Source: the human T2T-CHM13v2.0 reference genome, Homo sapiens
Assembly: GCF_009914755.1 (NCBI RefSeq)
Contig: NC_060928.1
Length of the DNA stretch: 64,000 bases
Direction: 5' to 3' (one strand)
The notes beneath the pieces were generated by a model. The model saw nothing but the letters and a program-made list of their open reading frames with translations. It had not been told where the DNA came from and made no database searches. Below are positions 1 to 64,000 of this stretch, in pieces; positions within the stretch are counted from its first letter, which is position 1, and every line of letters begins with the position of its first letter. The translations under genes and the position numbers were made by a program.

Positions 1-92
1 ATAACTTGTGTTACCAGGCTAATTACAAAAATGGATACCTCTTTAAATCAGGCCATAAGGCTGAATCAGGTCATTCAGTGAACTATGGTCCT

Positions 93-678
93 TGTAAAAA
101 GTAAAGTAGAGGTTCCTTTTCAAAGACTTTCCTCCTCATCTGATTAGGAATAAATAGTAACCTCTCTTAGAAGCAAAATTTATTCAAAGACCTGTTAACA
201 TTCTTAAATATCTGCTAGCTGTAATAAAGAAATCAATGTACTTTATGTTCTTAGCTCCCACAATTTAGCCTAAATATTTGCCCTGGCATGCTTATACTGG
301 TCCAAGTGGGCATTAGGTCATAGCCTGTTCCTCTTCCTTATTTAGAGGTGTTTTTCCCTTCTCAGCATTCCACAAGTTACTTCCTCCTTCCTTTGTTCTC
401 CTCTGCCTTTGCCTCTTTTAAGAATTTCTAAGTTGCTAGCCAATCAAGACAAATACAGAATGTGAAGTCCCGTTCTAGCCAATGGAAACCAGTCACAACA
501 GTAAGGTGGACGGGTCAGGTTATAAATGACCCTGCCTCCTTTGTTCGGTGTACTCTTGTGGCAAAACTGCTGGCGAGTGTACTCTTTCCGCAGAAAGTAA
601 AAATGGCCTTGCTAAAGAAATTAGTTTTATGTTCAAGTGCTATTTCTTTACGGCACCAAGAAATAAGCATTTCTAGCA
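93..678 (+). mobile_element. Solo ERV1 LTR, LTR10-type (probably LTR10C), inserted into an older ERV remnant
   Basis: TGTAAAAAGTAAAGTAGAGG...AAGCATTTCTAGCA with TG...CA ends; 5-bp TSD GTCCT at 88-92 and 679-683; closely similar inverted copy at 24655-25245. Subfamily assigned from memory. Confidence 0.8.
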
Positions 679-683
679 GTCCT

Positions 684-1062
684 TAACCGCCATAATGCCC
701 TAAATTAGACCATGACCAATTGGACTCAAATACTTTGAACTATCTTTATTGCCTGAACTTTGAATTGTTTAATTTTGATCAGTTCAGTTTGTGGAGACTC
801 CTGTTAAGGTGTGTACCTCAGTTTATTGCTATACTCCTTCTCGTGGCCATAATAGTCTCCCTGATGTGTTGTTTCCCCTCGAGAGTCTTCAATGTCTCTA
901 TGCAGCCATCCTTTGTACACCAAATGGTGTTATTACAGTTAGAATAACAACATGAAGAAAGTATAATCACTCAACTAATTTGACATTGTGACTTCCATAC
1001 TGAGACAAAACAAGGTTCTGGTCAATCTCGTAAAACTGAGAGGCTGACCCAAAGGAGGAAAC
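684..1062 (+). mobile_element. Decayed ERV internal sequence: env transmembrane/cytoplasmic-tail remnant and polypurine tract
   Basis: ORF 720-947 has a hydrophobic TM-like stretch (FIAILLLVAIIVSLMCC) and an env-like tail; PPT-like AAAGGAGGAAAC directly precedes the LTR at 1063. Confidence 0.55.
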
Positions 1063-1372
1063 TGTTATTAAATTAAATCTGGCCTAAAGTTGCCTCCCTA
1101 CCTAGCAAAGCATAATCAAACCTAATATGTAAATAAACTGCAATGTAATTTGAGAGTACGTTCTTCTAACAAGTGGCCAAGTCTTGGCCAATCACCGCAG
1201 CGGAGCTTTTAGCCCATTACAGGCTGCAAAAAATATTGTCTATAAACGCGGCTTGCCCACTGTTAGGGGCTGGAGCTCTCTGAACCTTTACTGGCTCAGG
1301 ATACTACATGATTCATGCTTTCTTTGCTCAGATAAACTCTGCTAAACTTGTTTGAAGTTTTTTTTGTTAACA
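1063..1372 (+). mobile_element. 3' LTR of a MER57-like (ERV1) element
   Basis: Starts TGTTATTAAATTAAATCTGGCCTAAAGTTGCCTCC after the PPT and ends TTTTGTTAACA; contains CCAAT and TATAAA motifs. Confidence 0.6.
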
Positions 1373-1756
1373 ATATTTAAACATAAAGCAAATAAATTAA
1401 TAAGAATCCTATATCACTAAGTTACAGTAATTAGAAAGTATTCACCTGAGTGAGAAGATTGGCCAAGCTGCTATCCAGTCTTCCATTATTTGACAAGACA
1501 TTTCTTTCCTATGCTTTCTAATAGTATTCGTTATTCCAGAAAGGTTGCTCTATGACCTTAAACCGTCCACATGTTCACTGCACTGATAGACGTCCAACGT
1601 CAAGATGGGTAACTAAAGGTCAACTCTCTCTTTACCTTCCCTGAGCCTGATTTTTGCATTGTAACTCATGGTCACTAGACATTTGTTTTGGGTGTTCGCA
1701 GTCTACATTTATTTCCCTTTTAGGGGAAACAATCACTGTCCACGGGATTAAAATAA

Positions 1757-2560
<804 letters not shown>

Positions 2561-3068
2561 AGGGCCCAAGTCTCACTCCCCTCAAAATTCAGGGTTCTGG
2601 GCCGATCCTCAGCTTCCTCGTTTGGAAAATTCTGGCTGCCCCCAGGGCCCGCTGAAGGTTCCATGGAGAGTGGCGGTGAATGCATTTTGGAAGCGGGCCG
2701 TGCAAGAGAAGAAAGAATTGTATGTGCACAAGGTTCAGGCATAACGCGTTTGTTCCTGCTCGGCTCAAACGGGAGTTTGCTGCCAAAGACATGAACTGCG
2801 ATCAGTTTTAATTCTATCAGTTATTTTTGATTTTTATTCTGTAATTGTGCAGTCTTTGTCAAAGTAGTTTTCTCTCCTAAACGGCCTCCCGGCTCTCCCC
2901 GGTCTTTCCTTCGCTTGCTAGGTTGTAAAGAATAGTAGTAGTCATGACTTTTGTAGCACTTTGTAAAGTCACCTAATGGAAGATTGCTGAGGTCCTGGTT
3001 TTGACCTTTGAAATAGTGCCGTCTGTGCAGAGTTCTGAGCTTGCGATTTTGGCGCTGCAGCGGAATAA

Positions 3069-3374
<306 letters not shown>

Positions 3375-5131
3375 GGAACAAGTCTTTTATCCATTGTACA
3401 TCTTCAGGGCTTTTCCATTGTTCTGCTGAGCTGTGGTTCAGGCTCAGTTGTGCGAGTGATTGATTACCTGGCTACTGTAATGCTTGTACTTTTTTTTTTT
3501 TTTAATTATTCCATTTCAGCTCACATTGGAGAACCATGGTTTTCGTATCCTAGCTGATTATATTCTTAGCATTTCAGTCCTTTGCAACTTGGTTTGTTGG
3601 GGAAGGCGGTTATAGTCATCTAATTTTTCTTGGGGACAGTACTACTGTGGCTACAGTCATGAGAGAGTTTACTTTTTCAATGTCTTGTTTCCAACCAAGT
3701 CCACGCTTTCATGCTTGCTTTTTAAAAACAAAAACAAAAAAACCTTTTACTATTAGGTATTATATATCTCAATTTTCTTCTCCTTGGCAAGTTTTTTACA
3801 ACGTTTTTATTTGATTGCATTTTCTTCTAAAAGCTATATCCCTGTTATGTTTTATTTATATGACTTCTTACAGTCTCCCATTTCCTCTGAGATATAATTT
3901 TGGACATACATTGCCCTTTTTATTGTGTGGATCCCCTGGCTGCTAGGTTATAGTATCCCCATAATCTATGTTGTATGTGGACTGGGAGGAGTAACTCCCT
4001 TTAACCTAAAAGTTCCACAGGTTATACTCAAGAGAAAGTTTAGTTTGAGTACGTTTGTATTCCCAGGCTCCACCCAAATCTCCCAAGGCTGTGAGAGTGA
4101 GATTTGTTGTGAGCAGGAATAGAACAATGTGTTTTTTAGAAACATTTTAACAACATCTTAGTAACAAAATATTAGGGCCTTAAGCAGCCTCCAGGAACAT
4201 TATGGGAAATGGATCCAGAAACTTGTGGCTGGTGTCCTTGAAGACAGCAGTGGAAAAAGATTAGAAACTAAGTAGAAAGCGTCACTTCAACTTTTGTAGA
4301 AAATCAGAGTGCTTAGTTCTTTGAATGCTGCATCCATCATTGGCCAAAAATGGATGTTGTGTTGCATTAAAAGGCAGAGGGGCAATACCTAAAATTACAG
4401 GTATGGTGTTGGAGCTTTCACCTGACAAAGGAGTAAGGAGAAATGATTGACATTAATGGAGAACACAGGCTTGTGCTTGTCAATCAAACTCTTAAATAGG
4501 TGGACCAGGGAGTGCCTTTTGAAACTTAAGGGAAAAAAAAGCTATTTATGCCATAGGCTGGACACATAATGGAACTGTCATTCTGAAAGGTTATAAAGAC
4601 CAGAAATCTATAAAGTGGACGACCATAAGAAACAGTTCCATCCTTATGTAACACAGTTTGGAAAAACCTCAGTTACTTTAGTTGACAGCTCCAATCCTCT
4701 AAAACATTTGTGAGCAATGCTTTGCAGTGGTTTAGCTTATCTGCTTTTGCACCCTACCCTGTAGCATGCAGTTCTAGGCAGTATTGCTTCATTCTTTATG
4801 CTCCTTGACCAACAGCTTTTGGCATAGGGTAAATCTGTTTTGCTTATTGAGTGCCAGAGACGAATTAGTTGATGTGTTTTGAGTACAGATGGGCTACAGT
4901 TCAATATAAGAAGTTGGATGGTCTGCATGCTAGCTCTGCCTCATGCAGTATTAACATGGGACTTTACCTCTGTGTCTCGGTTTTCTCATCTCTAAAGTAG
5001 ACTAATGCTAGTACTGGCCTCGTAGGGAGAGAATTGAATAAATTCAATGAATTCATGCATATGTCAAGCAGTTACATATATCAAGCATATGTCAAGCACT
5101 TACACAGTGTCTGGCATATAATAAGAGTTCA

Positions 5132-5688
<557 letters not shown>

Positions 5689-8600
5689 TTAGTTACCCCC
5701 CATTTTATTGTTAAACTTTAGTAAAGCCATAAAAGTACAATCACAAACTAGTATCGAGGTTATGTTACTGATTTTCATTAGCTTAATTTTCTTGAACTTT
5801 CTGACGTGGTTTTAATGTTAGTCAAGGTGCAGTTCTGCTTATAATTTTAATAGTTTTGTCATTTTAAACACGTCAGTTTGTGCTCAGAAGGATGAAAAAA
5901 TATTTAAATAGATTTTGTGGGAGCCTGATGCATTTCTCAAGCAATTAAGCAATTTAAGACAAGTTCAGTGCTTAATTACATTTGATCAGAGCACAGGCCA
6001 TTTGTACATGTGTATTTTCCGAGAGTATCTACTTTGCCTGTCATTTCTTTTGTTTGTTTTAAATTAAAAAAACAAAAAATCCCTTAGACTGCAGGTTAAT
6101 ATTTGAAGTTAACTTGTTTCATGTGTTTGCTTATTACACACTTCTGACTTGGTTTTGATTGCTAATTTATCTTCACTGGATACTTAGGCCAATAAAGAAG
6201 CTTATAGGATTAAATGAGCCTTGAGTGGAGGACAGGTTGTTTTTTTTGCTTTATAAAGAGGAAAACAAGAAAGGAAGAAAGCTGGTAGCTGTGTGCATTT
6301 CTGCAGTATTGAATCCTTTCTAGGCTTTGCTTCATACATTGGGTTTTTTCATATGAGGAGCCCAGAGAGAATGCATAGCTTTCATTAGATTACTTGTGAG
6401 GAGCCAGTGGGCTCCCTGGGAACGGGGCACTTCAGATGTCCCCCTTGAGACACTTTACATGCTCTCCGGGTGCAACCTTCTTTTTAGTGCACTACTCTTC
6501 TTTGAGGAAGTGAGAAAGTTTGCATCTTAAAGGGGGTTGGGGATAGGTTCTTCTCTCCCAAAGCTTGCTTTTTTTTTTTCCTCCTTTTTAAAAAGCAGAA
6601 AGTGCATATTTTTTCTAGAGAGAGCTTCTTTGGCTATTAAAAACAAAGTAAGGGCAGGGAGAGCCTGCTACGTTGCAGGGATTTTGTGTGACTCTACCAT
6701 GCTTGATAAGGATTCAGGTAGACCTGAAAGCTTCTCCCCAGCCACTGGATTTGTTCTCTCATCTCTTCTTCTTGCCCCCAAATCTGCATTTTCTGATGCT
6801 GAAAAAGAGAATGATCAGAGTTGTTTCATATTTTTTTAGCTTTATTCTCTTCTACTGTGAGTACAGCTCTGTTGAGCTGTACAGTACAGTACTGCTTTGC
6901 TTGCAAAGCAGTACAGATGCCTAGGAGAAGTTTCAGGATCACAGGAGACCAGCAGTTACCTGGCTGTAAGCTCTCCTTTTGACTGTTCCTTATGGAGGGA
7001 ATATTTGTACTCCCAGTTGTTACCTTCCTGCTGAAGGACATGAGATGTGTCTGTTTGTTATGAAGTTTTCCCCCTACTTCCCGAGTTGTTGCTTATCTTT
7101 GTTGGGCTGTTCTCTGCTCTTGGTTGAGGTACTGGGATGTAGAACCACCTTCTATTAGCATATTAGTTATTGGACTCTGGGTGAGGTTGGAGATACTGTC
7201 ATTCCTAGAGGGTAGAAGAGGTAGGGCTCACAGGCAACAGAAAATAATGCTATGGGATATGTTTGGACATTTTTTAGAGCAGAAATGGCACTTCAGTCAG
7301 TCAGGTTTTGGCATTTTCCTGCCATGTTCTGCCTCCAGCTTTAATCACTTGCCCCTTGCTTGAGTTTCTTCTTTCTTCCCCTCTCCCTTCTCTCTTATCT
7401 GTGGTAGGCACACACACCTCACTCTCTAGTTCTACTGGGACCACAGGAAGATAATGTGGATGTTCTCTGTGGCTCCCCCTGTTATATTCATGATGTTATT
7501 ATTTCTGGTAGTGGTATTCTAATCTCAAAAGTACAGGCTATGAGGTCCCTGCCAGGGTTTAGATGCTAGCCTTCCTATCCTGCCTTTAGGAACCTCGGGC
7601 AAATCACTTAACTCCTCTCTGCCTCTTTACTTACCTGGGAATAATGAGACTCACCTGACAGCTGTGAAAGTTAAATGAACTAATATACAAGCTCCTAGAA
7701 TAGCATTAGTGTGTTTGATAGTAACTGTCTGATAAATATTAGCTGCTTTCACATAGACCCATCAGACCTGATCTAGTGAGGATTTCTCTTAGATTGTCTT
7801 CACTGTCGGAAGAGTTTTGATATAGGGAGTTCCAGCAATTCTAAAGATGTTAAGACTTATTTATGTGGGTTGTTGAGAAAGATAATCTCAGTGTACCATT
7901 TACTGGTTTTTGTAGAGCTAAAACCACTCTACAAAATATGACACTTTATTCTGTTCAAAGAATTTTGATTTATTTAATTTCATGTGACCATTACAATAAT
8001 CACCCCTGCAGAGATGGTTCCTGGGGTCAATGGTCAGAGGCAGAGCTGGGGTTAGAACTTGAGTTCTCTTCTGTTCTGCTGCCTGTAAATCCCCAAGCCT
8101 GAATTCAGTTCTGCCTGCACCTCTGGCAAGTGCTGTATTGTGGGGAGAAGTGTGGCATCCATGGCAGGGGATCCTCTGTGGCTCTCTGGAATCAGTACAT
8201 CCCAGGTTGACGTCTCCTTGGCTCTGGACTCAAAGTTAGTCTACCTGCTGGTCGTCTACATCAGGGTGCTGTGCTGCCATCCTTCTGCCCATGGTAGACT
8301 CAAACTCACCTGCCAAGATCTAATTCATTATTACCCCTCCAGCTTTTTCCAGAGAGCTTGCCCCTCCTGTTGCTGCAGTTGTTCTTCCAGCCACATGTAC
8401 TCTGAAGATGGGATCACAATCAGTGTCGCCATACCAGAAAAGGCTCTGTAACTTTTTGGTCATGGGAGAGCTCTTTCCTCTGCCCTCTCCTTTGCAGTTC
8501 CTAGACCAGGTGTGTTAACCTGAATTGTCATGGGAGCCTCTTAATTGGTCCTTTCAGCAAAAACTAAAAGAAAAAACCCACTCATCATGGCAAACATTGT

Positions 8601-8950
8601 CATATTAGTCTTCCTGGAGAGGCATTTGGATTTATAACTCTCCTCTACCCGGAAAGTGTCCATCATAGCAACATCTTCCAGGGATTCTTAAATATAACGA
8701 TGCTGTTGACATGTCTGGTTATCCCTTTACCTTTTCAGAATTTGTGGGAGGTGAGAAGTCTGGGAGAGGTTATCTGGGTTATTATGAAACCTACACACTT
8801 ACTGAATTAAAAAAAAACTATGTAACACAATTCTAGTCTAAAAATGGGCGCACACTTTCTTTGCCTTTTAGAAATACTTTTTGAAATGTAAAATTCGAAG
8901 TCTAATAAAGGAGTCTGTCCAATTAATTTAACTGTTTGAAGAAAAAAACC

Positions 8951-9248
<298 letters not shown>

Positions 9249-10620
9249 GAACAAACCAGCTGGTTGTGGTGGTGGTGGTTGACATCCTCAACAGAACAGC
9301 TTTTGCTAATTGTTGAAGTCAGGGAAGACAACTTGTGCTGATGGCAGAGTTCAAGACATTACACAACCAGAGACAATCATAAACCCAGAAATGCCAGCCC
9401 TGAGAGATGCAACTGATGTATGACTTTTTTCCTCTCTGGATCAAACCATGACAACCGTAAAAGGCAGGCCTTGCTGTTAAGGCGCTGCAGCCTCTGAAGC
9501 ACAGTTGGCCTCAGGGAGCTCTGACTCAGTCTACTTATTCTGGGGATCTGAAGAAAGTCAGAAATCATGTGTGGTAGATAGTTTGCATAACTTTGGGATT
9601 TTCCAGAGAGAGGATGAAAACGGTGGCCCTCCTTGTAATGTCTAGGCACATGGGACATCCAGTGGAACTGTTGAGGGAGGAGATGGGAGGGAGACCAGTC
9701 ACCAGACCAGTTGATGTAGGTCTCATAGACTCACCACTCAAGTTGTGCTTCGGAGAAAGCTGCTTCAAATCTTCTTGATACATTTACAAAGATAAATAAA
9801 TCCAGTGTGCTTCTGCTTGGCATGTTTACTTGGTCCTGTGGTCAGAGTGCTCTGGGGCTTTGACAAATGTGCTAGTCACTTAGCCTATTTTTACAACTCT
9901 GAAGCAGCCGTGTCTAAAAATATTTCCTCTCTGGCTGAGCCTGCCTTCCACCAGGCCTAGAAAAGTCATGGAGCTGAGGACATAGCCTTCAAATATTTTT
10001 TTTTCCATTGCAGACTGCTTGTCCTCAAGGTCTTACCAGCATGTAGGTCACTGTAATATAAAACATGAGTTCTCAATGGATTGATTTAAATTGTGGTCAC
10101 TCAAACTGCCAGGAAGAGTCCTCCTCATTTGTTGTAAAAATAACAGATGTCTATGAAAGGAGAAGAAGAAGGCCTTTCTTTTTTTGCAGTTCATTTCTCC
10201 ACTGCCTTCTCCATCCCAGAAAGTTGGCGGTAACTTGGGTGTTACTGAATTACTCAGGAGAATGAATTGTACTTGTTTCTCTGTAGTTATTTTCTAAATA
10301 AGAGGTTACGTTATCAGGAGAGGCCATCAGCTACAGCAGTGGAAAGAGCCACCAGGTCTCATCTTGACTTTACCAACAAATGTCTTTATTCAGTCAACAT
10401 TCCCTGAGGGCCAGCCACAGCCAGGCAGGGTCTAGGTTCTCAGTGTACAAAGATGAATGACATTTGGTCAGGAGCCTACAGTAGAGGAGTTCAGATTACT
10501 ATAACACAGTTTGGTAGGTGCTGTGGTACACAGATGCAGGGATGTTACAGGGCATATGGGGGACATCTAGCTTAGGGCTGAGAGGATCTTGGGGAGTAGG
10601 CTTACTAACTGGAAATGATT

Positions 10621-10915
10621 GTTTTGTTTTGTTTTGAGACAGAGTCTCTCTCTATCACCCAGGCTAGAGTGCAGAGGCGTGATCTTGGCTCACTGCAGTG
10701 TCCACCTCCCAGGTTCAAGCAATTCTTCTGCCTCAGCCTCCTGAGGAGCTGGCATTGCAGGCGTGCACCACCATGCCTGGCTAATTTTTGTATTTTTAGT
10801 AGAGACAGGGTTTCACCATGTTGGTCAGGCTGGTCTCTAACTCCCGACCTCATGATCTGCCCGCCTTAGCCTCCCAAAGTCCTGGGATTGCAAGTGTGAG
10901 CTACCGCGCCCGGCT
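10621..10915 (-). mobile_element. Alu (S-type)
   Basis: (GTTTT)n tail plus antisense consensus. Confidence 0.9.
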
Positions 10916-13894
10916 GATTTTTAGGCTTAGTTAATAGGTGAAGTTGGGGAGAAGGTGAGGCCAAGAGAAGGGCTGGAGTTGAGAGGCAGATGTAGGGAGC
11001 TACTGGCCTTGTGGTGGTGTTAAGACTGTCATGCATGAGGCAATAGTTGTGTTCTTTTTGTTTTTTTGTTTTTTTTTCTTAGTAATAGCCATCCTAATGG
11101 GTATGAGATCAGAGGTTTTTAACATTATACTGTGATGGACATTAGAGATTTCATGAATCTCCTTCATGGTTCCCGAAAGGTTGGTAAAGATTCCTTCTCT
11201 GACCTTTGTTGTACATATTGGTCTTCAATATGCATTCTTATGGAAAAAGGTGTTCATGGCTAAAACATTTGAGAGCCGCCACACTGAATGATCTCTGGGT
11301 TGTCTTCCTCCTCTCAAAATTGATGATCCTGATTATCTGTAGCTAATAAGCCTGAACAATAAATGCTTTCGCCAATCTCTTAAAGTAGTTGAGAAGCTAG
11401 GTGTGTTAGTTTCCCTTCTGTGATAGAGAAGAAACCTGTGTTGGAGAGCAGTGAGCTTATGTGTCTGTGGCCATCTCTGACCTGATTCACACATGTGCCC
11501 CTCACAGACAGGCACAGACACAGGGTTGGCATGCCTCTAGCCTTACAGCCTCTTGGATGAAAGGTATAAGACACATTCACATGTTGGAGTGAATTAAGCA
11601 CACATCCATTTTGAAATCACAGGGCTGGATACCACTTAAAGAATATTGATCTTGCATTGGGCAACGCATAGCAACTGCCCTACATTTCCCCTTTTACCTA
11701 GCGTCACAACCACCAGTACTAGAAAGCAGTTAATCTGCTCACCAAAATAACAGAGAGAGACTTTAGTGGCATTTTTTCCACTTGGTAATTGACTAGACTC
11801 TGGCTATTAGCTCCTTTTTTTTCCTTACTATCCTTTTCAAACTAATAACGTGACTTCTCATAATTTTAAAGTAACTTGATGCTTACACAAAGTTTATCAT
11901 AAAGGTTTCTAGCAACAAAACCAGTCATGACTTCTTGAGAACTTATTTCTAAAATAATTTACAAATTGAGACTTATGAAAAAATAGCTCTGTCATTCAAG
12001 TGTTCATTTCATGAGTATGAAATATCTCCCTTGTGCTAGACATCAGGCCAGGTAAAAAGTAAGATGTGATTGCTGCTCTTGAGAAACCTACTGTCTAGTG
12101 GAAGAAATACAGGTATGAACAACTAATTGTAATGAAGGCACAGACAGCCTACCTGTCATATCTGGGATTTGATCTGAAACAGATGAAAGTTATAATAGTT
12201 TACATACCTTACCTTAAAGTATGGTTTTTAAATACTTAAGATGTGATATGACATATAGTGTGTATATATATCTTATGCTAAGGAAAAAGGGACATTAAAA
12301 AAGCTTATGTTAAAAGATATATGTATACATTGTACTGCCTGTATGTTTGTGAAATTTGTATTTACTGGAAATTCTCATTGGCCTGTAGATAGGAGTGTTC
12401 CTAAGCACCCTATATTGGGATTTGTGGTAACAGCAGCTTGACAACCTGAAGTGGATGATGCAACAGCACTTTTGAAAGGTCTCTCCGTACTATCTTGATT
12501 TCATCATCTAAAGTTGGTGTTGGCAAAGAGAAGATAAGTGTTTAGGGTGTTGGATATCCCAGTTACCCTGATTTGATCATTACACATTTTAGGCAGGTAT
12601 CAAAATGTCACATGTACCCCAAAAGTATGTACAGCTATTACATATCAGTTTTTTAAAGAAGAAAAGGTTGGTATGGTTAGCTTTTCTATTTCAAGTGTAT
12701 CATTCATCTTTCACATCTGGGATTTCTCCTATGCTCTGGTTGGTTAATAACTTTTATTCTGAAATCGGTGAGATTCTTATGACATGAAATAGTCTATAAC
12801 CAGTTAAGTTTTTATTTCTCTGTTCTGTTCACATCCTGGGGACTGGGCTGCCATTACATAACTGAGCAGCCATTGGTGGTTCACACCAGCGCCACACCCA
12901 GTTATTTTCTTTCAGTATTTGAATTCCTGCACAAAAGATCTGCTGTATCTGCAAATCACTAGAGGCACAAAAGAAGTGATTACCTCTACTAAGGGTTGGG
13001 AGAAGTTTCACTAAAGGAGAGATGGTGTCCATGTTAGATTATGAAGGGTAAGTTGAAGTCCATGAAGCAGCAATGAGGGAGCCGGACATGTATGGCAGAG
13101 GAAACCACATGAACAAGGGCACAGAGCCATGAGATAGCACAGAGGAGGGAGACGTGTGGTGTGGCTGGGGAAGACTACAGAATCGGGTTACTACCGTCCA
13201 AAGCATTTGTTATTTAGCAGTTATTGACCAGCTATCATATTCAAGGCATGTGATAAGTACTAAGGGCTACAAAGACCAAATCAATTTCTGCCATTAAGGG
13301 ATTTTAAATCTAAGAGCAGAGATTAGACAGAGATCTAAATGACACAGTTTACTTTGGTGTAAAGTAGTACAATAAGAGCAGTAAAAATCTAGTTCTGAGG
13401 TTTCAAAATAGAAAGTACATTCATTTGGAAAAAGGCTTCATGGAGAGGGTAGCATTTGAAATGGGCCTGAATAATGGATAGAACATTTCTGGACAGCAGT
13501 TAATGGTTGGGATTAAGGAAAAAGTGTTGTCCAGAAAATGGTGACCTACAGAATAGTGGTACCAGTAATGAAGGCCAAGGAGAATTGATTTTAGGGTCAA
13601 GGTGATAACTGCAGCTTAGATAGATTATTTTGGTTTCAGGCACAGTTGGAAGTATGAGAACGATTGGAATTTCAGAAGGAAATTATATTGGAAACAGAAC
13701 CTTGAAGGAAGTCCTTGTTTATAGGCTTAGAAGATCAAGAGAGGTCAATTAATATGGCTAAAAGGAACAGACAGATAAGAAACTGAAGAGTTTCAAAAAT
13801 GAAACTTTTATTGGCAATGTACAGAGCTGTTGTAGAAGATGAAGCCAAAGAACAGGCATTGACTTTAGCAATTTAGTAGACCATTGATAAGTTA

Positions 13895-14249
13895 CAGTAG
13901 TCCCCCCTTACGAGGGGAGGGAGTACATTCCTAGACCCTCAGTGGATGCGTGAAACTGCAGATAGTACCAAATCCTATACATACTATGTCTTTTTGATCT
14001 GATAACCCAGTCAACTACCAAGTGACTAATGGATTGGGTAGTATACAGTGTGGATATGCTGGACCAAGGGATGAGTCTCCTCCCAGACAGGACAATTCAA
14101 GATTGCATCACACTACTCAGAATGACATGCAATTTAAAACATGCATCATTTATTTCTATAATTTCCCATTTAATATTTTTGGACCATAGTTGACTGTTGG
14201 TAACTGAAACTACAGAAAGTAAAACCACAGATAAAGGGGGGACCAACTG
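13895..14249. mobile_element. Tigger-derived MITE (MER44-like)
   Basis: Imperfect TIRs CAGTAGTCCCCCCTTA / ATAAAGGGGGGACCAACTG flanked by TA on both sides. Confidence 0.75.
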
Positions 14250-14288
14250 TATCTAATTTCATGCAGCAGTGGTGGTGGAAGAAGCTAC

Positions 14289-15163
14289 TCTGATAGGAAT
14301 GTTTGTGTTCCCTCCAAAATTTATGTCGAAGCTGAATCCCCAGTGCAGCAGTATTAAGAGATAAGGCCTTTAGGAGGTGATTAGGTCATGAGGGTTCTGT
14401 ATTCATGAACAGCTTAGTGCCATTTAAAGGGGCTTGAGAGACCAACTTTGCCTCTTCTCCCTTCTGCCATATGAGGACACAGTGCTCGTCCCCTCCAGAG
14501 CAGGGGTCCCCAACTTCTGGTCCGTGGCCCATTAGGAACCGGGCCACATAGAAGGATGTGAGCAGCTAGCAAGACTTCATTTGTATTTACAGCTGCTCCC
14601 CATCACTTGCATTGCTACCTGAGCTCTGCCTCCTGTTGGATCAAGAGTTGCATTAGATTCTCATAGGAGCATGAATCCTATTGTGAACTGTGCATGTGAG
14701 GGATCTAGGTTTCGTGTCCTTGTGAGAATCTAATGCCTGATGATCTGTCACTGTCTCCCATTATCCCCACATGGCACCATCTAGATGCAGCAGAACAAGC
14801 TCAGAGCTCCCACTAATTCTGTATTGTGGTGAGATGTATAATTATTTCATTATATATTACAATGTAATAATAATAGAAATAAAGTGCACAATCAATGTAA
14901 TGCACTTGAATCATCCCTAAACCATCCCCTCTTCCCTGCAAGACGGTAGAAAAATTGTCTTCCGTGAAATTGTCTCCCATGTCTTCCTGGTGCCAAAAAA
15001 GGTTGGGGACCTTTGCTCCAGAGCATGCAGCAGCAAGGCACCATCTTGGAAGCAGAGAACAGCCCTCACCAGACACTGAACATGCTGATGATCTTGATCT
15101 CTGTTGTTTATACATTACCCAGTCTTTGGTATTTTGTTATAGCAGCACTAACAGACTGAAATA
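14289..15163 (+). mobile_element. MaLR LTR (MST/MLT1-like), split by a MER1 insertion
   Basis: GGCCTTTAGGAGGTGATTAGGTCATGAGGG and GGTATTTTGTTATAGCAGCAC motifs either side of the MER1. Confidence 0.65.
14501..15015. mobile_element. hAT-Charlie MITE (MER1A-like)
   Basis: TIRs CAGGGGTCCCCAAC / GTTGGGGACCTTTG; exact 8-bp TSD CTCCAGAG at 14493-14500 and 15016-15023. Confidence 0.85.
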
Positions 15164-15433
15164 AGCCATATTACTAGAGTTTAGGAATTTAATGGCTCAG
15201 GAGAAAGTAGAAGCACCAAGTGTAGTGAATAAAATAGCAGCTAACAAGCTTTGTGCACCTTCACATGCCTGGCACTGGTCTAAGCATGTTAAACACATTA
15301 ACTTCTTTAATCCTCACAACAGTTTTATGAGGTGGGTACCTTTGTTACTAACCTTTATGACAGATCAGGAAACCAAGACATAGAGGCTTCGTAGCTCACC
15401 CAAAGTCACACAGTGAGTGAGTGGCTAAATCAG

Positions 15434-15803
15434 TGTCTTAGTCTTTTTTTTTTTTTTTTTTTGCTGCTATTAACAGAATACCTGAGACTGGGTAATTTAT
15501 AAAGAACAGAAATTTATTTTCTCATAGTTCTGGAGGCTGGGAAGTCCAAGATCAAGGTACCAGCTTTGGTGTCTGGTGCAGACCTACTCGTTGTGTCTTG
15601 CTGGGGGAAGAAGGCTGTCTGCACATGGCAGAAGGTGGAAGAAAGCTAGACGAACTTTCTCCGTCAAGTCCTTTTATAAAAACCTTTAATCCCATTCATG
15701 AGGGAGGAGCCCTCATGGCCTAATCTCCTCTTAAAGGCCGCACCTCTCAATACTATCATATTGGCAGTGCCTGACTTTTGAAGAGGACACATTCAAATCA
15801 TAG
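15434..15803 (-). mobile_element. MaLR LTR (MST-like)
   Basis: TGTCTTAGTC...CTGAGACTGGGTAATTTATAAAGAACAG...GGAAGTCCAAGATCAAGG. Confidence 0.7.
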
Positions 15804-17111
15804 CCAGGTTTTAAACCCAGGAACTCCAACTATAGGCTTGTTTCTCCACATATCACCATGCCACCAAGTAATTTAAAGACTTTGGTGGTAAAGCAAAGGC
15901 CAGCCTCAGGTGATTAAGGAGGATCCTTTTCTTCCTCCCTTTTTATATGGAGCAGGATCCCAGCCCGTTTGTAAAAAAATAGAAGGACACAGAAGGGAAA
16001 ACTTGAAAATGAAAACTGAAAAACAAGTCATGAAATCAGAAGATGTGAGATCAAAAGCAAAATAAAATAGTTTACCTTAGAAGGCTGTGCCTGGATCCAA
16101 CAATAGGCCTCAGACCCTTGCAGAAAGAAGAAGGGGGCAGCCCAGAATTAAAAAAAAAAAAAAACAAAAAAAAAACCCGCAAGCTATTGTGATGTGCCAG
16201 GCACCACTGCAGGTTTTTGACTTGTATTAACCCATTTAACCCTCCCAACAACCCTGTTGCCCCTGTTTTATAGATGAGGAGACAGCCTGCTGAGGTTAAG
16301 GAATGTTTTCCATCCCCAACTTGGCACACAGGCTCTGGAGTCTGGCCCTTGCCTGTCTCAGTACTGTTTCAGGCTGTTGCCCTCAGACCCCGCCATGCCT
16401 TCCAGGGTCAAGAAAGGCATGTGAGCAGGCAGCTTGAGCTCCCTGTCACGTGTAGACAGTGAGAATAATGTGCCTTCCCCAAAGGCAGTTATGAAGATCA
16501 GAGGAGATAATTTATGAAAAGTGCAAGCTCTCTTGAGAGTAGGGGATTTTGTTTGTTCACCTTACAAGGCAGGTGTTGAGTCAATAGGCTGCAGTCAGTG
16601 AAGGAATGAATGCAGTGGCATGCGCAGCGTGGTGGTCTAAGTGGTAGTTTTGGTCCATCCCTAGGGGAGCACAAGTCTTGGGCAGAGGATCAAAAGCACA
16701 CACCTCTGAGAAGCCAAGTGTTTTTGTCTGTAACCTTTGATCATTCAAAAGGAAGCATTTTCTAACCTCTGCATTTTTTTACCCAAACTGTACAAAGGCT
16801 TCCTTGCTGTCCAAGTTGTGGTATACTCCAGTGCAGCTGCCTGGCTTCCAAGAGAAACTTAGCACTTCTTGTTCTGTTTGTAGCCTCAAATCAACATGTA
16901 ACCAAAAGCTGTGAATGAATAATCCAAACTTGAAGAACCCCAGATTTTATTCAGGAGGAGTAACTGGAAGCCATAACCATGAACTTCCATATCTGTCATA
17001 GGAAAGAGGTTGGCCTCAGCAGCAATGAGGGATAATTCTTTCAAGAAAGGAATGAAGAGAGAAGTTAGATGGAAAAGAGATTTTTAAGGTCAAAAGAAGC
17101 AGCTGAAGAAC

Positions 17112-17255
17112 ATGTGTAGGACAGCCTTAGGAGTTACTACACTTCAAGACCTGGGTGTCTGCTGGAGGAAGGAACATGACCCTGCGGAGATGTTAAGGGT
17201 TGGGAGAGCTGAGCTTGGAGGCTGGAAGCCCAGCTGGGAGGCTATTGTTAAAGAG
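17112..17255 (+). CDS. HADH: HADH alternative first coding exon (48 codons; 318-aa isoform when spliced to exon 2)
   Basis: ATG 17112 open to a strong donor GAG|GTAAGA at 17256, phase 0 like exon 1; MCRTALGVTTLQDLGVCWRKEHDPAEMLRVGRAELGGWKPSWEAIVKE. 48+270=318 aa, matching my recollection of an annotated isoform. Confidence 0.7.
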
Positions 17256-18705
17256 GTAAGATGACCCTAAACTAGTATTCAGGATGTTATGTGGTACTAA
17301 AAGGAATGTTAAACGAAGTGATAATACTGTATTCAGTTTAAATGTTTATTTTATACTGTAACTCACCATATATACCTTCTTTTTTTCTTTCTTTCTTTAT
17401 TTTCTGTATTGGAAACTCCTAATCAAGATACCTTCTTTCTTAATATTTGATCTTATGGTTACCAAAAAGATTAAATCAAGCCATTGTTTTTCAAACTAGG
17501 GTCTTTGGGGATCTAAAACTTACATTAAACAATCTTAAAATTTGCCTTTTTTTGGATGATCCTAGAATTAATACAAGTGTATTCTGGATGATTTGAATGT
17601 TTCATCACTAACGAGATCTGAGATATCCATCCCCTTATGTGCATTTGTGTTCATATTATTATTTGTGCCAAGTGAAGCCACAGTGTCTCCTCCAAGGACA
17701 TTTTGCCGTAAGTTGAAGAAAGAAAAATGGTGGGAGAATGGAGCAATTACAGGCACTTGATAATGTTGGTGTTAGGACTTCGAATGCTAAAGAATGGGGC
17801 CTCACAATGGTCAGTACAGTATTTATGTTGTAAATGTGTGTGTTGCCCGGATTCATTCTTTGGAAGAATAATTAGTTATAGGCATAATGGTAACTGTGAA
17901 TGAATTTTCCTCTTCCAAATATCAAATACAGTCATATGCTCATTTAATCCAGATTTTAATATCATAATTATCTTGTTTCGAAAGAACAAACTGCATAACT
18001 AAAGTGATGCTTCATTAAAATTGACATTTGACCTTGGAGAACTGATTAAATAAAATTAAATGAGATAGGATAGGCCTGGTGTCTGGCATTTGGAACGCAC
18101 TCTGTATGGGAGCTGTTATTAGGGCTGGCAAACCTCAATGGGCTCTGGTTTCAGTTGGTTGTGGAGTCTTTCACGGAATTTCTTCTCTAGGAGATTCAAG
18201 ATTTTCTCCCAGCATTGTAGCCTGTGGAGAAGAAAGGAGGATCAAAGCTCAAAGGTGGTGGTTAGTCAGCCAGGAGCAGGCAGGTGACCATCAAGGAATC
18301 TGTACAGGGGATGGTAGATGCAAGTGTGGCCAGAGGTCAAGGCTAGAAAAGTGCTATTGCAGAGAAAGGGGCTAGAACAAACATAGTCAAGGAAGCAAGT
18401 GCAGGGCCTGACCTTCAAGAAAGGAATTAAGCAAGCTTTATGTAGGACTGATGGAGCAAGACCCTGATGTGAAGAGTCCCAGGCAGGAGGCCTGGTGGGG
18501 CTTGACCTTTCCTTAGGGAGTGTGTGGGGGAGGAGTCTTCCCAAAAGTGTCTTCAGCATAGCGTCTGGAACTTTCAGAGAGCAACAGGAAGACTTTGGAA
18601 CTCAATTGGTTTAGAGCTTCTCAGTGGTTTGAGGAGATAGATGGCAACCTAGGAGTGGCTGGTGTAGACAGGGATAGGGATCAGAGCCGACAGGTTATTT
18701 TAGGG

Positions 18706-19048
18706 CAGTGCTCAGTATCTGGGGGTGTTTTTAAAAATAGCAATGACTAGGCACCACCCCAGACTAGAGGAATTAGAATATCTGTAGGTGGGGCCTGGGG
18801 TTTGGGCTTTTTAAATATTCCCAGTTGTTTCTAATCTGTGCCAGATCAGAGCACAGATCTTAGAGCAGTGGTTCTGAAACCTTGGTGAGCATCAGAGTCA
18901 CTTGGAAGGCTTGCTAAACCACAGCTCACTGAGCCCTACCCAGAGTTTGATTCATTGGGTCTGGAGTGGAGTCTGAGAATTTGTATTTCTAACAAGTCCC
19001 CAGGTGATTGTTGCTGCTGGTCAATGACCCACACTTTGAGAACCCTTG
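18706..19048. mobile_element. Two adjacent MER5-type hAT MITEs
   Basis: CAGTGGTTCT...ACTTTGAGAACC ends; AATTTGTATTTCTAACAAGTCCCCAGGTGAT core. Confidence 0.65.
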
Positions 19049-19351
19049 TCCTAGAACCACAAAAGGGTTAGGGTGTTCTGTGTTGCTTTTGAGTCTGTAA
19101 TGCTGACATGGAAACTGTCATTTGTCTGGATAGGTGCACTTGTTTATCAGGTAATTTTTGCTATTACTGTGACTTTAATTTGATTGAAGCTGAAGGATTC
19201 TTGTTGAGGGTGGTATGTGTTAGTTTCACTTACTAGCCCTGGGGCCTTAGGCACATTATTTAACCTCTCTAAGCCTCAGTTTTCCTCATCTATAAAATGG
19301 ATTAGGGTTGTTGGATTAATCAGAAATAGTCTTGGAAAACGCAGATTATGA

Positions 19352-19743
<392 letters not shown>

Positions 19744-22096
19744 AAGGCTTAAGTTCTTTCTGAGGGTAGGTAGAGATTGACTTCTGTTGGCTCTCTCAGC
19801 CCTTGGAGATCTCATAGAAGAAATAAGACAAGTGTACTAATAATTCAGAAATAAACAATGTGGCCTTCAGGTGGCCTATGGCTGCTCACCCATGCTTAAG
19901 AGTACCATAGCCTGTCGAACCAGTCTGGGGATAAAAGTTGTGCAGTTTTTAATGGTCCAAATGAGAGAAAGGAATAGCCTGCCTAATATCTTGAGTCCAT
20001 CTCTGTTATGGCCCATTTAGACTAACGCACCAGTAGGAGATGAACACCAACTCCATGTGGATAGATTAATCAAAGAACATTGGACCTATAATCCTGTGGA
20101 TATCTTATTAAGCATCTAATATGTACCAGGCATCAGGTTATATGTTTTTCATGCATTGATTGCTCACTGTGGGTCATGGGTTGGGCACTGGGGTTTGTAA
20201 AGATGATTAAGACTTGAAGCTGCCCTTAGAAGTTGCTAACCTTGTGTCTCTAGGGTATGACTGTAAGAAATGATGGCAAGGAACCTTGCACTTTTAGATT
20301 GGGTTGATCTCTGCACATGGGTAAAATGAAAATGCTACTATAATTTGAAATCACTTGAAGTTATGCTATAGTGGTAGTTTATTGCAACACAATAAATTGT
20401 GACCTGCATCACTGACTTGAATCATTGGCTAGATGGGCCTTGGTCCGTTGCCACTTAGGGGAAAACCTTGGTTTGGATTGATGAGGGTTTTGCTTTTGGG
20501 ACGTTGTTTTACTTTGCTGCCTGCCCGCAGCCTGTGGAATGTTTCTGCTGATGGGCTGGTTTCCTGCTTGCCTCTGTCCTTGTATCAAGATAATTCATTC
20601 CACGTTGCCCCGGTTGCCCAGTCCTGGTTGTCAGACTTTTTGGTCCTGGGAGCGTTTTCATGCCTTGGTTCCCAGACGGTGCTGATGCAGCCTGCAGGTC
20701 CACAGGCTCAGACATGAGCCCACTGTGTGCTGCTTTCTCAGGGAGCCATGAGTGCAGTTGAAATAACCTTGCACTTAAAACCTGTCTTACCATTTTGAAA
20801 ACTGTTCTTTGGAAATCTTGCCTTGGGATTTGAACGTCTTTGCCTTTAGGTTTTGCTCTTTTGTTTCTGTTTCTTTTACTCATTGGTTTTCTGCTTTTGA
20901 GTTTTGGTTGCCTTGCTTCAAAAATCTTATATCACGACCATGGTTTGGGACTATTTCTGTCATCTCCTTGTTCTTCTCTGGGCAAGTTCATTCCAGATAA
21001 CTTGCCCCTCTCCTGCACACTGTTGGTGTCATCGAGGTTCCAAAGCAATGGTTTTGCAGGGGGCTTCTCAGATCCTGAGGGATATCTCAGTTCTGCTGTC
21101 CTCTTGCATCATTTATGATTATATTAGGTCATGCCTGTCCTCTTGCTTCTGGCCTGAACTAATTCACTTACACGTGCCTATAAGGTGATCGAGGTGACCC
21201 AATGATCTTCTTTTAGCCACAATACCTATTCCATGATCCTTGCTGAAGCTATTGCCAGACAGTGATGAAATAGGGATTGATTTGTCACTCACTGTGACTA
21301 AGCTAAGCTGGCTGTGTGTGAGCTTGGGCAGTTTCACTAAACATTCCCCTTACCCTAGGATTCCTCCCTCAGCCAGGGTGGCATGGTGAAGGCAGGGAAT
21401 TGCCCATCCTAAATTAGCTGATCCCAAAGACTTCATTTTCTTGGGAGTCTTGTCACCAAATAGCCCTTGGGGACAGGAGTCTTTTTGCCACCATTATTAG
21501 AGTTTAAATTCTTACCTATTACTGATTTAAGGGCTGTAGAAGAGAGAAGGGCCAAGAGGCCAAGCTGTACAAGGGGCTCCAGCTCCAAGGAGAAAAGGAT
21601 GGTGGCTGGGGAGTGGGTGCTCTGGGAACAGCCTGCTGAGCACTTTGAAATATGGCTAGTGCCACTGAGGAACTGAATATTTAATTTTACTTAATTCCAA
21701 TTAATTTAAATAGCCACATGTAGCTAGTGGCCCCTGAATGGAACAGTGCAGTGTTAAAATCAGTACAGAGAAGTATTTAGAGCTTGGCCTTCAGGGCTTT
21801 GATTCAGATTCCGGCTCTGCTGTCTACCCATTGAGTGACCATAGGGACACTTCTTAACCTTCTACAGTTGTTTCAAGAATTTGTTGTATTCAATATAAAG
21901 GGTTTAGAACAGTGCCTGGCAAGAAGTGTGTGTTTAGTTAATGTTGACTTATCATATGTTCACTCGGTATTTTGAATGGAATGGTAGTAGAATTCATGTG
22001 GAATATGAAATGCCACTGTTTTTTGGGGTGGGGTGTGTGCGCGTGCGTGTTATGTTTTCTTTCTTTTAAAAAGAAATTGTTCTTTTGTTGCTCTAG

Positions 22097-22345
<249 letters not shown>

Positions 22346-22984
22346 TAAAACTCATTTTTCCATAACTTTAAACCAATATAATAACATAATTACTAAACAT
22401 TCAGGGGGTACTGATTACAAAACAGGAGAAGTAAATAACCATTTTGTTGGGTGGGATTTGAGGTTGAGAAGAAAGCTTGTACATACAGGTGGTGAACTCA
22501 TTCTAGAAGAACATGAGAATTTGGAATTGAAGAACACTTGTTTTGCTAAAAGGATGGAAGAAGAAGAAACAGGAAGATAATTTTTATACTACAAGTTAAG
22601 AAGAGAATGATATAATAAATATGGTATTTATAGAAACTAAGAGTGAATCATTCTACTTGCCAGGAGCAGAAGAGATAGAAGAATTTGAGGAACTCTGTGG
22701 AGGCTGGGAATACAACAGCATGGTGGGATGAGAAGGAGTTGGTGACTAAGGGCCATGCTGTTTTTCAGCGCACTTTCACTTAGGAGTTTGCATTTAATTA
22801 GAAATACAGCACAAATCACCCAAACAAATTTTAATTTACCTTTTGTCATCTTGTTAAAGTTGCTTAAGATTGATTTCCTTGGGGCTTGGATAGAATTTCT
22901 CGCTGTATGCAGCCAGAGAAAAGTACACATAAGGCATTTGTTGTTTCTCACTTCAAGTATCCAAGGTGGTATATCTAGATGCTT

Positions 22985-24575
<1,591 letters not shown>

Positions 24576-24654
24576 GTGGCCTTTAGATGATGGTGGAGAT
24601 AATTTTACCTTCTCTAGGATGAAATTCAAATAATAAATATCACAGGCAGATTAA

Positions 24655-25245
24655 TGTTAGAAATGCTTGTTCTTTGGTGCTGTAAAGAAATAGCACTTGA
24701 AATAAATTTAATTTCCTCAGCAAGACCATTTTTACTTTCTGCAGAAAGGGTACACTCGCCAGCATTTTTGCCACAAGAGTACACCGAACAAAGGAGACAG
24801 GGTCATTTATAACCTGACACGTCCATCTTACTGCTGTGTCCGGTTTCTATTGGCTGGGACGGGACTTCACATTCAAATGTATTTGTCTTGATTGGCTAGC
24901 AACTTAGAACTTTTTGAAAGAGGCAAAGGCAGATGAGAACAAAGGAAGGAGGAAGTAACTTGTGGAATGCTGAGAAAGGTAAAAACACCTCTAAATAAGG
25001 AAGAGGAACAGGCTATGACCTAATGCCCACTTGGACCAGTATAAGCATGCCAGGGCAAATATTTAGGCTAAATTGTGGGAGCTAAGAACATAAAGTACAT
25101 TGATTTCTTTATTACAGCTAGCAGATATTGAAGAATGTTAACAGGTCTTAGAATAAATTTTGCTTCTAAGAAAAGTTACTATTTATTCTTAATTAGATGG
25201 GGAGGAGAGTCTCTTTGAAGAGGAACTTCTACTTTACTTTTTACA
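24655..25245 (-). mobile_element. Solo ERV1 LTR, LTR10-type (591 bp)
   Basis: Reverse-complement homologue of 93-678; TG...CA ends; flanked by TTAA on both sides. Confidence 0.8.
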
Positions 25246-25278
25246 TTAAGATATTCTTCACCTGTCCCTTATATTCTT

Positions 25279-25568
25279 TTTTGTTGAGACGGAGGAGTCT
25301 TGCTCTGTAGCCAAGGCTGGAGTGCAGTTGCGCGATGTCGGCTCACTGCAAGCTCCACCTCCCGGGTTCACGCCATTCTCCTGCCTCAGCCTTTTGAGTA
25401 GCTGGGACTGCAGGCGCCCGCTACCACGCCCAGCAAATTTTTGTATTTTTAGTGGAGACGGGGTTTCACCATGTTATCCCGGATGGTCTCGATCTCCTAA
25501 CCTCGTGATCCGCCTGCCTCGGCCTCCCGAAGTGCTGGGATTACAGGTGTGAGCCACTGCGCCCGGAC
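25279..25568 (-). mobile_element. AluY-like
   Basis: CpG-rich, GGGTTCACGCCATTCTC; TSD CA(C/T)CTGTCCCTTATATTCTT. Confidence 0.9.
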
Positions 25569-26768
25569 CATCTGTCCCTTATATTCTTAATTGTAGTGGG
25601 ACCCCATGCAGGGGATGTTATGAGGAGGGTCCAGACAGATGAGATTATAAGAGCCCTGGGCTGAGGGTTGGAGTCTAGGACAGAGTGAGTTTGACCCAGA
25701 TAGCCTGCATTTTCTGCTTGTTTACAGACTTTCAGCTAATTGTCTCCTTGGGCTGAGTTTCTGAGCCACACCCTAAAGATAAAAGGATGGCCCCTATGCT
25801 CAAGTTGCTCAGCTCTGGCTAGCTACTCCTCAGAAGTCTATACTCCTGAGGTTTCTCTCCTCTGCCAGGGACACCACTGAGGAGGGAGGTGTCAGTTTCT
25901 CTGCCTAGTTGACATACTATGCTTATCTAGCTCTATACTGACCACCAATATAATAGCTACTCACAAGTGGCTACTGAGTGCTTGAAATGTGGCTAGTCTA
26001 GATAGAAATGTGCTCTGAGTGTAAAATAGACACTAGATTTTAAAGCTATAATAGGGGAAAAATATATAAAACATCTCAATATTTTTAAATATTGAGTACC
26101 TGTTAAAGTGATGGCATCTTAGATATATTGGGTTAAATAACATTAATTTCACCTGCGAATGTCTTTTCCCTTTTTTTAATGTGGCTAGTAGAATATTTCT
26201 GTATAACAGCTGAGATCTAGCTGCTTATTCCATGATGATTTTGGATGCCTTTGCTGATTATGACTATTTTGATGCCCTGTGGACAAATTACACTATGAAA
26301 TAAAATGGCGGCTTATAGAGGCACCATCTCCAATTCTGTCCTTATTGAGGTCTGTGGAAACCTGGAGTCACAGGAGAAAAATGAGGAAACGATGAAAACT
26401 ACAGGCTCTTTGGCAGCAGAGGCTGTGTCTAGCTTGTTTCGGAAACAACAGTTTCAGGCATATGACAGACAATAATTATTTGATAAATGCTAAGTCGGCT
26501 TTCTTACCCTGGCTCTTGCCCTTGCTCTAATAGGAGCTAGTCTCTGCTTTTATTAGAGAGGAATAGTCAGCACCACCTCAAGACTAATGGATGGCAGGGA
26601 GCTATGGAAGGATAAATTACAGGCTTCGTGGACACTTTGAGAACAGATAGGGTAGGCCAATACAGGTGCTCTGAACACCCAGTTTGCTAACTGGAGCAGA
26701 GCTAAGAACTTGAAAGATAATTTCCAGTGAGCCCGGTGAATGTTCTCTTCTTCCTCCCACTGCATTAG

Positions 26769-26926
26769 GCCGGCGATGAATTTGTGGAGAAGACCCTGAG
26801 CACCATAGCGACCAGCACGGATGCAGCCTCCGTTGTCCACAGCACAGACTTGGTGGTGGAAGCCATCGTGGAGAATCTGAAGGTGAAAAACGAGCTCTTC
26901 AAAAGGCTGGACAAGTTTGCTGCTGA
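26769..26926 (+). CDS. HADH: HADH coding exon 3
   Basis: TAG|GCCGGC...TGA|GTATGT; [10 protein letters not shown]...[27 protein letters not shown]; 158 nt. Confidence 0.98.
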
Positions 26927-26947
26927 GTATGTAACCTCTGGACAATC

Positions 26948-27790
26948 TTCTTTTTTTTTTTTTTTAACCTTATTTTTGTTTTTCATTTTTATTTTTTGTT
27001 TTTATAGATTTGTGAGTACAAGTGCAGTTTTGTTCCATGCCTATATTGTGTAGTGGTGAAGTCTGGGCTTTTAGTATACCCATCACCCACATAGTGAACA
27101 CTGTACCCAATAGGTAATTTTTCAACCCTCGCCACCCTCCCACCTTTTGAACTCTCCAGTGTCTGTTATTTCCCTCTGTACATCCATGGGTACCTGTTAT
27201 TTAGCTATCACTTATATGTGAGAACATATGGTATTTGACTGAGTTGTTTCACTTAAGATAATGGCCTTCACTCCTGTTCATGTTGCTTCAAAAGACATGA
27301 TTTTATTCTTTTTTATAGCTGAGTAGTATTCCATGGTGTATATATGCCACATTTTCTTTAATCAGCCATTGATGGACACTTAGGTTGATTTCGTGTCTTT
27401 GCTATTGTGAATAGTGCTGCAATAAACATATGAGTGCAGGTATCTTTTTGATAGAATGAGTTTTTTTCCTTTGAATATATACCCAATAGTGGGGCTGCTG
27501 GATCGCATGGTAGTTCTGTTTTTAGTTTTTTGAGAAATCTCCATACTGTTTTCCTTAAAGGTTGTACTAATTTACATTGCCACCACCAGCATGCAGGGGT
27601 TCCCTTTCTCCAGATTCTCACCAACATCTGTTGGTTTTGACTTTTTAATAAAAGCCATTCTGACTGGTATCAGGTGCTAAACTCATTGTGGTTTTAATTT
27701 CCATTTCTCTGTTGATTAGTGATGCTGAGCATTTTCTCATATGTTTATTGACCACTAGTGTGTCTTTTTTTGAAAAATATCTGTTCATGA
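26948..27790 (-). mobile_element. L1MA-type 3' fragment
   Basis: T-rich tail, L1 3'UTR and degenerate ORF2 C-terminus (ORFs 27358-27627, 27645-27899). Confidence 0.8.
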
Positions 27791-28182
27791 CCCCTGGACA
27801 TTCTTGACAGATTCTGAGGGGTCCCTCCCTGGGCCTTGAACTTTCCTCCTTGTTTATTGCCTTCTCCCAGGAAGGGATCCTTTGACCAAGTTTATCCACC
27901 TCCCTCTCTCCTACCCCACAGCTATTTCAAGAAAAGCCAATATGGTTTCCGTTGTTCTCCATCCTCCCACTCCCAGTTTGCTTCTGAAGCTTGGGCTGCT
28001 GTGATCTGATCCTTGTCCCAGATGCGTGTAGAATTACCCATGGTAACATGGAGGGGTCCATCCAGGGACAGGCCTATGTTTCTTGAAGTGTGTAGGTCAT
28101 GGATACTCCTATGCCAGAAGCTGCTCTGACGTTCCTTGGTTCATTTCACACTGGCATCTAGAGGCTGCAGAGACATCTGACA

Positions 28183-28263
28183 GCAGACAGTTAAGGACAT
28201 GTAGGGTACTTCTGTGCTCCACTCTCGGGCATAGGAGTACCCTACGTGTCCTTAACTGTCTGC
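28183..28263 (+). repeat. Inverted repeat/hairpin: 37-bp arms, 7-nt loop
   Basis: 28183-28219 pairs with 28227-28263: 33 Watson-Crick and 4 G:U pairs on the + strand. Confidence 0.95.
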
Positions 28264-29894
28264 CAAGGACCCTCAGAGCAGTTCTGTGTTTCCTCCTTTT
28301 TTGGATGGAGCAAACAGAATGGTGTAATTGAAGGGAATGCCTATAGACAGAGAGGACTTTCCTGTTTTGAGCTTCATCTGGGTTCAATCGAAGTACTCTT
28401 GGGAGTGTTAAAGGAGCATTGACTTCTTAGCTGGCTGGCTTCCTGGTGGAATTCTTCCTGGCAGAATGTACCTTGGGATCCAGAGCCTTCGAGTGTGTGA
28501 CACCTGACCCACTGATCAGTGCTCTTCTAGTGACTTGTTTGACTATATTTTCATGCTTCTTGGTTGGAATTGAATGGCAGAATAAGATTATATGACAAAA
28601 GCAATTCTCAGGGCACTTCCGGTGGGCAGTGGCTAAAGAGAGTCACTTGCATACCAGCTTGTCGGAATGTTAACCTTCAGAGATGGGTGGCCTTGTGGCC
28701 AGAGAGGCCCTGCCCCTGACAAAGAGAAGAGACTTGCCTTTCTGTCATCTGTCCATCACTGCCAATCAGTGTCCTCGTGCATTTCACACTGGCATCTAGA
28801 GGCTACAGAGACATCTGACAAAAACAGAATATACTTGTGGTACCGGGACTGGCTCCCAGGCCAGCAGGGAGCCCTCTGGGATAATAAACAGCCACCCCAA
28901 AAAAGGGAGTTTTGTCAAGCAGTTTGATCTTTATTGAAAAGATTGGTCGCTCTTGGTGACAGTGAAAGGCCTGACTGCCCTCCATTGTCCATGTCTGGTA
29001 CAGAAGAAGGATCACTGGAGAAAGTCAGGAGGCCTGGGCCTGGTGCTGACCCCCTCACCACCTCCAGCCTTGGAAAGGTCCTCAGTTTCGTCATCTGTAA
29101 TGCAAGTTGAGGTGATTGGGGTAAATAATTTCCTAGACCTTTCTGGCTCTAACTCTCTAAGACTAGCTTCCCCCATTTGTAAAATAGGAGCAGCAGCACT
29201 GGTACCTATTGTACAGAGTTGTTTAGGAAACTCATTTCATTTAGCTCACATTTCCTGAGTGCCTGCTGTGTATCAGGCACTACACTAGGCTCTTTAACCT
29301 GAATTGATGCAAAACAGATATGAGGTGTGAAAAGAAGGCATGACCCATAGTCATACCAAAGATGTGACTTTGCTGCTGACCTTCTCCACCTTTCTTGGCA
29401 CTGTTTGTTTTTGTTTTAGATCACCACCATTATTGAATGCTTGCTACAATTTTTAAGCAGCCGTATTGAGAGGTACTTTACTGACAAATTTTACAGTTCG
29501 ATCCTATAATGGGAGAAGAAAATATAGTCAAGTGATACATTTCGGGTTGGAAGCCCTGATGAAACAGTTGCATCCTGGAGAGAACATGACTTCTCTAGCA
29601 GCAGCCTAAGACACACAAATGAAAAGTATGACCAGACGCACAGGCAGCCAGATCGAAGTCCTGACTTTCCCCTTTAGACAAAGTACAGACTCTTGAATCC
29701 TTTGCCATCCCCACCAACCCTCTTGTCTTCTTTATACTAGGGTCTGGGGCCATTGCTAATAATCACTGTGCTTGTGTTGTCGATTTTCTTTTAGAACATT
29801 TAAGAGAAAAGTAGTTTTTTTGGTACCTGAGTGTCCGAATGAAAAAAACAAAAGATGGTTCAAGACAAGTGTTTCCAGGAACATGTAAGAGTAC

Positions 29895-30186
29895 TTTTTT
29901 TTTTTTTTGAGACGGAGTCTCGCTCTGTCGCCCAGGCTGGAGTGCAGTGGCATGATCTTAAGCTCACTGAAACCTCTGCCCCCCAGGTTCAAGCAATTCT
30001 CCTGCCTCAGCCTCCCTAGTGGCTGGGATTACAGGCATGCGCTACCATGCCCAGCTAATTTTTGTATTTTTAGTAGAGACGGGGCATGTTGGCCAGGCTC
30101 GTCTCGAACTCCTGACTTCAAGTGATCCACCTGCCTCGGCCTCCTAAAGTGCTGGTATTACAAGTGTGAGCCACCGTGCCCAGCCC
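29895..30186 (-). mobile_element. Alu (S-type)
   Basis: Poly(T) plus consensus; TSD AGAGTAC. Confidence 0.9.
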
Positions 30187-31787
30187 AGAGTACATTTTGT
30201 TTGTGGATGAAAAGACTGTCCTATGTGTTTAGTATTCTCTGAAGACAGTGTGAGACTTTTAGGAACAAAGTCAGCCTGACCCTGTTGGGAGAGGCAGAAG
30301 CAGAGGTCTGCTGGGGAGAGATCATTTCCTCCTTCTGATAAAATGTGCCAGAGTGCCCTGGACTGGTGATACCTGGAACTGGGCTCTGATGTCACTTTAT
30401 TTTACCAAATGTGCCCAAGTTTCCCCTTTTTGCAGGTGAATGGCCCTTCAAACATTCTACAAAAAGGGGTATTACGATTGTAATACTAATCTTTAAAATA
30501 ACACTTTCTTTTCTTAACGGGAGTGTGGAGCCACAGCTGGCACAGCCTTGGGCCCAGGCTGTCCCTGCTCTGTTTTTGTGGTTCCAGGTGCTTGTGGTGC
30601 AGGTTGTGTGGTTGAACAGTGCTTGTGTTGGCCACACACATTGTTATTGGAAGAGGATCTTTTTTTCATTACCTTCTGTAATGGGGAATAGTTTATATTA
30701 TTTTCCCCAATGACCAAAAGCAAGAAACTTTGAAAACTGAAATTTTAAGACCTTAAAACAATGTCATTTTTTTTTTAAAAAGGAAACCCTGGCATTTAAA
30801 TGGCCTACCTTGGAAGCTGTTGGAGAAGGTGGATGTGCTCATACCTGGAAAGAGAAGGCTCTCCGCTGCCTACCCACACTGGTCTCGCCTTTTACCTCTT
30901 TTCCCTCCTTTCCAAATAACTGGTTTCTTCTCCCTTCTCTTCCTCCTCTCCTCCCACCCGCCCCTGATTTGAGCAGATTATAGTATTGCCTGTTAGGTAA
31001 GCAGAAACCCCCAAGCCTGGTCAGTAAGGGATCCTTTCCTTTCCTGCCCTGTTACAGTCCATCTTGGTTGGAATCAGCACCAGGCCTGTTTGTATGTTTT
31101 TATCCGCAAGGTGGCGCTGCAGGAAAGCCTGGAAGTCAACCTGTTTAAAGCTTTTCCTCTCATGCTTTTGGCACGCCACTTTACTGTGGCCTTAAAGAAC
31201 TAAATTTGGTTTAAGTCAGTATGGATTTTTTTTAATGAATAAGTTAATGTCTTATATATGCATATGCCTATATCCTCTTTTCCCCATATCTACCCATGTA
31301 ACCTTAAAATTTTTTTGAACCATGTTGGTGTTCTTGTTTTCATTTTAATTCCCATTCAATTGAAAAATAAAGCTTTTCACTTCAGGGAAAATATCTTAAT
31401 TCACGTTTATTATCATATGTTTCTGATTGAGGATTTATGTGTTCATTTAGAATTTTGTTGCTTTTAGGTGTCTTTCTTTCATTATTTTTTGATCACTGAG
31501 TTTCGTTTGTGACTGGGGTTGGTTAAGTAGCTTGATCAATTAGCCACCTCTTGTTATCTCACATACCTTGGAAGTTAACTAATACAAGTAGGTAGGGGAA
31601 ATTTTGTTCTGGAAAATCAAGGAAGGATTGGTGAAGGTTAAATACCTCTTCGGAACAGGAAATTCCAATTTTATTTCAAATTTAAAAATTTTTAAAAAGC
31701 TGAAGTCACTTGATTTCAGCCTCTTATATGAAGATGTGTCTTCTCCCTCATTCCCCCAATGGGTCAGGACAACAGATGTGGCAGTAA

Positions 31788-32132
<345 letters not shown>

Positions 32133-32525
32133 TGAGCCTCATATCTAGGAGGGCTTCTATGCTTTGTTTCTTCACAGCCCTGTGTCTTGCTTAGTGATAT
32201 CCAGAAAGGCTGTTAACTTTGTGGAATGTCATTTACTTATTTGTGCCAGAGCTGATGGGCAGTGCTGAGAGGCATCAGAATGGGAAGGCAGCACTAGAAA
32301 CCGTGGGCTGGATGGGACCACACAGAGGGCAGCTACATGTGTTCATATTATCTCGTCGAGGTCAGCTTGCCCATGCTGTAAATGCAGTTCTCATTAGATA
32401 CACTATACTAGCTTGTCCACAGTTCCTGGGGTTAATTCTGACCCCATGTAATGGTGCCTTAGCGTTGTCCCCAGATGAGGTACATCTCCTGTGCATTGTG
32501 ATCAGAGCTATTAAAACCAGCTCCC

Positions 32526-33013
<488 letters not shown>

Positions 33014-34496
33014 CTAATTACAGGGTCTGAGGAGCAGCCGCTATTAAAGTAGCATTTGTTCTGAGGTTGAGGAGTTATTGCCCTGCGAAGTGTGGGGGAC
33101 GCTGATGCTGCCATGTGGGTGATGTGGGGCCAGGCAAACCTACACACACTGGCTGTGGCCTCTCTGGGAGTGTGTATCGTCTGTTTTCTTCATTATTGCC
33201 TTTTCCAACTACCTTTTCCTTCCTTTATCCTCCTCATTCCCTCACCACTACTCAGCATAAGCATTTTTAATAAGTCATAATAATGACCATTTTTTTTAGC
33301 ATTTTCTCTCAAGTGACAACTTTGACCATCTTGCAATGGGACTTTTTCTGTCTTACTAACATTGCTTCTCAGCTTCCTCCTATTTTCTCCTATCCCCTAA
33401 GGCTGATTTTTTGAAGAAATTGAAGAATGAAGGGGAGGGATTTGGGGAACAGAAGAAACAGCATTTAACAGCTCTTATCTCATGCAGATTAAGAGCAAAG
33501 AAGTGGCATGCATTTCCAACATTTCAGTACTTAGGGACTAGTTGATTTCTTTAGTTATTATATTGTATATATAAGTGTTTTGGAGATAGGCACATTCTGT
33601 AGATTTACTTTAATAATGTTTTCAACTGCATTTATCTGGTAATGTATGCTTTTGTCTTTGGAAATGTAGTGTGTTGGTTGTTAACAGCTGATGTTTAGCA
33701 AATGCTACTATTTTTTAGAAAGTATTTTGTAAAAGTGTTCTTCTCTATTCAGTTTTTATTGTTTAACTTTAGCTCTTCCTTGTGTTGCTGGTGGTGTACA
33801 CCAAAATAACTTGTATAATAAGCTAAGTGGCTCCTTTACTTAGGACTGGGCTCATTTAAATGTATATATATATGTATTTTTTTTCAGACTCTGTTGGAAC
33901 TAGGAGCAGCGTATCTGTACAAATTACTGTTCGTTGAATGAATGAATGAGTGAATAAACATCCATCTCTCCTGTTTAAAAAGAAACAAACCTTCACTATT
34001 ATTAACTCCCTTAAACCAAAAACTTAATTTGAAAACTCCATAGTCAGCAGTGTTTGTCCCCCAGCTCAGTCTGTGGTTTTGATGGAGACTTTTTAGACCT
34101 CCTTTCAAACAGCTCTGGGATTCTGTTTGATTTGTGGTACCCGCAGGGTGGCTTCTGGTCTTTCTCGTCCTGCTCCTCTTCTCCATCTTCACTGTGTCTT
34201 TTCCTGTTTCCATCCATTCACTTCTCTTGATGTCACGACATGACACCATGGCCCAGGCTGTGATCACACGAAAACAGGAGTGAGAACTCTTCTTTGTTTA
34301 TATAGCACCTTTCATCCCTGCACAGACACTAGCTCATTAGTTCACCGAGTCAGACGGCCCTCTTGCACAGGGAAGACATGCCCATGATCCCCATTCCAGA
34401 GAAGAGAGGTGAGGCAGTTGCCTAAGATCCCATGAAGGGTCTAAAGTAAACCCTTTGACTCCGATTGAAGTTCTTTACTGGCCTTTACATTTTACA

Positions 34497-34564
34497 TATA
34501 TATATGTGTGTGTGTGTGTGTGTGTATGTGTGTGTGTATGTGTGTGTGTGTGTGTGTGTGTATA
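34497..34564. repeat. (TA)n(TG)n microsatellite
   Basis: Read directly; about 28 interrupted TG units. Confidence 0.95.
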
Positions 34565-35219
34565 GTTGAATGAATGAGTGAATAAACACGCATCTCTCCT
34601 GTTTAAAAATATATATATATATACTTCATCTGGTTCTTTCCATTTACCATTACACATGAGTTCTCTAACTGCTTACTGAGGGCTGACTGTGCCGGGCATC
34701 GTGCTTGGTGCCATCCCCTACAGATGCCAGTAGGGCAGCCCTTGTGCCCTTGCCTGTACCTCACAGAGGTCAGGAGGGCTGCTGGAGCAGGTGGCAGGCC
34801 CCGCTTGCTGTAAATGAAAGCCTTCCCCAGAAGGATGAGTCTGTTCTGAAGCCAAGGGGCCGCTGGCCTCTAGAGCATCTGTGTGGCAGAGGGTGGAGTC
34901 ATGGGAGAAATACTCAGGAATCCAGGAGAACTGTCACTTGGGCAAATTACTCACTTTCCTGGGGCTCCTCCTCCTCTATAATAGAAGATCAGGTCCCACG
35001 TAGAAGACTTTAAGGGCAACCATCATATACTTCCAGACTTCTAATAATTAAATAATGGAAGTCAGCATTTATTGAGCATTTGTGCTTAGGCTTTGTGCTT
35101 TACTCCCAATGTAATTTCATTCTCACCTCAACTTCCTGAGGTGAACAGAGTGATTTCAGTGTCATTTCAGTTTCAAGAAACATACTCAGGGTCACACAGC
35201 CAGTAAGTGGTGCAACTGA

Positions 35220-35628
<409 letters not shown>

Positions 35629-35810
35629 TCTGTTTTAAAATAGTCATTTTGGGAAATACATTGTTTCTGGCTTGAGATTCCTACTTCTATGCTGAAACTC
35701 AAACTATTTTTGTTGCCTATATGGAGCCTTTTGATCAATCATTCCTTGAACCATTCTACCGAAGTTGCTTGCTGACACTCTGGTCATAATTCTCTGCTTT
35801 GCATTTCCAG

Positions 35811-35900
35811 GTCATTAAAACACCAATGACCAGCCAGAAGACATTTGAATCTTTGGTAGACTTTAGCAAAGCCCTAGGAAAGCATCCTGTTTCTTGCAAG
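35811..35900 (+). CDS. HADH: HADH coding exon 5
   Basis: CAG|GTCATT...AAG|GTAAGA; [30 protein letters not shown]; 90 nt. Confidence 0.98.
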
Positions 35901-36228
35901 GTAAGAGTATGGGTAGCTTGGGAAGGAGGTAGTTCTTTTCTTCTTGGACCCTGACTTGTTCCTGGTAGAATTCTTCTCATAGAATGATGTGAAAGAAGGA
36001 GCATTGTATACTGCAAGCTTGTCCACATGCTGTAAAGAGCAATCCGTGCCTCCTGTTCTAGTTTGTAGACAGGGAAACTGGACTCCTAAGCCATGCCTAA
36101 GGCCATTATGTGGATAGTCTGAGACCTGAATGGAGCTCAGGACACCAGCTGAGTAGAAGACACGGGACTGCTCTCTGTCCTGGCTTTTGTCTCCTGATGA
36201 ATGGCTGCATTTTCATAAATGATTTTAG

Positions 36229-36369
36229 GTACAGCTTGGTAAACACATACCTCCCTAACAGAAAATGAGGGCTTTACTTTTGCAAGAAATACTACAGATG
36301 GTGAAATAAATGATAAGACAGTGAGAGAGCAACCTGCCAAAATAGCAATAAGGAACCTGTTTCTCACCG
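36229..36369 (+). other. HADH: Latent 141-nt pseudoexon in HADH intron 5
   Basis: Acceptor TTTTAG at 36223-36228; near-donor CCG|GGAAGT where 36371 is c.636+471; in-frame TAA after VQLGKHIPP. Confidence 0.8.
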
Positions 36370-37943
36370 GGAAGTTGCATTATGTTTTTATTGTTTGTTG
36401 TTTTGTTTTTCAAGAAGCAGCATGGTTTAGTGGGAAGCCTGCTTGACCTCCATCTTTTTTTTCCCCTTTCTTAAGCTGCCCAGTTATTGTATATAAAATA
36501 ATCCCAGTTGCTGAAATGATAACCTACCTGAAGGTAATTATTTTGATTACCTTCAGTTTCTCCATTTGCTTTAGTTCCTCTTTAGTTCCCCCAAAACTCG
36601 GGGACTATACTTATGCATGACTTTGCAGTTTTTCTTAAGGGGTAGTTGTGTCACAAAATGCTACACCATTACAAAGATTTACATATAAGTCATCTACTTT
36701 TTTTTTAACTGTAATCCTTTGTATCATTATAGTTCTCATAGCAAACTTTTGCTTTCTAAAATATTCTCGAGTTTGAACTTACAGTACTGTACTAACCCAT
36801 GAAAAATCATGTTGTTCATGAATCACCTGAAGAAGCCATCTGTTGAGGTGGACTCCAGCAGCCAAAGAGAGCAGGCTTGTGTGTCCTGCTCCTCCCCGTC
36901 CATGGGTAAAGTGTTGTTAGGGAGTCTCATGCTTTAACACCCATTTTTTGTTTGTTTGGTTCTGTAGTTTTAAGTCATCTAGATTTCTAAACTCATATTA
37001 ATAATTGGATGTTATGATTGTACTTTCTTACGCAGTTATGCTTTGTTAGTGGAAGAAAGTAGTAATGGTATTGAAAAGAACATCTGTGCAAGACAAAAAG
37101 ATATGGAAACAGAAGTACAGGGAAAAGCTAATGATTATCTTCAGCAGCATAATAATTAATCTACAAAGTAATGATTCAGTCTTCCATCAGAGTGGCCACG
37201 GCAGCTGCAGAGATGGGAACTCTTTGTTCTCATTAAATTATCTTGTTAGGTCATTCCAGAACTCTCTCTGTGTGGTATTCTAAGGGCTTTCAGAGGGTCT
37301 TTCTGGGTCAGTTATTGAAGCTCTTTATGAGGCATCTGGACAATATATGGCAACTACATAGGACAAGGGTCAGCAAACTTCTGTAAAGGACCAGATAGTG
37401 AATATTTTCAGCCATACAGTCTCTGTTGCAAGTAGTCAGTTCTATTGTTGTAGCATGAAAACAGCCATAGACAGTATATGCAATATGAGTGTGGCTGTGC
37501 TCCAGTAAAACTTGACTTACAAAAACAGGCTGTGGGCTACAGTATTGTACTTTACCAATACTTGACATAGAAGAGGGGCATTAATGTGCCTGGAATGTGC
37601 CTTCCTAGTGAGACTTCATGAGGGGATTGTGGTATATAGGTTAAGGGTATGAACTAGCCCAACTGGGTTTAAATCCTGGTGCCGGCACTTATTAGCTGTG
37701 TAACCTTAGGCAAGCTACTTAACCTCGCTGTGCCTCAGTGTCCTCATGCTTCACATAAGGATAATTATAGTACCTCTGTCACAGGGTTATTATGAGGAAT
37801 GAATAAATTAATATTTTTAAAGTATTTAGAACAGTACCTGGCACACAGTAAGTACAGTAAATAAAATGTGTTTAATAAATAATCTGAAAAATATGAATTT
37901 GATTACATAAAATAAAATTACTTTATTTAAAGATTGTGTCTCC

Positions 37944-38675
<732 letters not shown>

Positions 38676-39985
38676 AGTGAGTTTAAATATTTAATGAGTC
38701 TTGGCACTTTTTCCTTATTGAGCTCTATGAGCTTTTTCTGTAGAAGATATTAACTGTTGGAGCTTCATGTTCTCAGGTACCCTATCTTGAGTCTATAGTG
38801 AACCTTTTGAAGTTGAAAAGAGTATTTTTGCCTCAATTATAAAATCTGTATTGTTCCATAATCTTAATTAAGCTGATAAAACTTGTTTGTGCATCTTTGT
38901 GCTCATGTGGCAATAGATGGGGTTAGGGCTTGGTTTCAGTTTGCCTAGGGTTAAAGGAGGTTCACATCCTTTGTGTTACTGTCCAGTTTCCCCGCATGCA
39001 GTCAGGTTAGCTCTGTGAGGAGTGCCTGGTCATCTGTAATTCAGACATTAAGGAAGTACCTGGTGTGTGCTAGAAACAGAATGCAGAGTTCAGGCCAGGG
39101 TGAGGATTTCTGCCCTCAGGAAGATCACAGCCTTTTGACAAAAGAGGAGGCACCATTTGCCTAGTGGAAATCAGCTTCAACAAAAAAATCACCTGCTTTT
39201 CTCTACAAGTCCCCGGAAGAGATCAGTAGATAAAATCCAAATCCCACACCTGTCCTCCAGAGAGATGATTATTGTTAGTTACTGAGAAGGGAAATGGATG
39301 AAAGGCATATGTGGCACAGGGGTCACCGCAGGATGCAGAGGTCTTAGGGGGTGTGCCGTGAAAGGCCAGCTCTCTGTCAGAGGCTCTGCTCCTTTGTCGG
39401 AGCACGTGCCCTCAAGTCAGCTCCACTGCAGTGTGCGCTGGAACCTGAGAAGTTGCTGAGTAGCCGAGGAGTGGCTCCAAGGAGCCTGGAAAGCAGTCCT
39501 CCTTTGAGGACCATTCAAGGTGGAGTGTGACGTTTTGTCGATTCTTGAAAGGGAATTGGGAGGAAAGAGGAGGAATAAAGGGATGGGTGTAGGGCTGTGT
39601 GTACAGCATTTTATGTGTTTTCTGATTTATCTTCACAACTTTGAGACAAACTGTCACCCCCAGTTCACAGATGATGAAACAGATTCAGAGTGACAGAAGG
39701 ACCAAGAGAGTATTCAAGATTGAACCCAAATCTGTCTCTCCCAAAGCCATGCTCTTCCAGGTCACACCTGTGCCTTGATCTGTCTTTATGTCAGGATCTG
39801 TGCAGTGGGGCATCTGGGTTTGAATGTTTTTTTAAGTACTATGATTGTTGGATAAATTGTCATATGAGATAGAAATAAGGCCATGCTGCAAATTTTGAAA
39901 ATGTACAGCTTGATAAATGGGGGCAAACATGATCCAGGGTAAGAAGGGGCAATTTGGTGACTTCACAAAAGATACCATTTAATGA

Positions 39986-40225
<240 letters not shown>

Positions 40226-43200
40226 TGAGCTCAGCTGCACCCTGAGCCCTGGTACCTTTTTCACTGTTTTCCCAGGGCCTCCTGGCTTCCCTGTGGGCCT
40301 CTGAGAAAGGTTTCTGGAACTCCCACCACCCCCACTACAGTCCCAGCCAGAGCAATTGCATGGCCGGCCCAGATTGATATCCTGGATCTCTGCTTTTGAT
40401 TAAAAGGTTTACTGCTTTTAAAAATAATCATAATGTAAAAATCACTAGGCTAGGAGATCTTGAAAGTTCCTTAAGGTTCTAAAACTTGTGACTGACAGGT
40501 GATTAGAAATATGTGACAAGGCCGATATGTGGTAAGGACAGTTTTTAGTAGTCTGTCCTTACTGAGTGATGTCATGATGTACTTTTTGTAACCTTAAGAA
40601 TGGTGTAAACAGTTTTCCTCAGTACTTGATTGACAAAGAATGCTTTTCTCTGCTGTAGAAATATCAGATTTGGGACAGGGTCCAGGCCTCTAAATTGATC
40701 TGCATTCTCCTGCCTGCTTTCCCTCCCTGGTTTCTGGAAAGGTAGCTCTCATGTCTGCTTCAAAGGCAAACAAGCCTTAATAGGACTGGATAAAAAGCAA
40801 GTGTAATTGTTTTCAATTACTTCATTCATAAATGCTCACTCCTGAGAGTGTCATTTTTTAAACAAAACATTTACACCAGCTCTTCCAGAGAGATGAAAGC
40901 ACATTTGCTTCCTCAAAATCTGCTTTAAATATTAAAACTTTTCTCTATGGTTTATGGAAGCAATTGCCTCACTTTTGCTCCAAGATCAAACCAACAGTTC
41001 TGGTTTATCTATCAACAAATATGCCTAATTACACCTCAAAGAAAGCACAGAGCATTTTACCCTACCTTGAAAGGCAGTTGTATGTCTTTTTTTTTTTTTT
41101 AACAAAATGTAATGTTTTAGAATGTAGCATGTGAGAGATCCACCTTTTAATGGTGTTTTCCTCACTGTCCATTTGATGCATTCTCCAATGCACCAAGTAT
41201 CAGATGGTAAGTTGAAAGCCCTCTTCTTGTCTGTGGTCCCTTTCTGCATAGGTGCATGCCCTTTAGCCCTCACCATCCCTGGCCGCCTGTGGGCTGAAGC
41301 TGGAAGAGCAGGACCTGGCCTCAGGACATGCTCTTAGCTTGCTCTGGGCATGGGCTTCAACAGCCTATCATTGCTGGTCCCTCTGCTTCTTTTTCCACCA
41401 CCTTCTCAGAATCTGCTTCTGAAGTTGCTGGGTGTCCTGCCTGGGGTGGGTGCTGCTTCCCTACTGCACACTACAGTCACACCCTAGGCCTCTTACCATG
41501 TCCCCCCGCCCACCACCTGCTCCCTCCTCTCAGCCAACACAGAGGAGTGCTCAGAGCATGCCCACCGTGCCATCTCCGTTCATACAGTTCCACCTTGAAG
41601 CTTCAAGCATCTGGAGGCTCCTTCTCGTCTGCCACATCTGTTCATCACTTTTGATTCCTTCCTGTCATGCCTGTTCCACCTCTTCATCCCACCTTTTCCC
41701 CATCCCAGTCAGGCTGCCTTCATGAGGTTCCTTAGGTAGCAGAGTAATTCACGCTACTCATGTCTTTTCCTGACTGGTCCCCGCTACTGCACTTACTGAG
41801 AAAGTATCATATTGTCCAGGAAGTTGAGACACCGCCTACTGCATCTGCCCACACACCCCCTGCACAGCCTCGGCAGGAGCTCTGTGACTGTTTCTGAACT
41901 CATGCAAGGAGAAATTTTCTGTACCCCACTGTTGATACACCTGGGGTTCCAGGCACATGGTTTGGCCAATGCTGCCTTGAGTGGTGCAGGCTCTCTGGAA
42001 GGATGTGTGTGCTGTTGTAGGTCAGGCCTCCTGGATGACCGGGCCTCTGCCACTAACACTTCTTGCCAGTCCCCATGGGATCTCGTGGAGGCTCACGCCC
42101 TTTTGCTCTGCTGTTTGTCCACTCATTTTGGCTTCCATGTTGGGCCTTCTTTCCCAGTATCCCAGCTCCGTCCTCACTCTTCCTATTGCTCTTGTTCGTT
42201 CACACTGTGACTGAGGCCTGATGCATGCCCCAGTCACTGTCACTCCTGTGAGTCAGAGGGACAGAGGCTGGATAGGCTGTGTCTGACAGTGGACTGCTGC
42301 CCTTGCCAGGCACCCACTCCTAATGGCCAGTGTGGGCAGGATGGTGGGGCCAAATGGTCAGCTCTTCTCAGGAGGGCTCTGCTGGCAACAGGCCTGGGAG
42401 CACCATGAGCCTGCCCCCCAGTCACCATGTGACATCTTGCTCACATTGTCGCCCCTGCTCAAGACAGGCTCAGTGGTTCTCTGGTTTCCTGCCATCTACA
42501 AGCTCTGCCAGAGAGCCTTCCTTCTGGCCAACCTCTGCCCCTGCTGTTATCACCGCCAACTACTCCTGCCATTCCCACGTTGCCCCACCTGAGTGTCTGC
42601 AGAGCTCCCAGCTGGACATCATCTCTGTCATCACAACTCTTCTTGCTTTGGCTCTCCCTTGGGTCACTTGTCACTGTCTTCCCTGTGGCATGGCAGGTGT
42701 TTTCTTTCCCTTACTATACTCTCTTTTCTGGGGCACTCTGGCTCCTCCTCATCTTCATATGTCCCAAGGTGCTGTGTAGGGCGGGCACATAGGCAGCTGC
42801 TGATGAGTAAAAATGCTGTTTCTGAGTTGTTGCTAAGTGCCTCTGTTGTTCATGCTAAGAATGGTTGGCAGGTGGTGCTGCTGAGCCAGACAAAGAAGCA
42901 GATGTTGGGCAAGTCCCAGCCCCTCAGCTGTGCTGATCTGGAGTTCACTGAGGAAGCTTTCCTTTGCTGTCTTGTCTGGAGTTAGGGGCTCTTAACTGGA
43001 GGGAGGTAGGAGAGGGTGTCCAATGAACCTCCTAAAGTTGACGCAGAATTTGGGTTATATGTGCATTTTTTATGGAAAGGGTGTCTGATTGTCAGAAGTA
43101 CTTGATTCTAAAGAAGTTTAAGAATTATTAGTTTAAAACATGATTCCACATCTAACTGTCACTTGGCACACCAATCTCTGTATTTTGTTTCTCTGTTTCT

Positions 43201-44663
43201 GAAAGTTTGCCTCTTTTGCTCTGCATTATTGAGAACACGATCTTTAGAGTTGGGCTGACTTTGTAGAGTTATTTAGATATTTTTCTATCATGTGCTGTAT
43301 CTTCATATTATTTCTTGAAATAAAACAGTCCTCAAGTGAGTCTCTGAATATGGAATTACAGCGTTGCTTCTAGGGTTAATTGTCCTGTCCTTGAATATAG
43401 ATTTCATTAAATGGCTTTAGCTGAGTTGCAACCATTATGCTGTCAGATTTCTGTCCCAGGGAGACTGCCAGTAACAAATGAACCAGTACATAAGCATGTT
43501 AGGTTGTGATGAGTAATTGTGGAGAAGAAGATAGTAAGGGGTGGCAAGAGTCTTGTCCTAGTGTCCTGGCCTTTTCTTTAGTGCAGGGAGTTGCTTTTTT
43601 TATATATGCAGGGAGGAGAAGAGGCTGTCAGAAGTATGACACCTGAGCAGAGGCCTGGAGGAAGTGAGAGACTGAGCTCCGAAGCTGTCTGAGGGCAGCA
43701 CCTAGGCACAGGGAGCATATCCCAAGCCTGAGGAGCCTGTGAGGCCGGCACTTCCAGCATTCCAGGGCTCTACCAGCACAGAAGCTGCGGGGCTTCCTAA
43801 TGAAATCCTCTGAGTAGAACCCACTTTTAAGCTTCATAGCCACACCCCAAATATGCTGTGTTCCTTCCCATTCCTGCCTCTGCATGTGCTGTTCTCTCTA
43901 CCTAGAATGCCCTTCCTGGTCTGCTCATCTCAGGATTATCTTCACCTTCCAGGACCCAGGCATGGGGGTGGTTTTGGTGAAGCCCTGGCAGTGTGAGTAA
44001 ATCTCTCCATCTTTACTCACACAGAGCTGTGTGAGTCATGAATCTTCAGGTCTTATTATGTTGAAGTTTTTGGCTTACACATCTGAGTTCTCCCATTATG
44101 TCATGAGTACCTTGAGTGCTTGTCTGGTTTATCTTTGTCTCATTCTACATCTCTGGTGCCTGCTACATAATGAATAGAAGTTGAATGAATGAATGAATGA
44201 ATGACGCTGCCTATATGATTATTTTTGTTTCTTTGCTTTCTTATGGCCTAACACTCAAATCATGATTTCTCAGGCGTCTCTAATCCTAATTAGTGTAGTT
44301 ATTAGTAATGTCAACCATAATAAATAATTGTGGTGTATTTTAGTCACCTTAAAATGCCTTGAAATCCTTTGGAATTACTTTAGTAATTTATTTGCTTTTA
44401 AAAATATATCTTCTTTATCGATGTTTAAGTAGTTTCTCTCTGAGTGTCTTAACATTTTTCCCTCTTTTCTTTAGCTTTGATCTGATTGACTTCTTAATGC
44501 TTTGGAACAAAATTCTAGATAGCCACCTGTTGCAGACTATTCTACTTTTCTGATTTCAAAGAAAGGGAACAGATTGTTCTCCATAAAGGCCTCTTGGGGC
44601 CAAAGGACATAGTAAATTTCCAAGGGAAAAGCACATTGATCCTTGTCGTAGTCTACTCAACAG

Positions 44664-44714
44664 ACTTCCAAACGTGTGGTGATTCTAACTCGGGTTTGGG
44701 CTTTTCTTTAAAAG
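44664..44714 (+). CDS. HADH: HADH 51-nt in-frame cassette exon (331-aa isoform)
   Basis: CAG|ACTTCC...AAG|GTATCT; phase 1-1; inserts [17 protein letters not shown], which I recognise from the longer HADH isoform. Confidence 0.8.
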
Positions 44715-45037
44715 GTATCTTGACTAAAAGGTTTGTGTGAAATGTGATGCCAGGGGAATACTCCTTACTTGTAAAACCCAAAAAACTGGGGGAAAGAATA
44801 CATACAATAACTATACATACAAAAGCAGAAAGCTTAGTTTTCTTTTTAAGAAAGTTTATTTATAAATCAAAAATATGCTGTAGCATTAAATTATACTTTA
44901 ATAAATGATTCCAGAGTTGGAAAATCCCAATGTATTTGAAAGTAGCTGAAGTTTCAGGCATGGAGACTTCTGTCTCCATGAACAGGGTATCAGTACTCCA
45001 AAATTCACCTCAGTGGTGCGTAGCTTTGAAAATCTTG

Positions 45038-45330
45038 GGCCACACACTGTGGCTTACACCTGTAATCTTAGCACTTTGGGAAGCTGAGACGGGAGGATCA
45101 CTTGAGGTTGGGAGTTTGAGCCCAGACTGGCCAAATGGTGAAACCCTATCTCTACTAAAAATATAAATATTAGCCTTGTGTGGGGGCGCACACCTGTAGT
45201 CTCAGCCACTAGGGAGGCTGAGGCAGGAGAATCACTTGAACCCAGGAGGCGGAGGTTGCAGCGAGCCAAGATCGTGCCATTGCACTTCAGCTTGGGTGAC
45301 AGAGCAAGACTCTGTCTCAAAAAAAACAAA
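45038..45330 (+). mobile_element. Alu (S-type)
   Basis: Full dimer with A tail. Confidence 0.9.
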
Positions 45331-45487
45331 GTCTTATGACCTCTTTGGCATGTACTTTAGAGAGGAAATCTTACCCAAGCCAGAAAGTCTCAGTCTAGGC
45401 ATTTTTTTTATTGTGCAAGCATATAAAATTCTAGTAATTCTGGGGCTAATCCTGTGATAGGGAGAATTCAAGGAAAGGTGGTGGTGA

Positions 45488-45688
<201 letters not shown>

Positions 45689-46400
45689 TAATGCCTTTTT
45701 AAAAAAAGTTAGCAGGGGTCTTAATAAAGACCTTCCAAAATCCTGCCTCACCAGGTTGAGAATTCATGAACAGATGTCAGGAGAAGGAAGAATGTGACTG
45801 TCTAGTGTCTCTTTAACAGGGTGACCTTGAAGAAAAAAAAACCTTTATGGATTCACAGGAAGTTACAAATATAGCACAGACAGGTCTTGTGTGTGTGCCC
45901 TTCACCCAGTTTCCACCAGTGGTTATATAGCCATAGTACAATATTAAATCCCAGGAAATTGACACTGGTACACTGTGTTATCACATCAATAGATTTGTGT
46001 AACCTCCATTGCAAGCAAGATACACATCCATTTTAAAAAATATATCCATTGTAATGTAAAAGCTCTGAAGACAGGGTAAAAATAATAATTAAAACTGGAC
46101 TACTGAAGTTGAATGTAGCTATCTGTTCCCAAGTTTCACAGAATGCTAGTTGAAGAATTAAATTTTGAATCTTATGTGGATGCAAAATACCAATGGCAGG
46201 AATGCAGATTTTTTAACGTGTATTCTGAAAGTTAACTGTGCCAGTGATGAATCCAACCAGCAAATTAATGGCTTCTGTCAGTGTACTTGGGCCTTTGGCC
46301 TTAGTGATTTCTGAGAAGACACTGGATAAGCAGGAGGACCATAGTAGGGCCAGGCTTCAGGCAGCACAGGTGGGTGGCAGTGCAGCAGCTTTGGGGCTGA

Positions 46401-46694
<294 letters not shown>

Positions 46695-47512
46695 TGTGCA
46701 GCTTCTCCGGCTCTGAGAAGAACACCTGAGAGCGCTTTCCAGCCAGTGCCCCGAGTGCCTGTGGGAATGCTCTTTGGTCAGACATTCCCTCACACAGTAC
46801 AGTTTAATAAATGTGCATTTTGATTGTAATCTATCGAAGTGATTATTACACCAGTTACAGCAGTAATAGATTCTCCATTAAGAAATAATTCCCTTTTTTA
46901 GTCTGTTCATTTCTGTGTATTTTCTAAACAGCTTTACACCCTTGGTGCCTTGGAGCAAACATGTTTTTTGAACCTTGTCATTTTTGTGAAGAATTGCCTA
47001 GATTCCTTCTCTCATCAACGGGAAAGTACTTCCTCTGAGAGTGCGAGTGCACCATGCTCACTGTTGCTGCGTGGGAGAGTCACAAGCCACTGGCAAGCAA
47101 GTGGTATAGTCTGTGAAGCACTGCAGCGAGCAGCACCTGGATCTTGCCTTTATAAGAACATTTTACTACCTGCAGCTTTGAGTCTTGCCCTACATTTTGG
47201 GCATGACATAAGATGTGTCTTTATTCAGCTCGTCGTGAAGATGCTGCTGCTGAATGGGTCAGCATATCTCTGTTTGCATGGTTTGCAGGAGGTCGGTTTT
47301 CATGGTCATTCAGTTCCACAGATCTGAATGATTACTGTCTGTCTGTGTCTTTTTTCCATGAGAAATCACTGTTGCAAATTGCCTATAAATTGACTCTACT
47401 AAAATAACAATGTTTCAGTCTGAAAATTTGAATTGAAAAAAATGTATAATATAAAATTGTAATACACTCAAATGATTATAAAAGTAAAAGTTGGTAATTT
47501 AGGCAGAAGCTA
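46695..47512 (+). terminator. HADH: HADH 3'UTR with proximal AATAAA (46806-46811) and distal variant signal AGTAAA (47483-47488)
   Basis: Hexamers read directly; a U-rich tract follows about 47512. The distal end is inferred. Confidence 0.65.
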
Positions 47513-48974
47513 TTTCTCCTCTTCTTTGACCTGCTGTTAATTTTTAAAGTGGGAGTGACGGGGAGGGAATGGCAGGACAAGGCATTTGTGTAAAACCTGC
47601 CTGTGGCCGTCGCTGCCAGATTTCTTACCAGGAAAGCAGTAATAAGGGCACAGAGAACAATTTTTAAGGAACATCTGTTTCTTCTTTGCCAACAAAGTGA
47701 AGTAGTGTAACGTAAGCTTCTTTTAATCATTGGCTTAAGAAAGTGTCTTCCAAGATAGAATTTTGGAGTTGGAAAGACATCAGAAATCCTGAGGTCCAAT
47801 AGCCTCATTAGCAGAAAGCTTAAGGGATGTGCCCAAAGTCACTAGATATTTTGTCACATAGCCTAGACTAGAACTAGGTTTTGATAAAATTAAGTACAAA
47901 ATAGCCCATTTGAAAATCTCCGATCCAAAATTTCAGACAGGACTCTCCCTAAAATGGGCATCCTTGTTTGGTGTTCTGGGTCATAGGTCTAATAGTCAAG
48001 AGATTTTTTTTCTTCATTTTATGACTGATAAAAGGGAGCTTATTAATTTTAAAAATTTTGAATCTATAACATAGTGGGAAAATAAATACATCGGTGCATT
48101 TGTACCGCACATAGAACCTGGGTAGGACACTTTTAGGTTATTCTTATAAAATGCTGCCTAACGAACCAAAGGAAGCACCTGTGAGGCCACCCGCATTTCC
48201 ATCGCTAAAGGTTACCCTTGTGGTCTGACAGCTCCCTGCTCTCTCAGGCTGGCTCTTGACCTTTGGCATGAGCCCTGGGCCTAAGTGGGGGCTTCACTTC
48301 CTTACTGTCTCACCAGAGTCCCCATAGGATGCAGGCCCTTGTCCTGGAAATGGCAGGGTTCTTTCTTGACCACTGAATTCCAGGAAAGATGTAACTCAGC
48401 AATGCAACTATCAGACTGCCGGGATGAGAAGGTAGGGGCTGCAGCAGTCTTTCTGGCTGGCATTTTAAAATACACTTTAAGCCTACCAAATAGTCAAAAG
48501 GCCTAGCCTCTCAATATCCTTTTATCGTTTTCAAAAAATATTTTCCATGCACCGTGTTTGGGACCAGGAAGGAATTTTGAACATCCTTCCTTTAGACATG
48601 GGAGGTGAGGGAGTAGCTTTTTCTTTCCCAACTCCATGTCTCTGCGTTCTCAGGTGAACGTAGCTGCTTGCCACGGAGAGCTCTTGGGGCGGGGGGAGGG
48701 AAGGTCATGTCAGTCAGGTTCTCTGCTTCCAAATATAGGCCCGCTGCTGCTGTTTGCTTCAGTCTGTGGTTAAGAACTGAGCCTCAGTGAGAGCCCCAGG
48801 TGCCTTGCATCATCCTCCACTGTGTTTTGGCAGCACTTGTTCAAGAGGGAGGGTGGGTCCTGGCAGTGCTGCTGGGCCTGGTGTCACTGCTCTTGGTTCT
48901 CCTCACCTCCCCAAACTTGCCTCCTAACCGTCATGAATCTTTTATGACACTTGAAAGTAAAGACCAAGTTTTAG

Positions 48975-49627
<653 letters not shown>

Positions 49628-50013
49628 AGTGATATTTTTATTTACCTATAATACAAGTGAAAGTTTGAGATTAAGAAGAAAACCAGGCAACTTATGAGAT
49701 GACTTGCTGAAAAAGATGGTGAGCCTCTGATAGCCATCACCTAGACTTCAATTCTGTTTAGTAAAATGGAGTTCTCTGAAGGATCGTTTTAACTCAAGAT
49801 ATCTTTGTAAAATGAAAATCATGGCCCTTTCATGTTCTTAAGATTCACTGTTAATAGTAGTTTTTCTGGGGAAAACGGTTAACTTTTTCTGACATCAATT
49901 GTAAAGCGTATTTCCACTTTGGGAACTTCAATGACACAGCGTGGGGGTAGGTGGAACCATGTCTTGGAACTCGGAAACTACTATGAACAAATCCGGTGTT
50001 AGAAAATACTCTC

Positions 50014-50322
50014 AGCTGGGTGCAGTGGCTCATGCCTGTTATCCCAGCACTTTGGGAGGCCGAGGGGGGCAGATCATGAGGTCAGGAGTTTGAGACCAGC
50101 CTGGTCAACATAGTGAAACCCTGTCTCTACTGAAAATACAAAAAATTAGCCAGGCGTTGTGGCGGGCACCTGTAATCCCAGCTACTCAGAAGGCTGAGGC
50201 AGGAGAATCGCTTGAACCCAGGAGGCAGAGGTTGCAGTGAGCTGAGATGGCACCATGGCACTCCAGCCTGGACAACAGAGCAAGACTCTGTCTCAAAAAT
50301 AAGAAAAAAAAAGAAAAAAAAG
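50014..50322 (+). mobile_element. Alu (S-type)
   Basis: Full dimer; TSD-like AGAAAAT(G)ACTCTC. Confidence 0.9.
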
Positions 50323-51584
50323 AAAATGACTCTCCACTGGGTTCCGTTAATAGTAAGTGTTTTGACTAACACATCAGCTTTCAGAAACGCATTTGAGATT
50401 CAACTAGTCATCATTGGAGAGGTTACAGCCACTATGTTAGTCACAGCTTATACAACAACATACGCTAATTATGCTTTCTTTGTGAGTTATACCGTTCACA
50501 TATTTGAAACAAGCTTTTGTCTTGTCCCCACCTTGATTTTAATCCCTTTAACATTTCAACCTAAGTAACTCATTAAGTCTACCAAAAGTATAAGGTGTGG
50601 CTATAATTTTATGAGACTAATTTTCTTATAAACAGGCATTGATGCTACATAAATAGTAATCGAAAAAATGCTTTGAACAATGAAATCATGGCTGTGCTTT
50701 CAGTACTATACTTTGAAAGAATCCATTTGGCTGTGTAAATTCTATTTTTTAAATTGGTCTCACTGTTTCATCATCACAGTTTTAATGTCTATTTTAGCAT
50801 TTTTTTTCTTGCTACCATTTGACATGGCATAACAGACTTTAACTCCTGAAAGACAGAGAACCCTGTCATTGATACTGATGTTATTCAATGTTTTAGTGAA
50901 AATCACCAACTGTAGTTGCTGCTACAGGATTAACCAGCACAACTACTTGACAGCATGGGCTTTGCAATTAAACCAACTTGGGTTCTAGTTCTCAGTTCCA
51001 CTGCCTTTACCTGTGTAACCTAGAGAAGTTATTTGTTTTCTGGGTATATCTGGTAGAATGGGCATAAGGATGGAACCTATGCCATAGGGTTGCTGGGGAC
51101 CAAGCGAAGTAGGTTTCAGGTGTTGAGCACACTGCCTAGCATCTATAGGCCAATTGTGAAGGAAGCCCCAGTAACCTATGTTCATCGGGTTACAGATGAC
51201 AGCCCTGAACATGTGACAGCAGCAGGGAGTAGGCTTAAGATTCAGAGCAGGCCTGAGTCTTGGAAAAGTGAGTCTCAGAAATTAAGCAGTTGGGCTACCT
51301 GGCAAAAAGACCAGTGCTGGGGCTCTGCACTCCACCCCACAGCTCCTCTGGAAGGTCTTCCCACACTTTCAGAGAGGTGCTGGTCGGGGCTAGTCAGAAA
51401 GGGGTTGCTGTCACTCAGGTAGGCTACATGTTATGTGTGAGCAGTAGACTGGATGATTTAAGACCCCAGACAAACAGCAGGTGTGTAGAAGAGACGTTCC
51501 CAAGATTCTCCTAACACATGGTAATTAGAGAAGTGGTGGCATATGAACAGGAGCATAATGATGCTTCATTCTATCATAATGTAA

Positions 51585-51897
<313 letters not shown>

Positions 51898-52100
51898 GTG
51901 GCCAGTAGTTTTAAATGACATTAGGTTACTCCTAAAGATTTATTCAGAACAAAATTGTGGGAGGCCCTACTAGGTCTATTAATTATTTAGCCAAGGGAGC
52001 AATAGGATGGCCCCTAGGGTTTAAACAAATTCAAGCTGCTCTTGATTCATCATCAAGGAGGGGAGAGGATACCATAGCTAACTTGAACATCAGTTTGTCA

Positions 52101-52222
52101 AGCTGGGTGGGGTGGTGCACACCTGTAATACCAGCTTCTTGGGAGGCTGAGGTGGAGGATTGTGTGAGCCCAGGAGATTGAGTCCAGCCTGGGCAACATA
52201 GCGAGACCCCATCTCCTAAAAT
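52101..52222 (+). mobile_element. Alu monomer (FLAM-like)
   Basis: Single left-arm-like unit with a short A tail. Confidence 0.75.
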
Positions 52223-52775
52223 AAATTAGTCTGTCGAGGTAGAATCCCTTTGGATGACAGAGTGGCAATGGAGCCCTTCATGATGTCAATAAACTTCATG
52301 GAGACACCTCAGTTTCACTTCTACAGATGCAGTTACTGGAATATTCTATGAGAAAATGTAGTCTGTTCTCAGGCAAGCAGGTATTAGAAGAGAAAACCTC
52401 CTGGAATAAGAACTCTACCCTTGCTACCTGCTCTTGAACAGCCACTTCACCACTCAGATTGCAGGTGTAGAAGACAGGAAATTGGGATGCCTCCAAAACT
52501 AGTAGGGAGTGAGGATGGCATTTTTGAAACTGAATTTCCTACTTGAGGCAGTTTGAGTGGTTTCCAACTGCCTCATTCTATGTGGAGGTTTTGGTATATG
52601 CTGCTGGGAAGGTAGTTTTCTGGAGCCCTTTAGCGTCAATATTCAAGTTGCAGGGAAGGGTGGGAGTGGAGAGAAATCTATCCTTCCACCACACCAATTT
52701 GTAGTAGGACCAAGGAGGGTGAAATGGAAAAGCTCTGTCCAACCCCAAAATCTCCATATCTAGGCAGAGACTTTA

Positions 52776-55339
<2,564 letters not shown>

Positions 55340-55358
55340 TTAACTTGTGCGTGCACGT

Positions 55359-55383
55359 GCACACACACACACACACACACACA
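55359..55383. repeat. (CA)n microsatellite
   Basis: Read directly. Confidence 0.9.
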
Positions 55384-58300
55384 GAGCAGTCAGAGTGAAC
55401 AGCGCACACAGATTGCTTAGAACCAGCTACCCTTTCAGCACTGAGTCTCATGGTGGATTCTGCCACTAGCTGGCACAATGTTATCACAAATCACAGGCCT
55501 AATGTAAGGGTATTAATACTTTTATCTTGATTTTTTTTCTGTTGTCCTCCCCTTCTTAAGTCTTGTGTATGTGTGCATGTGTGTGCATGTGTGCACACTC
55601 ACACACACCCTTTATTAAATGCATCCCTTTATTAAAATAGTTAATCCCAAATGCTGGGAGAGGACAGCACGTCTCATCTCATTCACGTGATTTGTAGTTT
55701 GCAGTGCCTGCCCCTTCCCAATTAACCATGGCCTCCTTGAGACTCTGCACTTCCTTGACATCCTCATCCCTGCCAGCTAAAGATCTCATCATCCAGTCTG
55801 AGAGATGCTGTTCTAGGGAGCAGAGGCCTGGGAAAGAACAGAGACAATCTAAACAGATCTGAGTATAAAAGAAGTTGCAGTGGCCATGATATTGTCTTTC
55901 ATTCAAGTCGAAAGCTCTTGAAAGCCAGGTGGTTTTCCTAAGGGCTGCCTGAATGGGTTTGCACTCTGTAGGGCCAGGCACTGAGGAAAGATCATCCCCA
56001 GCTAATTGGAACATGAGAAGCAAAGCAGGCAAAGCCTATACAAGATGCCAGCATGTGGCGAGCAGATGAGATTGCTCACAAAGCACCTCTGAGCTTTAGT
56101 GAGCCCTGCAGTGAGCACTGCACAGCCCTGGCTTTGTGCAGTGCTGAAGGCTGTCTCCAGGGCTGAGCGTGGAGGGCAGGCGAGACTCTAAAGCCATTGT
56201 TGCCATCCTCCAGTTGAGCAGTGGGAGTCTGAACTAACTTTGAAAGGACCTGTAATGACAACCAGGCCAGCTTGTGGGGATCTGTTTTGCTTTGGTTGCC
56301 TCATACATCTTCCTGTTGGGGAAAAAAAAATCACTATGGTGTAGAATATAATTCAGTGATTCCACTGATTTCAGATTCTGAGACAAGTTATAGATGGAGA
56401 AGAGAAAATGACAAGTCTACAAATTCCACTGTGACTACAGAGAAAACCGTTAAAATGATGTGTGGTGACATCTATTTGTATGCAGTGTTCTCATTCCATC
56501 TGGCAAATACATTTTTCTACCAATTTCTCCCACTTATTTAGTGGGGGATCAAAAATTTAATAATTTAGCTGGTAATATCCCAAGCTATTATGTATTAAGA
56601 AAAATATTTATATGAACACATCAGTATAGATGACCCAATAAATCCAAACTCTGCACCTTTTGTACAAGTACTTCCATGGTCCTGACTCCAAAACAGAGTG
56701 CTTAGTCCTGTTACCCACTGCTTCCCTAGGCAGAAATAAGCTCACATGTTCTATGGCTACAAGGCAATATATAAACAAGATATTTTTTGCACTGGACAAA
56801 ACATGTTTTCTAACACATTATAAAACAATTCAAGGGGAAATTAAAAATTTACTAGTCACTTCCTGTCAGGCTTCTCTCTCCTTTACCTCTCACATACCCT
56901 GACAGAGGTCTGTGATACCTTAGCCCATGAGGAAGTGTGCCCAGAGGGGTTTAGTGTGCCGTTCCCAACAGTGGGATGAATAGATTTTGTCCAGCTCTGT
57001 GGACTCTAAACCTGGGCTTTCCTCACTGGGCCACCTCCTGCCTAATATAACCTGTTTTAAGTCCAAATTACCATCCAGGGAAAAGAACCCTTGCACATTG
57101 TAACAAATGCGGGCAGTAGGCATTTCTTATATGCCTACAGTAGACAGACAATACAAAACATTTTTCTGGTGTCCAGTTATTTGAGCATAGCCCATTGGAA
57201 AGTGCTCAGTAAAAATGTATTGAATGAATGCATCTATTATTTAACACCAGTTTACTGTTGATGAACAATGCTATAAACAATATTAGCACTGCTTCTTCAA
57301 TAAAGGCAAGTAGTTTTCACTTGTCTCAAGTTTTACTATAAATTATTAATTTTAATTAACATGTATACAGTTTGTTTACTTTGATTCGTGCTAATAATGT
57401 TTATTTTAAATAGTTGCTGTTAGTACACCCTGTGTAGAGGTAGGTGTATCTGAGTCACCTTGGTACACGCTCCCTGAGTCACGCCTGGCTGCAGAGTAAA
57501 GATAATAAAAGTTTTCCCAGAAAAGAGTTGAAGAAATTTAGAAGAGCCACTTCCAGAATGATATCCACTGAATTATTGCCAAGAAAACCAATCTTATTTT
57601 TTCCCACAATAAATCAGTATAAACGGTGTATAGAATCACATCCTTCTATTAGTATTAAGATACTTAATTGCCATCAAATTTTACAGTTTCTATTAAAAAG
57701 CAGTCCACATTTTCTTGTGTGTGTATCTTTAGAGGTTAGGTTTCACAGGGCAGCTCTTAAAGTTCTCATCTTCCACATCTGGAAGATCACATTCTGTGGC
57801 AGAAATGGTAAATGCGATTTTTCAACAACTACTACATCGTGCGGATGTTAGGGGCCTCTTTTCTGTCAGAACGGTACATTACTCGCTCATGACTCTTCTT
57901 CTTTAAAAGCACAGCCACACAGACATCTTGTTATTGTTCATAAGCCCTTTATTAGAGTTTCCATATTGTTGCAGCCATAGACCAAACTAGAGGAAAAAAT
58001 TATTGTGTAAAATACTTAAGACAACTGTAGTCATGAAACAGTTCAAAGTCACCTTCCAGCTAAACAGGTAGTTGCCAGCAGCCCTAGCAACCAAACTAGA
58101 ACCAGGAGGAAAACACCCCTTCATACAGACCCGCATGCCAGCTGTGACCTCAGAGAAGGCTCAGCTCCCAGAAAGAAGGCTGACCTAGCCTCTTCTTGGC
58201 ACACAGTTCAGCTCTGAGTTCGCTGCAGGGAAGGAGGCCAAATCCCTTCAAGATCAAACAAACAGAAGAAGTGGCCAGAGGAGTGTCCCTCTCCCCGCAG

Positions 58301-58959
58301 ACACCTGCTTTGATCCCTATCTCTAGGGGGACTGTTGACTCTCCCCCAGAACTGCTGCCTACAGAAAGCAGGATTTGGGCAGAATGAGCCCAGAATGAGC
58401 TCTGTGCAGTGACATCAAAGTTATTTGGGAAAAATTATTGTGGAAGAAATACAGGAAACTAGGAGGGGACCAAGTTTGTGGAAGGAACTGGCTGAGGGTC
58501 CAAACAACCCGTTTCTTTCAACTTCACCAATTTTTTGTGAAGTTCAAATAGATTATTTGGACCATAGCAGGATATACACACCTGAGACTCGGGACTTGGC
58601 CTCTGCATTTTTGAGAGGAGGAGGAACCGAGGGAGAGAAGAGTTGAGCAGGCTTTGGCCAAGCCTCAAGTCTCAGGTATAGATCCAGCTATGCCTGTTGC
58701 CTTGATGAATAGACTTTTATTATTAATTGCTTTCTCTCTATATCCAGAAGAGCCCATCAATGTGTTGGCATAATGCTCCACTGTCACCTCCCTTACCGTT
58801 TTGTTGGATTTTCTAGTTAACTCTCAAAAAGATCATGGTGGCAGCTTTAGACTGTTTTTTAACTACTTGGTTTATGCATGTTAAGAGAACTCAGAGAGAG
58901 AGAATTTTCAAATGAAGTTCTGGCCAGGGCTGAATATGAAACCTTTATAACAAGTAGGC

Positions 58960-59270
58960 CCCCTAAACATAATACTTTTTTTTTTCCCTGGTTCAAGTTT
59001 AGGACTAAATGAAGAGGAATTGGAAAGGTTCCAGAGGATAGTAATGAAAATGATTAAAGGACTGATGATGAAAGTTTCAAGGAATTGGGATTACTTAGCC
59101 TGAAGAAGAGAAATTTGAGGGGTGATTTAATGGCAATCTTCAAGTACAGTATGAGGAGGGTTATTATAAGTATGGTAGCCAGCTGTTCCCCAGCTGCACC
59201 GAAGGTTAGAAAGGGGAAATCGAGCTAGAATTTCAGCAGAGAGGTTTAAGTTGGACCAGTGATAGTGGTT
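58960..59270 (+). mobile_element. Ancient L3/CR1 LINE fragment
   Basis: TGGAAAGGTTCCAGAGG...TTAGCCTGAAGAAGAGAAATTTGAGGGGTGATTTAAT...TTCAAGTAC resembles the CR1 ORF2 3' end. Confidence 0.6.
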
Positions 59271-59884
59271 CTCAAAGTAGCTCAAGGGATAGAAAACCAT
59301 CGTGGAAGACCATGACATATTCTTTTAAATTTAAATATACTTTTTCCTAATCAGATACCAACTTATAACATGTACTAGTAAGGTAAAAATTATGAAATAC
59401 AACTCAGGACTTAGAAAATGTTGACTGGGGAGATGGGTGGGGGTGTTAAGACATACCTTCTCCACTGGGACCCCACAATGTGGAAGCCCAGTTTGAATAC
59501 CAATGAGCTATGAAGAGAGGCGGTACCTGTGGACTTTCAATGAGCACGACAACCAGATGGTGGGAGCCCATGAGGATCTGTGTTCAGGAAAGGACTCACT
59601 CCCATCTGAATCCTGGCAACCCTCTTTTTTCCTTTGACCCTGTTTCATACCACCTGGAAAAGGAGGGAGAGGCCCAAGCCATACAAGTACTTTTGAGGAC
59701 TGCATGTCTAGGAGACAGGGCAAGGTGCCCATTTACAGCCGGTTCTGGCCTGTCCCTGGAGAAGGCTGCACCAGCAGCACCCCTCTCACACAAACTGTTC
59801 CTCTCTACAAACCAGCTCTGCCCTGGCCTGTGGATTCAGTTCATTAGCAATTTTAGATTATCAGGAACTTCACTCTTAATAAAA

Positions 59885-61088
59885 TGACAATTTTTAAAAA
59901 TGTTTTATTACAAAGCTTCTTTTAAAAAAATGCTCAGCACATTAACTCAAACTGGAATGACAAACGTTAGGATGACAGTTTTGGGCAAAGGCTGTGCCTT
60001 GCTTTTTTAAAAAATGGGTACATCAATGCTCATTTTAACAACTGGCATAAAATCCCACTAATTGGCTAATAAAAACAGATACAAATACAGAACATTTAAA
60101 GTAATAACAATTCAAGTGCTGGGCTTTTTACAACAAGGGGGTGATAAGGAAAGAAATGAAAATTCACTGCAAACCAGTCTGCTGAACGCATCTGTTAAGG
60201 TTTACTGTTTAAAAAAAGAAAAGAAGAAAACAGAAGAAAAAATAAACTGAAATAGGGCTGCCAATTGCTACCAACAGAGTGGGTTTGGCTATTACATTTA
60301 TTTAGCTCTACTGAACACCTTACAAGGGCGGAGAAGCCACTATGTGTTACAGGCAATTCACAGAGAAGCCACTTACCAGACAAGCTGTCTCAGAAAAAGA
60401 AGGCTTCTTTTTATGTCATTATTTCAAACTTTTCCAGAACTTTCAATTTTATTTAAAAGCTCATAGCTAGCAAAATATACAAGAAAATTAAAACTAAAAA
60501 GTGTAAATTAAAAAAATTCAAGTTTAAAAAAGCAAAAAAAAACGATCCTTTTGCACTGTTAAATAAAAGCTTTAGGAGAAAAGAAAAGAAAGAAAAATGA
60601 AGCAGAAACAAAGAGGGAACTCTTCCATGAACTCCTCCACTGGGGTGCTGATGGATGTGCTGGTTGCTGGCTCCAGTTGCGCATGACAGGCAAATGCAGC
60701 CAAGTTACCGTCCTTGCCGAAAGGTTACAGGTTTGGATGCAAGATGCTCTGGGAAGTGCACGCAGATATGAGGGGAGAAAAGCTGCTCAGCTGCCCCACA
60801 GCCTGCTAGCATTCTCATGTGCTTTTACATTTCCTTTTAAAAAACCTTTTTATGCTTTATTTTGGAACTTGGCTCTTGCAGTAGACGAAAGAGGGGTTGG
60901 CAGTGATTGTCTTTATGGATCAGCGTCTCTAGCAGTGACCTCAGGGTAAAATTGATGTCAGTGTTCCTTTGGGGTCGACTGGGCAGGCCGTGGAGACAGT
61001 CTGGGTTTTCAACAAGCTTCCATCTCCAGAAGAGGTCCTGGGGTCGCTGCCTTGGCTTTGCACGTTGGGAATGAGCTTCGTTTTCCAC
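59885..61088 (-). other. LEF1: LEF1 terminal exon (3'UTR); poly(A) signals AATAAA at 59904-59909 and 60448-60453
   Basis: Minus-strand acceptor TTTGTTCCTTCTTGAG|GTGGAAAACG at 61088; recognised LEF1 tail coding sequence; AU-rich UTR. The cleavage site is approximate. Confidence 0.9.
61009..61088 (-). CDS. LEF1: LEF1 alternative C-terminal 'N-tail' coded in the terminal exon
   Basis: (G)GT GGA AAA CGA...TGT TGA = GGKRSSFPTCKAKAATPGPLLEMEAC*, the known LEF1 tail used when the preceding exon is skipped. Confidence 0.88.
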
Positions 61089-62585
61089 CTCAAGAAGGAA
61101 CAAATGAAATGCTATTAATATGAATTTGCCGTAGGCCTTAAGATTATAACCTCTATTCCATACCATATATGTCTTACAACCTCTGCATTTAATTAATCCA
61201 TTTTGTTAATTTGGGGATGGCTAAAATGAATTGCCCTATCAGTCAAAAATCCTGAGAGTACACTACAGAGTTAATATAGTGACATTTTTACTTTGGTTCC
61301 ATGTATACGTATGCCCAGAGTTATGATGTGAAGTGTAGTGAATACTCTGGGTCATGGTAAACAGAACAAAAAAAAAGTTTGAAAAACACCAGTAGGAAAC
61401 AGGCAAACATGAATAGGGAAGGCGGGCAACAGCCAGATCAGGGAAAGATGTGTCATTCTGCAGTGTTTGGTGTTTTTGGTCCACTGTGGGAAGCCACTGT
61501 ATGATTCTACATAGGACAGACATAATCACATTACCCAACGCACTGCCAACTCCCGTGACGCTATGTGCTCTGTCCGCTCACACTCACAGCCCAGAGGATA
61601 CAAACCGCTCCCTTTTTCCTTAAGATCTTACAATTTTCAAGATTTTTTTTTCCTTCCTAACATCAGGGATCTCTAATGATAGCCTCGGAAAGGACACTCA
61701 GCAAATATGTTAAAATAATGTTGCCAGATATTGGTGATAATGATTTTCAAATAAGAGAACTCCCACATCCTCAAAGCTTTAATGATCTGAGATTTTTTAA
61801 AAAGTGATTAAAAGTAAAATGTAACATTGTAACAAGATGAGACAAAGACAAAAGGAAAGTAAAAGCATGGCAAAGTTCCGTTCCTTCACTCCAGAGAGCA
61901 CCTGCTTCCGCTGCTTTGAACTTGGGGAGGCTGCTTTCCTTTGGTGGCAGCGATGCTGGAAGCACCTTCTCAACCTGGGTCCCTTGACAGCCTCAGATGA
62001 ATCCCAACACTTTGTGCTTGTGATTGTGCTATCCGTGTTACAAGCACAAGTTTCCTTTTAGAAACTCATTCTAAATAATGGTGGATTATCGTACACTTTC
62101 ATTTCAATGGAAAAAGAAAGTAAAAGAGAAATAAAAGGAAACTTTGACATAGTTTAATAATGAATACAAAAGTCTAGATGGCAAGTTACAGTCCACAGAG
62201 TACTTTCCATGGAAGGATGGTGATCTATGGAATGGGAACTGCGAGGACACCTGCCCTTCAGGCTTTTGGAAAGAGAGGTTTGGCTCCTATATTTAAAGTG
62301 CTCACAAAGTGCACAGCACAGAGCAAGCCCTGCAAGCAGGTTAGCTAGTATTATTATTCCAATTATGCCCAATGCGGCCCCTAAAGATGATCAGAACTGC
62401 AAAGAAGCTATTTGTATACCTGGGTAGCTACTGAAAAAGCAAAAACCAACCAACCAACAAAAAACAAAATAGGAGGAAATCAGCCACAGAATGATTTCAA
62501 CTGAGGAGGTCCTCCAATGACAATTTCATTTTCTATTCTCCTGGAAAATCAACCATTCCCTGTTTAACAGGAAAACACTACAGCA

Positions 62586-63367
62586 TTGTGTTAATCACTA
62601 TATTATCACTTGTACTCAGCTTAAGAGAGGAGGAGAAGGCACCCTTAGGTAAGGCAGTGAAGGGACAAGAAGACTGGTGGAGCCGGAAGTGCAGGGTGCT
62701 CTAGATTGGAGGTGTTAGCCCTGCTTGAGAATGGGGCCACAGCAGGGCCATGGAAGTTGTCTGTACCTCAGTACTTCACAGTTCGCTGTGCCAGGCCCAC
62801 AGAGGTATGGATCTTGCACGCAGGAGGATCAAAGAGCTACGAAGGACCCTGCCTTTCTACGGAGAAAGAAACAGGGCTCTAGCAGAGCCTGGGGTGGGAG
62901 AGAGGGCACCCCACAGATTCCTATTTACATTATAATTTTGCATCACAGATTTTCAAAGGCTTGGTCCAGGTTGCTCTTCCTGGGAAGGTTTTCCTCTCAG
63001 TCTGACATGAAAACATTTAGTTTCCTGGTGAGGCCTGGCCTTGCAGTCCTAGGCTAGCGCCTGAGACAAGCACTGGGACTCAGAATAGACTCGCCATTGG
63101 CAGCCAGGAACGCCTGAGGGAGACAACCTGCCCTTCTGTTGGGCCATCCCACCACTGCCTGGCACAGCGAACTGTGAAGTACTGAGGTACAGACAACTTC
63201 CATGGCCCTGCTGTGGCCCCATTCTCAAGCAGGGCTAACACCTCCAATCTAGAGCACCCTGCACTTCCGGCTCCACCAGTCTTCTTGTCCCTTCACTGCC
63301 TTACCTAAGGGTGCCTTCTCCTCCTCTCTTAAGCTGAGTACAAGTGATAATATAGTGATTAACACAA
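62586..63367. repeat. Perfect 211-bp inverted repeat with a 360-bp spacer, in the LEF1 last intron
   Basis: 62586-62796 is the exact reverse complement of 63157-63367 on base-by-base comparison. Confidence 0.97.
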
Positions 63368-64000
63368 ACATGGGTGCCCAGAGATAGCCATTTACCTAAA
63401 GGATAGTATGTCACTTGCCAAGAAAGAGTCTATATCTCCTAATAAAGTCATTTCTTTCCACAGTCTCACATTTTCCCACCTGTTATTTCCTTATTCCATG
63501 GGGTCACCTTGCAAATTCTCCTGGAAAGTTGGCTTCAGAGAACCTCTGTACAGTTGCTTACCAAAAAGCAACTAATCCCTTTCAGGGACTAGTGCTTAAA
63601 AAAAAAAAAGAGCAAAGAAATTCCTTCACTATGAAATGAGGCAGTTTGTCCCTGGTGGCTCTTTTAAAATACAGGGATGTCAGGGGAGACCAAGTCTTAC
63701 TTCCAAGTGGGAGAAACGGGGGCCTTGTAGTGTTGCTTTACAGATATAAAACAGGTCCAGTCCAGATTATTTTCAAGAAACCACAGGCATGAGGCTCCAG
63801 GGGCTGGAGCTTTCCCACATCTAAGGCTTCACTGGGGGGCTGCGGCTGAAGCTGGGCCAGGCCAGGCGAGCCCCGGCACAGCCCAACCCACCAGTGAAGT
63901 CTGCGCAATCAAAGCCAGCAATTACTGCTCTCCGGCTGCGGCTGGGCTTCAAAGGGAGTGAGGCAAGGCCCATCTTACATATGTTCAGACTTGGGCTCCC

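What the first reader, a model, noticed from the sequence alone, without database searches (positions are those of the whole stretch)
62586..63367. Perfect 211-bp non-Alu inverted repeat in the last intron of LEF1
Seen: arms 62586-62796 and 63157-63367 are 100% complementary, including their CpGs, around a 360-bp spacer. I recognise no Alu, L1 or TIR/TSD signature. Every other repeat pair of this length in the window is diverged, so zero mismatches implies a very recent inverted duplication or continuing arm-to-arm gene conversion. Inference: (a) the spacer could be a recurrently flipping micro-inversion that short reads would miss; (b) LEF1 pre-mRNA would fold into a 211-bp perfect duplex, a substrate for ADAR, Dicer or dsRNA sensors, about 1.5 kb upstream of the terminal-exon acceptor, where it might affect tail choice.
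Basis: partly seen in the sequence, partly recalled or inferred. Interest (0 to 1): 0.8.

Follow-up and report, generated by a model that had tools for sequence, protein, structure and literature searches.

The report
Young inverted duplication in LEF1 intron
A 211-base stretch of ordinary single-copy DNA in the last intron of the human LEF1 gene has been copied once, backwards, 360 bases away; this is a real but probably neutral structural mutation of a known kind.

Summary
Arms 62586-62796 and 63157-63367 are 211 nt and 100% complementary, with a 360-nt spacer. The arm occurs only twice in the 3.1-Gb assembly. Spacer and both flanks are unique. A real interspersed repeat from the same window gave 522 candidates in the same tool. 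There is no target-site duplication, and similarity drops to random immediately beyond all four arm ends. So it is not an Alu, L1 or transposon pair, and nothing suggests an old, decaying palindrome.

Best reading: a one-step local inverted duplication (replication template switch or fold-back repair) of known kind. Events up to 318 bp are reported in human haplotypes.

Zero mismatches does not require a very recent origin or gene conversion. The mean wait to a first difference is 1.9-5.3 My, and the 95% upper age bound is 5.6-15.8 My.

A strand-composition classifier weakly suggests the right arm and spacer are native and the left arm is the copy.

The LEF1 pre-mRNA is predicted to form the full 211-bp stem. 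Spacer flipping, editing and splicing effects could not be tested: no other human or primate sequence was available. Interest is low to moderate.

The parts
62586..62796 (.). Left arm of the inverted duplication (211 nt). It is transcribed last in LEF1 sense and is weakly indicated as the inverted copy.
   Evidence: 100% complementary to 63157-63367. Only two genomic copies. Orientation log-likelihood ratio -0.66 to -2.13, i.e. anti-native relative to LEF1 intron composition.
62797..63156 (.). 360-nt unique spacer, which forms the loop of the predicted hairpin.
   Evidence: Single genomic match at E<=10. No inverted similarity between its two halves above shuffles: score 8 against a shuffle mean of 9.9. 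Orientation LLR +0.59 to +1.89, i.e. native-like.
63157..63367 (.). Right arm of the inverted duplication (211 nt). It is transcribed first in LEF1 sense and is weakly indicated as the original.
   Evidence: 100% complementary to 62586-62796. Orientation LLR +0.81 to +2.45, i.e. native-like.

Best explanation
This is a genuine local inverted duplication of single-copy intronic DNA. One 211-bp segment was copied once in reverse-complement orientation to a site 360 bp away. The event was a single replication or repair error: either a template switch of the nascent strand to a nearby complementary template and back, or fold-back (snap-back) priming at a break followed by rejoining.

It happened within roughly the last 6-16 My, possibly much more recently, so the arms have simply not had time to diverge. 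The right arm and spacer are probably ancestral and the left arm the copy, but this is a weak inference.

Two consequences follow. (i) The LEF1 pre-mRNA contains a perfect 211-bp intronic hairpin, which should be a good nuclear ADAR substrate and is removed with the intron. (ii) The DNA carries an inverted repeat at about the minimum length usable for homologous recombination, so rare spacer inversion or arm-to-arm conversion is possible. The most likely selective status is neutral.

Shown: the structure, its uniqueness, the sharp edges, the predicted fold and the age bound. Inferred: the mechanism, the polarity, editing and neutrality.
For: - Perfect 211-nt complementarity with a 360-nt spacer.
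- The arm has exactly 2 matches in the 3.1-Gb assembly. The spacer has 1 match at E<=10.
- Junction-spanning queries of 500 nt hit only themselves plus the other arm.
- As a positive control, a repeat at window 124-630 gave 522 candidates, 40 of them scored at 90-93%.
- A sensitive BLAST of 62186-63767 against 181 kb rich in interspersed repeats gave, apart from the self and arm-to-arm alignments, 11 short matches of 24-112 nt with E 0.044-0.86. Ten lie in the flanks (A-rich run at 62431-62509; 63579-63684) and one 24-nt match lies in the spacer (62934-62957). None lies in an arm.
- In-register complementarity beyond the arms is 2-8 of 20 per bin at both the inner and outer edges. Gapped scores of flanks and spacer halves sit within the shuffle range. 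A discrete event with sharp ends fits this pattern.
- Zero differences is expected for young events: the 95% upper age is 5.6-15.8 My.
- The size is inside the reported range. Template-switch patterns up to 318 bp per individual are reported in human haplotype assemblies (preprint 10.1101/2021.11.26.470150, passages read).
- Strand-composition Markov models were trained on LEF1 introns. Their cross-validated orientation accuracy was 0.646-0.712 on 559 segments of 211 nt. They score the right arm and spacer as native and the left arm as inverted at all five orders tried.
- Both RNA and DNA folds give the full stem (z -33; z -42).
Against: - No ancestral allele was seen. No other human haplotype or primate orthologue could be reached, so polarity, age and mechanism are not directly shown.
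- No microhomology is visible outside the arms at any junction. Microhomology inside the arms cannot be recognised without an outgroup.
- The polarity evidence is weak. My normal approximation from the means and SDs gives likelihood ratios of only about 1.5-4. The empirical tail ratios are 0.47/0.177 to 0.132/0.02. The training text was not repeat-masked.
- A 360-bp distance plus a 211-bp copy is large for the short-range template-switch class. The same preprint's short-read filter discarded events with point 1-to-4 distances over 250 bp.
- Neutrality is assumed, not tested.
Confidence: 0.6

Rival explanations
1. The inverted repeat is older and is kept identical by recurrent arm-to-arm gene conversion. 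The same recombination intermediates recurrently flip the 360-bp spacer.
For: - The arms are perfectly identical, including 2 CpG each.
- Candidate IR-flanked inversions as small as 197 bp, with IRs as short as 140 bp, are catalogued. Both orientations were seen for 155 of 612 regions (PMC13629690, passages).
Against: - Identity is not needed to be maintained: the age bound is 5.6-15.8 My without conversion.
- The edges are abrupt, with no decayed extension of the repeat.
- Well-characterised NAHR inversions had IRs of 654 bp to 24.2 kb (PMC6748972, passages), so 211 bp is at the low end.
- The locus and 'LEF1' were not found in the 3 held supplementary files of the 612-region catalogue. That search used hg38 coordinate prefixes recalled from memory.
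- The spacer composition looks native-oriented (weak).
Confidence: 0.13
2. The repeat arose together with an inversion. Staggered breaks or a complex FoSTeS/MMBIR event inverted the spacer and duplicated one breakpoint segment in inverted orientation. The spacer is then inverted relative to the ancestor and one arm is a breakpoint duplication.
For: - The architecture (arm, segment, inverted arm) is what this model predicts.
Against: The strand-composition classifier scores the spacer as native-oriented (LLR +0.59 to +1.89) together with the right arm. This model requires the spacer to be inverted. The evidence is weak.
Confidence: 0.12
3. The hairpin is a selected functional RNA element. It would be an intronic dsRNA acting through ADAR, Dicer or dsRNA-binding proteins to influence LEF1 3' processing, or a nascent small-RNA gene.
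For: - The full 211-bp stem is predicted in the LEF1-sense RNA (MFE -622 kcal/mol, z -33).
- Template switching has been proposed as a source of new miRNA hairpins (PMC10710096, search listing and start of abstract only).
- Highly paired long dsRNAs are rare: 31,017 of 5,134,754 predictions are >96% paired (PMC11838218, section 10).
Against: - No Rfam family matches. The only hit in 61000-64000 is mir-679 at 20 bits against a gathering score of 80, at 61908-61952 and outside the repeat.
- The structure is intronic, so it is removed by splicing.
- No paper linking LEF1 with such an element turned up in two searches.
- Perfect identity is explained by youth alone.
- No conservation data were available.
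Confidence: 0.05
4. The second arm is an assembly artefact or a mutation private to the cell line.
For: Only one assembly could be examined.
Against: - The structure has a 360-bp unique spacer and clean junctions into unique flanks on both sides. A spacerless fold-back chimera would not look like this.
- Nothing further could be tested here.
Confidence: 0.04
5. It is a non-autonomous DNA transposon (MITE-like) with 211-bp terminal inverted repeats.
For: Formally, it has terminal inverted repeats around a short core.
Against: - No target-site duplication: the outer junctions read ...ACAGCA| and |ACATGG.
- No other copy of the arm, spacer or junctions exists in the genome, whereas a true repeat family is readily found.
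Confidence: 0.01

Closest known systems
Template-switch mutations (four-point model; Loytynoja & Goldman 2017; Loytynoja 2022 preprint 10.1101/2021.11.26.470150)
   Same: A nearby sequence is copied in reverse complement in one event, creating a perfect inverted repeat. The reported length range reaches 318 bp.
   Different: Most described events are tens of bases long and very local. Here the copy is 211 bp and lies 360 bp from its source. The ancestral allele was not seen, so membership is not proven.
Fold-back inverted duplications (for example PMC3907307 and PMC10622511; search listings and starts of abstracts only)
   Same: Inverted duplication separated by a unique spacer, explained by fold-back priming at a break.
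   Different: Those events are kilobases to megabases long, often terminal, and associated with dicentric intermediates. This one is a 211-bp interstitial copy with both flanks intact.
IR-flanked polymorphic inversions formed by NAHR (PMC6748972; PMC13629690)
   Same: A unique segment flanked by highly identical inverted repeats. The catalogue reaches down to 197-bp segments and 140-bp IRs.
   Different: No second orientation is known for this locus. It is absent from the held supplementary tables. The well-studied cases have IRs of 654 bp or more.
Intronic inverted Alu pairs as ADAR and dsRBP substrates (for example 10.1101/2024.12.07.627371, start of abstract only)
   Same: [quoted passage not shown]
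   Different: The arms are not Alu or any other interspersed repeat. Pairing is 100%, whereas the inverted pairs of interspersed repeats listed in this window are 71-96% complementary.

Membership tests
Template-switch / local inverted duplication | Exact reverse-complement copy of a nearby sequence on the same chromosome | tested here: met
   211 of 211 bases complementary, source and copy 360 nt apart.
Template-switch / local inverted duplication | An ancestral or alternative allele lacking the copy (outgroup or polymorphism) | not testable with these tools
   Only the window's own assembly is held. Pattern scans of genome contigs and viral contigs gave 0 hits.
Template-switch / local inverted duplication | Copy length within the documented range | tested here: met
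   The longest per-individual event reported is 318 bp (passages of the preprint). This copy is 211 bp.
Template-switch / local inverted duplication | Microhomology at switch points | tested here: inconclusive
   None is visible outside the arms at any of the four junctions. Microhomology inside the arms cannot be seen without the ancestral sequence.
DNA transposon / MITE | Target-site duplication flanking the terminal inverted repeats | tested here: not met
   The outer flanks read ...CACTACAGCA| and |ACATGGGTGC, with no direct repeat.
DNA transposon / MITE | Multiple dispersed copies in the genome | tested here: not met
   The arm has 2 matches (the two arms) and the spacer has 1. Flank queries hit only themselves plus the other arm. 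The control repeat gave 522 candidates.
Inverted Alu/L1 pair | Arms belong to an interspersed repeat family | tested here: not met
   No further genomic copies. No arm similarity to anything else in 181 kb containing many repeats.
IR-mediated (NAHR) invertible segment | Highly identical inverted repeats flanking a unique segment, within the catalogued size range | tested here: met
   211-bp, 100% identical IRs around 360 bp. The catalogue range is IRs of 140 bp-190 kb and segments of 197 bp-4.4 Mb.
IR-mediated (NAHR) invertible segment | Both orientations observed among haplotypes | not testable with these tools
   No other haplotype was available. The locus was not found in the supplementary tables searched (coordinate prefixes recalled from memory).
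Palindrome under concerted evolution | Orthologous arms in other species, more alike within than between species | not testable with these tools
   No primate genomes were available.
Known structured RNA / miRNA family (Rfam 15) | Match reaching the family's gathering score | tested here: not met
   The only hit in 61000-64000 is mir-679 at 20 bits against a gathering score of 80, E 0.82, outside the repeat.

The most novel reading that the evidence does not exclude
The 211-bp arms act as a recombination switch. The 360-bp spacer toggles orientation recurrently in human germlines or lymphoid cells, while conversion keeps the arms identical. The resulting perfect intronic dsRNA is hyper-edited and measurably alters LEF1 3'-end isoform output. 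The locus would then be one of the smallest non-transposon invertible elements in a human developmental gene, invisible to short reads.
Probability: 0.06. Interest if true: 0.6.

Novelty: new member of a known kind. Interest (0 to 1): 0.25.

Why it matters
If the reading is right, this is a clean and unusually large example of a one-step local inverted duplication in unique human DNA.

- It can calibrate template-switch detection at the 200-bp scale.
- It is a possible polymorphic or lineage-specific marker in LEF1.
- It is a natural test case for how cells handle a perfectly paired, non-Alu intronic dsRNA.

It does not by itself open a long-standing question. Thousands of highly paired inverted repeats are predicted in the genome (31,017 predictions >96% paired), and intronic hairpins are normally removed with the intron.

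Tried and rejected
- Transposon or MITE reading: rejected (no TSD, no other copies).
- Alu/L1 pair and L1 twin-priming: rejected, because the arms and spacer are unique. Twin-priming is said to explain about 85% of inversions under 2 kb (preprint 10.1101/2021.12.20.472354, start of abstract only).
- Rfam scan: nothing relevant.
- Independent copies of the locus: a 37-nt arm pattern gave 0 hits in genome contigs and 0 hits in viral contigs.
- Published tables, searched for 'LEF1' and for hg38/hg19 coordinate prefixes recalled from memory. No occurrences in:
  - 6 files of PMC7954356;
  - 3 files of PMC13629690;
  - 12 of 18 files of PMC6748972, with 6 files not searched;
  - 2 files of PMC11092980.
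  These blanks are weak evidence, because the coordinates are recalled and number formats may differ.
- A recalled PMC id for a great-ape SV paper was not held.
- Literature searches for LEF1 with inverted repeat, dsRNA, inverted duplication, palindrome or hairpin RNA found no paper on this element.
- Residual homology between flanks and spacer, as a trace of the ancestral arrangement: none above shuffles.

Full report
**Observation.** The inverted repeat exists exactly as described. Arms 62586-62796 and 63157-63367 are 211 nt and 100% complementary, with 360 nt between them. A script confirmed exact reverse-complement identity, 2 CpG per arm and 6 CpG in the spacer. Among 68 inverted pairs of >=100 nt in the window (the 25 longest were listed), the next best listed is 96% and the other 23 listed pairs are 71-90%. 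I fetched the rest of LEF1 and ran a self-BLAST of 181,256 bases. Of 1,169 pairs >=100 bp, two were >=90% identical and only this one was >=93%. By the hub's gene table, the repeat lies 1,498 nt from the terminal-exon boundary (61088), and no other LEF1 exon is listed in the window.

**What it is not.** The window's own assembly (3.1 Gb, 24 contigs) could be searched.
- The arm has exactly two matches, the two arms.
- The spacer has one match even at E<=10.
- Two 500-nt queries spanning the outer junctions hit only themselves and the other arm.
- As a positive control for the same tool, the 507-nt stretch at window 124-630 gave 522 first-look candidates. Forty were scored, at 90-93% identity genome-wide. 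This stretch is half of the 96% pair I1, so that pair is an ordinary interspersed repeat.
- A sensitive BLAST of 62186-63767 against the 181 kb, which is full of such repeats, gave 11 short matches besides the self and arm-to-arm alignments. They were 24-112 nt long with E 0.044-0.86. Ten lie in the flanks and one 24-nt match lies in the spacer. None touches an arm.
- There is no target-site duplication at the outer junctions.
- Rfam has nothing here.

So this is not an Alu or L1 pair, not L1 twin-priming, not a MITE and not a known RNA gene. It is duplicated single-copy intron.

**Shape of the event.** Complementarity in register drops at once to the random level beyond all four arm ends: 2-8 matches per 20-nt bin over 180 nt inward and 600 nt outward. 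Gapped alignments of flank against flank, flank against spacer and spacer half against spacer half do not exceed shuffled controls. An old palindrome eroding at its edges, or one homogenised by conversion tracts of varying length, would more naturally show graded borders. Sharp borders fit one discrete copying event.

**Age.** I calculated the expectation with recalled mutation rates of 0.45-1.0e-9 per bp per year and a CpG excess of 1-15x. The mean wait to the first arm difference is 1.9-5.3 My. The 95% upper bound on age is 5.6-15.8 My. P(no difference) at 6.5 My is 0.03-0.29. Perfect identity therefore only says 'younger than roughly the great-ape radiation'. Conversion is not required.

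**Polarity (weak).** LEF1 is on the minus strand, and its introns show the usual transcription-associated strand asymmetry. On the + strand, GC skew is -0.022 and AT skew +0.052, with opposite signs in HADH. I trained Markov models of order 0-4 on LEF1 intron text against its reverse complement.
- Ten-fold held-out 211-nt segments (n=559) were oriented correctly in 0.646-0.712 of cases.
- At every order the right arm scored native (+0.81 to +2.45), the left arm inverted (-0.66 to -2.13) and the spacer native (+0.59 to +1.89).
- From those means and SDs, a normal approximation (my arithmetic) gives likelihood ratios of only about 1.5-4.

The hint is that the right arm and spacer are ancestral and the left arm is the inserted inverted copy. 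That would favour a simple inverted dispersed duplication over an inversion with breakpoint duplication. The hint needs an outgroup.

**Mechanism.** The closest described process is replication template switching. In passages of the preprint 10.1101/2021.11.26.470150, 3,049-3,934 such patterns per individual are reported, the longest 318 bp. Fold-back priming at a break is the related repair route; I saw it only in listings and abstracts (PMC3907307, PMC10622511) and in the discussion passages of PMC8755829. No microhomology is visible outside the arms, and any inside them is invisible without the ancestor. The mechanism is therefore an inference from architecture, not a demonstration.

**Consequences.** The LEF1-sense RNA (982 nt folded) forms the full 211-bp stem: MFE -622 kcal/mol, against a shuffle mean of -326, z -33. 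Single-stranded DNA does likewise (z -42). From established knowledge (recalled), a long perfect nuclear duplex is a promiscuous ADAR substrate, and an intronic one is discarded with the lariat. In the dsRNAscan preprint (PMC11838218, section 10 read), 31,017 of 5,134,754 predicted dsRNAs are >96% paired, and 2,018 are both >300 bp and >96% paired. Such structures are uncommon but not singular.

For DNA, NAHR inversions studied in depth had IRs of 654 bp-24.2 kb (PMC6748972). A 2026 catalogue reaches down to IRs of 140 bp and segments of 197 bp, with both orientations seen in 155 of 612 regions (PMC13629690). Flipping is therefore conceivable, but it would be a small member of a known class. 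Neither 'LEF1' nor my recalled coordinate prefixes occur in the held supplements of these papers. Two literature searches found no paper on this element.

**A recalled lead, not evidence.** As I remember the GRCh38 RefSeq span of LEF1, it differs from the CHM13 span given by the hub (121,372 bp) by only about a dozen bases. If that is correct, there is no private 211-bp gain in CHM13, and both arms are probably in the older reference too. I could not check this.

**What remains open.** No other human haplotype or primate orthologue could be reached. Several points are therefore untested: presence or absence in other genomes, spacer orientation polymorphism, concerted evolution, editing, small RNAs and splicing effects. 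Supplements of the bioRxiv preprints were closed and may list this locus.

**Verdict.** The structure is real and clean, and it is almost certainly a young one-step inverted duplication of unique DNA. It is a new member of a known kind and probably neutral. Interest is 0.25.

Noticed in passing
window 124-630 and 24702-25212: A collinear inverted pair of about 507 nt: 96% over 237 nt and 90% over 173 nt ungapped, and 93% overall. It lies 24 kb apart, spanning the HADH promoter region and an HADH intron. It belongs to a high-copy interspersed family: 522 candidates, 40 scored at 90-93% over the full 507 nt on many chromosomes. The family name was not determined.
   Followed up: partly
window 62619-62640 on + (left arm), and the equivalent text on the LEF1-sense strand within the right arm 63313-63334: The arm contains CTTAG|GTAAGG, a near-consensus 5' splice-site motif. 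In the LEF1 pre-mRNA it appears in sense within the first-transcribed (right) arm and would be buried in the predicted duplex. No splice-site scoring was run and no transcript evidence was available.
   Followed up: no
window 62826-62832 (spacer): ATCAAAG is a match to the TCF/LEF core binding motif (motif recalled from memory), and it lies inside the LEF1 gene's own intron. A 7-mer of this kind is expected by chance every few kilobases.
   Followed up: no
window 62431-62469: An A-rich, CCAA-periodic low-complexity run about 120 nt left of the left arm. It accounts for 4 of the 11 short BLAST matches found near the repeat.
   Followed up: no
window 63700-64000: GC content rises to 0.57-0.615 at the window's end. 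The next LEF1 exon lies beyond the window and was not located.
   Followed up: no
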